Source of the DNA: an uncultured Actinomycetota bacterium
GTDB lineage: Bacteria > Actinomycetota > Actinomycetes > Mycobacteriales > QHCD01
Assembly (NCBI GenBank): GCA_963775655.1
Contig: CAVZJT010000012.1
Coordinates: forward strand, 41,314 to 105,313
DNA: 64,000 bases
Reading direction: 5' to 3'
Positions 1-64,000 of this stretch are shown in pieces; positions within the stretch are counted from its first letter, which is position 1; the number at the start of each line of letters is the position of its first letter. A program made the translations under genes and the position numbers. The notes below the pieces were generated by a model. That model worked only from the letters and a program-made list of their open reading frames with translations, did no database searches and was not told the origin of the DNA.

Positions 1-2
1 AC

Positions 3-182
3 ATCGGTCCGCTGGATGTATTGGATACCGCCGACGAGCCCGATGATGCCCTGGCGGCGTTCCCGCATGTCCGTCGACACCGCGTGGCCCTCGCCGAGGA
101 CCAGTCCGCGGTGGAGTTCGAGGAGTCCCTGGAGAACCTGCTCGAGCGCCTCGCCTTGCAGGTGGCCCAGTCCGAAGGCTGA
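3..182 (+). CDS. 3' end of an unidentified CDS entering from the left edge (partial)
   Basis: Frame 3 is open from the window edge to TGA at 180-182 with strong G/C third-position bias. Tail reads ...EDQSAVEFEESLENLLERLALQVAQSEG. No family recognised. Confidence 0.3.
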   Translation: MGPLDVLDTADEPDDALAAFPHVRRHRVALAEDQSAVEFEESLENLLERLALQVAQSEG

Positions 183-204
183 GAGCCGGCGCCGCGCCAA
201 GCGT

Positions 205-245
205 GTTTACGACGTAAGGCTCTGGAGGTTTACAGCGTAAGTCTC
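205..245. promoter_or_regulatory. Two adjacent half-palindromic boxes (candidate operator)
   Basis: GTTTACGACGTAAGGCTC (205-222) and GTTTACAGCGTAAGTCTC (228-245), 23-bp period, each built around TTAC-N3-GTAA. Confidence 0.3.
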
Positions 246-539
246 GTGGGCAGGACCCTCGTTGTCCAGGTTTGGACACCTGGAACGGCCAAGGAGGGCG
301 ATGCGACGATGTCGGAACGGCGGCCACCCCACGGGCACCCCAGGCCCGAGCAGCTCGACGGGCCCACCGACGCGCCACCCGAGACTGCCGGAATCCCCCG
401 GCCGCCGCTGACCCGATATCAACATCACGCAGAGCGCCGTAGACAGCGACGGGCGACCCAATATGCAAGAAGCAGAATGACGGGTCTGACGGCGACGACA
501 CTCATCCTGATATGCGCCGGCTCTGACTGGCCCTGATCC

Positions 540-578
540 CCGGCGGGTTACGCAACGGCGCGTGCCCGCCGGTTTTCT
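540..578 (+). terminator. Candidate intrinsic terminator
   Basis: CCGGCGGG (540-547) pairs with CCCGCCGG (565-572), followed by TTTTCT. The 17-nt loop is large, so this is weak. Confidence 0.35.
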
Positions 579-754
579 CCTCCCGCCGCCGAGAAGGCCG
601 CGCGCAGCCGCAGGTCACCGTCGAGCCGGATACGGCGGGGAACCACCGTCGTCTTCGACGGGCCTTGACAACGAAAGGCGACGGATATGACGACGACTTC
701 AGACCGAGTGTGGCCGGATGGCACCGAGCCGACCGTGCCGGGGTCGATGGCTTC

Positions 755-1186
755 ATGAGCACCGCTTATAACGGCGTCGGCCAAGGTGGTGACGGCAAGG
801 TGCCGGCTCGGGAGGAGTCGCTGGGCAAGCTGGTGTCGAACCTGTCCAACGACCTCTCGACCTTGCTGCGCAAGGAAGTCGAGCTGGCCAAGGCTGAAGT
901 ACGCCTGGAGGTGTCTCGCGCCGGTAAGGGCGCCGGAATGCTTGGCGGCGCCGGATTCGCAGGCTGGATGGCTGCCGCCTTCGCGTCGCTGGCGCTGACA
1001 CTCGCATTGGCTGCGGTGATCCCCGCGGGCTGGGCAGCTCTGATCACCACAGCCCTCTGGGCGATCGTCGGCGGCGTGCTGTTCGTGGTTGGCCGCAAGA
1101 CGCTGAAGCGGGTCAACCTGAAGCCGGAGCAGACGGCCCAGACCCTCAAGGAGAACGTCCGATGGGCAAAAGCCCAGAAGAACTGA
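755..1186 (+). CDS. Phage-holin-family / DUF1469 membrane protein
   Basis: SLGKLVSNLSNDLSTLLRKEVELAKAEV..AGKGAGMLGGAGFAG followed by two TM helices, typical of the actinobacterial Holin-X family. The ATG at 755 is preferred over the TTG at 665 on length grounds. Confidence 0.7.
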   Translation: MSTAYNGVGQGGDGKVPAREESLGKLVSNLSNDLSTLLRKEVELAKAEVRLEVSRAGKGAGMLGGAGFAGWMAAAFASLALTLALAAVIPAGWAALITTALWAIVGGVLFVVGRKTLKRVNLKPEQTAQTLKENVRWAKAQKN

Positions 1187-1217
1187 AGCTAGAAATCGAG
1201 GGGGGGCGGCTGACGTC

Positions 1218-2192
1218 ATGGGTTCGTTGACGACGGACCGGCTGCCCCCCGGCGGCCGGGCCGAAAAACCGACCCAGATCCCGCCGCAGGGCTGGGCCCA
1301 GGTGCTGAAACGGGCCTGGAAAGAAGGCAAGGACGACAACATCAGCCTGCTGGCGGCAGGCGTCGCCTTCTTCACCTTCCTGGCGATCCCGCCGACGCTG
1401 GTCGCGGCGGTCACGTTGTACGGGCTGGTCAGCTCGCCGGCGCAGGTACAGAAGAACCTGCAGCAGGCGTCTTCGGGGATTCCGTCCTCGGCCCGCACCA
1501 TCGTCACCGACCAGATCACGCGGATCACCGGTCAACAGTCCGGGGCGCTGTCCGCCGCGCTCGTCGTGTCCCTGTTGCTGGCCTTGTGGTCGGCCTCGGC
1601 CGCGGTGCAGAACCTGATGAAGGCGATCAACGTCGCCTACGACGAAGAGGAGACACGCGGCTTCGTCAAGCTACGGGGAACGGCGCTGATGCTCACCGCC
1701 GCCGGCATCGTGTTCTTCCTGGTCGTCATAGCCCTCATCGCTGCCCTGCCGCCGGTGTTGAGCCACCTGTCGACGAGTCCGGTCGTCACCGTCGTGGTGC
1801 AGGTGGTCCGGTGGCTGCTGCTGCTCGGACTGGTCACCGTGGCGTTGGCGGTGCTCTATCGGACTGCACCGGATCGGGACGCCCCCAGGCTGCGCTGGGT
1901 CTCGCTGGGTGCGGTGGCTGCCACCATCGTCTGGATCGTGGTGAGCGTGTTGTTCTCCCTGTATGCCAGCAAGTCCGGCTCATATGGCAAGAACTTCGGT
2001 GCACTGGCCGGCATCGCGGTACTGCTCATGTGGCTGTATCTCACCAACTACGCCGTACTGCTCGGCGCGGAGATCAACGCCGAGTCAGAGCAACAGACCG
2101 AAGCCGACACCACCCGCGGCGAGCCCCGACCCATCGGGACCCGCGACGCCGTAAAAGCCGACAGCGTGGCCGGACCGACGGGAGGCGAATGA
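1218..2192 (+). CDS. YihY/BrkB-family inner membrane protein
   Basis: N-terminal WKEGKDDNISLLAAGVAFFTFLAIPP and C-terminal LLMWLYLTNYAVLLGAEINAE are YihY hallmarks. Multiple TM segments. Confidence 0.85.
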   Translation: MGSLTTDRLPPGGRAEKPTQIPPQGWAQVLKRAWKEGKDDNISLLAAGVAFFTFLAIPPTLVAAVTLYGLVSSPAQVQKNLQQASSGIPSSARTIVTDQITRITGQQSGALSAALVVSLLLALWSASAAVQNLMKAINVAYDEEETRGFVKLRGTALMLTAAGIVFFLVVIALIAALPPVLSHLSTSPVVTVVVQVVRWLLLLGLVTVALAVLYRTAPDRDAPRLRWVSLGAVAATIVWIVVSVLFSLYASKSGSYGKNFGALAGIAVLLMWLYLTNYAVLLGAEINAESEQQTEADTTRGEPRPIGTRDAVKADSVAGPTGGE

Positions 2193-2216
2193 CCGTTGTA
2201 CCGCTGACGGCAAGGC

Positions 2217-2600
2217 TCAGTCGGCGAGCAGACGGTGGATGAGCTGGATCGCGATAGAGCCCTCACCGACGGCGGACGCCACGCGCTTCACGGATCCGTG
2301 TCGGACGTCCCCGACCGCGAGGACTCCCGGGAGGCTGGTCTCCAGCGGCAGCGGAGGGCGACCGAACGCCCCGCGTGCGTCGGCGTTAGATCCGGTCCGG
2401 TCATGACGAAGCCACGGGTGTCACGCTCGACCGTCGGGGGGAGCCAGTCGGTGTGCGGCCGTGCGCCGATCATCAGGAAGAGGGCGTGGGCGTTGACGGT
2501 CTCCTCCGCGCCGTCCGAGCCGTTGCGCAGCACCAGGTGTTCCAGCCAGCCGGCGCCACCGCCATCGACGACCTCGGTCGCCCGACGAGGCTCCGCTCCG
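2217..2600 (-). pseudogene. Thioredoxin-reductase-like FAD oxidoreductase, C-terminal remnant with frameshift
   Basis: Only the C-terminal ~125 aa is present (..LFLMIGARPHTDWLP..RGFVMTGPDL / ..LETSLPGVLAVGDVRHGSVKRVASAVGEGSIAIQLIHRLLAD*). It is split over two frames near 2385-2395. No N-terminal FAD-binding half. Confidence 0.6.
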
Positions 2601-3452
2601 GTGATCCGGCTCGCGCCTGACGGTCGACCTGCGCCCGCAACGCCGCGATCGGCACGGCGCCGGTGAGCAGACCGCGACCGAGCCGCGCGATCCCTTTCAG
2701 ATCGGCGATAGCCGTGGCGACGATGTCGACCCGGGAGTCCGGGTCATCCGTCCAGTCCACCGGGACCTCGTGGATCCGCAGCCCGATCCGTTCGGCGATC
2801 ACCAGGAGTTCGGTGTCGAAGAACCAGCCGTTGTCCTCGATCAACGGCAGCAGTTGTCGCACCCGGTCGGTCCGTACCGCCTTGAAACCGCACTGCGCGT
2901 CGGAGAACCGTGCCCGCAGGTGGCCCGCAGCATCAGGTTGTAGCAGCGCGAGATGATCTCCCGGCGGGGACCACGGACCACCCGCGCGGTGCGGCTCAGG
3001 CGGCTCCCGATCGCCACGTCGCTGTGCCCGGAGAGCAGCGGCGCGACGAGCGGGAGAAACGCCTCCAGCCCGGTCGACAGGTCGACGTCCATGTAGCTCA
3101 CGACGTCGGCGTCGCTGCGGGCCCAGATGTGGTGCAGCGCGCCGCCGCGGCCCTTGCTCTCCAGCCGCACGGCGTGCACGCCCGGCAGCTCGCGGGCGAG
3201 CATCGTGGCGATCGTCCAGGTCTGGTCGGTGCTTGCGTTGTCGGCGATCGTGATGCGGAACGGATAGGGGAAGGACTCCGACAGATAGCGGTGCAGCCGG
3301 CGCACGCTCTCGGCCAGCACCTCCTGCTCGTCGTAGACCGGTACGACGACCTCGACGACAGGTCGGCGCCGGTCGCCGTCGGGGCTCGCCGAGTGGTCGT
3401 CGACCGGCCTAAACGGATGCTGGTGGGCCGTTGCGGTGCTCATGAACGGCAC
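2473..3452 (-). pseudogene. Family 2 glycosyltransferase (polyprenol-phosphate sugar transferase-like), frameshifted
   Basis: N-terminal VVVPVYDEQ..ITIADNASTDQT..YMDVDLS in ORF 2841-3452. Continuation LRARFSDAQCGFKAVR..DNGWFFDTELLV is in ORF 2473-2862. The frame break at ~2919-2920 looks like one missing G in a G run. The 3' end reads into the oxidoreductase remnant. Confidence 0.75.
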
Positions 3453-3471
3453 CGTGGCAGCCGATTCTCAG

Positions 3472-3515
3472 AGCCGGCTGTGTGTTTCCACCGAGCCGCC
3501 TGTGTGTTTCCGCGG
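3472..3515. promoter_or_regulatory. 22-bp tandem direct repeat in a divergent promoter gap (candidate response-regulator site)
   Basis: AGCCGGCTGTGTGTTTCCACCG (3472-3493) and AGCCGCCTGTGTGTTTCCGCGG (3494-3515), 19/22 identical. Further CACAG/CTGTG motifs at 3536-3578. Confidence 0.4.
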
Positions 3516-3717
3516 ATCCGCCGGAGCGCGGGCGGATTCACAGCCTGCTCACAGAATTGTTTCAGGGATCGCACAGGAAGGCTCGCGATAGTAGGGCTCC
3601 ACCCTCCGGCGACGGAGGTGACGCGAGGAGGCCCGCCTTGGGAAAGACCATGACCGGTACCGCGGCCGAACCGATGACCGGGCGACCTCGTCCCGTGCGG
3701 ACGCCGTACGCGTCCTC

Positions 3718-4386
3718 GTGGTCGACGACGAGCGCTACCTGGCCGAGATGCTGGTCACCGCGCTGGGCTTCGAGGGATGGCGGGCAAGGGCAGCGTTGAC
3801 CGCGGCCGACGCCCTGACCCAGATCGAGGCCTTCCAGCCGGCCGTCGTCATCCTCGACGTGATGCTGCCCGACGCCGACGGGTTCTCGCTCTTCTCCCGC
3901 ATCCGGGCGGCCGGCTGTGACGCCCCGGTGATCTTCCTGACCGCGCGCGACGCCACCGAGGACCGGGTCCGCGGGCTGACCATCGGCGGCGACGACTACG
4001 TGACCAAGCCGTTCAGCGTCGAGGAACTCGTCGCGCGGCTGCGCGGGCTGCTCCGCCGGGCGGCGATCACGACCGCCCGCAGCGCCACCCTGTCCGTCGA
4101 CGACCTGATGCTCGACGAGGACACCCGCGAGGTCCGCCGCGGTGCGCAGTTCATCGACCTGACCCGCACCGAGTTCGAGTTGCTGCGCTACCTGATGCGC
4201 AATTCGCCCCGGGTGCTGTCCAAGGCCCAAATTCTCGACCGGGTGTGGGACTACGACTTCGGCGGCAACGGCAACGTCGTCGAGCTCTACGTCTCCTATC
4301 TGCGCCGCAAGATCGACGCCGGCAACGAGCCGCTCATCCACACCGTGCGGGGCGTCGGATACGTCCTGCGGCCCGCCCGGCGCTGA
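3718..4386 (+). CDS. OmpR/PhoB-family response regulator
   Basis: Receiver motifs VVDDE, ILDVMLPDADG, IFLTARD and a winged-helix C-terminus (TEFELLRYLM..VHTVRGVGYVL). Confidence 0.92.
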   Translation: MVDDERYLAEMLVTALGFEGWRARAALTAADALTQIEAFQPAVVILDVMLPDADGFSLFSRIRAAGCDAPVIFLTARDATEDRVRGLTIGGDDYVTKPFSVEELVARLRGLLRRAAITTARSATLSVDDLMLDEDTREVRRGAQFIDLTRTEFELLRYLMRNSPRVLSKAQILDRVWDYDFGGNGNVVELYVSYLRRKIDAGNEPLIHTVRGVGYVLRPARR

Positions 4387-4392
4387 CCCGTC

Positions 4393-5856
4393 GTGATCGC
4401 GTCGGTGATCCGCAGGATCAGTGGCTGGTCGCTCCGGCGTCGGCTGATCTCGCTGCTGCTCGTCCTGTTCCTCGTCATGTTCAGCGCGTCCGGCATCGTG
4501 ACCTATCGGGCGCTGAACTCCTTCCTGGCCGGCCGGGTCGACGACCAGGTGAGTCAGCTGCTCGACCGGTACCGCCACCTCGGGCCGCCCGGTGACTTCG
4601 GCGGCGGCCGGTTCGGTCCGCAGCCCATCGGAGTGGTCGGCATCTATCTGAGCCCGGACCACACCCAGGCGATCCCCATCGGGACCAGCAGCGGCGGCAG
4701 CGCGAGCACTCTCTCGTCGGCCGCCATGTCCCGGCTCGCGCAGGTCGTGCCCGGCCAGGCCCCGCAGACCATCTCGCAGCTGCCCGGCAAGTCCAGCAGC
4801 TATCGGGTCGAGGCGAGCACCCTGCCCGATGGCACCACCCTCGTGATCGGGCAGTCGACGGCGGCCGTCGCCGCGACGCTCCAGCGGCTGCTGCTCGTGG
4901 AGGTCGCCGTGGGCGCCGCGGGCCTGCTGATCGTGGCCGTCGTCGGTTCGGGATTGATCGGCGTCGCCCTGCGCCCGCTCCGCCGGATCACCGCGACGAC
5001 CCGGCGGATCGCGGAGTCCGATCTCACCGGCGACGCCGCGCTGGCGCTGCGCGTTCCGGCACCGCCGACGTCGACCGAGGTCGGCCAGCTCGGTCAGGGC
5101 ATGAATCACATGCTCTCGGTGATCGACGCGGCGCTGCTCGAGCGGACGACCGCGCAACGCCAGCTGCAACAGTTCGTCGCGGACGCCTCGCACGAGCTCC
5201 GTACGCCGCTCGCGACCATCCGCGGTTACGCCGACCTCTTCCGCAACGGCGAGGTGACCGACGTCCGTCACCTCGCCGATGCCGGCGTGGCGATGCGGCG
5301 GATCGCGGAGGAGTCCAACCGCATGGGCGTCCTGGTGGACGACCTGCTGCTGCTCGCCCGCCTCGACGAAGGCCGGGCCCTGCAACGGGAGGAGGTCGAT
5401 CTCGCCCTGCTCGCCGCGGATGCTGCCAGTGACCACCGCGTGGTCGATCCGACCCGGCCGGTGATCCTCGACATCCCGCCGCACCCGGTGCCGGTCATCG
5501 GCGACCAGGCCCGACTGCACCAGATACTGGCCAACCTGCTGGGCAACGTCCGGGCCCATACGCCGCCGGGGACGACCGTCACGATCGCGGTACGCGCCGC
5601 CGATGGGCGGGTCGCCCTCGACGTCTGCGACGACGGGCCGGGGATCCCCGCGGCGGAGGTGCCGCGCGTCTTCGACCGGTTCTACCGGGCCGACCCCTCC
5701 CGCGCCCGCGCCAGTGGGGGCACCGGCCTCGGGCTGGCGATCGTCCGCGCGATCGTGACCGCGCACGACGGTCGGACGATGCTGCGCTCGGTACCGGGGT
5801 CCACGGTGGTGTCGGTGTCCCTCCCGGCGTCGGTCGCGGTTCCGGCGGCGCCGTAG
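4393..5856 (+). CDS. Sensor histidine kinase (HAMP-HisKA-HATPase)
   Basis: Two TM segments, H-box [21 protein letters not shown] box [11 protein letters not shown] boxes DDGPGI and [10 protein letters not shown]. Starts 7 nt after the regulator stop. Confidence 0.92.
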
Positions 5857-5865
5857 GCTGCCGCC

Positions 5866-6393
5866 GTGACCGACCGCGACCGCCTCCGCCAGCTCATCGC
5901 CGATCTCGCCGTCGTCCACGGCCGAGTGGTGCTCTCCTCCGGGCAGGAGGCCGACTACTACGTCGACCTGCGCCGTATCACGCTGCACCGCGAGGCGGCG
6001 CCGCTGGTCGGCCGGGTGATGAACGAGCTCACCGCCGACTGGGACTACGCCGCCGTCGGCGGACTGACCCTCGGCGCCGACCCGGTCGCGGCGGCGATGT
6101 TGCACGCGAGCGGCGGTGCGGTCGACGCGTTCGTGGTGCGCAAGGAGGGCAAGGCGCACGGCCTGCAGCGCCAGATCGAAGGGCCCGACGTGGCCGGCCG
6201 CCGGGTGCTCGCGGTCGAGGACACGTCCACGACCGGGGCCAGCGTCCTCGCCGCCGTCAAGGCGCTCGGTGAGATCGGCGCGGAGGTCGTCGGTGTGGCG
6301 GTGATCGTCGACCGGGGTGCCGGGGACGCCGTACGCGCCGCCGGGCTGGACTACCGCGCGGCCTACACGATGGCCGACATCGGGCTGGGCTGA
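5866..6393 (+). CDS. pyrE: Orotate phosphoribosyltransferase
   Basis: 175 aa with SSGQEADYYVDLR and PRPP loop VLAVEDTSTTGAS. Confidence 0.9.
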   Translation: MTDRDRLRQLIADLAVVHGRVVLSSGQEADYYVDLRRITLHREAAPLVGRVMNELTADWDYAAVGGLTLGADPVAAAMLHASGGAVDAFVVRKEGKAHGLQRQIEGPDVAGRRVLAVEDTSTTGASVLAAVKALGEIGAEVVGVAVIVDRGAGDAVRAAGLDYRAAYTMADIGLG

Positions 6394-6400
6394 CCGCTCC

Positions 6401-7045
6401 GTGACCGAGCCCGACCAGCCGGCCGAGGCCGTCGGGGTCGGGCCGCATCCCCGGCCGTGGCCGGACGACCCCAGACTCGACCCGGACCTGCTCGAGAACG
6501 GCGACCGGCGCAACGTCGTCGACCGCTACCGTTACTGGCGGCTTTCCGCGATCGTGGACGACCTCGACACCAGGCGGCATGACTTCCACGTCGGTGTCGA
6601 GAACTGGGCGCACGACCTCAACATCGGCAGCGTCGTCCGGACGGCCAACGCCTTCCTGGCCCGCGAGGTGCACGTGATCGGGCGCCGGCGATGGAACCGC
6701 CGCGGCGCGATGGTGACCGATCGCTATCAGCACGTGCGGCATCACGCCGACATCGACGAGCTGGTCGGCTGGTGCCGCGCGCAAGACCTCCCGATCGTGG
6801 CGGTCGACAACCTGCCCGGCGCCGTACCGCTCGAGACGACGACCCTGCCGCGGCGCTGCCTGCTGCTCTTCGGGCAGGAGGGGCCGGGGCTGTCCGAGCC
6901 GGCCCGCGCGGCCGCCGATGTCGTCTGCTCGATCGCGCAGTTCGGCTCGACCCGCTCGATCAACGCCGGGGTCGCCGCCGGCATCGCGATGCACGCCTGG
7001 ATCCGCACCCACGCCCTCCCACCCCTGGACCCCCATTCCGCATGA
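6401..7045 (+). CDS. TrmH/SpoU-family RNA 2'-O-methyltransferase
   Basis: HDLNIGSVVRTANAF, LLFGQEGPGLS and IAQFGSTRSINAGVAAGIAMH SpoU motifs. The GTG at 6401 avoids overlap with pyrE. The last four codons and the stop lie inside repeat element A. Confidence 0.8.
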   Translation: MTEPDQPAEAVGVGPHPRPWPDDPRLDPDLLENGDRRNVVDRYRYWRLSAIVDDLDTRRHDFHVGVENWAHDLNIGSVVRTANAFLAREVHVIGRRRWNRRGAMVTDRYQHVRHHADIDELVGWCRAQDLPIVAVDNLPGAVPLETTTLPRRCLLLFGQEGPGLSEPARAAADVVCSIAQFGSTRSINAGVAAGIAMHAWIRTHALPPLDPHSA

Positions 7046-7186
7046 ACGTGACGTTGATGCGGCTAGAGCGCTTGAACGTGACGTTCAAGCGGAATCGGGG
7101 CGCGAAATCGGGCCACCCCCATTCCGCATGAACGTGACGTTGATGCGGCTAGAGCGCTTGAACGTGACGTTCAAGCGGAATGGGGG
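7031..7186. repeat. Family A palindromic element, two tandem copies (7031-7100 and 7116-7186)
   Basis: Unit CCCCATTCCGCATGAACGTGACGTTGATGCGGCTAGAGCGCTTGAACGTGACGTTCAAGCGGAATGGGG. It has outer inverted ends plus two internal palindromes around AACGT-G-ACGTT. Confidence 0.9.
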
Positions 7187-7204
7187 AGGGGCCGAGTAGA
7201 CCCA

Positions 7205-7990
7205 TCAGGCGTCGATGTCGTCGGTCAGGTCGGCGACCGAGTCGACGACGCGGGACGGCCGGTAGGGGAACCGCTCGATGTCCGCCTTCTTCGTCACGCC
7301 GCTGAGCACCAGCACCGTCTCGAGCCCGGCCTCGATCCCGGAGATCACGTCGGTGTCCATCCGGTCGCCGATCATGACCGTGCTCTCGCTGTGGCCCTGC
7401 ACGGTGTTCAGCGCGGAGCGCATCATCAGCGGGTTGGGCTTCCCGACGAAGTACGGCTCGACCCCGGTCGCCTTGGTGATCATCGCCGCGACCGAGCCGG
7501 TGGCCGGCAACGCTCCTTCGGCCGACGGCCCGGTCGCGTCCGGGTTGGTCGCGATGAAGCGCGCGCCGGCGTCGATCAGCCGGATCGCCCGGGTGATCGA
7601 CTGGAAGCTGTAGGTCCGGGTCTCACCGAGTACGACGTAGTCCGGCGCGACGTCGGTCAGCACGTAGCCGATCGCGTGCAGCGCAGTGGTCAGGCCGGCC
7701 TCTCCGATCACGTGCGCCGTACCGCCCGGACGCTGGGTGTCGAGGAACTGCGCGGTGGCCAGCGCCGAGGTATAGATCGCCCGCTCGGGTACGTCGATGC
7801 CCGCGCCGCGCAGCCGGGCGTGCAGGTCGCGTGGCGTGTAGATCGAGTTGTTGGTCAGAACCAGGTAGCGCTTGCCTGACGCCTCGAGCCGCCCGATGAA
7901 GTCGATCGCTCCGGGGATCGGTCGCCCTTCGTCGACCAGGACGCCGTCCATGTCGGTGAGCCAGCATTCGGCGGTCCGTCGTTCGCTCAT
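7205..7990 (-). CDS. HAD-IIA family hydrolase (NagD-like)
   Basis: DMDGVL motif I, LTNNS, and GDRMDTDV motif. Confidence 0.88.
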
Positions 7991-8067
7991 GCCCAGATGA
8001 TCGCAGTACGCCGCATCGCCGGGCTGCCGCGAGCACCCGATGCCCGGCCCGGCGGGGCGGTAGCGTC

Positions 8068-9729
8068 GTGATCATGGCGTCATATGAGCCGGTGCACGCG
8101 CCCCGCGGTACGGCGCTGTCGTGTCGGGGCTGGCCGCAGGAGGCCGCCCTGCGGATGCTCATGAACAACCTCGACCCGGACGTCGCCGAACACCCGGAGC
8201 AGCTCGTGGTCTACGGCGGGTCGGGCCGGGCGGCCCGGTCCTGGGACGCCTACCACGCGATCGTCGCGAGCCTGCGCGACCTCGCCGACGACGAGACCCT
8301 GCTGGTGCAGTCGGGCAAGCCGGTGGGCATCACCCGGACCCACGAGTGGGCGCCGCGGGTGCTGATCGCCAACTCCAACCTGGTGCCCGACTGGGCCAAC
8401 TGGGAGGAGTTCCGGCGGCTGGAGTCGGCCGGGCTCACGATGTACGGCCAGATGACGGCCGGGTCGTGGATCTACATCGGCACGCAGGGGATCCTGCAGG
8501 GCACCTACGAGACCTTCGCCGCCGTCGCGGAGAAGCGGTTCGGCGGGAGCCTCGCCGGCACCATCACCGTCACCGCCGGCCTCGGCGGGATGGGCGGAGC
8601 GCAGCCGCTGGCGATCACGATGAACGGCGGGGTCGCGATCTGCATCGACTGCGACCCGTCCCGGATCTCGCGGCGCATCGCGCACGGCTACCTCGACGAG
8701 TCCGCGACCGACCTCCCCGACGCGCTGCGCCGGGCGGTGGTGGCGCGCGACGCCCGGCAGGCCCGCTCGATCGGTGTGCTGGGTAACGCCGCCGACCTGG
8801 TGGCCGAGCTGCTGGCGATGGGCGCGCCGATCGACGTCGTGACCGACCAGACCTCGGCACACGACCCGCTCAGCTATCTGCCGCAGGGTGTCTCGTTCGC
8901 CGACATGCCCGCACTGCGCGCCGAGGATCCCGCCGGGTTCACCACCCGGGCGCGGGAGTCGATGGCGCACCACGTCGAGGCGATGGTCGGTTTCCTGGAC
9001 GCCGGCGCCGAGGTCTTCGACTACGGCAACTCGATCCGCGGTGAGGCCGAGACCGCGGGCTACGCGCGCGCGTTCGACTTCCCCGGGTTCGTGCCGGCCT
9101 ACATCCGCCCGTTGTTCTGCCAGGGGAAGGGCCCGTTCCGCTGGGCCGCGCTCTCCGGCGATCCGGCCGACATCATGCGCACCGACCGGGCGATCCTCGA
9201 CCTCTTCCCCGACAACGAGTCGCTGGCCCGCTGGATCCGGCTCGCCCAGGAAAAGGTGCACTTCGAGGGCTTGCCGGCCCGGATCTGCTGGCTCGGTTAC
9301 GGCGAGCGCGACCGCGCCGGGGTGCGCTTCAACGACATGGTGGCCTCGGGCGAGTTGGCTGCACCGATCGTCATCGGCCGAGACCACCTCGACGCCGGGT
9401 CGGTCGCCTCGCCGTACCGCGAGACGGAGGCGATGGCCGACGGGTCCGACGCGATCGCCGACTGGCCGCTGCTCAACGCGATGCTCAACGTCGCGTCCGG
9501 GGCGTCGTGGGTGTCGATCCACCACGGCGGCGGCGTGGGCATCGGCCGGTCGATCCACGCCGGTCAGGTGTGCGTCGCCGACGGCACCGCGCTGGCCGGG
9601 GAGAAGATCGCGCGGGTGCTGTCCAACGACCCGGGTACCGGCATCATGCGGCACGCCGACGCCGGTTACGCCGACGCGCGTGAGATGGCCCGCGCCCGCG
9701 GCGTACACATCCCGATGGCCGGCCCGTGA
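8068..9729 (+). CDS. hutU: Urocanate hydratase
   Basis: 553 aa. [38 protein letters not shown]. An alternative ATG lies at 8074. Confidence 0.95.
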
Positions 9730-9763
9730 TGCGGGCGGGCCGGGGTCGCGACGCGGGTCGGCC

Positions 9764-10969
9764 GTGACCTTCGCGTCGATGTGGGCGGAGCTGGCCACGA
9801 TCGGGCGCGACCCGACCTCCGGCGGCTACCTGCGCTTCGCCTGGACGCCCGCCGAACGGGCCGCCCGGGTGTGGTTCCGCACCGAGGCGGCCCGGCGGGA
9901 CCTCGCCGTCGAATCCGACGGCAACGGCAACGACGTCGCCTGGTGGCGGCCGGAGCCGCAGTCGCGGTCCGGTGGCGTCGTCACCGGGAGCCATCTCGAC
10001 TCGGTGCCGCACGGCGGTGCCTTCGACGGCCCACTCGGCGTCGTGTCCGGGCTCGCCGCGATCGACCTCCTGCGCGGGCGCGGCCTCGCCCCGGTCCGCC
10101 CGGTCGGTGTGGCGGTCTTCGCCGAGGAGGAGGGCGGCCGATTCGGTACGGCGTGCCTCGGCTCCCGGCTGCTGACCGGCCTGCTCACGCCGGAGCGGGC
10201 GGCCGGTCTCCGCGACGCCGACGGGGTCGGTCTGGTCGAGGCGATGACGGCCGCCGGTGACGAACCCGATCTCGGCCGGTCCGGGCTCCTGGACGACGTC
10301 ATGGCCTACGTCGAGTTGCACATCGAGCAGGGCCGCGGCCTCGTCGACCTCGACGCTCCGGTCGGGATCGGTGCGGAGATCTGGCCGCACGGACGCTGGC
10401 TCGTCGACATCACCGGCCGCCCCGACCACGCCGGCACCACCCGGCTCGCGGACCGCCGGGACCCGATGCTCACCGCCGCGGCGACCGTGCTGTGCGCGCG
10501 CACGACCGCGGAGCGGGCCGGAGCCGTAGCGACCGTCGGCCGCATCGTCGTCGAGCCCAACGGCACCAACGCCATCCCGTCCCGGGTGCGCGCCTGGCTC
10601 GATGCCCGCGCTCCGGACCAGCCGACGCTGACCCGGCTGATCGATCAGCTCACCGAGCAGACCTCCGCCCGCGCCGATGCGGACGGCACGACGGTGCGGG
10701 TCGTCACCGAGTCGGCCAGCCCCGCCGTGTCCTTCGCCGGCGCGACGACCGACACGATCCGACGGGTGCTGCCCGACGCCCCGGTGCTGCCGACCGCGGC
10801 CGGCCACGACGCCGGCGTACTCGCCGAGGCCGGGATCCCCACCGCGATGCTCTTCGTCCGCAACCCGACCGGCGTCTCCCACTCACCGGCCGAGCAGGCC
10901 ACCGAGGCCGACTGCCTCGCCGGTGTGGAGGCTCTCGCCGCGGTGCTCGAGGAGCTGGCGTTCCGATGA
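9764..10969 (+). CDS. M20-family amidohydrolase (allantoate amidohydrolase / N-carbamoyl-amino-acid hydrolase type)
   Basis: GSHLDSVPHGGAFDGPLGV, FAEEEGGRFG, and HSPAE near the C-terminus. GTG start inferred at 9764. The stop overlaps the hutF ATG (ATGA). Confidence 0.85.
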   Translation: MTFASMWAELATIGRDPTSGGYLRFAWTPAERAARVWFRTEAARRDLAVESDGNGNDVAWWRPEPQSRSGGVVTGSHLDSVPHGGAFDGPLGVVSGLAAIDLLRGRGLAPVRPVGVAVFAEEEGGRFGTACLGSRLLTGLLTPERAAGLRDADGVGLVEAMTAAGDEPDLGRSGLLDDVMAYVELHIEQGRGLVDLDAPVGIGAEIWPHGRWLVDITGRPDHAGTTRLADRRDPMLTAAATVLCARTTAERAGAVATVGRIVVEPNGTNAIPSRVRAWLDARAPDQPTLTRLIDQLTEQTSARADADGTTVRVVTESASPAVSFAGATTDTIRRVLPDAPVLPTAAGHDAGVLAEAGIPTAMLFVRNPTGVSHSPAEQATEADCLAGVEALAAVLEELAFR

Positions 10970-12303
10970 TCCGCCGGCACGCCCAGCTCGCCGTCCTCGA
11001 CGGCCGGGTGGCGGCCGACGTACTCATCGACATCGACGACGGCGAGATCACCGCGGTGACCCGTGACGCTCCCGCTCCGCCCGACGCCGAACGGCTCACC
11101 GGCCTCACCCTGCCGGGGTTCGCCAACACCCACTCGCACGCCTTCCACCGGGCACTGCGCGGCCGCACGCACGACGGCGCCAGCACGTTCTGGACCTGGC
11201 GCGAGAAGATGTACGCCGTCGCCGAGCGGCTCGACCCGGACAGCTACCTCGCCCTCGCCCGCGCCGTCTACGCCGAGATGGCGCTGGCCGGGATCTGCTG
11301 CGTGGGCGAGTTCCACTACCTGCACCACCGGCCGGACGGCACGCCGTACGACGACGCTAACGCGATGTCCGCGGCGCTGGTGCAGGCGGCCGCCGAGGCC
11401 GGCATCCGGATCACGCTGCTCGACACCTGCTACCTCACCGGCGGGATCGGCGAGCCGCTGACCGGAGTCCAGCGGGGTTTCGGGGACGGCGACGCCGACG
11501 GCTGGGTACGCCGGGTCGCGACCTTCCAGCCTCCCGGTCGCCACGCGAAGGTGGGCGCTGCGGTGCACTCCGTGCGTGCCGTGCCGGCCGACCAGATACC
11601 GCGCGTCTCCCGGTGGGCGGGCGAGCAGGGCTGGCCGCTGCACGTGCACCTGTCGGAACAGCGCGCCGAGAACGAGGCCTGCGACCACACCTACGGCAAG
11701 ACGCCCACCCGGCTGCTCGCCGATGCCGGGGCACTCGGGTCGCGCACCGTCGCTGTGCATGCCGTCCACCTGCGCCGCGACGACATCGAGCTGCTCGGCG
11801 ACAGCGGTACTGGGATCTGCCTGTGCCCCACGACCGAACGCGACCTCGCCGACGGGATCGCCCCGGCCCGTGCGCTGGCCGACGCCGGCTGCCCGCTGTC
11901 GGTGGGCAGCGACAGCCACGCCATGATCGATCCGTTGATCGAGGCACGCTCGATCGAGTTGGACGAGCGGCTGCGCTCGGAAGTCCGCGGCAATTTCACC
12001 TCCGCCGCGTTGCTCGATGCCGCCACGGCGGCCGGGCACGCTGCGCTCGGCTGGCCGGGGGCCGGCCGGATCGCGCCGGGCGCACCGGCCGACCTGGTGA
12101 CCGTCGACCTCGACGGCGTACGGCTCGCCGGGATCGGCACCGACGGCTCGGCCGCTCTCGACGGCGTGGTCTACGCGGGCATGGCGGCCGACGTACGACG
12201 CGTCATGGTCGGCGGCCGCGAGGTCGTCCGCGACGGGGTGCACCTGCTCGTCGACGACGTGCCCGGCGAGCTGCGCCGGGCGATCGGAACGGTGACCACG
12301 TGA
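10966..12303 (+). CDS. hutF: Formimidoylglutamate deiminase
   Basis: Amidohydrolase fold with [34 protein letters not shown]. Overlapping start/stop with both neighbours. Confidence 0.88.
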
Positions 12304-13478
12304 GCTCGTTACTCGTCACCGGCATCGGTGAGCTGGTCACCAACGACCCGGCGGTCGGCGCCGGCGCGCTCGGCATCCGACGCGACGTCGCACTCGCCAT
12401 CGACGACGGCCTCGTCGGGTGGATCGGCGCACCCGATCGGGCACCGGCCGCCGATACCCGCCTCGACGTCGCCGGCCGTGCCGTCATCCCTGGCTTCGTC
12501 GACTCACACGACCACCTGGTGTTCGCCGGCGAGCGGTCGGCGGAGTTCGCCGCGCGGATGGCCGGAACCCCTTACGCCGCAGGCGGAATCGCCAAGACCG
12601 TCGAGGCGACGAGGGCGGCGAGCGACGAGTCGCTGCGCGAAAACCTCCTCAGGCTGGCCACCGAGGCGCGGCGGCAGGGAACGACGACGATCGAGTGCAA
12701 GAGCGGATACGGCCTCACCGTGGAGGACGAGGCGCGTTCGCTGCGGATCGCCGGCGAGGCCACCACGGAGACGACGTTCCTCGGCGCCCACGTCGTCCCG
12801 CCGGAATACCGAGGGGACCCGGATGCCTACGTCGCCTTGGTGTGCGGACCGATGCTCGATGCATGTGCACCGTACGCCCGGTGGATCGACGTCTTCTGCG
12901 AGCAGGGCGCCTTCGACGCCGACGCGACACGCGCCGTGCTCGACGCCGGTGTCGCGCGCGGTCTGATACCCCGACTGCACGTCAATCAGCTGCATCCCGG
13001 GCCCGGCGTGCAGATCGCGGTCGAGTACGACGCCGCGTCGGCCGACCACTGCAGTCATCTCACCGACGCCGACATCGGTCTGCTGGCCGGCTCCAACACC
13101 GTCGCGACACTGCTACCCGCCGCCGAGTTCTGCACCCGCGCCATCTCGCCCGATGCCCGGCGGCTGCTCGACGTCGGCGCGCGGGTGGCGATCGCGACCG
13201 ACTGCAACCCGGGATCGTCCTTCACCACGAGCATGCCGTTCTGCATCGCCCTCGCCGTGCGGGAGATGGGGATGACACCGGCCGAGGCGCTCTACGCCGC
13301 GACCGCCGGTGGCGCGCAGGCACTGCGGCGCAACGACATCGGCCGCCTGGGCGCCGGGCTCCGGGCCGACCTGGCAGTCTTGGACGCGCCGTCCTACGTC
13401 CATCTCGCCTACCGGCCGGGTGTTCCGCTCGTGTCGACGGTCGTACAGGGTGGCGCGGTGGTGAAGGAGAGTCGATGA
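12300..13478 (+). CDS. hutI: Imidazolonepropionase
   Basis: [41 protein letters not shown] overlap with hutF. Confidence 0.92.
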
Positions 13479-15013
13479 GGACCGTTGTCGTCGGACCTGA
13501 TGGTGTGACGCCGGCCGACGTGATCGCGGTCGCCCGGGCGGATGCTCCGGTCGAGTTGTCGCCCGCCGCGCTGGCGGCGATCACGACGAGCCGGGCCATC
13601 GTCGACGAGATCGAATACAGCGACCGCGCGGTCTACGGAGTCTCGACCGGCTTCGGCGCGCTGGCGAGCACCCGGATCCCGCGGGAGCGGCGGACCGAGC
13701 TGCAGCATTCGCTGATCCGGTCACACGCCGCAGGCATGGGCGACCCGATGCCCCGTGAGGTCGTGCGGGCGATGATGTTGCTGCGGGCGCGGTCGTTGGC
13801 GATGGGCCGGTCCGGCGTACGCCCGCAGATCGTGCAGGGCCTGGTGGATCTGCTCGACGCCGACGTGACGCCGTGGGTGCCGGAGCACGGATCGCTCGGC
13901 GCCAGCGGGGATCTGGCGCCGCTCGCGCACTGTGCTCTGGTGCTGCTCGGCGAAGGATGGGTGCTGGGGCGCGACGGTGCGCGCGCCGACGCCGCCGAGG
14001 CGCTTGCCACGGCAGGGCTGACCCCGATCGTCCTGGCCAGCAAGGAGGGGCTAGCGCTCATCAACGGCACCGACGGGATGCTCGGCATGCTCCTGCTCGC
14101 GATCGCCGACGCCCGGCACCTCTTCACGATGGCCGATCTCACCGGCGCGCTCGCGATCGAGGCGATGCTCGGCAGTGACCGGCCGTTCGCCCGCGAGTTG
14201 CACGAGATCCGGCCGCACCCCGGACAGGCGGTCAGCGCGGCCAACATCCACCGGCTGCTGCAGGGCTCGGCCATCATGGCCTCCCACCGCGACAACATGG
14301 AACACGCGGTTCAGGACGCTTACTCGATGCGGTGCGCGCCCCAGGTCGCCGGCGCGGCCCGCGACACCCTGACCTTCGCCGAACAGGTCTCCGATCGGGA
14401 GCTGGCGTCCATTGTGGACAATCCCGTGGTCCTGCCGGACGGCCGGGTCGAGACGACCGGCAACTTCCACGGCGCACCGTTGGGCTTCGCCGCCGACTTC
14501 CTCGCGATTGCCGCGGCCGAGGTCGGTTCGATCGCCGAGCGCCGGGTCGACCGGCTGCTCGACCTGGTCCGGTCCCGCGGCCTGCCGGCATTCCTCGCCC
14601 CCGACCCGGGCGTCAACTCGGGGCTGATGATCGCGCAGTACACCGCCGCCGGGGTGGTTGCCGACAATCGTCGCTTGGCCGCACCCGCATCGGTCGACTC
14701 GCTGCCGACCTCCGGAATGCAGGAGGACCACGTGTCGATGGGGTGGTCGGCGGCGTGCAAGCTGCGGACGGTCCTCGACAACCTCGCGGACATCCTGTCC
14801 GTCGAGTTGCTCACCGCCGCTCGTGGTCTGCAGTTGCGGGCCCCGTTGACGCCCGGTCCGGCCGGTCAGGTGGTGCTGCGCCGGATCGCGCCGTACGCCG
14901 GTGCGCCCGGCCCGGATCGTTACGTCGCGCCGATGTTGGAGGCCGTGCGGGCCGAGCTCGTCGGCCCGCGGCTGCGCGCCGAGGTCGAGGCGGCGGCCGG
15001 GCCGCTGGGCTGA
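13475..15013 (+). CDS. hutH: Histidine ammonia-lyase
   Basis: [25 protein letters not shown] (MIO-forming ASG), NFHGAP. ATGA overlap with hutI. Confidence 0.95.
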
Positions 15014-15016
15014 CGG

Positions 15017-15697
15017 CTACTCGGACTCGACCGGCGCGGCCGGCTCGTCGGCCGCGGCCGCGCGGGCATCCGCCTTCTCCCGCCGGTTGCTGACCATCTT
15101 GGCGCCGATCGGCACGAGCGAGATGACGACGGCGCAGAGCACGCCGAGAATCAGGATGAGGTCGACGTTGTCGCGGATGATCCGGATCGTGCCGAGGTAG
15201 TAGCCCGCGAGGGTGACGCCGGTCGCCCACAGCACGCCGCCGATGACGCTGAAGAACGCGTAGGTGGAGAAGCGCATCCGACTGGCGCCGGCGATCACGG
15301 TGACGAAGGTCCGCACGACCGGGACGAAGCGCGCCAGCAGCACTGTCGCTGCGCCGTACTTCTCGAAGAATCGGTGGGCCCGGTCGACGTGTTCCCGTTT
15401 GAAGAACCGGGAATCCGGCCGGTCGAAGATCGCCGGCCCGGCGCGGTATCCGATCCAGTAGCCGACCAGGTTGCCGGCGATCGCCGCCACCGGTGTGAGA
15501 ACGAGCAGCGACCACAGCGGCACATGGAAGATGTTGTTGGAGACCAGCAGGCCGGCGCTGAACAGCAACGTGTCACCGGGCAGGAAGAACCCGATCAGCA
15601 GGCCGCACTCGGCGAACAGGATGACCAGCAGCCCGATCAGACCGAAGGTGTCGATCAGGTAGGTCGGGCTGAGCGGCGAGGCGGCGAGGGTCGTCAC
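15017..15697 (-). CDS. DedA-family membrane protein
   Basis: FLPGDTLLFSAG, RFVPVVRTFVTVIAGASRM. Confidence 0.9.
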   Translation of the reverse strand: MTTLAASPLSPTYLIDTFGLIGLLVILFAECGLLIGFFLPGDTLLFSAGLLVSNNIFHVPLWSLLVLTPVAAIAGNLVGYWIGYRAGPAIFDRPDSRFFKREHVDRAHRFFEKYGAATVLLARFVPVVRTFVTVIAGASRMRFSTYAFFSVIGGVLWATGVTLAGYYLGTIRIIRDNVDLILILGVLCAVVISLVPIGAKMVSNRREKADARAAAADEPAAPVESE

Positions 15698-15760
15698 AAG
15701 GCCAAGGCTACCTGCGGCCCACCCCCACCCGGTCCTCCCTCGCCCGGCCGCCCCTCACCC

Positions 15761-15818
15761 CCATGATCGTGATCGGAAGAAGCCGCGACACGCCGACGGA
15801 ATCCGATCACGATCATGG
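15761..15818. repeat. Family C hairpin with the conserved CGGCGTGTCG loop core (inverted orientation)
   Basis: Perfect 17-bp arms CCATGATCGTGATCGGA / TCCGATCACGATCATGG around a 24-nt loop. The loop reverse complement contains CGGCGTGTCGCGG. Confidence 0.85.
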
Positions 15819-15908
15819 AATGGGGAGATGGAGGGGAGAGACGAACGAGAGGCGAGGGGAGCCAGAGGGCGGTGCGGTCCGGTGGGGGAGCTGTGCCACG
15901 CTGGGTCG

Positions 15909-17289
15909 ATGGGCGCTCGGGAGCGGCTGGTCGTCGTCGGCGGCGATGCGGGCGGTATGTCGGCGGCGTCGCAGGCCCGCCGCCTGCGCGGACCCGGCGA
16001 CCTCGAGATCGTCGCGGTCGAGCGGGGCAGCTACACGTCCTACTCCGCCTGCGGCATTCCCTACCTGATCGCCGGTGACGTGTCGCCGGTGGCCGCGCTC
16101 GTGGCCCGCACGCCGACGGAATTCCGCGAGAAGCAGGACATCGACGTGCTGATCCGCCACGAGGCGATCGACATCGACCTCGACCGGCGCGAGGTCGTCG
16201 TGCGCGATCTCGGTGACGGCTCCGACAGCTCGGCTCTCCTACGACCAGCTCGTCGTGGCCACCGGCGCCGTACCGACGCGTCCGGACCTGCCGGGGATCG
16301 ACCTCGACGGTGTCTTCGGCGTGCAGACCCTGGACGACGGAGCGGCTGTCCTTGCAGCGCTCGAATCCCGGCCACGCCGGGCCGTCGTGGTCGGCGCGGG
16401 CTACATCGGCCTGGAGATGGCCGAGGCGCTGGTACGCCGCGGCCTCGAGGTCACCGTGGTCGAAGGTGGGCCGGCACCGATGGCCACGCTCGATCCCGAC
16501 ATGGGTGCGCTGATCACCGCCGCCATGCGCGGCATCGGGATCGAGGTGCGGCTCGACGACCGGGTGCGCGGCATCGACGGCGACGCGCGGGTGGGCGCCG
16601 TCGTCACCGCGACGGCGACGTTGCCGGCCGACCTCGTGATCCTCGGCCTGGGCACCCGGCCCAACTCCGGGCTCGCCCGCGCCGCGGGAATCGCGTGCGG
16701 CCCGACCGGCGGCATCGTCACCGACACCCACATGCGCACGCCCGCACACCAGGGTGTCTGGGCCGTCGGCGACTGCGTGGAGAGCCACCATCTCGTCAGC
16801 CGGCGGCCCGTGCACGTCGCCCTGGGCACCCACGCCAACAAGCAGGGCAGGGTCGCCGGCATCAACATCGGCGGCGGTGACGCGACGTTTCCCGGCGTTC
16901 TGGGTACGGCGGTGACGAAGATCTGCGACCTCGAGATCGCCCGCACCGGACTGTCGAGCCGGGAGGCCGACGACGCCGGGCTGCCCGTCGTCAGCGCGAC
17001 GATCGAATCGACAACGCGGGCCGGCTATTTCCCCGGAGCCGAGCCGATCACCACCAAGGTGATCGCGGAGTCGGGCTCGGGCCGCCTGCTCGGGGCGCAG
17101 ATCGTCGGCCGCGACGGTGCCGCGAAGCGGATCGACGTCCTGGCCGCGGCGCTGTGGAACTCCATGACCGTCGACGAGATCATCGGCATGGACCTGTCCT
17201 ACGCGCCGCCGTTCGCGCCGGTCTGGGATCCGGTCCTGATCGCGGCGCGCAAGGCCGCCGGAGTCGTGGCCGACGCTGCTCGTCGTTAG
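15909..17289 (+). pseudogene. CoA-disulfide reductase / NADH-oxidase-type FAD oxidoreductase, frameshifted
   Basis: RLVVVGGDAGGMSAA..YTSYSACGIPY in ORF 15828-16880. Continuation ..YDQLVVATGA..VVVGAGYIGLEMAE..WAVGDC is in ORF 16213-17289. A +1 shift lies near 16225-16235. Confidence 0.8.
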
Positions 17290-17298
17290 AGTCGCGGC

Positions 17299-17814
17299 AT
17301 GGCCGACGAGGGTGTGCAGCCGATAGCCCGTCAGCGTCCGATCGAAGACGGCTCGGAGCGCGAGACGCTGGTCGGCATGCTCGACTTCCTGCGCGCCACG
17401 GCCGTCAACAAGGTGGCCGGCCTCACCGAGGAGGAGGCGCGCCGTACCTCCGCATCGCCGTCGACGTTGACGCCCCTCGGCGTCGTCAAGCACCTCGCCG
17501 GGACCGAACGCTTCTGGTTCAGCATCGACTTCGCCGGCGCCGACCTGCCGTGGCCGTGGCCGGAGGACGACCCGCACGGCAACTTTCCGCTCGATGACTC
17601 CGACACGGTGGCGTCGGTCGTCGCCGACTATCTCCACGAGTGCGAGCGCTCGCGGACGGCCATCGCCGACGCCGCTCTCGACGATCACGCGCGCGGCGAA
17701 GGAATGACCTTCGTCCTGCGCTACGCGTTGGCCCACATGGTCGAGGAGACCGCCCGGCACTGCGGGCATCTCGACCTGCTGCGCGAGCGGATCGACGGGA
17801 GCACCGGCCAGTAG
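17299..17814 (+). CDS. DinB-family (DUF664) protein
   Basis: LDFLRATAVNKVAGL.., VKHLAGTERFWF, HMVEETARHCGHLDLLRE. Confidence 0.8.
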   Translation: MADEGVQPIARQRPIEDGSERETLVGMLDFLRATAVNKVAGLTEEEARRTSASPSTLTPLGVVKHLAGTERFWFSIDFAGADLPWPWPEDDPHGNFPLDDSDTVASVVADYLHECERSRTAIADAALDDHARGEGMTFVLRYALAHMVEETARHCGHLDLLRERIDGSTGQ

Positions 17815-17849
17815 CCGGTCCCAGTAGCCGGTCAGGGAGGCGCGCAGCC

Positions 17850-18962
17850 GTGGTCGAGTCCCGTTACGACGTGATCGTCGTCGGCGCCGGTGCCATGGGT
17901 TCGGCCGCTGCGTGGTGGCTGTCCCGCCGCGGGCGCTCGGTGCTGCTGCTCGACCGGTTTCCGGCCGGTCACGATCGCGGCAGCTCCCACGGGCCGTCGC
18001 GGATCTTCCGGCTCGGGTATCCGGACGCGGCCTACGCCGCGCTCGCCGTCGAGGCCCGCCCGCTCTGGCGTGAACTGGAAGAAGCCGCAGGTACGCCGTT
18101 GCTCGAGCCCACCGGCTCCCTCGACCACGGGCCCGACAAGGAGATCGAGCCGGTCGCCCGCGTCTACGACGAACTCGGACTGCCGTACGACGTGCTCTCG
18201 GCGGCTGAGGCGACTGCTCGCTGGCCGGGCATGCGGTTCGACGGCGACGTCGTCCACCAGCCCGACGGCGCGGTGATCCGGGCCGACCGGGTGCTCGCAG
18301 CGCTGCACGACCAGATCCGCAGGCACGGCGGGACCGTGGCGATGGACTGCGGCCGGGCGACGGTCGAGCGGTCGGGTGTCGGCGTGCAGGTGCGGACCGC
18401 CGGCTTCACCGTCACGGCCCCGGCCGCCGTGGTCGCCGCCGGTCCGTGGGCGGCGGATACCTTGGCCGGCCTGATCGACCTGCCGGAGCTGACGGTGACC
18501 CGCGAGCAGGTCTTCTACTTCCGGCCGACCAGCGATCCGCAGCGGTGGCCGTGCTTCGTGGACCGCAGCGATCCGTCGCGCTACGGGCTCCCGACGCCGG
18601 GACGCGGGATCAAGGTCGGCGAGCATCACACCGGCGCTCCGGTATCCGCGGACGGGCGATCCTTCGACTGCGACGAGGAGGGCCGGCAGCGGGTGCTGGA
18701 CTACGTCCGGCGCGCGCTGCCCGGTCTCGACCCCGAGCCCACGTCGTACGACACCTGCCTCTACACCTCGACCCGTACCGAGGACTTCGTCGTCACCCGG
18801 GTCGGCCCGCTCGTCGTCGCCGCCGGCTTCTCCGGGCACGGCTTCAAGTTCACGCCGCTCATCGGTCGGCTGCTCGCTGATGCGGCCGAGGGCACGGGCC
18901 AGGTCCCGATCGGCATCTGGTCGGGAGACAGGGCTCGCCGCTCCGACGCCTCACATCTGTGA
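17850..18962 (+). CDS. solA: Monomeric sarcosine oxidase / N-methyltryptophan oxidase-type FAD enzyme
   Basis: YDVIVVGAGAMGSAAAWWL dinucleotide fold, GSSHGPSRIFR, GFSGHGFKF. GTG start at 17850 inferred. Confidence 0.75.
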   Translation: MVESRYDVIVVGAGAMGSAAAWWLSRRGRSVLLLDRFPAGHDRGSSHGPSRIFRLGYPDAAYAALAVEARPLWRELEEAAGTPLLEPTGSLDHGPDKEIEPVARVYDELGLPYDVLSAAEATARWPGMRFDGDVVHQPDGAVIRADRVLAALHDQIRRHGGTVAMDCGRATVERSGVGVQVRTAGFTVTAPAAVVAAGPWAADTLAGLIDLPELTVTREQVFYFRPTSDPQRWPCFVDRSDPSRYGLPTPGRGIKVGEHHTGAPVSADGRSFDCDEEGRQRVLDYVRRALPGLDPEPTSYDTCLYTSTRTEDFVVTRVGPLVVAAGFSGHGFKFTPLIGRLLADAAEGTGQVPIGIWSGDRARRSDASHL

Positions 18963-19994
18963 ACCGTCGGCGCCGTCCCCGGAGCGGTGCCACGCGGCGA
19001 GCACCGACCGCTCCTTGTCCGGGTCGAGGCCGGTCGACGCCCGCCCGGAGTCGTGCGGCGGGTCGGGGGTGGTGCGCAGCCACGCCCAGGTGTCGGCCAC
19101 CGTCTCGGCGACCGGACGGAACCGGAGACCGGCTTGCTCGGCCGGACGGGTGTCGTGGTCGAACGCCGCCGGCCCGATCGACTCCGGGAGCCAGAACGGG
19201 AGATCGGTCCACGGTGCGACCTCCTGGGCGGCCAGGAAGTCCTCCGCCACCCAGGTGAACCGGGCGTCCGAGCCGGTCGCCGTACGGCAGGCATCCAGGA
19301 CGCCGTCGAAGCGCACCTGGCCGGCGGGCCCGGTGGTGATGAAGCTTCCCGCGATCCCGTCCGGGCCGCAGCGCAGCATCCACGTGGCCAGATCGCGTAC
19401 GTCGGCCAGCGCAATCCACTTGTCCGGGCGCCCCGGAGCCAGCACCTCGCCGCCGTCGGCGACCCGCCGCAGCCACGACGTCAGCCGGCCGGTGTCGTCG
19501 TGCGGCCCGACGAGCAGCCCGGCCCGCGCCATCGTCGACCGATCGCCGAACTCCCGTTGGACGGCGCGCTCACAGCCGGACTTGAGCCAGCCGTACCGGG
19601 CGACCGGGTCCTCGGGCGCATCGTCGGTCGTCGCGTCCGGGGTGCCGTCGTGCACGGGCGAGTCCGCGCCGACCGGTTGTTCCCCCCAGTCGGGGAAGAC
19701 ATTGAGGGTCGAGACGAACACGTAGTGCCCGGCCGACGGCGCCAGCAGCCGGGCGCTGTCCCGCACGACCCGGGGCTCGTAACCGCTGGTGTCGACGACG
19801 ACGTCGAACTGCCTGCCCTCGAGGACCGCGAGGTCGGCAGCGACGCTGCGGTCGCCGTAGAGCGCTTCGACCGGGTCGGGGGGTTTGCCGGAGACGCCGC
19901 GGGTGAACGTCGTGACGTCGTCGCCGGCGTCGAGCGCGGCCGCGACGACGGCCCAGCCGAGGAACCTGGTTCCGCCCAGCACAAGGACTCGCAT
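18951..19994 (-). CDS. NAD-dependent epimerase/dehydratase-family protein
   Basis: MRVLVLGGTRFLG Rossmann start. 347 aa. Its 3' end overlaps the convergent solA-like gene by 12 nt. Confidence 0.8.
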   Translation of the reverse strand: MRVLVLGGTRFLGWAVVAAALDAGDDVTTFTRGVSGKPPDPVEALYGDRSVAADLAVLEGRQFDVVVDTSGYEPRVVRDSARLLAPSAGHYVFVSTLNVFPDWGEQPVGADSPVHDGTPDATTDDAPEDPVARYGWLKSGCERAVQREFGDRSTMARAGLLVGPHDDTGRLTSWLRRVADGGEVLAPGRPDKWIALADVRDLATWMLRCGPDGIAGSFITTGPAGQVRFDGVLDACRTATGSDARFTWVAEDFLAAQEVAPWTDLPFWLPESIGPAAFDHDTRPAEQAGLRFRPVAETVADTWAWLRTTPDPPHDSGRASTGLDPDKERSVLAAWHRSGDGADGSQM

Positions 19995-20130
19995 CGTCCG
20001 AGCCTGTCAGTCACCGGGCCGGTGACGGAAGAGCCGTTCGCAGTCGGCGGAAGGACCGGGCGGCTGCGACGTCGGTCCGGGGGTGCGGGATACTCGATGC
20101 GGAGTCGTCGAGAACACGCCGGAGGATGTC

Positions 20131-21166
<1,036 letters not shown>

Positions 21167-21220
21167 CCCTCTCGATCATTCGCGGCTGACCTGAGCCGGT
21201 CACCCGCCTCTGCCGACGTG

Positions 21221-21303
21221 AAACAAACGCACTAGTAGTGCGTTTTGGTCGCAGACACGCCGTAATGCGACCCTCAAAACGCACTCCTAGTGCATTTTGG
21301 TCG
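21221..21303. repeat. Family B hairpin doublet (inverted orientation)
   Basis: AAACAAACGCACTAGTAGTGCGTTTTGGTC, spacer GCAGACACGCCGTAATGCGACCC, then TCAAAACGCACTCCTAGTGCATTTTGGTCGA. The spacer reverse complement contains TACGGCGTGTC. Confidence 0.85.
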
Positions 21304-21527
21304 ATTGCATGCGACGGCACATTGAAGGCCGGTTGTGCTTTTGTCCGAATCACTGGCCGCGCGCATTCCCCCTATGTGGCGCGCGACGAATGAGGTCTGT
21401 GTGACAAACGAGTTTCCTGTGGATCCTTGTGAAAATTGGGAATTGCGCCTAGCGTCATTTCCCGGTCGCTTTGTGCGACCAGTCGCGGTGGCTGACGCCG
21501 AGTCCCGCCCCAGCCCCCGCGACGCCC

Positions 21528-21692
21528 AGCGACCCGGACCGCGCAGGGCGGGAGTGGGGGACCCAGACATCCCGGCCCGACCGGCGCGTGGCGCCCGGGC
21601 CGGACGCCGGACGGACCCGGCTCGGGGTGAAGCGGACCTGTGGCCGGGCGATTCTCCGTCCGAACCCGACAGCTCACTCCATAGGCGTGGGG
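21528..21692 (+). promoter_or_regulatory. Cyclic-di-AMP (ydaO/yuaA-type) riboswitch
   Basis: GGGAGUGGGGGACCCA (21550-21565), CGGGGUGAAGCGG (21623-21635) and CCGAACCCGACAGCUCACUCCAUAGGCG (21660-21687) match my recollection of the ydaO blocks. It ends 12-17 nt before the Rpf-like ATG. The 5' boundary is approximate. Confidence 0.7.
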
Positions 21693-21703
21693 AAGGGCAT
21701 TCC

Positions 21704-22342
21704 ATGTCCACAGCGCTGTCGACGAGCGTGGAGTCATCCGGCGGCCAGTCGCCCTCGGCGTGGTCGGGCGGGCTTCTCGCAGTCGGGGGCACCGTCGCCA
21801 TCAGCGCGCCGGCCGGGGCCGATCCGTCGGCCAACACGTGGTACCAACTTCGACTGTGCGAATCGAGCAACAACTACTCGATCAACACCGGCAACGGCTA
21901 CTACGGTGCCTACCAGTTCGACCTGCCGACGTGGCGGAGCGTCCGCGGAACCGGATATCCGAATCAGAATCCGCCGGCGGAGCAGGACTATCGGGCGTTG
22001 GCGCTGTACCGGATGCGCGGATGGGAGCCGTGGACCTGCGCGCAGATCCTGGGTCTGCGTGAGGACAGCGATGCCGGATCGGGTGTCTGGCCGCCGCGTC
22101 CGGGTGGGCCGACGACCAAGGCGCCGCCGTGGCCGGGCGTGCAGTACTTCTTCGGCAACTTCGGCCCGCACATCCGCGAATGGCAGTTGCAGATGCGCAA
22201 GCGCGGTTACCCCTTCCAGGGCACCGGCTACTTCGGGACCAAGACGCTGAAGTACGTCAAGATCCTGCAGCAGCGCAACGGCCTGCACGTCGTCGGCTTC
22301 ATCGGTCCGAAGACCTGGGCCGCGGCCTGGACCGGCCGCTAA
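21704..22342 (+). CDS. Rpf-like transglycosylase with C-terminal peptidoglycan-binding domain
   Basis: CESSNNYSINTGNGYYGAYQFDLPTW..EQDYRALALY transglycosylase-like core. C-terminal REWQLQMRKRGY..GYFGTKTLKYVKILQQRNGL..GPKTW resembles PG_binding_1. Start chosen directly after the riboswitch. Confidence 0.75.
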   Translation: MSTALSTSVESSGGQSPSAWSGGLLAVGGTVAISAPAGADPSANTWYQLRLCESSNNYSINTGNGYYGAYQFDLPTWRSVRGTGYPNQNPPAEQDYRALALYRMRGWEPWTCAQILGLREDSDAGSGVWPPRPGGPTTKAPPWPGVQYFFGNFGPHIREWQLQMRKRGYPFQGTGYFGTKTLKYVKILQQRNGLHVVGFIGPKTWAAAWTGR

Positions 22343-22357
22343 GGCCCTGCCCCCGTC

Positions 22358-22573
22358 GACCAAAACGCACTAGGAGTGCGTTTTGGGGGTCCGGCTACGG
22401 CGTGTCGCGGACCACAACGCACTACTAGTGCGTTTTGGTCACGTCACCCGGCGCCGCGTCCGCCGCGGTTGCCGCTGTCTCGCCCCCGCGTGGACAAAAC
22501 CCACTACTAGTGGGTTTTGGACGGGTCGTACGGCGTGTCGTGGTCCACAACCCACTAGTAGTGGGTTTTGTCC
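22358..22573. repeat. Two family B hairpin doublets (GCAC type 22358-22440, CCAC type 22492-22573)
   Basis: GACCAAAACGCACTAGGAGTGCGTTTTGG-..CTACGGCGTGTCGCGG-ACCACAACGCACTACTAGTGCGTTTTGGTC, and GGACAAAACCCACTACTAGTGGGTTTTGG-..GTACGGCGTGTCGTGG-TCCACAACCCACTAGTAGTGGGTTTTGTCC. They lie in a convergent intergenic gap. Confidence 0.9.
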
Positions 22574-22606
22574 ACCGGAGTGGCGACGGTCGGCGTACGA
22601 GTCGAG

Positions 22607-22915
22607 CTAAGGCAGTTTCGACGCGAGGACGTCGATCTTCTCGATCTTCGGCCCTTCGCTGAACAGATCGGATGCCTGCGCCATCAATGCCTCGGCGACC
22701 CGGCCCGACAGATGTGCGTCGCGGCCGGCGTCGTCGGGGAAGACGTCGAAGATCCCGTACGTCGACGGCCCGAGCTTGATCGCGAACCACGCCGTAGTCG
22801 CGGGCTCCTGCTCGACCAGCGCCTGACCGGAATTGAGGAAGCTCTCGACCGCGCTCTCCTGGCCCGGCTTCGCCTGCAACGTCACGAGAAGTCCGACGGT
22901 AGGTACGTTCGCCAT
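22607..22915 (-). CDS. Antibiotic-biosynthesis-monooxygenase (ABM) family protein
   Basis: ~102 aa from MANVPTVGLLVTLQAKPGQESAVESFL..TTAWFAIKLGPSTYGIFDVF. Ferredoxin-like ABM pattern. Confidence 0.65.
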   Translation of the reverse strand: MANVPTVGLLVTLQAKPGQESAVESFLNSGQALVEQEPATTAWFAIKLGPSTYGIFDVFPDDAGRDAHLSGRVAEALMAQASDLFSEGPKIEKIDVLASKLP

Positions 22916-23003
22916 GCCGTGTCTCCCAACCTCGCGGACCGTCGGTGGTCCCGAAGGTCCCCTCGCTGTCAACCTAACCGTCCGCACCAGGAAGAATGCG
23001 GGA

Positions 23004-23420
23004 ATGAGCAGCCACCAGAACCTGATGCCCGAGCCGTCGGCGACCCTGCTGCCCCCGCAGGTCGACGCCGAGGCCGCCCGCGCCTCGACCGACGACCCGG
23101 CGCAGGTTGCAGCCCATTTCCCGACCTACAGCGCGGCCTGGGCCGACCTCGCCGACATCGCCTACGCCGACGGGCGGATCGTCGACTCCTACGCCTACGC
23201 GCGGGTCGGCTACCACCGCGGCCTGGATTCACTGCGTCGCGCAGGGTGGAAGGGCTTCGGGCCGGTGCCGTGGAGCCACGAGCCCAATCAGGGGTTCCTG
23301 CGGTGCCTGCACGATCTCGCCCGCGCCGCCGGGGAGATCGGGGAACTCGACGAAGCCGAGCGGTGTGCGGAGTTCCTGCGCGACTCCGATCCCGAGGCGG
23401 CCCGGGTTCTCGGCGGCTAG
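23004..23420 (+). CDS. DUF3151 domain protein
   Basis: AAWADLADIAYADGRIVDSYAYARVGYHRGLDSLRRAGWKGFGPVPWSHEPNQGFLRCL. As I recall, this family is commonly found near fbaA in actinobacteria. Confidence 0.7.
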   Translation: MSSHQNLMPEPSATLLPPQVDAEAARASTDDPAQVAAHFPTYSAAWADLADIAYADGRIVDSYAYARVGYHRGLDSLRRAGWKGFGPVPWSHEPNQGFLRCLHDLARAAGEIGELDEAERCAEFLRDSDPEAARVLGG

Positions 23421-23430
23421 CTCTTTCGGG

Positions 23431-25074
23431 TCAGGAGACCCGCATGCTCGACGCCGACCAGCCGCTGTTCACGCCGTCGCGTACGGCGACCGGGGCGGCG
23501 ACGGAGGCGTTGCTCGAGGACGACGTCGACCGGAAGACCCAGGTCCGGTTGTGGTTGCCGCCGTAGTCGTAGAACGCGACCACGTCGCCGCGACCGTCGC
23601 CGTCGACGTCACCGGCGAACGGCATCACCCGGCTGGCATCCCATCCGATGTTGGCCCAGACGCGCTGGCCGCCGCTCCACGACGGTCGGCCACCGACACC
23701 CGCCGTCGACCGCCACACCCACAGCCGCTCCTGGCCGGCGGTCCAGCCGACGAACGCGGCGATGTCGCTCCGGGAATCGCCATTGATGTTGACGCTCATC
23801 GGCTGCACCGAGCTCGAGGACCAACCCGGGTTGATGCCTTGCCTCGTCATGACCGGGCCGGCGACACCCAGGCCCGCACCGCCGCGGATGGAGCGCCAGA
23901 CCCAGGCCCGGAGGAAACCGTTGCCACGGTCGTAGAAGAGACCGACGTCCGCCTTGTTGTCGCTGTTCTCGTCGCCGGCGAAGGCCCGGATGCGCGAGAT
24001 GCTCCACCCGTTGGCCGCCCACAGCCGCACGCCGCCGGCCACAGTGGGCTTGCCGCCGGTGGACCCGGTCGAACGCCATCCCCACAGTTCGAGGCGGTCG
24101 GCCGAGCTTCCGACGTAGGCCGCGACGTCGGCCTTGTGGTCACCGTTGAGGTCGGCGACGAGGAGCCTCGTCGTCCCGGTCGACCAACCCGTGTTGTGAC
24201 CTTCGCGAAGCTTGACCGGTGCGGCCACCCGCATGACCCCGCCGGAACTCGTCGAACGCCAGGCGTAGAAGGTCATCCAGCCGTTGCCGTCGTCGTAGGA
24301 CGCGACGACGTCGGCCTTGTGGTCACCGTTGAGGTCGCCCGCACCCGCTCGCAGTCGCGAGACATCGAGGCCGGTACCGGACCACACCCTCACCTTCGCG
24401 GCGACGTGGGGCGAGCCGGTGTGACTGACGGACCGCCACATCCACAGCTCGAGCGTGTTGGGCCGCGGCGAGACGAACATGGCGAGGTCGGACCGCCCGT
24501 CACCGTCGAAGTCACCCGAGGCGCGGGCCGACGTCGACTGGGCGCGGGCCCGAGGCGCCGGCGGTTTCGGCTTCGGCGGCGCAGTTGCCGTGCCGCCGCC
24601 GGGCCGGGTCGCGGCGTAATAGTCGCTGTAGGAGTGGTGATAGCCGACCGGTACGCCGGTCTGCTGTGCGTCGAGGAGTTCGATCTGCCCGTCGGAGTAG
24701 TGCCCGACGTAGAGGCCCACGTGGTGGATCGAGGCGGCGCTGCCGCCGTAGAAGAGCAGGTCGCCCGGCTGCAACTGGCTGCGGCTGACCGCGTGGCTCC
24801 GGGTCACGGCGTACTGCTGCGCCGAACTGTGCGGCAGGCTGATCCCGGCGTGCTGGTAGGCCCGCATGGTCAACCCGGAGCAGTCGTACGACGGTCCGGC
24901 GCCGCCCCATTGATAGGAGTGGCCGATCTGTGTCTTCGCCCAGGAGAGAGCGTTGCCTCCGGCGCTGCCGGCTGATGCCGGAGCGGCGGCCACGACCGCG
25001 AGGCCGAAGATGACGGCGATCGCGGCGACGATGGCGACGAGGGTGCGGCGGGCATGTCCGTGGAGGAACAGCAC
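23431..25074 (-). CDS. Secreted NlpC/P60 (C40) peptidase fused to FG-GAP/VCBS repeats
   Basis: Signal-like N-terminus. YQWGGAGPSYDCSGL..HVGLYVG catalytic Cys/His context. Then repeated GDFDGDGRSDL / GDLNGDHKADV units. Confidence 0.85.
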   Translation of the reverse strand: MLFLHGHARRTLVAIVAAIAVIFGLAVVAAAPASAGSAGGNALSWAKTQIGHSYQWGGAGPSYDCSGLTMRAYQHAGISLPHSSAQQYAVTRSHAVSRSQLQPGDLLFYGGSAASIHHVGLYVGHYSDGQIELLDAQQTGVPVGYHHSYSDYYAATRPGGGTATAPPKPKPPAPRARAQSTSARASGDFDGDGRSDLAMFVSPRPNTLELWMWRSVSHTGSPHVAAKVRVWSGTGLDVSRLRAGAGDLNGDHKADVVASYDDGNGWMTFYAWRSTSSGGVMRVAAPVKLREGHNTGWSTGTTRLLVADLNGDHKADVAAYVGSSADRLELWGWRSTGSTGGKPTVAGGVRLWAANGWSISRIRAFAGDENSDNKADVGLFYDRGNGFLRAWVWRSIRGGAGLGVAGPVMTRQGINPGWSSSSVQPMSVNINGDSRSDIAAFVGWTAGQERLWVWRSTAGVGGRPSWSGGQRVWANIGWDASRVMPFAGDVDGDGRGDVVAFYDYGGNHNRTWVFRSTSSSSNASVAAPVAVRDGVNSGWSASSMRVS

Positions 25075-25240
25075 GAGAGGGGCCGCTCCTCACTCGCGGC
25101 TAACACCCCCATGCCCGGATGAATTCTGGCCGCGACGCGTGTCGTGCATGGAATTGATCTGCTGCTTGCTGTATACCCACCCTCCCCCGGTTTATCGCTG
25201 GGCGTGCGGACAATTACTCTAAGTAGTGCAGACGGCGTAA

Positions 25241-26593
<1,353 letters not shown>

Positions 26594-26632
26594 CCGCACT
26601 CCCGCTAGGTTGGGCCCAATGAGGGATGTCCG

Positions 26633-27880
26633 GTGAAGGTGCTCGTCGTCGGCTCGGGTGCGCGCGAACACGCGCTGTGCCTGGCCCTACGGTCGGATCC
26701 GGCGGTCGACGCGATCGTGTGCGCCCCGGGCAACGCCGGCACCGCCGTCCTCGCCGAGACCCGCCCCCTTGACGTCGCCGACCCGAAGGCGATCGCGGCC
26801 CTGGCTGAAGAGGTCGGCGCCGACCTGGTCGTGATCGGCCCCGAGGTGCCCCTGGTCGCCGGCGCCGCCGACGCGGTCCGGGCGGTCGGGATCGCCTGCT
26901 TCGGTCCGTCCGCGGCGGCGGCCCGGATCGAGGGGTCCAAGGCGTTCGCCAAGGAGGTCATGGCGGCGGCCGGGGTCCCGACGGCTGCGGCCCGCACCCC
27001 GCAGACCGCCGAGGACGCGGCCCGGGCACTCGACGAGTTCGGGCCGCCGTACGTCGTGAAGGACGACGGACTGGCTGCCGGCAAGGGTGTCGTCGTGACC
27101 GACGACCGGGACGCCGCCCTCGCGCACGCGGCCGACTGCGGGGCCGTGGTGATCGAGGAGTTCCTCGCCGGCCCGGAGGTCTCGCTGTTCTGCGTGAGCG
27201 ACGGTGTGACGGTGCGCCCGCTGCTGCCGGCGCAGGACTTCAAGCGGATCGGCGACGACGACGCCGGTCCCAACACCGGCGGGATGGGCGCCTACTGCCC
27301 GCTTTCCTGGCTGCCGCCGAGCTTCGTCGACGACGTCGTGGCCCGCATCGTCACGCCCACCGTCGAGGAGCTCGCCCGCCGCGGGAGCCCGTTCCAGGGC
27401 CTGCTCTACGTCGGTCTCGCCGTGACCGCGGACGGGCCGAAGGTGGTCGAGTTCAACGCCCGGTTCGGCGACCCGGAGACCCAGGTCGTCCTCGCCCTGC
27501 TCGCCACCCCGCTGGGCGGGCTGCTCGCGGCGGCGGCGACGGGACGGCTGGCCGAGCACCCGCCGCTGGCCTGGCGGGACGCCGCGGCGGTCACCGTCGT
27601 CCTCGCGGCCGCCGGCTATCCGGGCGAGGTACGCCGGGGCGATCCGATCGACGGCGCCGACCGGCCGGGCGTGCTGCACGCCGGGACCGCCCGCCGGGCC
27701 GACGGGGTCGTGGTGACGGCCGGCGGCCGGGTGCTCTCGGTCACGGCTACCGCGGCGACGCTGCCGGCCGCCCGCGCCGCGGCCTACGACGCGGTCCGGA
27801 GCGTGACCTTCGCCGGGGCGCAGTACCGCCAGGACATCGCCGCCACGGCGGCCCGCGGGGAGATCTCCGTCCGCCGCTAG
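26633..27880 (+). CDS. purD: Phosphoribosylamine--glycine ligase
   Basis: KVLVVGSGAREHAL, GPNTGGMGAY, EFNARFGDPE. Confidence 0.95.
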   Translation: MKVLVVGSGAREHALCLALRSDPAVDAIVCAPGNAGTAVLAETRPLDVADPKAIAALAEEVGADLVVIGPEVPLVAGAADAVRAVGIACFGPSAAAARIEGSKAFAKEVMAAAGVPTAAARTPQTAEDAARALDEFGPPYVVKDDGLAAGKGVVVTDDRDAALAHAADCGAVVIEEFLAGPEVSLFCVSDGVTVRPLLPAQDFKRIGDDDAGPNTGGMGAYCPLSWLPPSFVDDVVARIVTPTVEELARRGSPFQGLLYVGLAVTADGPKVVEFNARFGDPETQVVLALLATPLGGLLAAAATGRLAEHPPLAWRDAAAVTVVLAAAGYPGEVRRGDPIDGADRPGVLHAGTARRADGVVVTAGGRVLSVTATAATLPAARAAAYDAVRSVTFAGAQYRQDIAATAARGEISVRR

Positions 27881-27969
27881 CACCGCCGCCGGACTCACAG
27901 CCCCCCACCGACCATGATCGTCAAAGTGGTGGACAGGGGTCGTTCGGCCGGGGAGAGTTACTTCTCGTA

Positions 27970-28149
27970 GGCGAAAGCACACCGTCGGTGACTCTCCGAG
28001 CCTCGGTCGGGTCGGCGCCGCATCCTCCAGGGCGACGCCCACCCGACCGTCGCGGACGGGACGGGGGGACCGGCAGAGCATGTGGCGTGTGGCTGCCGGT
28101 GCCGCGAGATCGCGGACTCGGACAGGTCACCGACGGTGTGCTTGTCGCC
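27970..28149. repeat. Long-range inverted repeat (23/24-nt arms, 133-bp spacer)
   Basis: GGCGAAAGCACACCGTCGGTGAC (27970-27992) matches the reverse complement of GTCACCGACGGTGTGCTTGTCGCC (28126-28149) with one indel. It ends 20 nt before the next start codon. Confidence 0.8.
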
Positions 28150-28168
28150 GCACCGAGAAGGAGTCGAC

Positions 28169-28597
28169 ATGGTTGCTCAACCGGCACCACGGGTGCAGGC
28201 CTCGGCCGGAGACGCGTGGAAGGCCGGCGCCGTGATGTTCGCCGGCGTCATGATGATCATCGCCGGAGTCTTCGAGGCGCTCGCCGGAATCGCGGCGATC
28301 GTCCGCAGAGCGTTCTACGTCTCCGCTCCGCACAACCTTTTCCGGTTCGACGTCCTCACCTGGGGATGGGTGCACCTCGTGCTCGGCGTGCTGGTTGCCC
28401 TCGCCGGAATGTCGGTGCTCGCTGGAACGTCGTGGGGTCGGGTCGTCGGAATCGTGCTCGCCGGCGCCAGCGCGATCGCGAACTTCCTCTTCATCCCGTA
28501 CTACCCCATCTGGACACTGTTGATCATCGCGTTGGACGTCTTCGTGATCTTCGCCCTGGCGACCTACCGCAGCGGCCCGTCCGCGGTGGACGGCTGA
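28169..28597 (+). CDS. DUF7144-type small membrane protein
   Basis: FDVLTWGWVHLVLGVLVALAG..WGRVVGIVLAGASAIANFLFIPYYPIWTLLIIALDVFVIFAL. GAAGGAG ribosome-binding site upstream of the ATG at 28169. Confidence 0.7.
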   Translation: MVAQPAPRVQASAGDAWKAGAVMFAGVMMIIAGVFEALAGIAAIVRRAFYVSAPHNLFRFDVLTWGWVHLVLGVLVALAGMSVLAGTSWGRVVGIVLAGASAIANFLFIPYYPIWTLLIIALDVFVIFALATYRSGPSAVDG

Positions 28598-28638
28598 CCG
28601 TCCCGCGCTGAGGGAGCCGGTCCCTAGACTCGTCGTCC

Positions 28639-29625
28639 ATGCAGACGCGAACTCTGGGTACGACGGGGCGCACGGTCGGCGTGGTCGGTCTGGGCGCGTG
28701 GCAGATCGGTGCCGACTGGGGCAAGGTCGACGACGCGGAAGCCCTGCGCACACTGCATTCCGCCGTCGACGCCGGCGTGACGTTCATCGACACCGCTGAC
28801 GTTTACGGCGACGGCCGCAGCGAGCGGCTGGTCGGTCGGTTCGCGCGGGAGCGGCCTGACTCCGGGGTCACGGTGGCGACCAAGATGGGTCGCCGGGCCG
28901 ACCCGTTCGTACCCGAGGCGTTCACCGCGGAGAACTTCCGGGCCTGGAATGACCGCAGCCGGGCGAATCTCGGCGTCGACACGCTCGACCTGGTCCAGCT
29001 GCACTGTCCGCCCACGCCGGTGTATGCGCAGGACGAGACCTACGACGCCCTCGATGCGCTGGTTGCTGCGGGCCGCATCGCGGCGTACGGCGTGAGCGTC
29101 GAGACGTGCGCGGAGGCGCTCACCGCCATCGCCCGGCCCGGCGTGGCCACCGTGCAGATCATCCTCAACGCGTTCCGGCAGAAGCCGCTCGACCAGGTCC
29201 TGCCTGCCGCTCGCGCGGCCGGCGTCGGCATCATCGCGCGGGTGCCTCTTGCGAGCGGTCTGCTCACCGGCCGGTACGACGAGAGCACCACATTCGGCGC
29301 CGACGACCACCGCAACTACAACCGGCGCGGGGAGGCCTTCGACGTCGGCGAGACCTTCTCGGGCGTTCCGTACGACGTGGGCGTGAAGGCGGCGCGGGAC
29401 ATTGCCGGCCTGGTGCCTCCTCCGACGACCACGGCACAGGCCGCCCTGCGCTGGGTGATCGATCAGGACGGGGTGACGGTGGTGATCCCGGGCGCACGCT
29501 CGCCCGAGCAGGCGCGGAGCAACGCGGAAGCGGCCGACGTACCGGCGCTGAGTGCGCCGGTCCAGGACGGAATTAGGGGGATATACAACGAGCAAATCAG
29601 GCCCCTGGTTCACCCCAGATGGTGA
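28639..29625 (+). CDS. Aldo/keto reductase
   Basis: LGTTGRTVGVVGLGAW, FIDTADVYGDGRSE, VIPGARSPEQ. Confidence 0.9.
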   Translation: MQTRTLGTTGRTVGVVGLGAWQIGADWGKVDDAEALRTLHSAVDAGVTFIDTADVYGDGRSERLVGRFARERPDSGVTVATKMGRRADPFVPEAFTAENFRAWNDRSRANLGVDTLDLVQLHCPPTPVYAQDETYDALDALVAAGRIAAYGVSVETCAEALTAIARPGVATVQIILNAFRQKPLDQVLPAARAAGVGIIARVPLASGLLTGRYDESTTFGADDHRNYNRRGEAFDVGETFSGVPYDVGVKAARDIAGLVPPPTTTAQAALRWVIDQDGVTVVIPGARSPEQARSNAEAADVPALSAPVQDGIRGIYNEQIRPLVHPRW

Positions 29626-29761
29626 TTCCTGGGGTGGGCGGGGCAGTTGATCCAACCGGGGTGTGTGCGCCGGTTTGTCAGGTAGATTAGTTGTCTGTCG
29701 GAAGTACCCGCCGCAGTCGCGCCGACGAGCGCGGCAACGGCGAGACGGGGGAGGACCACCG

Positions 29762-30991
29762 ATGTCGAAGCCTGGACGCGGTACGACGCTCCGATTGACC
29801 ACGATCTTCGCCGCCGCAGCCGCTGCCGCGGTCGTGGCGGCGGGCTGCACCGGACCGACGACGAGTTCGGCGTCCGGCTCCAACGGCGGGGGCAATGGCG
29901 GCGCCGCTGCACCCAAGCCCTCGCCCACGGCTCCGGCCGCGGTGGTGACCACCAGGCCCGGTAACGGGACGACCGGCGTCAGCCCGCAGGCGAAGGTCGG
30001 CCTCACCGTCGCGCACGGCACGCTGCGCAGCGTGCAGCTGACCAACCCCTCCGGCGCGCTGGTCAAGGGAAGCCCGTCCGCGGACCGGCGTACCTGGACC
30101 AGCACGGAGGTGCTCGGTTACGGCAAGACCTACACCTGGTCGGGCAGCGTCGTCGGTGCCGGCGGAAAGGTCAGCCCGGTCTCCGGCCGGTTCACCACGG
30201 TCACGCCGAAGACGATCCTGCACGCCGAGGTCAACATCGGCGACCACGAGTCGGTGGGCATCGCCGCGCCGATCATCGTGACCTTCGACGGACACGTGTC
30301 GAACCGGGCTGCCGCCGAACGCGAACTTTCGGTGCACACCTCGGTGCCGACCGAGGGCAGCTGGGCATGGGAGCCCGACCAGGACGGGCAGTCGACCGTG
30401 CACTGGCGTCCGCATCATTACTGGAAGCCCGACACCAAGGTGAGTTTCGCCGCCAACCTCTACGGCGTCGACTACGGCAACGGTGTCTACGGCAAGGCCG
30501 ACTTCACGTCGAAGTTCCAGATCGGCAGGTCGCAGATCACCAAGGCCGACGTCAACAGCCACCGGCTGATCGTGCTGCGCAACGGCAAGGAGATCTTCAA
30601 CTTCCCGGCGAGCTACGGGCTGGGTTCCGACCCGAACCGCAACACGCGCAACGGCATCCACATCACGATGGAGAAGTACCGCGTCAAGTACATGTCCAAC
30701 CCGGCCTACGGCTACGTCGACGTGCCGGAGAACTGGGCGGTGCGGATCTCCAACAACGGCGAGTTCATCCACGAGAACCCAGAGACGGTCGGGATCCAGG
30801 GTTCGGAGAACATCACCCACGGCTGCGTGAACCTCTCCGAGGCGAGCGCGCACGCCTACTACGACTCGTCGCTCTACGGCGACCCGGTGGAGGTCACCAA
30901 CAGCCCGATCGAGCTGTCGGCGGCCGACGGCGATGTCTACGACTGGACCGTGCCGTGGTCGAAGTGGCAGTCGATGAGTGCCCTGCACTGA
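29762..30991 (+). CDS. L,D-transpeptidase lipoprotein (YkuD domain)
   Basis: Lipobox AAGC. C-terminal ..IHENPETVGIQGSENITHGCVNLS catalytic motif preceded by Ig-like domains. Confidence 0.88.
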   Translation: MSKPGRGTTLRLTTIFAAAAAAAVVAAGCTGPTTSSASGSNGGGNGGAAAPKPSPTAPAAVVTTRPGNGTTGVSPQAKVGLTVAHGTLRSVQLTNPSGALVKGSPSADRRTWTSTEVLGYGKTYTWSGSVVGAGGKVSPVSGRFTTVTPKTILHAEVNIGDHESVGIAAPIIVTFDGHVSNRAAAERELSVHTSVPTEGSWAWEPDQDGQSTVHWRPHHYWKPDTKVSFAANLYGVDYGNGVYGKADFTSKFQIGRSQITKADVNSHRLIVLRNGKEIFNFPASYGLGSDPNRNTRNGIHITMEKYRVKYMSNPAYGYVDVPENWAVRISNNGEFIHENPETVGIQGSENITHGCVNLSEASAHAYYDSSLYGDPVEVTNSPIELSAADGDVYDWTVPWSKWQSMSALH

Positions 30992-31036
30992 CCGACTGAG
31001 AGAATGCAGGCAGATCCCCGGCTCCCGAGCGAGGTC

Positions 31037-32470
31037 ATGTCGCAGTCTCCGCTGATCCCCGACGTACTGGCGGCGCGTTATGCGTCCCCCGAGTTGGTCT
31101 CGCTGTGGTCGGCGGAGTCCAAGGTGGTGCTCGAACGCCGGCTCTGGCTAGCGGTGCTGCAGGCCCAGCGCGATCTCGGGGTCGACATCCCGCCGGCGGC
31201 TCTCGACGACTACGAGCGGGTGGTCGACAAGGTCGACCTGGCGTCGATCTCCGCCCGGGAACGCGTGACCCGGCACGACGTCAAGGCCCGCATCGAGGAG
31301 TTCGACGAGCTCGCCGGGCACCAGCACGCCCACAAGGGCATGACCAGCCGCGACCTCACCGAGAACGTCGAACAGCTGCAGATCCGCCGCTCGCTCGAGC
31401 ACGTCCGGGACCGCTCGGTCGCCGTGCTCGCTCGGCTGGCCCGGCTGGCCGGCGAACACTCCGCGCTGGTGATGGCCGGCCGCACGCACAACGTCGCGGC
31501 ACAGGCGACGACGCTGGGCAAGCGGTTCGCCAGCGCCGCCGACGAGCTGTTGGCGGCGTACCGGCGGACCGAGGACCTGCTGGCGCGCTACCCGCTCCGC
31601 GGCATCAAGGGCCCGGTCGGCACCGGCCAGGACATGCTCGACCTGCTCGGCGACGACCCCGAGCGCCTGCATCAGCTCGAGGACCGGGTGGCGGCTCATC
31701 TCGGCTTCGACGCGACGTTGACCAGCGTCGGGCAGATCTACCCCCGATCGCTGGACTACGACGTGCTGACCGCGCTGGTGCAGCTCGCCGCCGCGCCGTC
31801 CTCGCTCGCGACCACGATCCGGCTGATGGCGGGAAACGAGCTGGTCACCGAGGGATTCCAGGCCGGGCAGGTCGGCTCGTCGGCCATGCCGCACAAGATG
31901 AACACGCGATCCTGCGAACGGGTCAACGGCCTCGCCGTCGTCCTGCGCGGTTACGCCGGCATGCTCGGCGAGCTCGCCGGGGGGCAGTGGAACGAGGGCG
32001 ACGTCTCCGACTCGGTGGTACGCCGGGTCGCCCTGCCCGACGCGTTCTTCGCGATCGACGGGCTGCTCGAGACGTTCCTCACCGTGCTCGACGAGTTCGG
32101 GGTGTTTCCGGCGGTGGTCGCCCGCGAGCTCGACCGCTACCTGCCGTTCCTCGCCACCACCAAGGTGCTGATGGCGGCGGTCCGCGTCGGAGTGGGCCGC
32201 GAGACCGCGCACGAGCTGATCGGCCAGCACGCGGTCGCCGTCGCGCTGGCGATGCGGGAGAGCGGCGCGGAACGCAACGACCTGCTCGACCGGCTCGCCG
32301 CCGATCCCGCGTTGCCGCTGGATCGGGCTGCGTTGGACGGCCTGCTGGTCGACCCGCTGTCGTTCACCGGCGCGGCGCAGGCGCAGGTGGCTGCGGTCAT
32401 CGCCGCGGTGGAGCCGATCGTCGCCGGTCGGCCGGAGGCCGCGGCGTACCGACCGGGGCCGATTCTCTAG
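31037..32470 (+). CDS. purB: Adenylosuccinate lyase
   Basis: Long (~477 aa) actinobacterial-type PurB. GRTHNVAAQATTLGKR and GSSAMPHKMNTRSCE signatures. Confidence 0.93.
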   Translation: MSQSPLIPDVLAARYASPELVSLWSAESKVVLERRLWLAVLQAQRDLGVDIPPAALDDYERVVDKVDLASISARERVTRHDVKARIEEFDELAGHQHAHKGMTSRDLTENVEQLQIRRSLEHVRDRSVAVLARLARLAGEHSALVMAGRTHNVAAQATTLGKRFASAADELLAAYRRTEDLLARYPLRGIKGPVGTGQDMLDLLGDDPERLHQLEDRVAAHLGFDATLTSVGQIYPRSLDYDVLTALVQLAAAPSSLATTIRLMAGNELVTEGFQAGQVGSSAMPHKMNTRSCERVNGLAVVLRGYAGMLGELAGGQWNEGDVSDSVVRRVALPDAFFAIDGLLETFLTVLDEFGVFPAVVARELDRYLPFLATTKVLMAAVRVGVGRETAHELIGQHAVAVALAMRESGAERNDLLDRLAADPALPLDRAALDGLLVDPLSFTGAAQAQVAAVIAAVEPIVAGRPEAAAYRPGPIL

Positions 32471-32562
32471 CACGCTGCGTAACCGGCAGCGTGACATCCA
32501 CCGCCGAACCCGTCTAGGGTCGCTGACCGGCCGGACTCGTGAGCTGATCTGGAGGTAAGTGG

Positions 32563-33369
32563 ATGCGACTCGCATTCAGCACGTTGGCATTTCCGTCCCA
32601 CCCGCTCGACGAGGTCGCGCAACTCGGCCGGGACTGGGGTTACGAGGGGATCGAGCTACGGCTGATCGACGGCGAGCTCATCGACCCGGCGACCGTCGAC
32701 CGGGACCGGGTACGCCGCACGATCAAGGACTCCGGCCTCGCCGTGACCGCGCTGGACAGCTCGATCCGGCTCACACAGGACGGCGCCGAGCAGGAGCTGC
32801 GGGACTTCCTGGAGCTAGCCAACGCATGGGAGGCCCCGTCCGTGCGGGTCTTCGGCGGTCCGGTGGGCGACGACGGCGCTGAGCGCAAGGCTGGGCTCGG
32901 CGCGGCGGCCCGCACGCTGGAGGCGACCGCGCCGGTCGCCGAGCGGCTCGGTGTGCAGATCGGGTTGGAGACCCACGACGCGTTCTCCGCGTCGCCGCTG
33001 GTCGCCGAGGTGCTGGCCATGGTGCCCGCGTCGTCGGTGGGTGCGGTGTGGGACAGCCACCACCCGTACCGGATGGGCGAGCAGGCGGCCGAGACGTTCG
33101 CCAACCTGGGCGACCGGCTCACGCTGGCGCAGGTGAAGGACGCCCGACGCAGCGACGACCAGCAGAGTGGCTGGCAGCTCGTGCTGCTCGGCGAGGGTGA
33201 GGTCCCGGTCCGAGACATGCTGCGGCTGCTCGCGGCCAGCGACTACGACGACTGGGTGTCGGTGGAGTGGGAGAAGAAGTGGCATCCGGAGATTGAGGAG
33301 CCTGAGGTCGCCCTTCCCCAGCACCTCGACGTGCTCCGCCAATGGCTCAAGGAGGACCAGGCGGGGTAG
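32563..33369 (+). CDS. Sugar phosphate isomerase/epimerase (xylose-isomerase-like TIM barrel)
   Basis: GYEGIELR.., IGLETHD, SVEWEKKWHPE pattern. Confidence 0.8.
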   Translation: MRLAFSTLAFPSHPLDEVAQLGRDWGYEGIELRLIDGELIDPATVDRDRVRRTIKDSGLAVTALDSSIRLTQDGAEQELRDFLELANAWEAPSVRVFGGPVGDDGAERKAGLGAAARTLEATAPVAERLGVQIGLETHDAFSASPLVAEVLAMVPASSVGAVWDSHHPYRMGEQAAETFANLGDRLTLAQVKDARRSDDQQSGWQLVLLGEGEVPVRDMLRLLAASDYDDWVSVEWEKKWHPEIEEPEVALPQHLDVLRQWLKEDQAG

Positions 33370-33384
33370 CGCGGCGCCTTCTGC

Positions 33385-33963
33385 TCAGTCGGCGAGGTCG
33401 AGCTCGTAGTGGATCAGGAGTTCGTGGTCCTCGGTGTGCCGCTGCCGCCCGGACGGCTTCCAGCCGAGCCGCTCGTAGAGGCTCCGCGCCCGGCTGTTGT
33501 TCGCGGGCGTCCACAGCTGGGCGCGCCGATAACCCTGGCGGGCCGCGCGCTCCACGGCATGCCGGAGGACGCTCTCGCCGTACCCGCGGCCCCACAGATC
33601 CGGGCGTACCGCGACCATCGTGACGTGGGCGAGGCCGGGTTCGGGTTGGTCGGAGGCGCCGTCGTCGGCCCGTCCCTGCACGACCACGGTCATCGCGGCG
33701 GGCTGGTCGCCGAGGCGGGCGATGAGCGGGATCGTGCCGGTGTGGCCGATCAGCGCGGTCAGCCGGCTGCGGGTCACCTTGAGGTCGGGGGAGTGGTCCG
33801 GATTCGACGAGGGCGACTCCGACTCGCGGCGGGCGGACTCGGCGTCGACCCAGAGCTTCGCGAGGTCGTCGACGCTCGACGGCCCGGCAAGGCGCATGAG
33901 CAGGTCCGGCCGGCGTCGCTCGGCCGTGGGGCGCAGGTTGTCTGCGTTCATGTCCGACACCAT
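33385..33963 (-). CDS. GNAT-family N-acetyltransferase
   Basis: [49 protein letters not shown] acetyl-CoA-binding motif. Start uncertain (33951, 33963 or 34002). Confidence 0.8.
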
Positions 33964-34016
33964 GCCAGCAGTGTGCTCGCAGAACGCTGTTCTGGCAGCC
34001 ATGTCAGACTCGCTTC

Positions 34017-34892
34017 GTGACCGAGAGATCTGGGGAGCTCACGCGGATCGCGGCCGGCAAGGTCCGCGACATCTACGCCGTCGACGACGAGCACCTGCTG
34101 CTGGTGGCCAGCGACCGCATCTCGGCGTACGACTGGGTGCTGCCGACGCCGATCCCGGACAAGGGCCGAATCCTCACCGCGCTGTCCGCGTGGTGGTTCG
34201 ACCAACTGGCCGATCTGGTCCCGCACCACCTCGTGTCGCTCGACGACCCGCGGATCCCGGCCGAGGCGGCCGGGCGGGCGATGCTGGTCCGCCGACTGCA
34301 GATGGTGCCGGTCGAGTGCGTGGCGCGGGGCTACCTGACCGGCTCGGGTCTGCTCGACTACGACCGCACGGGCGAGGTGTGCGGCATCAGGCTTCCGGCC
34401 GGGCTGGTCGACGGTTCGCGGCTGCCCGAGCCGATCTTCACGCCGACCACCAAGGCGCCCCTGGGCGAACACGACACGGCGATGACCTACGACGCGGTCG
34501 TCGCGTCGGTCGGCGGCCCGGCCGCCGCCGAACTGCGCGACCGGACCCTCGCCATCTACGCCCGTGGTGAGCAGGTCGCCCGCGACCGGGGCATCGTGCT
34601 GGCCGACACCAAGCTGGAGTTCGGGCGCGACCCGGACGGCCGTCTGGTCCTCGCCGACGAGGTGCTGACTCCTGACTCGTCCCGGTTCTGGCCGGCGCAG
34701 ACCTGGCAACCCGGCCGCGCGCAGCCGTCGTACGACAAGCAGTACGTCCGCGACTGGCTCGTCTCGCCGGCGTCCGGCTGGGACCGTGGCTCGGGCCAAC
34801 CGCCTCCGCCGCTGCCGGACGACGTGGTCGCCGCGACCCGGGGCCGCTATGTCGAGGCCTACGAACAACTCACCGGCCGCACCTGGTCCTGA
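34017..34892 (+). CDS. purC: Phosphoribosylaminoimidazole-succinocarboxamide synthase
   Basis: [32 protein letters not shown]. Confidence 0.95.
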
Positions 34893-34955
34893 GCCGCCGT
34901 GCGGCGCGCCTGGCCTGGCTTGGCGTGGCTTGGCGTGGAGTGCATGGCGTGGCGC

Positions 34956-35160
34956 GGACAAAACCCACTACTAGTGGGTTTTGGGCACCCCGTACGGCGT
35001 GTCGTGGACCAAAACCCACTAGTAGTGGGTTTTGTCCAGCCGGTCGCCTGCCGTCGCGCCGCCCACCCCTCGACCCCTGACCAAAACGCACTAGGAGTGC
35101 GTTTTGGGGGGCTCGTACGGCGTGTCGTGGACCACAACGCACTAGGAGTGCGTTTTGGTC
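34956..35160. repeat. Two family B hairpin doublets (CCAC type 34956-35037, GCAC type 35079-35160)
   Basis: Same architecture as 22358-22573 but with the opposite order of the two subtypes. Both spacers read GTACGGCGTGTCGTGG. Confidence 0.9.
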
Positions 35161-35240
35161 GAGCGCCGAGCGCCGAGCGCCGAGCGCCGAGCGCCGAGCG
35201 CCGAGCGCCGAGCGCCGAGCGCCGAGCGCCGAGCGCCGAG
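35161..35240. repeat. Heptanucleotide microsatellite (GAGCGCC) x 11.4
   Basis: Eleven perfect tandem GAGCGCC units plus GAG, directly abutting the family B element and 95 nt upstream of purS. Confidence 0.95.
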
Positions 35241-35335
35241 GCGGGCGGTCGTTTCGGGGGGCGGTCCGTTTGGTCGGGGACGGCGATGGGCGGCTACCCT
35301 GGCTGTGCCGATCCCGACTGCCGCAAGGAGAGCAC

Positions 35336-35599
35336 GTGCGCGTCGTCGTCGACGTCATGCTCAAGCCGGAGATCCTCGATCCGCAGGGCCAGGCGATCGC
35401 CGCCGCCCTGCCCCGGATGGGCTTCACGGGAGTACGGGACGTCCGCGCCGGCAAGCATTTCGAGCTCGAGGTCGACCCCGAGGTCTCCGACGAGACCGTC
35501 CACCAGATCGCCGACACGCTGCTGGCCAACCCGGTGATCGAGGACTTCACCATCACCACCGAGCCCGCGACCGCGTCCGATCCGGTCCGGCCGGCATGA
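35336..35599 (+). CDS. purS: Phosphoribosylformylglycinamidine synthase subunit PurS
   Basis: [36 protein letters not shown] ribosome-binding site before the GTG at 35336. Confidence 0.9.
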
Positions 35600-36269
35600 C
35601 CGCCCGGATCGGGGTGGTCACGTTCCCTGGCTCCCTCGACGACCGCGACGCCGCCCGCGCTGCCCGGCTGGCCGGCGCCGTGCCGGTCCCGCTGTGGCAC
35701 GCCGACCCCGTACTCCCCGAGGTCGACGCGGTCGTGCTGCCCGGCGGCTTCTCCTACGGCGACTACCTGCGGGCCGGGGCGATCGCCCGGTTCGCGCCGG
35801 TGATGGAACGCGTCGTGGCGGCCGCCCGCGACGGGCTGCCGGTGCTCGGCATCTGCAACGGCTTCCAGGTGCTCTGCGAGGCCCACCTGCTGCCCGGCGC
35901 CCTGCTCCGCAACGCCGGCATGCGCTTCGTCTGCCGCGACCAGCGGCTGCGGGTCGACAACGCCACGACGGCGTGGACCTCGGCGTACGACGACGGAGCC
36001 GAGATCGTCGTCCCGATCAAGAACGGCGAGGGTGGTTACGTCGCCGACGCCCGCACCCTCGACGCGCTCGAGGCCGAGGGCCGGGTCGTCGTCCGCTACG
36101 TCGGCGGCAACCCCAACGGCTCGGCCCGCGACATCGCCGGCGTCTGCAACGAGACCGGCACCGTCGTCGGGCTGATGCCGCATCCCGAGCACGCCACCGA
36201 GGCCCTGACGGGTCCCGGCGCCGACGGGCTCGGCTTCTTCACCTCCGTCCTGCATCGGCTGGTGGGTGC

Positions 36270-36273
<4 letters not shown>
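35596..36273 (+). CDS. purQ: Phosphoribosylformylglycinamidine synthase subunit PurQ (glutaminase)
   Basis: [37 protein letters not shown] overlap with purS. Confidence 0.95.
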
Positions 36274-38519
<2,246 letters not shown>

Positions 38520-38566
38520 CCGGGACAGGACGTTCCCGGCAAACGCCGTGGCGATAACGTCGGGTA

Positions 38567-39355
38567 ATGCCGCCCCGTCGACACGACGTTCGCCAGCTCG
38601 GCGCCGCCATCCAGGCGCAGGCGAAGGCGATCGGTGACTACCTCGAGCATCTCGATCCGCCGGCGTGGACCCGGCCCACCGAGCTGCAGGGCTGGTCGGT
38701 GACCGAGCTCGCCGTGCACCTGACCGAGATCCTCGCGCTGATCGCGGACATCGTGCCGCGCCCGATCACCGACCCGCCAATGGCCGTCGCCGACTACCTC
38801 GCCGCGCTGCCCGGTGCGGCGGACCAGATCCGCGACCGCGTCGTCGGCGCCGTGGCCGGCCGGACCCCGCCGGAGCTCGTCGCGGACTACCGCGAGCAGA
38901 GCGACCGGGCCGGGAAGGTGCTCGCCCACGTCGGCGACACCGTGGTCGTGGCCGCTCCCCGCGGGCCGCTGCGGATCGGCGACTTCCTCGCCACCCGCGC
39001 CGTCGAGTTGGTAGTGCACAGCGACGACCTCGCCTGCGCACGGTCCGACCGGCCCGGCCCGCCACTCACCCGCGACGCGTCGGCGGCCGCCGTACGCCTG
39101 CTCGCCGGCGTGCTGGCGACGCGGGCGCCGGGCCGGGCGGTCGAGTTGCGCATCCCGCCGTACGCCGCAGTGCAGTGCATCGCCGGCCCCCGGCACACCC
39201 GCGGCACCCCGCCGACGGTCATCGAGACCGATCCGGTGACCTGGCTGCGGGTGGCGACCGGCCGGCTCGGGTGGGCGGAGGCGGTCGCCCGCGGAGACGT
39301 CAGCGCAAGCGGCGAACGCAGCGACCTCTCGGCCCACCTCCCACTGCTGTCCTGA
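38567..39355 (+). CDS. Sterol-carrier-family protein with mycothiol-maleylpyruvate-isomerase-like N-terminal domain
   Basis: N-terminal WTRPTELQGWSVTELAVHL (DinB/MDMPI-like). C-terminal [26 protein letters not shown].. . Sits between purL and purF. Confidence 0.6.
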   Translation: MPPRRHDVRQLGAAIQAQAKAIGDYLEHLDPPAWTRPTELQGWSVTELAVHLTEILALIADIVPRPITDPPMAVADYLAALPGAADQIRDRVVGAVAGRTPPELVADYREQSDRAGKVLAHVGDTVVVAAPRGPLRIGDFLATRAVELVVHSDDLACARSDRPGPPLTRDASAAAVRLLAGVLATRAPGRAVELRIPPYAAVQCIAGPRHTRGTPPTVIETDPVTWLRVATGRLGWAEAVARGDVSASGERSDLSAHLPLLS

Positions 39356-39369
39356 CCCGGCACCGCACT

Positions 39370-39438
39370 CCCCCCATGATCAAGAGGGAATTCGTACGGC
39401 GTTTCGTACCGGAATCCCCTCTTGATCATGGGCGGGGG
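39370..39438. repeat. Family C long hairpin with GGCGTTTCG loop core
   Basis: CCATGATCAAGAGGGAATTCGTAC / GTACCGGAATCCCCTCTTGATCATGG arms (about 22 of 25 paired) around GGCGTTTC, flanked by C and G runs. About 100 nt upstream of purF. Confidence 0.85.
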
Positions 39439-39542
39439 TGGCGGGTGGTCCTGCGTGCCGGGACGGCGGGCGGGTGCCGGGGGCTGCTCGCGGTCGTGGC
39501 TACACTCGGGGACGCCCCCTTTACCTCGCCGAGGAGACACTG

Positions 39543-41048
39543 GTGCGCTTGACGCCCGGAGCTACTGGCGATCCATCCGAGGACGACATCCCCCACGACG
39601 AGTGCGGCGTATTCGGCGTCTGGGCACCCGGTGACGAAGTGGCCAAACTCGCCTACTACGGGCTCTACGCGCTGCAGCACCGCGGCCAGGAGGCGGCCGG
39701 GATGGCCGTCAGCGACGGCAGCGCGTTGCTCGTCTACAAGGACCTCGGCCTGGTCGCCCAGGTCTTCGACGAGTCGATCCTGGCCAGCCTGCGCGGGCAC
39801 ATCGCGGTCGGCCACACCCGCTACTCGACCACCGGCGCGGGGACCTGGGAGAACGCCCAGCCGACGTTCCGCACCACCAAGGCCGGCACCGGCCTCGCGC
39901 TCGCCCACAACGGCAACCTGGTCAACACGGCCGAGCTGGCCCGTCAGGTCGGCGCCGAGATCACCCCCGGGCTCACCGGCTCGACCACCGACTCCGACGT
40001 CGTCACCAAGTTGCTCGCGGCTCGGCCGGACCAGTCGCTCGAAGCCGCCGCGGTCGACATCCTCCCGCTCCTGCGGGGCGCCTTCACCCTGGTCTTCTGC
40101 GACGAGCACACCCTCTACGCCGCCCGCGATCCGCACGGCGTTCGGCCGCTCGTCCTCGGCCGGCTCGAGCGCGGCTGGGTGGTGGCCAGCGAGACCGCGG
40201 CGCTCGACATCGTCGGCGCCTCGGTGGTCCGCGAGATCGAGCCGGGCGAGCTGATCGCCGTCGACGAGGACGGGCTGCGGTCGCACCGCTTCGCCGAGGC
40301 CAAGCCGGCCGGCTGCCTCTTCGAATACGTCTACCTCGCCCGGCCGGACACCACCATCAGCGGGCGGGGCCTGCACGCCGCCCGGGTCGAGGTCGGCCGG
40401 CAGCTGGCTCGCGAGCACCCGGTCCCCGCCGATCTCGTCATCCCGGTTCCGGAGTCCGGTACGCCGGCCGCGATCGGCTACGCCGAGGAGTCGGGCATCC
40501 CCTACGGGCAGGGCCTGGTCAAGAACTCCTACGTCGGCCGTACCTTCATCCAGCCGTCCCAGACCATCCGCCAGCTCGGTATCCGGCTCAAGCTCAACCC
40601 GCTGCGGGACGTGATCCGCGGCAAGCGGCTGGTCGTCGTCGACGACTCGATCGTGCGCGGCAATACCCAGCGGGCTCTGGTCCGGATGCTGCGGGAAGCC
40701 GGCGCCGCCGAGGTGCACGTGCGGATCTCCAGCCCGCCGGTGCGGTGGCCGTGCTTCTACGGCATCGACTTCGCCACCCCCGCGGAGCTGGTCGCCAACG
40801 GCCTCGACGTCGAAGGTGTCCGCGCGTCGATCGGGGCCGACTCACTGCACTACGTGACCCTCGACGGCCTGATCGCGGCGACCGAACAGCCGAAGAACCG
40901 GCTCTGCCGGGCCTGCTTCGACGGCGAGTACCCGATCCCGCTCCCCTCCGACGAGATGATGGGCAAACACGTGCTGGAAGGCATCGCCCGCGGCATGGAG
41001 ACCCTGCCCGTGGGACTCGGCGGCCACGACGCCCTGCAGCGGCCGTGA
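39543..41048 (+). CDS. purF: Amidophosphoribosyltransferase
   Basis: CGVFGVW catalytic Cys, ALQHRGQE, VDDSIVRGNT, C-terminal Fe-S cysteines. GTG at 39543 after GAGGAG. Confidence 0.95.
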   Translation: MRLTPGATGDPSEDDIPHDECGVFGVWAPGDEVAKLAYYGLYALQHRGQEAAGMAVSDGSALLVYKDLGLVAQVFDESILASLRGHIAVGHTRYSTTGAGTWENAQPTFRTTKAGTGLALAHNGNLVNTAELARQVGAEITPGLTGSTTDSDVVTKLLAARPDQSLEAAAVDILPLLRGAFTLVFCDEHTLYAARDPHGVRPLVLGRLERGWVVASETAALDIVGASVVREIEPGELIAVDEDGLRSHRFAEAKPAGCLFEYVYLARPDTTISGRGLHAARVEVGRQLAREHPVPADLVIPVPESGTPAAIGYAEESGIPYGQGLVKNSYVGRTFIQPSQTIRQLGIRLKLNPLRDVIRGKRLVVVDDSIVRGNTQRALVRMLREAGAAEVHVRISSPPVRWPCFYGIDFATPAELVANGLDVEGVRASIGADSLHYVTLDGLIAATEQPKNRLCRACFDGEYPIPLPSDEMMGKHVLEGIARGMETLPVGLGGHDALQRP

Positions 41049-42130
41049 GCGGTCACCACTCCGAGTCGGGGCAGGGCTTCCCCGCCTCGACGTACGCCGC
41101 CGCCGGGGTCGACATCGAGGCCGGGGAGCGGGCCGTCGAGCTGATCCGGGCCCGGGCGAAGACGGCCAATCGCAGCGAGGTCGTCGGCGGCATCGGCGGT
41201 TTCGCCGGGCTGTTCGCCTTCGACACCAGCCGGTGGAAGCGGCCGCTGCTGGCGTCCTCCACCGACGGCGTGGGCACCAAGCTGGCCATCGCGCACGCCC
41301 TCGACATCCACGACACCGTGGGGCTGGACCTCGTCGGGATGGTCGCCGACGACGTCGTCGTCTGCGGCGCCGAGCCGCTCTTCCTGCAGGATTACGTCGC
41401 CTGCGGCCAGGTGGTCCCCGAGCGGATGGCCGACATCGTCGGTGGCATCGCGGAGGGCTGCCGGCTGGCCGGGTGCGCCCTCATCGGCGGCGAGACGGCC
41501 GAGCACCCCGGAATGCTCGAGCGCGACGAGTACGACATCGCCGGGACGGCCGTGGGTGCCGTCGAGGCCGATGCGGTGCTCGGCGCGGAGAAGGTCCAGG
41601 TCGGCGACGTGGTGCTCGCCCTGGGGTCGTCGGGGTTGCACTCCAACGGCTACTCCCTGGTCCGCCACATCCTGCTCGGGGTCGGGCGGATGCCGCTCGA
41701 CGCCGTGGTCGACGAGCTGGGCAGCGCGCGCACTCTCGGCGAGGAGTTGCTGACGCCGACCCGCATCTACAGCCTGGACTGCCTGGCGCTGATCGCCGAG
41801 GCCGACGTCCACGCCTTCGCCCACGTCACCGGCGGCGGGCTGGCCGGCAACGTGGCCCGGATCATGCCGGCCCACGCGGACGCGGTCATCGACCGGGGCA
41901 CCTGGCGCCCGCAGCCGATCTTCGACCTGGTGGCCACCCGGGGCCGGGTGGACGAGGCCGAGATGGAGCGCACCTTCAACATGGGTGTCGGAATGGTCGC
42001 GATCGTCGGCCACGACGACGTCGACCGCGCCCTCGCCCTCCTGATCGGCCGGCACGTGCCGGCCTGGGTGGCCGGCGAGATCGTCGACGGATCGGGCACC
42101 GCCCGGCTGACCGGTCAGTACCGCGACTGA
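41045..42130 (+). CDS. purM: Phosphoribosylformylglycinamidine cyclo-ligase
   Basis: YAAAGVDIEAG, GGIGGFAGLF, STDGVGTK, GLHSNGYSL. GTGA overlap with purF. Confidence 0.95.
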   Translation: MSGHHSESGQGFPASTYAAAGVDIEAGERAVELIRARAKTANRSEVVGGIGGFAGLFAFDTSRWKRPLLASSTDGVGTKLAIAHALDIHDTVGLDLVGMVADDVVVCGAEPLFLQDYVACGQVVPERMADIVGGIAEGCRLAGCALIGGETAEHPGMLERDEYDIAGTAVGAVEADAVLGAEKVQVGDVVLALGSSGLHSNGYSLVRHILLGVGRMPLDAVVDELGSARTLGEELLTPTRIYSLDCLALIAEADVHAFAHVTGGGLAGNVARIMPAHADAVIDRGTWRPQPIFDLVATRGRVDEAEMERTFNMGVGMVAIVGHDDVDRALALLIGRHVPAWVAGEIVDGSGTARLTGQYRD

Positions 42131-42131
42131 G

Positions 42132-42149
42132 CGTCGCCGTACGGCGACG
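42132..42149. terminator. Perfect palindrome between convergent genes (candidate bidirectional terminator)
   Basis: CGTCGCCGTACGGCGACG is self-complementary. It lies between the purM stop (42130) and the nitrilase stop (42158). No U tract. Confidence 0.35.
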
Positions 42150-42157
42150 GAGGCGGC

Positions 42158-43069
42158 TTACTCGTCGAAGGACACCGGCCGGCGCGGCCTGGTGTCGACG
42201 TGCAGGGCGAGGACGTCGGGTCGCGCATAGTGCCCGACCGGATCGAACTGCTGCCGATGTCGGCGTACCTCGGCGAGGTCGACCTCGGCGTAGAGGATGC
42301 CCTCCTCCTCGAGCAACGGCCCGGCGAGTATGTCGCCGCCCGGCGCCACGATGGTCGTGAAGCCGCGGCTCATCCAGTCGTCGTCCCCGCCGTAGACGTC
42401 GCCGCGCAGGTCGGCCGGGACGTCGGACCCGCGCAGCAGCGGCGCGACCCCGAGGACGTAGACCCGACCCTCCTTGGCGATGTGGCGGAGGGTGGCGACC
42501 CAGCTGTCGCTGTTGTCCCAGGTCGGAGCGAGGTAGATGTCGACCCCCCGCGCGTACATCGCCGCCCGTGCGAGCGGCATGTAGTTCTCCCAGCAGATGA
42601 GCCCACCGATCACCCCGAACGGCGCCCGGACGACGTCGAGCGTCGAGCCGTCGCCGTAGCCCCAGATCGTCCGCTCCCCGCCGGTCGGCATCAGCTTGCG
42701 GTGGCGACCCGCCAGTGACCCGTCGGGGGCGAAGTAGAGCAAGGTGTTGTAGAGGGTGCTGCCGTCGAGCTCGTCCACGCCGACGGCCACATAGGTCCCG
42801 AACGCTCGGGCCGCCTCACCGAGCTGCTCGGTGACGGGGCCGGGCACGGTGACCGACTGGTCGTGCAGGCGCGCGACGTAGCTGCTGTCGTTCCAGGCCG
42901 GCACCCGCCAGACCCAGTCCGGGTAAGCGGGGATGAATGCCTCGGGGAAGACGACGAGCTCGGCGCCGCGACCCGCGGCCTCGCCGATCAGCGCGCACGC
43001 CTTGTCGGTCGTCGCGGCACGATCGAGGAATACCGGGGTCGCCTGGACCGCGGCGACGGTGGCCATCAT
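42158..43069 (-). CDS. Carbon-nitrogen hydrolase (nitrilase-family)
   Basis: VVFPEAFIP (Glu), HRKLMPT (Lys), ICWENYMP (Cys) catalytic triad contexts. Confidence 0.9.
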   Translation of the reverse strand: MMATVAAVQATPVFLDRAATTDKACALIGEAAGRGAELVVFPEAFIPAYPDWVWRVPAWNDSSYVARLHDQSVTVPGPVTEQLGEAARAFGTYVAVGVDELDGSTLYNTLLYFAPDGSLAGRHRKLMPTGGERTIWGYGDGSTLDVVRAPFGVIGGLICWENYMPLARAAMYARGVDIYLAPTWDNSDSWVATLRHIAKEGRVYVLGVAPLLRGSDVPADLRGDVYGGDDDWMSRGFTTIVAPGGDILAGPLLEEEGILYAEVDLAEVRRHRQQFDPVGHYARPDVLALHVDTRPRRPVSFDE

Positions 43070-43133
43070 CGCCCAACCGGCGGCGCGGTCAGGCGTCCGG
43101 TCGGCGCGCGAGACCGGATACAGATCGTCCGGA

Positions 43134-43328
43134 TCAGCCGGACGAGGACTCCCAGCGGGCGTACTCGTCGTCGCTGTCGTCGCGATCGTCGGTCGACGAG
43201 CGTGAGGACGACGTCGTCGACGGCCCCGACAGCTCCTGCTGGAGCCGGTCGTAGTCGGGCGCGTGGCTGGAGTACTTCAGCTCACGCGCAACCTTGGTCT
43301 GCTTGGCCTTCGCCCGGCCGCGGCCCAT
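43134..43328 (-). CDS. DUF3073 small conserved actinobacterial protein
   Basis: MGRGRAKAKQTKVARELKYSS.. with an acidic/Ser-rich tail. 64 aa. Confidence 0.8.
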   Translation of the reverse strand: MGRGRAKAKQTKVARELKYSSHAPDYDRLQQELSGPSTTSSSRSSTDDRDDSDDEYARWESSSG

Positions 43329-43477
43329 GGCTTGACCCCCTCGCACAGAACACGGGGCGCCGTTGCTGCGGCAACCCCGATCTATGGCATCCGTTAGTAG
43401 CGCCCACGATACCGTGCCCGCTCTCCGCTGGCACCTCCGCCGGGGCGGGTAAAAGGCTGGAGCGGGCAGGCCCACGC

Positions 43478-44557
43478 TCAGCTTCGGCCCAGGATGGTGC
43501 GGAGCCGGCCGACCTGGGCCATCCGGCGCTCGGCCAGCCGGTCGGCGGCGACCGCCGGGGGTACGCCGTCGGCAGCGGCCAGAGCGAAGATCCGGCGCGT
43601 GGTGTCGAAGATCTCGGCGGCCTTGGCCTTGGCGCGCTCGAAACTGAAGCCCTCGATCTCGTCGGCGACCTGGATCACGCCGCCGGAGTTCACGACGTAA
43701 TCCGGCGCATAGAGGACCCCCCGGTCGGCGAGGACCTTCTCGATGCCGGGATGGGCGAGCTGGTTGTTGGCGGCGCCGCAGATCACCCGGGCGGTCAGGG
43801 CCGGCACCGTGTCGTCGTCCAGGGCCCCGCCCAGCGCACACGGCGCGTAGACGTCGAGGTCGGCGCGGATCAGCTGGTCGACGTCGGCGACGATCTCGAT
43901 CTCCGGGTCGGCGTGATGGATCCGGTCGATCGCGCGCGGGCTGACGTCGCTGACCACGACCGACGCGCCCTCGCCGCGCAGGTGCTCGACGAGGTGCCGG
44001 CCGACCTTGCCGACCCCGGCGATGCCGACCCGCCGGCCGCGCAGGCTCGGGGTGTCCCAGACCTGCTCGGCGCAGGCGCGCATCCCCTGGAAGACGCCGT
44101 AGGCGGTGAGGATCGACGAATCACCGGCGCCGCCGTGCTCGGCCGAGCGGCCGGTCGCCCAGCGGGTCTCCCGGGCGATGACGTCCATGTCCTGGACGTA
44201 GGTGCCGACGTCACAGGCGGTGACATAGCGACCGCCGAGGGAGTCGACGAAGCGGCCGTACGCCCGCAGCAGCGCCTCGGACTTCTCCGTGGCCGGGTCG
44301 CCCCAGATGACCGCTTTGCCGCCGCCGTGGTCGAGCCCGGCCAGCGCGTTCTTGTAGGCCATCCCGCGGGAGAGGTTCAGGACGTCGGTGACCGCCTCGT
44401 CCTCGCTGGCGTAGGGGTAGAACCGGGTTCCGCCGAGCGCCGGGCCCAGCGCGGTGGAGTAGATGGCGATGATCGCCTTGAGGCCGCTGCCGGGGTCCTG
44501 GCAGAACACGACCTGTTCATGGCCGGTGGGCACATCGCCCATCGCAAACACGCTCAC
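43478..44557 (-). CDS. Leu/Val (Glu/Leu/Phe/Val-family) dehydrogenase
   Basis: [37 protein letters not shown] Rossmann. The size and sequence resemble Streptomyces valine dehydrogenase. Confidence 0.88.
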
Positions 44558-44891
44558 GGGTGTCTCCCTGCGTGGATGTCGGCCGAGCAGGCCGGGACGC
44601 CACGCTCCGCCGGGTCGACGTCGGTCGCAGAGCGTCCACTTTCACCATAGTGCCGCCACGATGAGCGAAGGATTCGGCGTACGATCGGGTCATAGGCAGC
44701 AGGGCCGGACCGACTGCACAGAAGCGCCCGAATTACCCCTAAACGGTGCGGCTAGGGAGACCTGGTATGGACACCACGAAGTTGCTCTGCTCGGGCTATT
44801 CGAGCGTTGCGGGAAAATGGTGCAATGTGGGTAAGGGTCGGTTGTGCATACAACGGCGTCACACCGACTCGCCTGGCAGAAGGGACCAGCC

Positions 44892-45110
44892 ATGACCACC
44901 CGAACCACCACGGATGCTGAGCCGCTGCTCACGCCCGCAGAGGTCGCGACGATGTTCCGCGTCGACCCCAAGACCGTCACCCGCTGGGCCAAGGCAGGAA
45001 AGCTGACCTCCATCCGGACCCTCGGCGGCCACCGCCGCTACAAGGAGTCCGAGGTGCGAGCGCTGCTGGCCGGCGGTTCCAACGATCAGGCGGCCGCCGA
45101 CCACGCCTGA
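44892..45110 (+). CDS. bldC: BldC developmental transcriptional regulator (MerR-like small DNA-binding protein)
   Basis: LLTPAEVATMFRVDPKTVTRWAKAGKLTSIRTLGGHRRYKESEVRALL is nearly identical to the BldC core I recall. Confidence 0.9.
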   Translation: MTTRTTTDAEPLLTPAEVATMFRVDPKTVTRWAKAGKLTSIRTLGGHRRYKESEVRALLAGGSNDQAAADHA

Positions 45111-45213
45111 CCGCGTCGTCCCGGCCCGATCAACTACCCGGCGTAGCGCCGTGCCGCGTTCCTGGCGGCGGGCGTCGCCGGGACCGCCTGCGGGCGGCTG
45201 TTAGCGTGTCCCG

Positions 45214-46398
45214 GTGACTTCGGCTCCGCCGTTCCGCGACCCGCTCGTCGCCCGAATGCGCCCCTTCGAGACGACCATCTTCGCCGAGATGACCGCCCTC
45301 GCCAACCGCATCGGGGCGATCAACCTCGGGCAGGGATTTCCCGACACCGACGGCCCGCCGGCGATGCTCGAGGTCGCCGTCGAGGCGATCCGCTCGGGCG
45401 TCAACCAGTACCCGCCCGGCCCGGGGATGCCGGCCCTGCGCGAGGCCGTGGCCCGCCACCGGCGCGCGCAGTACGCCCTCGACTACGACCCGGACCGCGA
45501 GGTCTACGTCACCGTCGGCGCCACCGAGGCGGTCGCCACGGCGGTCCAGGCACTGTGCGAGCCGGGCGACGAGGTCGTGGTCTTCGAGCCCTATTACGAC
45601 TCCTACGCGGCGGTGATCTCGCTCGCCGGCGCCGTGCGTCGCCCGGTCACCCTGCGGCCGGAAGGTCCCGGCGGCCGGTTCAGCTTCGACCCGGACGAGC
45701 TACGGGCGGCGATCGGCCCCCGGACCCGGCTGGTGCTCGTCAACAGCCCGCACAACCCGACCGGCACGGTGTTCACCCGCGACGAGCTCGCCGCGATCGC
45801 CGCGCTCTGCGTCGAGCACGATCTCCTCGCCGTCACCGACGAGGTCTACGAGCACCTCACCTTCGACGGCACCGGGCACATCCCGCTCGCGTCGTACGAC
45901 GGCATGCGCGAGCGGACCGTGTCGATCTCCTCGGCCGGCAAGAGTTTCTCCGTCACCGGCTGGAAGGTCGGCTGGGTCTGCGCCCCGGCCGCCCTGATCC
46001 GCGCGGTGCAGACGGTCAAGCAGTTCACCACGTTCACCGTCGGCGGTCCGTTCCAGCTCGCCGTGGCACACGCGCTCGACCACGAGCTCGACTGGGTGAG
46101 CAAGCAGCGGGCTTCGCTGCAGGCCAAGCGCGATCGGCTCTCGGCCGGTCTTTCGGCCGCTGGGTTCCTCACCTACGAGACGGCCGGCACCTACTTCGTG
46201 CAGGCCGACGTCCGCCCGCTGGGGTTCGACGACGGGATGACCTTCGCCAAGGTGCTGCCGGAGCGGGCCGGGGTGGTGGCCATCCCCAGCGAGGTCTTCT
46301 ACGACGACACCGACGCCGGTCGGCCCTACGTGCGGTTCGCGTTCTGCAAGCGCGACGAGGTCATCGACGAGGCGGTACGCCGACTCTCGGCGCTCTAG
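45214..46398 (+). CDS. Class I/II PLP-dependent aminotransferase (DapC/kynurenine-aminotransferase-like)
   Basis: INLGQGFPD, NQYPPGPG, NSPHNPTG, SSAGKSFSVTGWKVGW (PLP lysine), RFAFCK. Confidence 0.9.
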   Translation: MTSAPPFRDPLVARMRPFETTIFAEMTALANRIGAINLGQGFPDTDGPPAMLEVAVEAIRSGVNQYPPGPGMPALREAVARHRRAQYALDYDPDREVYVTVGATEAVATAVQALCEPGDEVVVFEPYYDSYAAVISLAGAVRRPVTLRPEGPGGRFSFDPDELRAAIGPRTRLVLVNSPHNPTGTVFTRDELAAIAALCVEHDLLAVTDEVYEHLTFDGTGHIPLASYDGMRERTVSISSAGKSFSVTGWKVGWVCAPAALIRAVQTVKQFTTFTVGGPFQLAVAHALDHELDWVSKQRASLQAKRDRLSAGLSAAGFLTYETAGTYFVQADVRPLGFDDGMTFAKVLPERAGVVAIPSEVFYDDTDAGRPYVRFAFCKRDEVIDEAVRRLSAL

Positions 46399-46408
46399 GC
46401 AGCTTCCT

Positions 46409-47566
46409 GTGAGCGGGGCTGGCCTGCGGGTTGCGGTGGTGGGGCTGGGTTTCGGGCAGGACTTCGTCCCTATCTATCTCAGCCATCCCGAGGTCTCGTC
46501 CGTGGTGCTGGTCGAGCCGGACGCCGTACGCCGCCGCGAGATCGCGACCCGCTTCGGTATCGACGACGGTGTCGCCGACATCGACGATGTCCTCACCGAC
46601 CCGACGGTCGATGCCGTGCACATCCTTGCTCCGGTTCACCTGCACGCCGACCTCGTCGTCGCGACCTTGCAGGCGGGGAAGCACTGCGCGTGCGCCGTAC
46701 CGATGGCGACGACGATCGAGGACCTCGACCGCATCATCGCCGCGCAGGAGAGCAGCGGCAGGAACTACATGATGATGGAGACCATGGTGTTCGGCCGCGA
46801 ATACCTGACGGTCGAAGACGCCTATCGCCGGGGCGAATTCGGCGCACTGACGCTGTATCGAGGGTTCCACATCCAGAACCTCGACGGCTTCCCGTCGTAC
46901 TGGCAGGGCTATCCGCCGATGCACTACGTCACCCACGCGCTGTCGCCGATACTCGCGCTGCTCGAGACGGGTGTGCAGAGCGTTCAGTGCCGAGGCGCGG
47001 GCCGCCTGACGCCGGATCGCACCGCCGGCGGCTTCGACAACCCGTTCCCGACCGAGGTGGGCCTGTTCGCGCTGCGCGACAGCGATGTGCTCGCGGACGT
47101 GACGATGTCCTTCTTCCAGACCGCGCGGAGCTACCTCGAGGGGTTCGCCGTCTACGGCGAACGCCGCGGTGTGGAATGGCCGGTCGACAACGACGGAGAC
47201 CTGACGGTCTTCGACATGCACCCGCCGGCGACGGGCAGCCGCGGAAACGTCGTCGAGACCGCGGCGCTCACGCCTCGCGACTTCTCCGATGCGCTCCCGG
47301 CGGAGGTCGCCCCGTTCACCCGTGCCGCGGACGTGTTGCTGCCGGGGATGCCGGCGAAGGTACGCATGGAAGCCCACCACAGCGGGTCGCATCCGTTCCT
47401 CGTGCACGAGTTCATCAGCAGCATCGTCGAGCACCGCGCGCCGCGGATCGACGCCTATCGCGCGGCAACCTGGACCGCACCGGGAATCTGCGCCCACCAA
47501 TCCGCGCTCGCCGGTGGAGCCGAGATCGCCGTCCCCGCCTACACCGCCCATTCCGCTTCGACGTGA
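46409..47566 (+). CDS. Gfo/Idh/MocA-family oxidoreductase
   Basis: LRVAVVGLGFGQDF Rossmann start and a typical EKP-like middle region. The last codons (..AHSAST*) lie in a degenerate family A element. Confidence 0.8.
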   Translation: MSGAGLRVAVVGLGFGQDFVPIYLSHPEVSSVVLVEPDAVRRREIATRFGIDDGVADIDDVLTDPTVDAVHILAPVHLHADLVVATLQAGKHCACAVPMATTIEDLDRIIAAQESSGRNYMMMETMVFGREYLTVEDAYRRGEFGALTLYRGFHIQNLDGFPSYWQGYPPMHYVTHALSPILALLETGVQSVQCRGAGRLTPDRTAGGFDNPFPTEVGLFALRDSDVLADVTMSFFQTARSYLEGFAVYGERRGVEWPVDNDGDLTVFDMHPPATGSRGNVVETAALTPRDFSDALPAEVAPFTRAADVLLPGMPAKVRMEAHHSGSHPFLVHEFISSIVEHRAPRIDAYRAATWTAPGICAHQSALAGGAEIAVPAYTAHSAST

Positions 47567-47585
47567 CGTTCACGCAGAATGGGCG
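47545..47585. repeat. Degenerate single-hairpin copy of family A
   Basis: CGCCCATTCCGCTTCGACGTGACGTTCACGCAGAATGGGCG. It keeps the CCCATTC/GAATGGG ends and the ACGTGACGTT core. Confidence 0.75.
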
Positions 47586-47606
47586 CGGGGTCGCCTCGGC
47601 AGCGGA

Positions 47607-47669
47607 TCGACATCGTGCGCTGTACTCGCATCCGGGGGTCAATTCTGCGAGTAGGACGCACGATGTCGA
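47607..47669. repeat. Long hairpin (24-nt arms, 21/24 paired, 15-nt loop)
   Basis: TCGACATCGTGCGCTGTACTCGCA ... TGCGAGTAGGACGCACGATGTCGA. Confidence 0.8.
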
Positions 47670-47697
47670 CCATCGCCTGGGGTAGCCCCATGCCGCT

Positions 47698-47730
47698 GTG
47701 CCCTTGCTCCGCTCAGCGAAGCGAGGGCAC
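47698..47730. repeat. 33-nt odd-centred palindrome (16+1+16, 14/16 paired)
   Basis: GTGCCCTTGCTCCGCT-C-AGCGAAGCGAGGGCAC. Confidence 0.7.
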
Positions 47731-47772
47731 AGTGCAGCGCTCGGACATGACGTTCACAGGCTGCCCCCGTTT

Positions 47773-47825
47773 GGCATCAACGTGACGTTGATGCCGCTAG
47801 ATGGCTTGAACGTGACGTTCAAGCC
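47773..47825. repeat. Family A core pair (two perfect 11+1+11 palindromes)
   Basis: GGCATCAACGT-G-ACGTTGATGCC (47773-47795), GCTAGAT, then GGCTTGAACGT-G-ACGTTCAAGCC (47803-47825). Confidence 0.9.
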
Positions 47826-47860
47826 GATTGGCGGCGGGTCGGCGGCGGGGGGTCGGTGGG

Positions 47861-49033
47861 TCAGCGGGCGGCGAGGTGGCCGCCGACGCGGGTGTAGCCG
47901 CGGAGCAGGTCGCGGCTGATGATCAGCCGCTGCATCTCGTCGGTGCCCTCGAAGATCCGCCACAACCGCATGTCGCGGTAGAACTGCTCGATCGGCATCT
48001 CGCGGGTGTATCCCATACCGCCGTGGATCTGCATGACGCGGTCGACGACCCGGTTGGCCATCGTCGTCCCGGACAGCTTGGCGATCGCGCAGTCGTGTCG
48101 CGAGTCGCGGCCCTGGTCGACCGTCCAGGCCGCCTTGAGGACCAGCCAGCGGGCGGCCTCCAACTCCACCTCGGAATCAGCAATCATCCAGCCGATGGCC
48201 TGGTTGTCGGCGATCGGCCGGCCGAACGTCGTGCGGTCGGTCGCGTAGCCGATCGCCATCGAGAGGAGGCGTTCACCGGCACCGATCGCCTGCGAAGGAA
48301 TGAGAAACCGGCCTCGGCCGATCCACTCCATCGCCAGCCGGAAGCCGTCCCCGATCTCGCCGAGCACGTTGCTGTCCGGCACCCGCACCCCGGCGAAGGA
48401 CAGGGTGGCCGGCCGGGCGAGACCCATGGTCGAGATCGGCGAGGACGTCCACCCCATCGAACGGTCGACGAGGAACGCCGTGAATCCGCCGCGGGACCGT
48501 TTCTCCGGATCGGTCACCGCGATGACGATGGCGAAGTCGGCGTCGTTGCCTCCGGTGATGAAGGTCTTCTCCCCGTCGATCACCCAGTCCGCGCCGTCCC
48601 GCCGCGCGGTGGTCCGGATCGCCGCGGCGTCGGACCCGGCGCCCGGCTCGGTGATCGCGAAGCACGAGGTGCGCTCGCCCTCGATGGTGGGGAGCAGGTA
48701 TTCCTTGGCCTGCCGGTCGTCGGCGTAATAGAGGATGTTGTCCGCCTCGCCGCCGAACCGGAACGGCAGGAACGTCCGGCCGAGTTCGGTCGCGATCAGC
48801 GACTGGGTCACGGCGTCGAGCGCACTGCCGCCGTACTCCTCGGGCGTCGACACGCCCCACAGGCCGTCGCGCCGGGCGCGCGCCTGCAACGCCCGGATCT
48901 CGGCGTGCCCGAACGTCGCCGTGCCTCCGGCGCGGACGAAGTCAGCCTCCTGCGGCATGAGTTCGGCGTCGACGAACGACCGGACCGTCTCCCGGATCGC
49001 CCGCTGCTCGTCGGTGATGCCGAAGTCGACCAT
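47861..49033 (-). CDS. Acyl-CoA dehydrogenase
   Basis: FAITEPGAGSDAA, IHGGMGYTRE, FEGTDEMQ. The ATG at 49033 lies one nt after the upstream FabG-like stop. Confidence 0.9.
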   Translation of the reverse strand: MVDFGITDEQRAIRETVRSFVDAELMPQEADFVRAGGTATFGHAEIRALQARARRDGLWGVSTPEEYGGSALDAVTQSLIATELGRTFLPFRFGGEADNILYYADDRQAKEYLLPTIEGERTSCFAITEPGAGSDAAAIRTTARRDGADWVIDGEKTFITGGNDADFAIVIAVTDPEKRSRGGFTAFLVDRSMGWTSSPISTMGLARPATLSFAGVRVPDSNVLGEIGDGFRLAMEWIGRGRFLIPSQAIGAGERLLSMAIGYATDRTTFGRPIADNQAIGWMIADSEVELEAARWLVLKAAWTVDQGRDSRHDCAIAKLSGTTMANRVVDRVMQIHGGMGYTREMPIEQFYRDMRLWRIFEGTDEMQRLIISRDLLRGYTRVGGHLAAR

Positions 49034-49034
49034 G

Positions 49035-49794
49035 TCAGCGCTGACCGCCATTGACGTGCACCGTCTGGCCGTTGACGTAGCCCGCATCCTCGCTCGCGAG
49101 GAACGTCACGACGGCGGCGACGTCTTCGGGCTTACCGACCCGGCGGGCCGGGATCTGCTCCGCGGCCGCCGCCGCGAACTCGTCCGGGTCGGCGCCCATC
49201 CGGCGGGCCGTCGCCCGGGTCATGTCGGTGTCGATGTAGCCGGGCGCGACCGCGTTGACCGTGATCCCGAACGGCCCGAGCTCGATGGCGAGGGTCGCGG
49301 TCAGCCCGATCACCCCCGCCTTGGCCGCCGAGTAGTTGGCCTGGCCGCGGTTGCCGAGTGCCGAGCGGCTGGACAGGCTGACGATCCGGCCGTAGCGACG
49401 CTCGACCATGTGCTTCTGCACGGCCCGGCTCATCAGGAAGTTGCCGCGCAGATGTACGCCGAGCACCGTGTCCCAGTCCGCCGCGCTCATCTTGAACAGC
49501 ATGTTGTCGCGCGTCACACCGGCGTTGTTGACCAGGATGTCGATCCGCCCGAACTCCTCGGCGACCCGTGCGACCGCCGCCTCGACGGCCGCCTCGTCGG
49601 CGACGTCGACGCCCAGGGCGAGGGCGTCGGCCGCCGGCCGAGGTGATGGTCTTGGCACTCGCCTCAGCGGTGTCCGGGTCGAGGTCGAGGACGGCGACCG
49701 CCGCGCCTCCGGCAGCGAACCGGGCGGCGATCGCGGCGCCGATCCCGCGCCCTGCCCCGGTGACGACGGCGACGCGGTCGGTGAATGACTCCAT
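49035..49794 (-). pseudogene. 3-oxoacyl-ACP reductase (FabG-like SDR), apparent frameshift
   Basis: N-terminal VAVVTGAGRGIG.. in ORF 49132-49794. The remainder (..ILVNNAGV..SSRSALGNRGQANYSAAKAG..VNAVAPGYIDT..) is in ORF 49035-49877. The break is near 49627-49640. Confidence 0.85.
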
Positions 49795-49892
49795 GCGGCT
49801 GCTCCCACCAGGTGCTCACGGCTCGTCAGTGCGCGCCAGTGTACGGCGGCGTCCCGACGGCTTCGATGGCCGCGCACGGGCCCGCGGCGACC

Positions 49893-51074
49893 TCAGCGGA
49901 AGGCGTCGAACCCGGTCAGCGCCTTACCGAGCACCAGCGTGTGCACCTCGCTGCTGCCCTCGTAGGTGATCACGCTCTCGAGGTTGTTGGCGTGCCGCAG
50001 CACTGGATACTCCAAGGAGATGCCGTTGGCGCCGAGGATGGTGCGGCACTCGCGGGCGATGTTGAGGGCCTCGCGGGCGTTGTTGAGCTTGCCGGCACTG
50101 ACCATCTCCGAGCGCAGCCGTCCGGAGTCCTTCAGGTGCGCGAGATGCAGCGCCAGCAGATACCCCTTGTCCAGCTCGAGGGTGAGGTCGGCGAACTTGC
50201 GCTGCGTGAGCTGATAGCCGGCGATGGGCCGGTCGAACTGCACCCGGCTGCAGGCGTAGTCGATCGTCGTCTCGAGGCAGTCGCGGGCCGCACCGAGCGC
50301 GCCGAAGACGATCCCGAAGCGCGCCTCGTCCAGGCAGGCCAACGGACCGCGCATGCCTTTCGCCTCCGGCAGCACCGCGTCGGCGGGCAGCCGGACCCCG
50401 TCCAGGACGAGCTCGCTGGTCACCGACGCCCGCAGCGAGAGCTTGTGCTTGATCTCGTGCGCCGAGAAGCCCGGGGTGTCGGTCGGTACGACGAAACCGC
50501 GGATCCCGTCGTCGGTGCGCGCCCACACGATCGCGACGTCGGCGGCCGACCCGTTGGTGATCCAGGCCTTGGTGCCGTCCAGCACCCAGTCGCCACCGTC
50601 GGACCGGGCCCGGGTGCGCATCCCGGCCGGGTTCGAGCCGTAGTCGGGTTCGGTCAGGCCGAAGCAGCCGATCGCCTCGCCGGTGACCATCGGGGGCAGC
50701 CAGCGTTCCTTCTGCTCGTCGCTGCCCCAGCGCCACAGGGCGAACATCGCGAGTGAGCCCTGCACGGAGACGAACGAGCGGATTCCGGAGTCGGCGGACT
50801 CCAGCTCCAGGCACGCCAGGCCGTAGGAGAGGGAGTCCAGGCCGGCGCAGCCGTAGCCGGTCAGGTGCATCCCGAACAGGCCCAGCGAGCCGAAGGCCTT
50901 GGCCAGCTCGCGGATCGGCAGCTCGCCGCGCTCGAACCACGCGGCGATGTTCGGTCGTACGGCGTCGGCGAGCAGGGCGCGCACCCCGTCGCGCACCGCG
51001 CGCTGGGCGTCGTCGAGCTCGTCTTCCAGCCGGAGCAGCTGGAGCGGTCCGGTGCGTGCCTGCGGATCGGTCAC
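49893..51074 (-). CDS. Glutaryl-CoA dehydrogenase-type acyl-CoA dehydrogenase
   Basis: GCFGLTEPDYGSNPAGMRTRA, KAWITNGS, QLTQRKFADL, ITYEGSSEVHTLV. Confidence 0.88.
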   Translation of the reverse strand: MTDPQARTGPLQLLRLEDELDDAQRAVRDGVRALLADAVRPNIAAWFERGELPIRELAKAFGSLGLFGMHLTGYGCAGLDSLSYGLACLELESADSGIRSFVSVQGSLAMFALWRWGSDEQKERWLPPMVTGEAIGCFGLTEPDYGSNPAGMRTRARSDGGDWVLDGTKAWITNGSAADVAIVWARTDDGIRGFVVPTDTPGFSAHEIKHKLSLRASVTSELVLDGVRLPADAVLPEAKGMRGPLACLDEARFGIVFGALGAARDCLETTIDYACSRVQFDRPIAGYQLTQRKFADLTLELDKGYLLALHLAHLKDSGRLRSEMVSAGKLNNAREALNIARECRTILGANGISLEYPVLRHANNLESVITYEGSSEVHTLVLGKALTGFDAFR

Positions 51075-51122
51075 CGGGCGATCATCTCGCGCCGGGCCCG
51101 GCTGCGGGCAGCCGATGCCGGA

Positions 51123-52520
51123 TCAACCCCGCCGCCCGGCCGAGCGCGGCGCACCGGACTGCCGGTGGCCGGCCTGCGGGCGCCCTCGGCGCCCTCTGGG
51201 CGAACCCTGCCGACCATCGCGCGGTGACTGCTGCCGATGGTCGCGCGGGGAGCGTTGGCCATTCTCGCGAGGCGACCGTTGCCCATGGTCGCGAGGCGAC
51301 CGTGGCTTGCGCTCGGAGCGGGCGGGTGCCGGCTGGCTCGAGCGCTCGCCGGCGACCTTGATCCCGGCCCGGGCGAGCATCGCGTCCACCTCGCGCCGCT
51401 CGTCCGGCAGCGCGAGGGTGACGACCGCGCCGCTGGCGCCGGCCCGACCGGTGCGGCCCGAGCGGTGTACGAACGCCTTCGGGTCCGATGGCGGGTCGAC
51501 ATGCACGACGACGTCGACGTTGGAGATGTCGAGCCCACGGGCGGCGACGTCGGTGGCGACGAGGACGCGGGTCCTCCCCGCACCGAAGGCGGCGAGCGCG
51601 CGGGTGCGGGCGGACTGGGTCAGTCCGCCGTGCAACGGCTTCACGGGGAGAGAAGGGGTGCTGAGCTGGCGGGCCAGCCGGTCCGCTCCCCGCTTGGTAC
51701 GGACGAAGAGCAGCGTGCGTTCGGCGGTCGCCGCGAGGTCGGCCACGGCCGCTGTCTTGGCGGCCCGGTCGGCCAGGGTGAGCACCCGGTGGGTGACGAC
51801 CGCACCGTCGTCCGGCGGTGTCACCTCGACCAGCACGGGGTTGACGAGGAATTCGCGGGTGAGGACGTCGACGTCGCCGTCCAGCGTCGCGGAGAACAGC
51901 AGCCGCTGCCCGCCGGTCGGGACGAGGCCCAGCAGCCGGCGGACGACCGGCAGAAAGCCGAGGTCGCACATGTGGTCAGCCTCGTCGACGACGGTGACCT
52001 CGACCGCGTCGAGGAAGATCGCCCTCCGCTCCAGCAGGTCGACCAGGCGTCCCGGCGTGGCGACGACCACATCGACTCCGCGGTCGAGAGCGTTGATCTG
52101 GCGGCCGATCGAGGTTCCGCCGTACACCGCCGCGACACGGACGCCGATCGCCTGCCCGAGCGGGGCGAGGACGTCGGTGACCTGCTGGGCGAGCTCACGG
52201 GTGGGCGCCAGCACGAGGCCCTTCGGACGGCGCCGGACCCGCGGACCGGCCGCCCCGAGGTGGGCGAGCATGGGCAGGCCGAAACCGAGGGTCTTGCCCG
52301 ACCCGGTGACCGCCCGGCCGAGCAGGTCGGCGCCGGTCAGCGCGTCCGGCAGGGTCGCGGCCTGGACCGGAAAGGGCTCGTGGATGCCGCGCCGTTCGAG
52401 CGCAGTGACGAGGCGCTGCGGAAGCCCGGCCGCAGCGAAGGAGGTGATCGGCGGGGCAGGTGGGCGGGTCTGCACCGGGGGTAGGGCGTGCGGGCGTGCG
52501 GACGCGGAGCGTCGGGGCAC
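51123..52520 (-). CDS. DEAD-box ATP-dependent RNA helicase with Arg/Ser/Pro-rich repetitive tail
   Basis: Q-motif FPVQ, AVTGSGKT, PTRELA, DEAD (VVDEADHM), SAT, HRSGRTGRAG. The C-terminal tail has octapeptide repeats. Confidence 0.93.
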   Translation of the reverse strand: MPRRSASARPHALPPVQTRPPAPPITSFAAAGLPQRLVTALERRGIHEPFPVQAATLPDALTGADLLGRAVTGSGKTLGFGLPMLAHLGAAGPRVRRRPKGLVLAPTRELAQQVTDVLAPLGQAIGVRVAAVYGGTSIGRQINALDRGVDVVVATPGRLVDLLERRAIFLDAVEVTVVDEADHMCDLGFLPVVRRLLGLVPTGGQRLLFSATLDGDVDVLTREFLVNPVLVEVTPPDDGAVVTHRVLTLADRAAKTAAVADLAATAERTLLFVRTKRGADRLARQLSTPSLPVKPLHGGLTQSARTRALAAFGAGRTRVLVATDVAARGLDISNVDVVVHVDPPSDPKAFVHRSGRTGRAGASGAVVTLALPDERREVDAMLARAGIKVAGERSSQPAPARSERKPRSPRDHGQRSPRENGQRSPRDHRQQSPRDGRQGSPRGRRGRPQAGHRQSGAPRSAGRRG

Positions 52521-52756
52521 AGGGGTCCTCTCGGATCGTCTCAGGCAGGCCGCGTGGAGAGCTGCGCGCGCGGGACATACCCGGACGAAGAGCGAGAATC
52601 AAGCGACCTCATGGCGGCGGCGCCGCATCATGTGTATCGGCCGCTGAGGGCCGACATCCACAGGGTACCCGGTCGGGCGGCCGATCCGCGCGGCCGGTGG
52701 CGTGGTCGTGGTAGAGGTCTCAGCCGGACCGGACCGGGATGCGAGAGAGTGGACCT

Positions 52757-53434
52757 ATGCGCAAGTACGTGATCATCGGGGCACAGGGCAGCGGCAAGGG
52801 CACCCAGGCCAAGCGGCTGGCGGAGGACTACGAGCTCGAGCACGTGAGTGTCGGCGACATCTTCCGGTGGAACATCCAGCACCACACCAAGCTCGGCGCG
52901 GGAGTACGCCGGACGGTCGCCGCGGGCGAGCTCGTCTCCGACGACCTCGTCGGAGACATCGTGCGCACGAGGCTCGACCAGCACGACTGGAACTACGGGT
53001 TCATCATCGACGGCTTTCCCCGTAATGCCGCCCAGGCGGAGTTCTTCCTCGAGACCTACGACATCGACAGCGTGATCCACGTCTGGGTGCCGGACGAGGT
53101 GGTTCAGGAGCGGGTACTGAGCCGGCGGCTGTGCTCGCAGTGCGGGCTGGACTACAACCTGATCTACTCCCGACCGGCCAAACCGGACACCTGCGACGTA
53201 TGCGGCGGGTCCCTCGAACGTCGCGATGACGACACGCCCGAGGCACTGCGCACCCGGCTCCGGGACTACCACGAGAAGACCACCCCCGTGCTCGAGCTGT
53301 TCGAGCGCAAGGAGGTCGTCGTGCAGGTCGACGGCACCCGGACGCCGGACGAGGTCTTCGAGGAGGTCCGGGCGAAGCTCGGGCTGCCCGTGGTCGGCGA
53401 CCATTCGACGGCCGAGGTCCCGGCGTCGGCCTAG
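52757..53434 (+). CDS. adk: Adenylate kinase (zinc-lid type, second-copy context)
   Basis: IIGAQGSGKGTQ P-loop, GFIIDGFPRN, Cys4 lid CSQCG..CDVCGG. It is not in the usual secY-adk-map context. Confidence 0.8.
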   Translation: MRKYVIIGAQGSGKGTQAKRLAEDYELEHVSVGDIFRWNIQHHTKLGAGVRRTVAAGELVSDDLVGDIVRTRLDQHDWNYGFIIDGFPRNAAQAEFFLETYDIDSVIHVWVPDEVVQERVLSRRLCSQCGLDYNLIYSRPAKPDTCDVCGGSLERRDDDTPEALRTRLRDYHEKTTPVLELFERKEVVVQVDGTRTPDEVFEEVRAKLGLPVVGDHSTAEVPASA

Positions 53435-53523
53435 GCAACTCTACGTTTATAACTGGTCACGCTGGGTAGTTCACCCTCGAGGGCGCTGTGCCGGCACGTG
53501 TGCAAACACGCCGCCGAGCGCTC

Positions 53524-55044
53524 ATGGGGGTAGACATGTGGCGTCGTACGGTCATCCTGGCTAGTGCGCTGGCCGTGGTCGCGGGAAGTGCGATCGCGTT
53601 CACCCAGCTCACGTCCGCGAATGCGTCGACGTCGTCGGCGACCTCGTCGGCGACGAATCCTCGATTCCAGGTGGACCGCTGGTCGACACCGACCTACGAC
53701 CACAAGTACTCGCAGTCGATCACGTCGGAACAGTTCAGTACGCCGGCCGTCGCCTACATGGGATCCGGCAAGGTCCCCGAGGTGATCGCCGGCTTCCCGA
53801 ACGGCCACGTCTACGTCTGGGGCGCCCGCACCGGCCATCTCTGGCTGGACCGCTACATCGGCCCGGGCGCGGTGCAGGCCTCACCGACGATCGTCGACCT
53901 CAACCATGACGGGCAACCCGACATCGTCACCACCGACACCGCGGGTGACGTGGTCGGCTTCACCTTGGGCAACAAGACGATCTTCCGTGCGCACACCGGG
54001 ATCGGCCCGCACCAGTTCGGCAACTTCGCCACCACCGCGGTCGCCGACCTCAACGGCGACGGGCACCTCGACATCATCCAGGCCGGCTGGGACCACTACG
54101 TCCACGTGTGGGACGGCAGATACCTGAACCCGACGAAGAGCACCCGCCAGCTCCCCGGCTATCCGGTGTTCCTCAAGGACACGATCTGGTCCTCACCGGT
54201 CATCGCCGACCTCAACCACGACGGAACAAAAGACATCATCGTCGGGTACGACTGCGACGGCGTGCAGGGCCAACCCTGCTACAAGATCCGCGACCACTAC
54301 CAGCGCGGCGGCTACGTCACCGCTCTGAACGGTGCCGGTGCGAACGCCGGCAAGCCGCTACCCGGGTGGCCGCGCTTCGTGAACGGACAGACGATCTGGT
54401 CCAGCCCCGCAGTCACCGACCTGAATCACGACGGCAAGCTCGACGTGGTCGTCGGCACCGGCAACATGCTTCTGGGCGGCCACGAGATCCTGGCCTACGA
54501 CCGGACCGGGAAGTTCCTCCCGGGCTGGCCGGTCAAGGTCTCCGGGCGCCCGACGGGCTCCCCGGCCATCGGCGACCTGGACCACAACGGCAACAAGGAG
54601 GTCGCGGTCACCGATGACAACGGCTACCTCTACGTCATCAACGCCAACGGGCACATCCGCTACAAGAAGTGCATCTCCAACACGATGACCAACTGCAGCG
54701 CCACGGGTCCCCGGATCCACGGCAGCCCGAGCATCGCGAACTTCACCGGCCTGTCCGGTGGGCGGCAAGAGGTGCTGGTCGGCGGAGAGCAGCACATGTA
54801 CGTCTTCGACAACAACGGCGCGCTGGCCTACTCGGGGATGCTCTGGTGGACCGACCGCAAGGTGCGCAGCCTGCCCTACATGTGCGCGCCGACCTACGTG
54901 AACATCGACGGCAAGGCGAAGGTCTTCGTCGCCGCGGGTGACTTCACCTTCGGAGAGGTCTTCGCGTGGACCTTGAACAAGCCCTACGTCCACGCCGACT
55001 GGCCGACCTTCCACCACGACATGGGTCGTACCGGGATCCTGTGA
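53524..55044 (+). CDS. Secreted FG-GAP/VCBS-repeat protein
   Basis: Signal peptide (..AFTQLTSANA), then repeated D(L)NHDG.(P/L)D(I/V)V motifs forming a beta-propeller-like array. Confidence 0.8.
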   Translation: MGVDMWRRTVILASALAVVAGSAIAFTQLTSANASTSSATSSATNPRFQVDRWSTPTYDHKYSQSITSEQFSTPAVAYMGSGKVPEVIAGFPNGHVYVWGARTGHLWLDRYIGPGAVQASPTIVDLNHDGQPDIVTTDTAGDVVGFTLGNKTIFRAHTGIGPHQFGNFATTAVADLNGDGHLDIIQAGWDHYVHVWDGRYLNPTKSTRQLPGYPVFLKDTIWSSPVIADLNHDGTKDIIVGYDCDGVQGQPCYKIRDHYQRGGYVTALNGAGANAGKPLPGWPRFVNGQTIWSSPAVTDLNHDGKLDVVVGTGNMLLGGHEILAYDRTGKFLPGWPVKVSGRPTGSPAIGDLDHNGNKEVAVTDDNGYLYVINANGHIRYKKCISNTMTNCSATGPRIHGSPSIANFTGLSGGRQEVLVGGEQHMYVFDNNGALAYSGMLWWTDRKVRSLPYMCAPTYVNIDGKAKVFVAAGDFTFGEVFAWTLNKPYVHADWPTFHHDMGRTGIL

Positions 55045-55101
55045 CCGGTCGCCGCGGCGCCCATGGCTGCCCGCAGCCGCCAGGTGTGTTGAAATCATGG
55101 C

Positions 55102-55509
55102 GTGATCGGACCTGGTGGGCAGGAGCTGTCGGCCGATGACGCGGCCGGGGTCCTCACCGCCGCGTTCTCCCAGCCGGGCGGAGCGCAGACGGTCCTGGGC
55201 AGCCTCGGCGAGGTGTCCGGGCTGGACTACAAGCCGGCGACGGCCGGCCGGATGTTCCGGTCCGGTACGCCGGCCACGCTGAGCGTCGGCGACTGGGCGT
55301 TCGTCGCGGCCGACCGCAACGGCGTCCGGGTGCAGGTCCGGCACGTCGTCCGCGGGGTCCCGCTGCAAACCGCGCTCGTCGGGCCCGCCGAGGCGGGCCG
55401 CAAGCTCGCCGCCGAGGCGTTCCGGGTCGTGACGGAACAGGGCGCCCAGGCCTCGATCGAGTTGCAGTCCGCGCTCTACGGCATCGCCGTCGTGGTCGGG
55501 CTCGCCTGA
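55102..55509 (+). CDS. Hypothetical protein
   Basis: 135-aa ORF with strong G/C third-position bias. No family recognised. Confidence 0.5.
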   Translation: MIGPGGQELSADDAAGVLTAAFSQPGGAQTVLGSLGEVSGLDYKPATAGRMFRSGTPATLSVGDWAFVAADRNGVRVQVRHVVRGVPLQTALVGPAEAGRKLAAEAFRVVTEQGAQASIELQSALYGIAVVVGLA

Positions 55510-55534
55510 CCGGGCGGCCGACCACCGCGCGACG

Positions 55535-56539
55535 TCAGCTGCCCGGCGACGACCGCGACCCGCCGCGGTCGAGGTCCTCCAGCCAGTCGTTGTAGGCCGC
55601 GAGCTGCTCGTCGTCGTTGTCGAGATCGATGCGTGACGGGCCGCCGGATGCCGACCGGGCCGCGCCGCGACCGGCGAACCGCTCCTCGAACGTCGCCGTC
55701 CGGACCTGTTCCAACCACCCGCGCCGGGCCACCCGACCGCTGTCCCGGGACGCCCACACGGCGAAGACGAGCAGCATCGCGGCGAACATGATGAAGTCAC
55801 CGGCGATCCACATGACGGCGCCGCCGTTGTGGATGTCGGTGGCGGACATGCTCATCCCGAACAGTGGCGGGTTGGTCTGGATGAGGGTCAGCCCGGTGAA
55901 CGTGTCGACCGGCATGGCCGCGACCAGCATGATGATCTTCATCGGGTAGGACAGCCGCCACCGGATCGGCTCGTCCCCGAAGATCGGCAGGAAGTACAGG
56001 TAGCCGACCACGAGGAAGACCAGTTCCTCCGCGCCGTGGGCCACCGGGCTGTCCATGACGGTGACCATGATGTGGGTCAGGTGGGTCAGGACGACGACGG
56101 CGGTGTACAGGACGACGCAGAACGCCGGGTTGGTGAGCACGGTGACCGGCCGGGAGCGCAGGATCCGCTTCACCCGCCGGTGCATCGGAGGGTTCGCCGT
56201 ATGCAGGATGAGAATCAGCGGTCGGCCGGCGACCAGGAACGCGGGGGCGACCATGATCAGCAGCAGGTGCTGGACCATGTGCACCCAGAACAGGTCGTGC
56301 TCGTAGACCCCGATGCTGCTCTGGGTCGCGACGACGATGACGAACAGGCCGGCCGCGAAGGACAGCGTCCGCAGCCACGGCCAGTTCCGGCCGGGCCGGC
56401 GGACCGACCGCCACACCCCCCACCCGTAGAGAGCGGCGAGCACCAGGACCGCCGCCGTGGCGATCGGTACGAAGGTCCACTCGGTGAAGCCGGTGGACCA
56501 GGTCAGCAGCGGAAGAGGGTCGCCCATTCCCGGCATCAC
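55535..56539 (-). CDS. Cytochrome c oxidase assembly protein (CtaG/caa3-type membrane protein)
   Basis: Polytopic. LFWVHMVQHLLLIMVAPAFLVAGRP, VMWIAGDFIMFAAMLL. Confidence 0.8.
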   Translation of the reverse strand: MMPGMGDPLPLLTWSTGFTEWTFVPIATAAVLVLAALYGWGVWRSVRRPGRNWPWLRTLSFAAGLFVIVVATQSSIGVYEHDLFWVHMVQHLLLIMVAPAFLVAGRPLILILHTANPPMHRRVKRILRSRPVTVLTNPAFCVVLYTAVVVLTHLTHIMVTVMDSPVAHGAEELVFLVVGYLYFLPIFGDEPIRWRLSYPMKIIMLVAAMPVDTFTGLTLIQTNPPLFGMSMSATDIHNGGAVMWIAGDFIMFAAMLLVFAVWASRDSGRVARRGWLEQVRTATFEERFAGRGAARSASGGPSRIDLDNDDEQLAAYNDWLEDLDRGGSRSSPGS

Positions 56540-56629
56540 CTACCCGCCTTCCCGGCCGTGACCGCGGCCGGAACCAGCGTCGCACACGGGCTTTCCCGCC
56601 TCGTCCCGGCCTCCTCCGGCGGCACGCGA

Positions 56630-58803
56630 TCAGTCGTGCGGGCCGCCATCGGGCGCGGAAACGAGCACCTCGTCGCCGTCGGGGACGGCCGGCCGGCGGG
56701 CCGCGTCGGCGTGACCGGGCCACCAGGCGGCATGGCCGATCAGCGCGGTGAGGGCCGGGGTGAAGAACAGCGCCATGACGAAGGCGGCGACGGCGATGCC
56801 GAACGAGATGGCGAAGCCCATCTGGGTGAGGGTGGAACTGCCCGCGAGCATCAGGGACGGCGAAGGTGCCGGCAAGGATGAGGCCGGCGGCGGCGACGGT
56901 CGGACCGGCGTGCCGCACGGCCATCGCCGCCGCGTCGCGCGGACTCCGCCCTTCGCGGGCCTCTTCGCGGAGCCGGGCGATCATGAGGATGTTGTAGTCG
57001 GTGCCGAGCGCGACGACGAACAGATACATGATGATCGGCAGCAGGAAGATGAGCCCGGGTTCGCCGCCGATGTGCTGGAAGATCAGCACCGTGGCTGCCG
57101 AGGGTCGCGGCGAAACCGAGCCCGACCGAGGCCATCAGATACCAGGGCGCGACGACGCTCCGCAGCAGCAGCCCGAGGATGAGCATGATGAGTACGGCGG
57201 CGACGGGGAACACCACGAGGTAGTCATGGTTGACCGCCTTCTGGATGTCGACGTACACCGCGGTGATGCCGCCGACGACGGCCGTCGGTGCCGGTCGGCG
57301 CGGCGCGATGAGCCGTGTCGCGTAGGGGACCGCGCACGGTGGAGATCGCCGCGCTCGACTGCGGTCCGGACGTCAGGGTGACCTGCGAAGTAGGCGACGG
57401 ATCGGTCCGGCGAGAGCACGGGCGGACTGACCTGCCCGACGCCGGGCACCCGGCTCAGCGTGGCGCGGTAGCCGCTGAGCTCATTGCGGTCCAGGTCGGT
57501 GCTGGTGGTCGAACGGAGATAGACCTGCGACGGTTCGGTCGGCGCCCGCGGGCAGGCCCTTGAGGAGTTCCTTGCTGTAGACGGTGGACTCCGACGTCGA
57601 GGAGGTCGAGCCGCCGGTGAGGTCGAAGTTCGGGTGGAAGCCGAAGGCGGCGATGCGCCAGCAGCGACCATCAGGCCACCCGAGGCGACCGCGAACCGGC
57701 CGGGGTGGCGGCCCATCGCGCGCGCCGATCGCGGCGAACCGGGCCGCGGTGGGTTCCCGGCGCCACGCCTTCGACGGCCAGAAGACCTTCGGTGCCGAGG
57801 AGCGACACGATGGCCGGAATGAGGGTGAGCCCGGCGAGCAGGGTGACCGCAACGGCGATGGCCAACGCCGGGCCGAGCGACTTGAACAGACCGAGGGTGG
57901 ACAGTGCCAGCGCGAGGAAGGCGATGATCACCGCGCCGGCTGCCGAGGCGATCGCCTCGCCGGCCCGGGTGACCGCCGAGACCATCGCGGTCTTGGGGTC
58001 CTCCCCGGCGCGCAGTCGTTCCCGGTAGCGGAACAGCAGGAAGAGGATGTAGTCGGTGCCGACCCCGAACAGCACGACGATCAGCAGTGCGGTGACCGAG
58101 CTGTCGATCTTGAGGTCGAACGCGTTGTTCGCCCAGGCGATGAATCCGTCGGCGATCTGGGAGACCACGCCGATCGTGATGACGGGGAGCAACGCGATGA
58201 TCGGGCTGCGGAAGATGATCAGCAGCAGCACGATGATCAGGCCGACGGTGACGCCGCCGATGATCACCTGCGCGCGGTTGCCGGATTTCTCCGAGTCGAG
58301 CGTTTGCGCGGCGGTGCCGGTGATCCCGGCCTTCAACGTCGTACCCGACACGTGTGCGCGCAGATCCGCGCGGAGCACCTTGACCGCGTCCGGCTGCGAC
58401 TCGTCGCTCGGACTGCTGGGCAGCGGGCATCTGTACGGCGATCGGCTGGATCAACCGGTTCGGCGACGGCGGTCCCACCTGCACCGCGGTGACGTCCTTG
58501 ATGTGCGCTCCCGAGAGCGCGGCTCCGATCGAGGCGACCTTCGCGGAATCGGCGGCGGTCAACGCCGCGGCCGTCGGAGCGTTCGACGACGATGATCGCC
58601 GCCGGGGTGGCGGCCTTCGGAAACGCCGAATGCTGCAGGTTCTGCGCCTGGATCGACTCGTAGTGACTCGGCAGGAAGCTGGCCTCGTCACTGGTCGAGG
58701 TCAGCTTCGGAGCCAGCCCGATCACCGCGACAGCCGCCAACAACCACAGCCCGAGCACCCGCCAGGGGTGGTGGACGACGACACGTCCGAGCGCAGGAAA
58801 CAC
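56630..58803 (-). pseudogene. MMPL-family RND transporter, about ten frameshifts
   Basis: A full-length MMPL-like sequence can be read only by stitching ORF-track pieces 58333-58830, 57135-58691, 57671-58378, 57481-57852, 56851-57258, 55797-57089 and 56630-56875. Both GTDY transmembrane blocks are present. Confidence 0.85.
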
Positions 58804-58807
58804 CGAT

Positions 58808-59449
58808 TCAGCCTTTCGCTTTGGTCGCACGATCGAACAGGGTCACCAGTTCGGTCGCGTAGGACTCGATGTCGAACTCAGGGTCGTGGGACATCTGCAG
58901 GACGGCTCCGTCGATGGCCTGCCGGACGGCGATCGCCACCGATCGCGCGGACAGGGTGCGGAACTCGCCGGTCTCCATGCCCAGTCGCAGGATCCACTCG
59001 GGATCCAGCTCGGCCAGCTCCGGCGGTGGCGGCTGCGCCGCCATCGCCTGATCGAGGCGGTCACCGGTGTCGCTCCGGTAGCTGGTCCAGATGTCGAGCA
59101 TCGCGAGGGCGTGCGCCCGGTGGGTCGCGATGAATTCGGCGTTCGACCGGATGTAGGCGGCCAGCTTCCCTGCGGCGGTCGATTCGGCGGCGATGGCCGG
59201 GAGCATCACCCGCGCACCTGCGGTGAACACCTCGGTGACGACCTGCGTGACGAGCTCGTCCTTGCCGGCGAAGTGGTAGGACACCACGCCCCGGCTGACC
59301 GCCGCCCGGTCGGCGATGCGGGCGATGGTCGCCTGCGGGTACCCGTGCTCGGCGATCGTGTCGATGGCGCACTGCACCAGCTGGGCCCGGCGCGCGGTCT
59401 CGATGAACGACCGGCCCTCTTGGCCGCTCGACCGGGAATCTGACATCAC
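58808..59449 (-). CDS. TetR/AcrR-family transcriptional regulator
   Basis: HTH ..GYPQATIARIADRAAVSRGVVSYHF. Its stop lies 4 nt before the inferred MMPL GTG. Confidence 0.92.
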   Translation of the reverse strand: MMSDSRSSGQEGRSFIETARRAQLVQCAIDTIAEHGYPQATIARIADRAAVSRGVVSYHFAGKDELVTQVVTEVFTAGARVMLPAIAAESTAAGKLAAYIRSNAEFIATHRAHALAMLDIWTSYRSDTGDRLDQAMAAQPPPPELAELDPEWILRLGMETGEFRTLSARSVAIAVRQAIDGAVLQMSHDPEFDIESYATELVTLFDRATKAKG

Positions 59450-59512
59450 GGCCAGAAAGCTAGCACATGCGATCAGAGCGGCGCCGGGGCCGGTGACCGA
59501 TTCCCGTCGCGG

Positions 59513-59770
59513 CTAACGGCCGTCGGAGCGCTTCGTCGACTGTCGATGCAGGAAGGCGCCGACGAGAACGCCGACCACGAGCATCGCGGTCAGCGCCGCC
59601 CACAGCGGCATGCTCACGACCGGGACGATGACCCGGATCTTGACCTGACGGGTGTTCTCGACGATGAAGACGATGGCCAGGACGAGCAGCACCAGCGCGA
59701 CGATCGACCGGGGGGACAGGCGGGAGCGCTTCTTGGTGGTCTTCACCGGTGGCGGGGTCGTTGCGGTCAT
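59513..59770 (-). CDS. LapA/DUF1049-type small membrane protein
   Basis: 85 aa from MTATTPPP.. with two TM helices and ENTRQVKIRVIVP between them. Confidence 0.65.
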   Translation of the reverse strand: MTATTPPPVKTTKKRSRLSPRSIVALVLLVLAIVFIVENTRQVKIRVIVPVVSMPLWAALTAMLVVGVLVGAFLHRQSTKRSDGR

Positions 59771-59959
59771 CGTCGATGCTCCCTCGGAGGAGTCGGCCAC
59801 TGCTGGCTGTGGGGCCGGCCTCACCATCCATCGTCGCCGAGATGACCGGCCGGTGGTCGCCCTTCGGGAAACACGTCGACCCGACGGCCGAGGCTCACTC
59901 CGCATGGGTGATGCCAGGGTGCCGCGTTCCCGCGACAGTCGGAGGCGGGGGTGAGAGCG

Positions 59960-60193
59960 ATGACGGTGACCTACGAGATCCGCATCCGCGGACGGATCGG
60001 AGAGGTCGTTGCATCCGCTTTCGTCGGATTCGACGTGTCGACCCACAGCGTCGAGACCGTCCTGTCCGGTCCGGTCGCCGATCAGGCGGAGCTGTTCACG
60101 CTGCTCGCCCAGTTGCAGTCCTTCGGCTTCGAACTCGTCGACGTTCGGCAACTCTCCGCCCCACCGGCCACCGCACCGCCCGAGTCGAACTAG
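59960..60193 (+). CDS. Small conserved hypothetical protein (~77 aa)
   Basis: MTVTYEIRIRGRIGE..ETVLSGPVADQAELFTLLAQLQSFGFELVDVRQL. It resembles a widespread unannotated actinobacterial small-protein pattern. Strong third-position G/C bias. Confidence 0.6.
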   Translation: MTVTYEIRIRGRIGEVVASAFVGFDVSTHSVETVLSGPVADQAELFTLLAQLQSFGFELVDVRQLSAPPATAPPESN

Positions 60194-62898
60194 AGCAGCT
60201 GCAGCGCCCGGGCGCGGGCCACCGCCTCACTGACGCTGCTGACCTCGAGCTTCCGGTAGATCGCTTTCTTGTGCGTCTTCACCGTGTTCACGGTGATGAA
60301 CAGGCCACGCGCGATCTCCTCGTTCGGGAGCCGGCCGACGAGGCGGCGCAGCACCTCGGTCTCGCGGTCGGTGAGCTCGGCCCACGCGGGGCTGACCACC
60401 CGGTCGGCCCGCCGCGTCAGGTCGAGCAGGCGGGCGACGAAGTCCGGGTACGCCGTCCCCATGTCGACCTGCGCCGCGAGCAGAGGGGCCATCCGCTCGG
60501 CCATCGCCAGGAACGGCGCCCGCACGTCCTCCGGCTCGGCCGTCGCGAGGGCCCGCTCGAGATACTGCCCGGCGCGAGGCCCCTCGCCACAGTCGTCGGC
60601 GGCGACCGCGGCGAGCAGCCACGCCGACACCGTGTCGTGCAGGTGCCCGACCGGGGTGGTGCCGTCGAGGCAGTCCTCGAGCGCGGCGATCGCCGCTCCG
60701 GCCTGGCCGGCGACGAGCAGCGCCTGGGCGCGGGCGAGGCGGGCGGCGTAGGGGCAGGCGGTCAAGGCGACGTCGTCGAGGACCGGCGCGCCCGCCCCGT
60801 TGCCGTCCAGCTCCAGCAGGTGCTGGGTCTGCAGCAGGCACTGTGCCCCGCAGAGCAGCACGGTGCGCAGGATGTGCTCGGACCCGCCGCGGCGCAGGTG
60901 CGCACGCAGGCCGGCGACGATCGCGAACGCGGTGGTGGGATCTCCGCTGGTCGCGTGCACCCAGGCTCGCACCAGCCCGATGTCCAGCGGCAGCTGGGGA
61001 TTGATGGCGAAGTTGTTGGACAGCTCGGCGTGGTCCAACGCGCGATCGGCCTCGGCGACCTCTCCCCGCAGGCAGTGCACGGCGGCCGCGACGACGTAGG
61101 CCACCGCCACGAGCTCCATCTGATCCCATTCGCGCGCCTCGGCCTCGGCGATCGCCTGGTCGGCGAGTGCGCCGGCCTCGGTGAGCCGGCCTTCGACCAG
61201 GGCCAGCGCCGACAGGTAGGCCAGGCAACCCACGGCGAGGTAGTCGTGGCCGGCGGCGCGGGCCGCGGCGATCCCGAGTCGCAGATGGATACGGCCGGCC
61301 TCGACCTCGCCGGTGTCGCATTCGGCGGCGCCGAGCAGATAGAGGCCGAAGGCGCGGGCCGCGGATTCCTCGACGGGTTGCCCGGAGGCGGTCTCGATCT
61401 CGACTTCGGCGTCCGGAGTGAGGGCCGCGACCGCATCGGCGAGGGCGCCACCGTAATGGCCCGTCACCCGGCCCTGGTAGAGCCGGACCGCGGTGAGCGT
61501 CCGCTGGGCGCGCCGGTCGTCGGAGGTCTGCAGGGCCGGATCCAGCAGCCGGAGGAGATCCTCGGCGGCGCCGCCGTCCCCCATCGCCAGGCGTAGTGCC
61601 GCGGTGGCGCAGCAGATCTCCGGGTCGGCGAGCCGCACCGTCGTCGGCACCCCGCCGAGCAGCCGGCGTACGGCGGCCAGGTCGCCCCGGATGAACAGGT
61701 CGAGCCAGTGATCGGCGAGGATCCGGGTCGCGGTACTGCTGTCCGGGGTCAGCTCGGCGTGCGCCACCGCGTCGGCCGGGAGGTGGTTGGCGGCGAACCA
61801 GGTGGCGGCGCGGGCGTGCAGCTCCGCGGCCAGGTCGGTGTCGCGGAGCGCGAGTTGGGCGCGGAGCACCTCGGCGAGCAGCGGGTGGTAGCGCCACCAC
61901 GAGCCGTCCGGTCCGAGCGTGGTCACGAACACCTGGGAGGTCGCGAGGTCGGACAGCACAGCGGCGGCATCGTGCCGCCCGGTCAACGCGGTCGCGAGTC
62001 CGGGGCAGATCCGGTCGACGATGCAGGTGCGGACGAGGAACTCGCGGACCTCGGGCGGCTGCTGGTCGAGGACCTCGGTGACGAGGTAGTCGGCGACCGC
62101 GCGGTCGTCGCCGGAGAAGCGGCGTACCCCCTCCGCGACGTCCGCGCAGCCGGCGAGGTTCATCGCGGCCAACCGGACGCCCGCCGGCCAGCCCTCGGTG
62201 CGCTCGTGCACGATGCGCGCGTCGGCTCCGGTCGCCTCGATGTCGCTCTGGGCGAGGGCCAGGCGGGTCTCGGCCGCGGTGAACGCCAGGTCGTCGGCGC
62301 GCACGTCGCTGACCTGCCCGTCGACCCGCAGCCGGCCGAGCGGGATCGCCGGGAGGTAGCGGCCGGACAGCACCACGCTGAGCGTCGGAGGTGCGTAGCT
62401 CTGCAGTCGGGACAGTCCGGCGAGCAGGCCCCGATCGGTGAGCAGATGGACGTCGTCGATGACGAGGACCGGCGCGACGCTGAGATCGTGCAGCGCGTTG
62501 ACCAGGTCGGCCAGGAAGCTGTCGGTGCCGGCCGGCCTGCGCGGCGGCCGCAGGGTGGTGAGCGGCAGTCGATCGTCGTCCGGGACCGCTGCCCGGATCG
62601 CGGCGACGAGGTAGGACCAGAACTGTGGCGGGTCGTCGTCCCCGCGATCGAGGGACAGCCACGCGACGGGGCGGGTCGCGCCATTCCGGCCCGCCCACGC
62701 GGCGAGCAGGGTGGTCTTCCCCCAGCCGGCCGGCGCGGTGAGCAGGGTGCATCGGCGCTGGGTCGCCGAGTCGAGCAGTGCCATCAGCCGCGGCCGCGCG
62801 ATGGACCGCGCCAACGGCGGCGGCACCGTCAGCTTGGCGCGCAGGAGAGACGCTCCCGCAGGCAAGCCTGCTGCCGTCGTACCCCGCCTCGTCGGCAC
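60190..62898 (-). CDS. LAL-type (large ATP-binding) LuxR-family transcriptional regulator
   Basis: N-terminal Walker A LLTAPAGWGKTTLL, central TPR-like region, C-terminal LuxR HTH (LTDRETEVLRRL..NEEIARGLFITVNTVKTHKKAIYRKLEV). Start uncertain (GTG 62898 or ATG 62994). Confidence 0.88.
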   Translation of the reverse strand: MPTRRGTTAAGLPAGASLLRAKLTVPPPLARSIARPRLMALLDSATQRRCTLLTAPAGWGKTTLLAAWAGRNGATRPVAWLSLDRGDDDPPQFWSYLVAAIRAAVPDDDRLPLTTLRPPRRPAGTDSFLADLVNALHDLSVAPVLVIDDVHLLTDRGLLAGLSRLQSYAPPTLSVVLSGRYLPAIPLGRLRVDGQVSDVRADDLAFTAAETRLALAQSDIEATGADARIVHERTEGWPAGVRLAAMNLAGCADVAEGVRRFSGDDRAVADYLVTEVLDQQPPEVREFLVRTCIVDRICPGLATALTGRHDAAAVLSDLATSQVFVTTLGPDGSWWRYHPLLAEVLRAQLALRDTDLAAELHARAATWFAANHLPADAVAHAELTPDSSTATRILADHWLDLFIRGDLAAVRRLLGGVPTTVRLADPEICCATAALRLAMGDGGAAEDLLRLLDPALQTSDDRRAQRTLTAVRLYQGRVTGHYGGALADAVAALTPDAEVEIETASGQPVEESAARAFGLYLLGAAECDTGEVEAGRIHLRLGIAAARAAGHDYLAVGCLAYLSALALVEGRLTEAGALADQAIAEAEAREWDQMELVAVAYVVAAAVHCLRGEVAEADRALDHAELSNNFAINPQLPLDIGLVRAWVHATSGDPTTAFAIVAGLRAHLRRGGSEHILRTVLLCGAQCLLQTQHLLELDGNGAGAPVLDDVALTACPYAARLARAQALLVAGQAGAAIAALEDCLDGTTPVGHLHDTVSAWLLAAVAADDCGEGPRAGQYLERALATAEPEDVRAPFLAMAERMAPLLAAQVDMGTAYPDFVARLLDLTRRADRVVSPAWAELTDRETEVLRRLVGRLPNEEIARGLFITVNTVKTHKKAIYRKLEVSSVSEAVARARALQLL

Positions 62899-63124
62899 CC
62901 GCGTCCCCCGTCCGTCGGCGGTGCACCCAGCACAAGTGTGCACCGGCGAGGCTCGTGACGTCACCCGTTCCGGGTGAGGCCGGTGGGGCCACATCACTCG
63001 GACGAGCCCGATCGGTCCCGATGACGGGGTGTCACATGCGCTGTCCGGACCCGTGGAGAACGGCCCGTTCAGCGGTGACATGTCCCGGTTTTGTTGAGGA
63101 CGATCGGTAACAGGGGGAGTTCGT

Positions 63125-64000
63125 GTGCCATACGTCGCAAAGTCGGACCAGCGGGCGGGGCACGACGACGCCGTCCGGGCTGTCCCCGGCGGCGATCGGC
63201 TCAGCGCGGCCGAGGGCCACGTAGCGGCGGCGAAGCTCACCCCGCCTCAGGTTTCCGACCCGTTCGTCGCCCGCCCGCGTCTGGTGACGCTGCTCGATCA
63301 CGCCACGCAGGGCCCGGTGACCGTGGTCAGCGCCGGGCCCGGATCGGGCAAGACCCAGCTACTCGCCTCGTGGCGGATGGAGGGTGATGCGCCGGGCCCG
63401 GTGGCCTGGCTGTCCCTTGATCCGGCCGACGACGACCCGGCCCGTTTCTGGGGGTCGGTGCTCGCCGCCCTGTCGGCGAGCGGGGCGGTCGCCGTCGGTG
63501 ACCCCCTCGACGCACTCCGGGTTCCGAGCGCGGTCGACGCGCGATTCCTCGACCGGATCATCGGCGGACTCGCGGATCTGCCCGGCCCGGTCGTGCTCGT
63601 CCTGGACGACTTCCACGAGATCACCGACACGGCGGTGCTGGATGCCGTCGCCGACCTGTTGCGACATGTGCCGGCACAGCTTCGGCTGGTGTTCGCCACC
63701 CGGGCCGACCCACCGCTCCCGATGTATCGGCTGCGGTTGGCCGGTGAGCTCACCGAGATCCGCGCGGCCGACCTGGCCTTCGGCGCCGCACGAGGCGACC
63801 CAGTTGTTCGCCGGTCACGGGCTTCCGCTCGATCGAGCGCAGGTCGTCACCCTGTTGACCCGAACCGAGGGCTGGGCCGCCGGATTGCGGTTGGCCGCCA
63901 TGTCGCTGGTCGACTGCGACGACATCGGCCGGGGCGTCGCGACGTACGCCGGCGACGACCGGAGCGTCGCCGAATATCTGATCGCCGAGGTGCTCTGCCG
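63125..64000 (+). pseudogene. Second LAL-type LuxR-family regulator, 5' part (runs off the window), apparent frameshift
   Basis: GGGGAG ribosome-binding site then GTG at 63125. ..VVSAGPGSGKTQLL..VLVLDDFHEI... After AADLAF at ~63785 the expected PHEATQLFAGHGLPL..TEGWAAGLRLAAMSL continues in the +1 frame. Confidence 0.8.

Follow-up and report, generated by a model that had tools for sequence, protein, structure and literature searches.

Palindromic elements and their gene neighbourhood

The window, meaning the whole 64,000-nucleotide stretch of DNA that was analysed, has a G+C content of 65-74%. Upstream of the elements described here lies a histidine ammonia-lyase-like open reading frame, recognised by eye from its translation and matched by Lyase_aromatic at the syntenic position in a related locus (L133). 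The first element is flanked by a VTT/DedA gene (minus strand) and a pyridine-nucleotide-disulphide oxidoreductase gene (Pyr_redox, plus strand), and the first copies of the second kind of element by fba and the gene of an Rpf-like transglycosylase; further along the window are DUF3151, purA/D/B/C/S/Q/L/F/M and other genes. The neighbours of all seven elements are housekeeping genes. By protein comparison, the closest non-identical relatives of Fba are encoded by metagenome-assembled genomes (MAGs) labelled "Mycobacteriales bacterium", followed by Pseudonocardiaceae at ~80%, which identifies the host as an uncultured actinobacterium.

Syntenic loci in relatives were found through members of the Fba cluster and through PurC homologues. 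Three close relatives were compared: R1 (GCA_036497565.1; loci L133 and L140), a set of JGI contigs encoding the identical Fba (loci L134-L138) and R2 (ENA ERZ25039539 contig_42200; loci L139 and L141). In fba the third-position divergence from the window amounts to 0.14 for R1 and 0.29 for R2. The elements recur at corresponding sites in these three metagenome genomes, though with some differences in presence and absence. Two reading frames of the window appear interrupted. The 3' part of fba has an apparent frameshift at ~20980, which puts the Fba C-terminus out of frame relative to L128 and L133, and the oxidoreductase gene is split into two overlapping frames at ~16150-16210, the L133 protein being intact at 459 aa. 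Both are probably indels of a long-read assembly, pseudogenes being possible.

The sequence-only reading of this DNA had proposed that seven hairpin elements share a conserved core, and inspection of the sequence found all seven in place (Table 1).

Table 1. Palindromic elements and adjoining features; positions are those of the window unless a locus is named
Feature	Position	Strand	Type	Details
B1	15761-15818	minus	class B	arms 15761-15777 and 15802-15818; loop 15778-15801
Doublet	21224-21298	minus	class A, G type, slightly decayed	two palindromes flanking TTACGGCGTGTCTGCG, read on the minus strand
Doublet	22358-22440	plus	class A, G type	GACCAAAACGCACTAGGAGTGCGTTTTGG - GGGTCCGGCTACGGCGTGTCGCGGA - CCACAACGCACTACTAGTGCGTTTTGGTC; 3' of the transglycosylase stop
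Doublet	22490-22575	plus	class A, C type	27-nt perfect long-range arms; spacer with GTACGGCGTGTCGTGG
Doublet	34956-35037	plus	class A, C type	29-nt perfect arms around GCACCCCGTACGGCGTGTCGTGGA; purC-purS gap
Doublet	35079-35160	plus	class A, G type	contains GTACGGCGTGTCGTGG; (CGAGCGC) x 11.6 tandem array directly 3'
B2	39373-39432	plus	class B	arms CCCATGATCAAGAGGG / CCCTCTTGATCATGGG; 28-nt loop with GTACGGCGTTTCGTAC; core variant 39397-39406
Candidate riboswitch	21582-21702	plus	c-di-AMP (ydaO-type)	
Tandem array	35160-35240		perfect array	
15-nt x 3 repeat	34911-34954		looser repeat	
Second doublet family	7040-7098; 7126-7185; 47773-47830; L139 ~17360-17420			
Second doublet family	47558-47572		partial	
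Hairpin	47607-47669			13-nt perfect arms; 37-nt, partly paired loop

Five of the elements form class A. Each consists of two palindromes of ~25 bp (AAAAC[G/C]CACT-nnn-AGTG[C/G]GTTTT) around a spacer of 24-32 nt that carries (C)GTACGGCGTGTCG(Y)GG, and since the two palindromes share one sequence the unit is also one long inverted repeat. The ten palindromes of the five doublets account for 20 half-site matches in the window, against 0.05 expected. The stems AAAACGCACTAG and AAAACCCACTAG belong to one family, their G and C subtypes differing at a single stem position that is changed on both arms; locus L141 carries an intermediate, AAAACGCACT...AGTGGGTTTT, in both of its palindromes, and each subtype is therefore one substitution away from an imperfect ancestor. 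The palindrome loops of C-type doublets (ACT/AGT) are in inverted orientation, and those of the 35079 and L141 doublets are identical and thus in direct orientation.

Class B is a single hairpin with arms of 16-19 bp, present twice in the window. The outer arms CCATGATC / GATCATGG are common to the class (B1 and B2 match over the outer 8-9 nt), the inner arms differ with full compensation, and the loop begins (T/C)CGTACGGCGT[G/T]TCG. In the class B alignment 96.6% of cells are paired, and four of 17 pairs are changed on both sides between the B subtypes. B1 has perfect 17-nt arms, CCATGATCGTGATCGGA / TCCGATCACGATCATGG, and a 24-nt loop, AGAAGCCGCGACACGCCGACGGAA, as first reported. The reverse complement of this loop does contain CGGCGTGTCGCGG, which recurs at 22398-22410, and the core CGGCGTGTCG lies on the minus strand at 15786-15795. 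The earlier claim of at least four unrelated stem types was too generous: there are two families with two subtypes each, although classes A and B are truly unrelated to one another.

B1 occupies the middle of a 211-bp divergent gap, ~63 nt from the VTT/DedA start and ~90 nt from the oxidoreductase start, in agreement with its original description as a divergent-gap hairpin. B2 begins 18 nt 3' of an MDMPI/SCP_3 stop codon, upstream of purF. The doublet after fba begins 35 nt 3' of the fba stop, upstream of the candidate c-di-AMP riboswitch and the Rpf-like gene. The doublets form two tandem pairs (22358 + 22490 and 34956 + 35079), the first of which (22358-22575) lies between convergent genes. 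The purC-purS gap measures ~450 bp in the window and 45 bp in relatives with ~83% Fba identity.

Several features adjoin the doublets. The candidate riboswitch is a full-length match of 34.4 bits (gathering score 38, E = 2.7e-4) upstream of the Rpf-like transglycosylase / PG_binding gene, in a region well conserved in L133; the pairing of such a riboswitch with such a gene is known in actinobacteria. The (CGAGCGC) array that abuts the 35079 doublet is perfect and is absent at the orthologous place in L140, and the looser 15-nt repeat stands just before the C-type doublet at 34956.

The core at the centre of the inverted repeats

The exact core CGGCGTGTCG occurs five times in the window against 1.78 expected, and all five copies lie at the centre of long inverted repeats. 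With one mismatch allowed there are 30 matches against 37 expected; because this count is at chance level, the 10-mer is enriched at palindrome centres only and not generally, so that, within the window, the suspicion that it might be equally frequent elsewhere was not borne out. Of the five hairpins in the window with arms of 13 nt or more and loops of 18 nt or more, four carry the core. All eight of eight class A copies have the spacer core T.CGGCGTGTC unchanged, and class B has it too. Aligning further copies did not dissolve the likeness either: an alignment of 15 copies, drawn from three genomes, shows no variation in CGGCGT[G/T]TC. The conserved centre within self-complementary flanks is real and significant, and it holds with more copies and in related genomes.

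It could be argued that the resemblance between the centres of the two classes is a coincidence of GC-rich DNA, and the chance-level count of one-mismatch 10-mers fits that argument. With the motif defined from class A, however, the probability that the 24-nt B1 loop holds an exact copy and the 28-nt B2 loop a one-mismatch copy is ~4.2e-4 x 0.011, or ~5e-6, by arithmetic from the match rates. Moreover, the match extends to 13-16 nt, and CCGTACGGCGT[G/T]TCG is also found in four further class B copies and in the L139 orthologue of B1. The added copies effectively refute coincidence, which we regard as extremely improbable.

Compared with shuffled controls, every unit folds far more stably (z from -4.8 to -9.8); the predicted RNA folds reach -45.4 kcal/mol for B1 (z = -5.2), -54.9 kcal/mol for B2 (z = -7.8) and -67 kcal/mol for the 22490 doublet (z = -9.8). 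In ~1.1 Mb of sequence, 772 matches to the core with up to one mismatch were found, and 22 of these had arms scoring at least 10, 19 of which were in the window or in the three close relatives. A covariance model of class B recovered its seven training copies in a search of 627 kb and matched two C-type class A doublets at ~22 bits (E ~0.02); it found no additional class B copy in those 627 kb, the other non-training matches scoring below 20 bits.

Scanning genome contigs for the longer core GTACGGCGTGTCGTGG gave at least 119 loci, nearly all of them chance matches in coding sequence. Among the 161 chance occurrences of the 16-mer listed from genomes and viral contigs, one sits in a long inverted repeat. 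This locus (L046), in a Frankiaceae MAG, has the core in the 27-nt loop of an inverted repeat with 23-nt arms, just 3' of a stop codon, and is a candidate third arm type; it was not counted as a member because its score against the class B model is only 13 bits. Viral contigs, used as a control, contained no class A palindromes, and none of their 42 core matches had inverted-repeat arms. BLAST of the doublet region and of the core against plasmids returned nothing or chance matches in coding sequence only, and a scan of JGI metagenome contigs for class A palindromes returned five low-GC chance matches only.

The sequence-only reading had known of no described actinobacterial family with this architecture, and no match was found here. 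No Rfam family matched at its gathering score, and at E <= 5 only spurious microRNA-hairpin matches overlapped the elements. A literature search with the motif string retrieved primers only, and no comparable family of Actinobacteria was found described. The core was also compared with known actinobacterial motifs, namely WhiA GACAC, GlnR boxes, the DnaA box TTGTCCACA (at the ends of C-type units) and topoisomerase I sites; the matches were partial at best and unconserved among copies, and these candidates were rejected. A short open reading frame in the B elements (MI..G..RR[VF]A..) was likewise considered. It is open in seven of seven copies, which follows from homology, equal length and high GC, and its frame is not that of VTT or Pyr_redox; this reading was dropped.

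Conservation, polymorphism and orientation

B1 has orthologues in R1 (L133 5653-5710) and R2 (L139 1536-1591), which occupy the corresponding position upstream of the VTT gene. Across the three genomes 33-34 of the 34 arm nucleotides are identical, compared with 79-88% of the loop and 51-70% of the 50-nt flanks. The arms show 0 and 1 changes in 34 nt where ~5 and ~10 would be expected from the fba rates. They are conserved well beyond the synonymous rate and are therefore constrained or homogenised. The loop of the R1 orthologue carries CGGCGTTTCG, the same variant as B2, and that of R2, CCGTACGGCGTGTCGCGG, is nearer to class A than the window loop.

Such long-term conservation at one site with identical arms equally fits a locus-specific regulatory site, and the elements at large might be operators of a regulon, with the arms as half-sites of a transcription factor or nucleoid protein and/or the core as a duplex binding site, kept for regulation and not spread. 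The mid-gap position of B1, the contrast between its arms and its diverged flanks, and a second class B copy in a divergent gap (B4 of L141, between merR and purS) support this, and independence of orientation would suit a duplex site. Most copies, however, lie just 3' of stop codons, among them the copies at 22358-22575, which stand between convergent genes, and those in the gap of the pur operon. The two unrelated arm families would require two different regulators, presence and absence vary between near-identical strains without a change in gene content, and arm centres 40-55 bp apart would be atypical for one dimeric regulator. We consider a regulon unlikely as the general explanation.

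The doublets vary in their occurrence. R1 and every one of the JGI contigs (L133-L138) have an orthologue of the doublet after fba (21224). That of the doublet after purC (35079) lies at 10908-10991 in L140, where it is of G type, and at 10916-10991 in L141, where it is of hybrid type. The orthologous site in L133, L134, L136 and L137 lacks the G doublet of 22358, and neither L140 nor L141 has the C doublet of 34956 in its purC-purS gap; among the genomes compared, both are found in the window only. At the site of the 22490 doublet L133, L134 and L136 have a lone palindrome, GTGGACAAAACCCACTACTAGTGGGTTTTGTCCA, and L137 has the same doublet as a gapless reverse complement (59/63), arm asymmetry included. 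Similarly, the B2 orthologue in L141 (16513-16570) keeps its arms but carries the loop in inverted form, matching the reverse complement at 20/28 positions and retaining CGGCGTTTCG. The central segment is thus inverted in two orthologous pairs, and in both the core is intact. At the equivalent sites of L120, L126 and L127 (~83% Fba identity) the elements were not found. The units are multi-copy, intergenic and located at fixed sites in relatives, with arms conserved far beyond neutral expectation, and they are occasionally gained, lost, collapsed to a lone palindrome or inverted at the centre.

These inversions bear on whether the units act as RNA. As mRNA stem-loops or small RNAs they might expose an apical loop that pairs with a target or protein in processing, stability or attenuation. 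Their folding, the compensated stem changes and the location of most copies in transcribed 3' regions or operon gaps are as one would expect of such RNAs. Yet the core lies on the sense strand of the upstream gene in ~7 copies and on the antisense strand in ~4, and flipping the centre of a fixed transcript would replace its loop by the complementary sequence. Mismatches in the arms are of every sort (C.T, G.G, A.C) with no preference for G.U, the loop has no conserved internal structure, and Rfam offers no match. An RNA function is accordingly judged quite improbable. The sequence-only reading had allowed either a folded RNA or single-stranded DNA with a recognised loop, or a protein-bound core; its RNA option is weakened by the mixed strands and the inverted centres, and recognition at the DNA level, which either of the other two options would fit, is favoured. 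Preservation of the core across unrelated arms, species and inversions, with mixed orientation to genes, argues for the latter rather than for a fixed-strand RNA function.

Position relative to genes raises one more possibility. Eight of ten distinct sites lie 8-64 nt 3' of a stop codon, the other two being the divergent gaps of B1 and L141 B4. The units might therefore be factor-independent terminators, I-shaped or bidirectional, whose common centre is a relic of descent with no function of its own; the AAAA...TTTT frame of the class A palindromes is suggestive in this regard, and ordinary GC-rich hairpins stand at equivalent places in relatives (L120). A terminator scan, though, flagged only one of the ten class A palindromes (21281-21293), with counts not above those of shuffled sequences, and the combination of GC-rich stem, short loop and T-run that defines intrinsic terminators was otherwise not seen. 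Nor do terminators explain the two units in promoter gaps, the identical arms at different loci, or a core kept across unrelated arms and inversions. We give this explanation a low probability.

Signs of mobility were sought around the units. There was no unambiguous target-site duplication, the only candidate being a 7-bp GCCCCCG around an extra block of 137 bp at 22343-22489. No transposase, RAYT or other HUH gene was seen in the 64-kb window (open reading frame translations by eye, Pfam on ten flanking frames) or in the Pfam tables of ~75 kb of related loci. The notion that the arms are inverted duplications of local target DNA was rejected, the same arms being present at different loci.

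R2 has two further class B copies. In L141 a 114-bp direct repeat (10990-11103 and 12311-12424, 86% identity) has a class B hairpin in each copy and brackets an insert of two genes (Ble-like and MerR) between purC and purS; it could be the footprint of integration or recombination at a B element. Two more rearrangements were noted in L139, namely an ABC-transporter block inserted next to B1 (L139 1536-3118 against window 15761-15910) and a five-gene sugar/glycosyltransferase block at the site of the post-fba doublet (L139 11041-16132 against window 21189-21335). In all, three breaks in synteny between relatives fall at sites of the elements.

A second family of palindromic doublets was also observed: GCATGAACGTGACGTTGATGC - GGCTAGA - GCGCTTGAACGTGACGTTCAAGCG, with seven half-unit matches against 0.1 expected. 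Its units are tandem and lie in gaps between convergent genes, and in L139 they occupy the site of the class A doublets of the window. The hairpin with 13-nt arms in Table 1 shares a gap with this family and lacks the core.

Nature of the family and comparison with known repeats

On balance, we favour the view that the seven elements form a family of small palindromic DNA repeats that are dispersed, specific to the lineage and of the REP/BIME/REPIN kind; they would act at the DNA level and bear a tip motif that is putatively recognised by a protein. The host clade consists of uncultured actinobacteria labelled "Mycobacteriales bacterium" by NCBI; copy number in the clade is known from ~140 kb, and the term dispersed family rests on 7 + 8 copies.

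Under this favoured reading each unit is a long inverted repeat, made of class B arms or of a pair of class A palindromes, that could extrude as a hairpin or cruciform and would then present an asymmetric tip of 20-30 nt with (C)CGTACGGCGT[G/T]TCG(Y)G. The inverted arms would be a substrate for rearrangement. Since each class A palindrome repeats its partner in direct as well as inverted sense, recombination or slippage between the two could remove one of them, with a singlet as the result, or could flip the spacer. This would most simply explain the solo, doublet and inverted alleles. The tip motif may be the recognition site of one trans-acting protein that reads it at the DNA level. Such a reader might be an enzyme that nicks or transposes and acts on the extruded loop, or else an architectural protein that binds DNA as IHF does at BIME-1; a single shared reader would explain why the same centre is kept on unrelated stems. 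A hairpin 8-64 nt 3' of a stop codon would likely have the secondary consequence of altering transcript 3' ends or transcript stability.

A stronger version, which we put forward as a doubtful though conceivable one, is that a single protein of the clade recognises the tip motif of 10-16 nt on extruded hairpins irrespective of their stems, and so mobilises or maintains several unrelated families of palindromes. This would amount to a REPIN-like system with its specificity in the loop instead of the stem, and it may reach as far as the Frankiaceae, given the third arm type with the same core at L046.

Dispersed palindromic repeats and the enzymes that mobilise them are well described in proteobacteria. 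In the BIME-1 (RIP-RIB) elements of E. coli, two inverted REP palindromes surround a linker with an IHF site; the host proteins that bind the linker or the palindromes of REP/BIME repeats include IHF, gyrase and Pol I. BIMEs and REPINs are the nearest analogues of the present units. As with BIMEs, short, imperfect, repeated extragenic palindromes (in the window all ten class A palindromes and both class B hairpins are intergenic) are paired around a conserved linker, which in BIMEs is the protein site. They are likewise sited after genes and between convergent genes, at distances from stop codons typical of REP-type repeats, and clustered, with five doublets and two tandem pairs. Unlike BIMEs, they belong to another phylum and have an unrelated sequence, and the linker motif is found in a second, single-hairpin family as well.

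Correia elements have a central protein-binding site; these and other MITEs resemble our units in small size, terminal inverted repeats and intergenic dispersal. Our units differ from them in that no clear target-site duplication and no parent insertion sequence was found, the units measure only 58-86 bp, and the arms differ between families while the centre is kept. At rolling-circle origins and HUH nuclease sites a variable stem bears a conserved nick motif in its loop. The present units follow the same logic of variable stems topped by a conserved loop, but they have many chromosomal copies beside housekeeping genes, neither a Rep nor a relaxase gene lies nearby, and they show no known nick motif. 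Integron attC sites are imperfect palindromes with conserved RYYYAAC / GTTRRRY ends that border cassettes beside intI, whereas the class B ends are CCATGATC / GATCATGG with no integrase nearby, and an insert bracketed by B copies was seen in a single case, that of L141.

REPINs (PMC3337134, PMC3116915) share with class A, as far as its C-type doublets are concerned, an inverted palindrome doublet that folds into one long hairpin, and with class A at large subfamilies within a genome, singlets that resemble remnants of doublets, and vertical persistence at orthologous sites with occasional gain or loss. The spacer sets them apart. No two REPIN spacers are alike (PMC3337134). In REPINs the spacer is the least conserved part between conserved REPs, whereas here the spacer core is the most conserved. 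Some class A doublets are also direct rather than inverted in loop orientation, and excision was not observed. REPIN genomes have a RAYT (Y1 HUH) transposase gene flanked by REPs, and none was seen in the window and ~75 kb of related loci.

If unrelated stems do keep one tip motif, this would point to a reader protein with loop specificity, and the motif would provide a defined oligonucleotide for fishing out that putative protein. How palindromes of this sort rearrange is shown by the solo, doublet and inverted alleles found at one site in near-identical strains. The elements mark the lineage, and since three synteny breakpoints coincide with their sites they may help to shape gene order in the clade. 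They also complicate gene calling, because start codons are called inside their arms: class B arms can mislead such calls, as at L139 777-1538, where the VTT start was placed at an ATG in the hairpin arm (GATCATGG), giving a protein of 253 aa compared with 226 aa in L133.

Follow-up and report, generated by a model that had tools for sequence, protein, structure and literature searches.

A probable REP-like family of interspersed palindromic repeats in an uncultured soil actinobacterium

Repeats of the REP, BIME and REPIN kinds are well known from Proteobacteria and a handful of other groups, and little on Actinomycetota was found in the literature searched. The MIRU repeats of mycobacteria are intergenic modules of about 50 bp that vary in copy number from one close relative to another; they are not hairpin palindromes, and some of them are translated within overlapping small ORFs. 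REP families occur as singletons, dimers and trimers, show complementary stem changes, and form homodimers as well as heterodimers with different stems (PMC3733652; PMC2817692). They have also been described as having conserved spacers with complementary ends, as folding into a single large stem-loop and as being inserted in small GC palindromes (PMC3733652; PMC2817692). TRIT, reported only in Mycobacterium, is a conserved, largely palindromic, bidirectional motif near gene ends, mostly inside the coding end (about -8), with about 150 copies, whose conserved sequence led its authors to suspect a binding factor (PMC3152330). A family of palindromic elements, termed family B, is described here from a window of 64 kb, the whole stretch of DNA that was analysed, of an uncultured soil actinobacterium. 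With a probability of roughly 0.7, family B is a new, lineage-specific interspersed palindromic repeat of the REP/BIME/REPIN kind.

The window has a G+C content of about 70% and contains ten family B hairpins, arranged as five doublets (d1 to d5) at three unrelated intergenic sites (Table 1). The pattern AAAACSCACTNNNAGTGSGTTTT, with up to three mismatches allowed, gave 10 matches in the window and none in 100 dinucleotide-preserving shuffles, so that the dyad symmetry noticed in a preliminary description of this DNA is a real, non-chance property of the family. Doublets of about 82 bp had been proposed, and measurement of all five gave 82–83 bp with flanks, the hairpin starts lying 51–52 bp apart. 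Each doublet consists of an outer flank, an arm (AAAAC-S-CACTA-S-TAGTG-S-GTTTT), 8–10 variable nucleotides, an invariant block (CGTACGGCGTGTCG), the same arm again and a complementary outer flank. The statement that most stems are 11+1+11 palindromes was generous: an asymmetric AGG/CCT centre is present in 4 of the 10 window hairpins, three second hairpins bear an uncompensated ACAAC arm, and d1 has two more arm mismatches. The suspected scarcity of CTAG, on or beside which the stems are centred, was borne out (30 observed against 64 expected), 10 of the 30 lying in family B and 3 in family A.

At the first site, d1 lies 53 nt past the fba stop codon and about 400 nt ahead of the rpf start. 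Judged by its spacer (CGACACGCCGTA on the + strand), it is oriented opposite to the other window doublets. The second site is the gap between two convergent genes, in which the rpf-like stop (22342), d2, d3 and the stop of the convergent ORF (22607) follow one another at distances of 15, 51 and 33 nt, d2 thus beginning 15 nt 3' of the rpf-like stop. The rpf-like identity of the first of these genes was confirmed by its Pfam domains, but the name ABM proposed for the second found no Pfam support (no match at E ≤ 0.001 for the 102-aa ORF). Neither this ORF nor the PurS protein of the window has an exact-protein record. At the third site, d4 lies 63 nt past the purC stop, and d5 lies 41 nt after d4 and 175 nt ahead of purS; a (CGAGCGC)x11.6 array follows the two doublets downstream of purC. 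The first hairpins of d5 and d2 are identical over 32 nt.

Table 1. Coordinates of family B and family C elements and of adjoining genes (window positions unless a locus of the sister MAG is named).
Feature	Position	Strand	Core hairpins or further copies	Remarks
Doublet d1	21220..21302	-	21224-21246 and 21276-21298	GCAC type; CAAAC/GTTTG-like outer arm
Doublet d2	22358..22440	+	22362-22384 and 22414-22436	GCAC type; arm states G,C,G,C
Doublet d3	22492..22573	+	22496-22518 and 22547-22569	CCAC type; arm states C,G,C,G
Doublet d4	34956..35037	+	34960-34982 and 35011-35033	CCAC type
Doublet d5	35079..35160	+	35083-35105 and 35134-35156	GCAC type
Apical/spacer motif CGTACGGCGTGTCG	22527..22540	+	34991-35004 and 35114-35127 (exact); 22394-22407 (2 mismatches)	
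Motif core of d1, TACGGCGTGTC	21254-21264	-		
Family C long hairpin	39370..39436	+		Stem CCATGATCAAGAGGG..CCCTCTTGATCATGG; loop starts with CGTACGGCGTTTCG; MFE -54 kcal/mol, z -10
Family C long hairpin	15758..15820	-		Loop contains CGTCGGCGTGTCG (one A missing) on the - strand
Family C copies in sister MAG	L018 4290-4347		L071 1594-1659; L071 2913-2976	
rpf-like gene	21704..22342	+		PF06737 and PF01471 (transglycosylase-like and peptidoglycan-binding domain); 3' end adjoins d2
Convergent 102-aa ORF ('ABM')	22607..22915	-		3' end adjoins d3; called gene in relatives

The nearest named relatives are Nakamurella and Jatrophihabitans, to which the named Rpf homologues belong, at about 57–62% identity. 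Closer relatives are the JGI soil contigs L082 to L084, with Rpf 97% identical, and a sister genome, the MAG 'uncultured Actinomycetota MFD05442.bin.3.622' (CAWINQ01), whose locus L071 is syntenic with the window at 30.7–36.8 kb (about 78–90% nucleotide identity, and about 89% in one shared stretch). Family B is present in L082 to L084 and in the sister MAG and absent from more distant contigs (Rpf 60–73% identical), and is therefore confined to a narrow clade. Among the matches listed, the sister MAG has 29 hairpins at 12 or more sites, in 11 loci on five contigs. The sequence is also present in soil metagenome runs, where contigs break at the CCAC-type hairpin (d3) and then continue into several different flanks. 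The possibility that the elements are a few recent duplications is met by three intergenic sites in the window, at least 12 on the five MAG contigs and several metagenome flanks. A metagenome scan with a spacer-anchored pattern gave eight matches, none with the hairpins, and the viral-contig and plasmid collections gave no match to the elements. Rfam returned nothing at gathering thresholds and, at E ≤ 10, only eukaryotic miRNA-like matches typical of any long hairpin. Metatranscriptome matches were confined to short conserved fba pieces of other organisms, and none of them covered the elements.

Each arm is itself palindromic, so that a doublet can form either two small hairpins or one long one. 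The predicted ground state of every doublet is one long hairpin (MFE -40 to -62 kcal/mol, z -5.7 to -9.6), as is the RNAalifold consensus of 19 doublets, and the predicted long fold puts the invariant motif in or near the loop. In d3, where the predicted MFE is -61.9 kcal/mol (z -9.6), the two loops (ACT and AGT) are complementary, which makes the entire element a near-perfect inverted repeat. When pairs were counted for one long hairpin, 83.9% of cells were paired with 31 double-change cells, a count reached by 0 of 500 shuffles; for two short hairpins the figures were 78.6%, 12 double-change cells and 116 of 500 shuffles, and related sequences without any structure can exceed such controls, which inflates scores of this kind. 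The outer-flank pairs 6-86 to 9-83 are paired across the doublet in 14–16 of the 19 copies, with two or three pair types each (GACC/GGTC, GGAC/GTCC, CGAC/GTCG and GAAC/GTTC), against only 5 of 19 in which the flank pairs within a single hairpin. At most arm positions, as in the core CACTA.TAGTG, the bases do not covary but are invariant. Covariation is thus clearer across the doublet than within each hairpin, and the unit of family B is an oriented inverted-repeat doublet of about 82 bp, not the single hairpin. The preliminary description was correct in what it observed and partly supported in how it read the observation: dyad symmetry is important for the doublet as a whole and was over-read for each hairpin.

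That over-reading concerns arm position 6, at which the GCAC and CCAC types differ. In the window this position is self-complementary in all ten hairpins, six being G:C (the GCAC hairpins) and four C:G, and in all four CCAC hairpins, those of d3 and d4, a C on the left faces a G on the right, as had been reported. The swap had been called compensatory in every hairpin. A genome-collection scan with the pattern AAAACNCACTNNNAGTGNGTTTT, which left both swapped positions free (N) and is hence unbiased for counts of arm states, gave at least 81 loci; 70 of the 81 listed were unrelated matches in other organisms, and one MAG, the sister genome, was informative. Its 29 hairpins among the matches listed comprised 8 with G:C, 7 with C:G, 13 with G opposite G and 1 with C opposite A. 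The 13 mismatched hairpins all belong to one class when oriented by the spacer, and occur in doublets with the arm states (C,G,G,G) or (G,G,G,G). The preliminary description had itself said that many unpaired arm substitutions in a larger sample would contradict a compensatory pattern, and the sister MAG contains them.

Over 37 distinct hairpins, position 6 is GC in 15, CG in 10 and unpaired in 12. The covariation score of the entire hairpin was reached by 50 of 500 shuffles (37 distinct among 42 hairpins), so that the larger alignment gave no covariation above that of the shuffles. The A-to-C change of the second hairpin (ACAAC) is unpaired in 11 of the 37 and compensated in none. Of 84 half-sites, 83 have G or C at position 6, the two bases combining freely. 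Real symmetry-preserving double changes do occur, namely G:C/C:G at position 6, A:T/C:G at position 1 and those in the outer flanks.

The two types differ not only at position 6. Their outer flanks (GACC..GGTC in one and GGAC..GTCC in the other), their loops and the variable part of their spacers differ as well, which makes them subfamilies related by descent; d2 resembles d5, and d3 resembles d4, in flank, loop and arm states. Doublet d4 and a non-orthologous doublet of the sister MAG (L025) share 95% identity over 80 nt, and even GGCACCCCG, in the part of the spacer that otherwise varies, is common to both; they differ by one uncompensated arm base (C against G) and one compensated outer-flank pair. 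Between the orthologous d1 copies of the window and L082, single arm substitutions break pairs. The arrangements (C,G,C,G), (C,G,G,G), (G,G,G,G) and (G,C,G,C) form a chain of single steps, in which the mismatched ones look like intermediates between the two window types. Both mismatched arrangements are abundant among the matches listed from the sister genome, and a copy can therefore persist or spread without pairing at position 6. Read in this way, the swap in the window amounts to one or two evolutionary events that descent has copied, rather than to four or ten separate ones, and the GCAC/CCAC difference is an inherited subfamily marker rather than evidence that individual hairpins are kept paired. 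The inversion of d1, the subtype differences in flank, loop and spacer and the uncompensated ACAAC arms are points beyond the preliminary description.

The spacer had been described as conserved over its 17–20 nt. This holds for its 3' half, where all 19 of 19 doublets have the core CGGCGTGTC unchanged, the whole block usually being CGTACGGCGTGTCG, but not for the preceding 8–10 nt, which vary freely. An invariant core beside a freely varying stretch indicates that its conservation is not merely a matter of recency. The motif also occurs in a second set of long hairpins, family C, whose stems (CCATGATC..GATCATGG) are unrelated to those of family B and covary among copies; CGTACGGCGTTTCG or CGTCGGCGTGTCG stands at the head of the family C loops. 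Exact matches to CGTACGGCGTKTCG in the window number four, and all four lie at the centre of family B or family C elements. A motif common to both families is the strongest hint of a specific recognition partner. Tentatively, families B and C might even be one hairpin-repeat system, defined not by its stem but by an apical motif, CGTACGGCGT(G/T)TCG, carried on interchangeable long stems. If so, the motif would be a handle for an actinobacterial protein that copies or processes the hairpins, such as a non-RAYT single-strand nuclease or transposase or an RNA-binding factor, and a REPIN-like replicator system would exist outside the bacterial groups of the REP/RAYT literature.

Turnover of the elements can be followed between close relatives. 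Doublet d1 is retained at the same place in L082 to L084, with three uncompensated or indel differences. Where the window has d2, 51 nt and the doublet d3, L082 and L083 have one CCAC singlet. After the purC stop, the window has d4 and d5, and the MAG has a single (G,G,G,G) doublet and, beyond it, an insert of about 1.3 kb bounded by two family C hairpins. A triplet was found in L006, and singlets in L082 (at 2570), L017 (3294) and L042 (3807). The singlets combine the left flank of a first hairpin with the right flank of a second, the product that deletion of a 51-bp module by recombination between direct repeats would produce. These copies show an element built of one, two or three 51-bp modules that expand and contract. 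Gain or loss of sites separates genomes whose neighbouring protein is 97% identical, and G-type and C-type elements are adjacent at two of three window sites and, among the matches listed, at 5 of 12 MAG sites. No target-site duplication or clean empty site was found that would point to transposition rather than deletion.

A repeat of the REP/BIME/REPIN kind is the best explanation of these features. A protein recognising the hairpin, the apical motif or both would propagate the copies, a RAYT-like HUH enzyme or another being the candidate, and recombination between the 51-bp direct repeats would alter their number. An element behind a gene would form a very stable stem-loop in a transcript from either strand, and the stem-loop could act as a 3'-end barrier, by termination or by protection from exonucleases, as described for REPs. 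Searches by tblastn and phmmer with E. coli RayT, a distant query, found no RAYT or IS200-like homologue below E = 0.9 in the approximately 190 kb of window and related loci, which is a weak test because the genomes measure several Mb.

The position of the elements bears on such a 3'-end role, which family B may have. Most sites lie 3' of genes or between convergent ones. The window elements begin 15–63 nt 3' of stop codons, at a long distance from the next start, and no family B element lies within the long ORFs inspected. A crude GC3 frame scan assigned 15 family B sites as about five convergent, seven tandem, one divergent and two unclear; with one divergent site out of 13 classified, P is about 0.13, a trend only and not significant. 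At tandem sites, four elements are in sense and four in antisense to the gene upstream. In more distant relatives, an ordinary GC-rich hairpin occupies the same rpf 3' spacer. These placements, together with the very stable predicted RNA stems from either strand, the A-tract and U-tract flanking each small stem and the precedent of TRIT for conserved palindromic terminator-like motifs in Actinomycetota (PMC3152330), would agree with a possible though doubtful alternative, in which the elements are dedicated bidirectional terminators or 3'-end RNA stabilisers like TRIT, selected for RNA structure, and the swap is true compensatory stem evolution. The G.G mismatch in 13 of the 29 sister-genome hairpins among the matches listed and the never-compensated ACAAC arm argue against that selection, and structure alone leaves an invariant, non-palindromic motif of 9–14 nt unexplained. 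Four T follow each small stem and none follows the long stem, so the canonical form of an intrinsic terminator, a GC-rich stem-loop with a U-tract of about 7–9 nt right behind it, is absent; mycobacterial RNA polymerase needs a U-tract (PMC3993855), and a terminator scan called one of the 10 hairpins, no more than in shuffles. Divergent spacers hold one family B site and two of the five sites of family C, which has the same loop. The alternative is not exclusive of a REP-like repeat, since REPs can also terminate or stabilise transcripts.

It is less likely that the palindrome is a site for a dimeric DNA-binding protein, such as a global regulator or a nucleoid-associated protein, with two sites five helical turns apart, a third in the spacer and tolerance of G or C at position 6. 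A degenerate half-site accounts better than a stem for the G or C found at that position almost throughout, and the invariance of CACTA.TAGTG, of most other arm positions and of the spacer motif, as well as the fixed centre-to-centre spacing of 51–52 bp, would be expected of it. The half-site model has no need of the flanks beyond the core that covary across the doublet, however, and it comes without a candidate protein. An operator would be sought at the promoters of a coherent set of genes, but about 5 of 15 sites are convergent and one is divergent, and the neighbours (fba, rpf, purC/purS) are unrelated, fba and purC being housekeeping genes that the elements lie behind. A classical operator role fits poorly with the sites between convergent genes and with copy number and presence that differ between genomes 97% identical in the neighbouring protein. 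The preliminary description had held that the palindromes suit a DNA-binding dimer or cruciform at least as well as an RNA hairpin, and the sequence appears to favour neither recognition at the DNA level nor an RNA hairpin.

It is improbable that the doublets are MITEs moved by a DDE transposase. In favour of this reading, the outer arms covary and behave like terminal inverted repeats, the copies are dispersed and their presence differs between close relatives. Against it, no consistent target-site duplication surrounds the five window doublets or the MAG copies, nhmmer found no longer parent element with the same ends in the window and related loci, and tandem 51-bp modularity and singlets are atypical of MITEs. 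Other identities were considered and rejected. Arrays of the CRISPR kind have many units with a constant repeat and unique spacers; family B has only one to three units per site, and half of its 'spacer' is invariant. TTGTCCAC, at the ends of d3, matches the DnaA box at 8 of 9 positions in d3 only and at 7 of 9 or worse elsewhere, and the parS-like sequence next to d1 is a half-site only. NrdR, CRP and LexA boxes misfit in spacing and sequence, and attC R-boxes do not fit.

As a REP-like repeat, family B would offer a compact case for the evolution of palindromic repeats within genomes, with its clear subfamilies, its many mismatched intermediates and the fast turnover of its 51-bp modules. 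Of all its features, only the apical motif, common to two families whose stems are unrelated, points to a specific partner protein, for which it provides a concrete bait. The repeats also break short-read assemblies of this soil lineage, and in annotation they could be mistaken for sRNAs, terminators or operators.

Compared with REP and BIME repeats (PMC3733652; PMC2817692; PMC3333891), family B likewise consists of short extragenic palindromes in many copies at unrelated sites, in regularly spaced clusters with half-conserved linkers, in singlet, doublet and triplet forms and in mixed subtypes. The anatomical agreement with published REP families (PMC3733652; PMC2817692) extends to almost every point. 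The subtypes of family B show complementary stem changes, homodimers and heterodimers both occur, the conserved spacers have complementary ends, the dimers can fold separately or as one large stem-loop, and its C-rich 5' and G-rich 3' flanks recall the small GC palindromes in which some REP families are embedded. The clustering of two subtypes at one site resembles that of the PU types in BIMEs. Unlike the GTAG and CGTC REP superfamilies (PMC3733652), family B has no terminal tag: its termini are GAC(C)AAAAC and GTTTT(G)GTC, and GTAG is restricted to the centres of hairpins with an AGT loop and is absent from the ends. The host is an actinobacterium, from a phylum without mention in the REP survey PMC3733652. 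It differs from REPs further in that the arm itself is an almost perfect palindrome with a centre of 1–3 nt, and in having no known associated transposase.

The spacer of REPINs is not known to be the most conserved part, whereas the apical motif of family B, of 9–14 nt, is invariant and common to a second stem family. In other respects family B agrees with the REPIN-RAYT system as portrayed in PMC3116915 and PMC3337134, where the evolving unit is an inverted pair of REP-like sequences with a spacer, forming a long hairpin; as in that system, singlets resemble decay products of doublets, and populations contain subfamilies and mismatched intermediates. A RAYT flanked by the repeats is the defining partner in that system, and none was found in the approximately 190 kb covered here. 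Within its own phylum, family B has TRIT as its apparent nearest analogue, from which it differs in sequence and in position, starting 15–63 nt past the stop rather than inside the coding end. This position, and the lack of any Rfam match at gathering thresholds or, beyond miRNA-like noise, at E ≤ 10, speak against membership of TRIT itself. With the MIRUs, family B has in common a module of about 50 bp in variable copy number, and it differs from them in that its module is a palindrome with a spacer.

The window also carries a second palindromic doublet repeat, family A, which is distinct from the REP-like hairpin doublets of family B and has the layout CCCCCATTCC-GCATGAACGTGACGTTGATGCGG-CTAGA-GCGCTTGAACGTGACGTTCAAGCGG-AATGGGGG. 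Its first occurrence lies inside a convergent spacer and is a tandem duplication with an 86-bp period. Two copies of family A have a G/G mismatch in their first hairpin; in the 47763 copy this hairpin has a C:G pair and is perfectly paired. The variation is a polymorphism of the same kind as that in family B.

Short tandem repeats adjoin family B elements in both genomes. In the window, a (CGAGCGC)x11.6 array directly follows doublet d5, and TGGCG-type repeats directly precede doublet d4. Similarly, (AGCGGAC)n and (GCGGGC)n are found at the ends of family B elements in the sister MAG (MFD05442.bin.3.622). Replication slippage near stable hairpins is a possible cause of these repeats. Among the sister-MAG family B sites listed (L006-L078, five contigs), 10 of 12 are in the '+' orientation in contig coordinates, as judged from the spacer, and GC skew at 8 kb resolved no link between this orientation and the direction of replication.

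Features of the window and of sister-MAG loci L077 and L006
Feature	Position	Strand	Remark
fba, class II fructose-bisphosphate aldolase	20131-21166		1-nt insertion ~20995-21003
Candidate c-di-AMP (ydaO/yuaA) riboswitch	21582-21702	+	34.4 bits, E=6.4e-6
Family A palindromic doublet repeat	7029-7194; 47554-47593; 47763-47842		
Short tandem repeats adjoining family B	35160-35240; 34911-34954; L077 ~5410-5434; L006 ~7285-7306		

The purC-purS spacer of the window (34893-35335) corresponds to L071 1594-2976 in the sister MAG. There, an insert of ~1.3 kb with a VOC/glyoxalase-like ORF is flanked by two identically oriented hairpins of family C, the second long-hairpin family; the window lacks this insert. 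Directly 3' of the fba stop codon, the window has a 12-nt insertion (21167-21179) relative to the 97%-related soil contig L082, yielding CCCTCTCGATCAT, which is identical to the right arm of a sister-MAG family C hairpin (L071 2957-2969). The insertion might be what is left of a former family C element. Within fba itself, the window has one additional nucleotide (ATCGTCGGGCCACATG, versus ATCGT-GCACCACATG in L082), which shifts the frame over the final ~55 codons. Its source is either a genuine frameshift or an assembly error of the type that occurs in long-read MAGs.

The convergent ORF at 22607-22915 (-), termed 'ABM' in the preliminary description, is a putative member of that family; it matched no Pfam family at E<=0.001, and its counterpart in identical context in relatives has no Pfam match on record. 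Upstream of the rpf-like gene, the match to the c-di-AMP riboswitch model spans the whole model length, scores slightly below the gathering score of 38 and has its 3' end 2 nt upstream of the start codon (21704). In actinobacteria, it is a known arrangement for an rpf or cell-wall hydrolase gene to carry a leader of the ydaO type.
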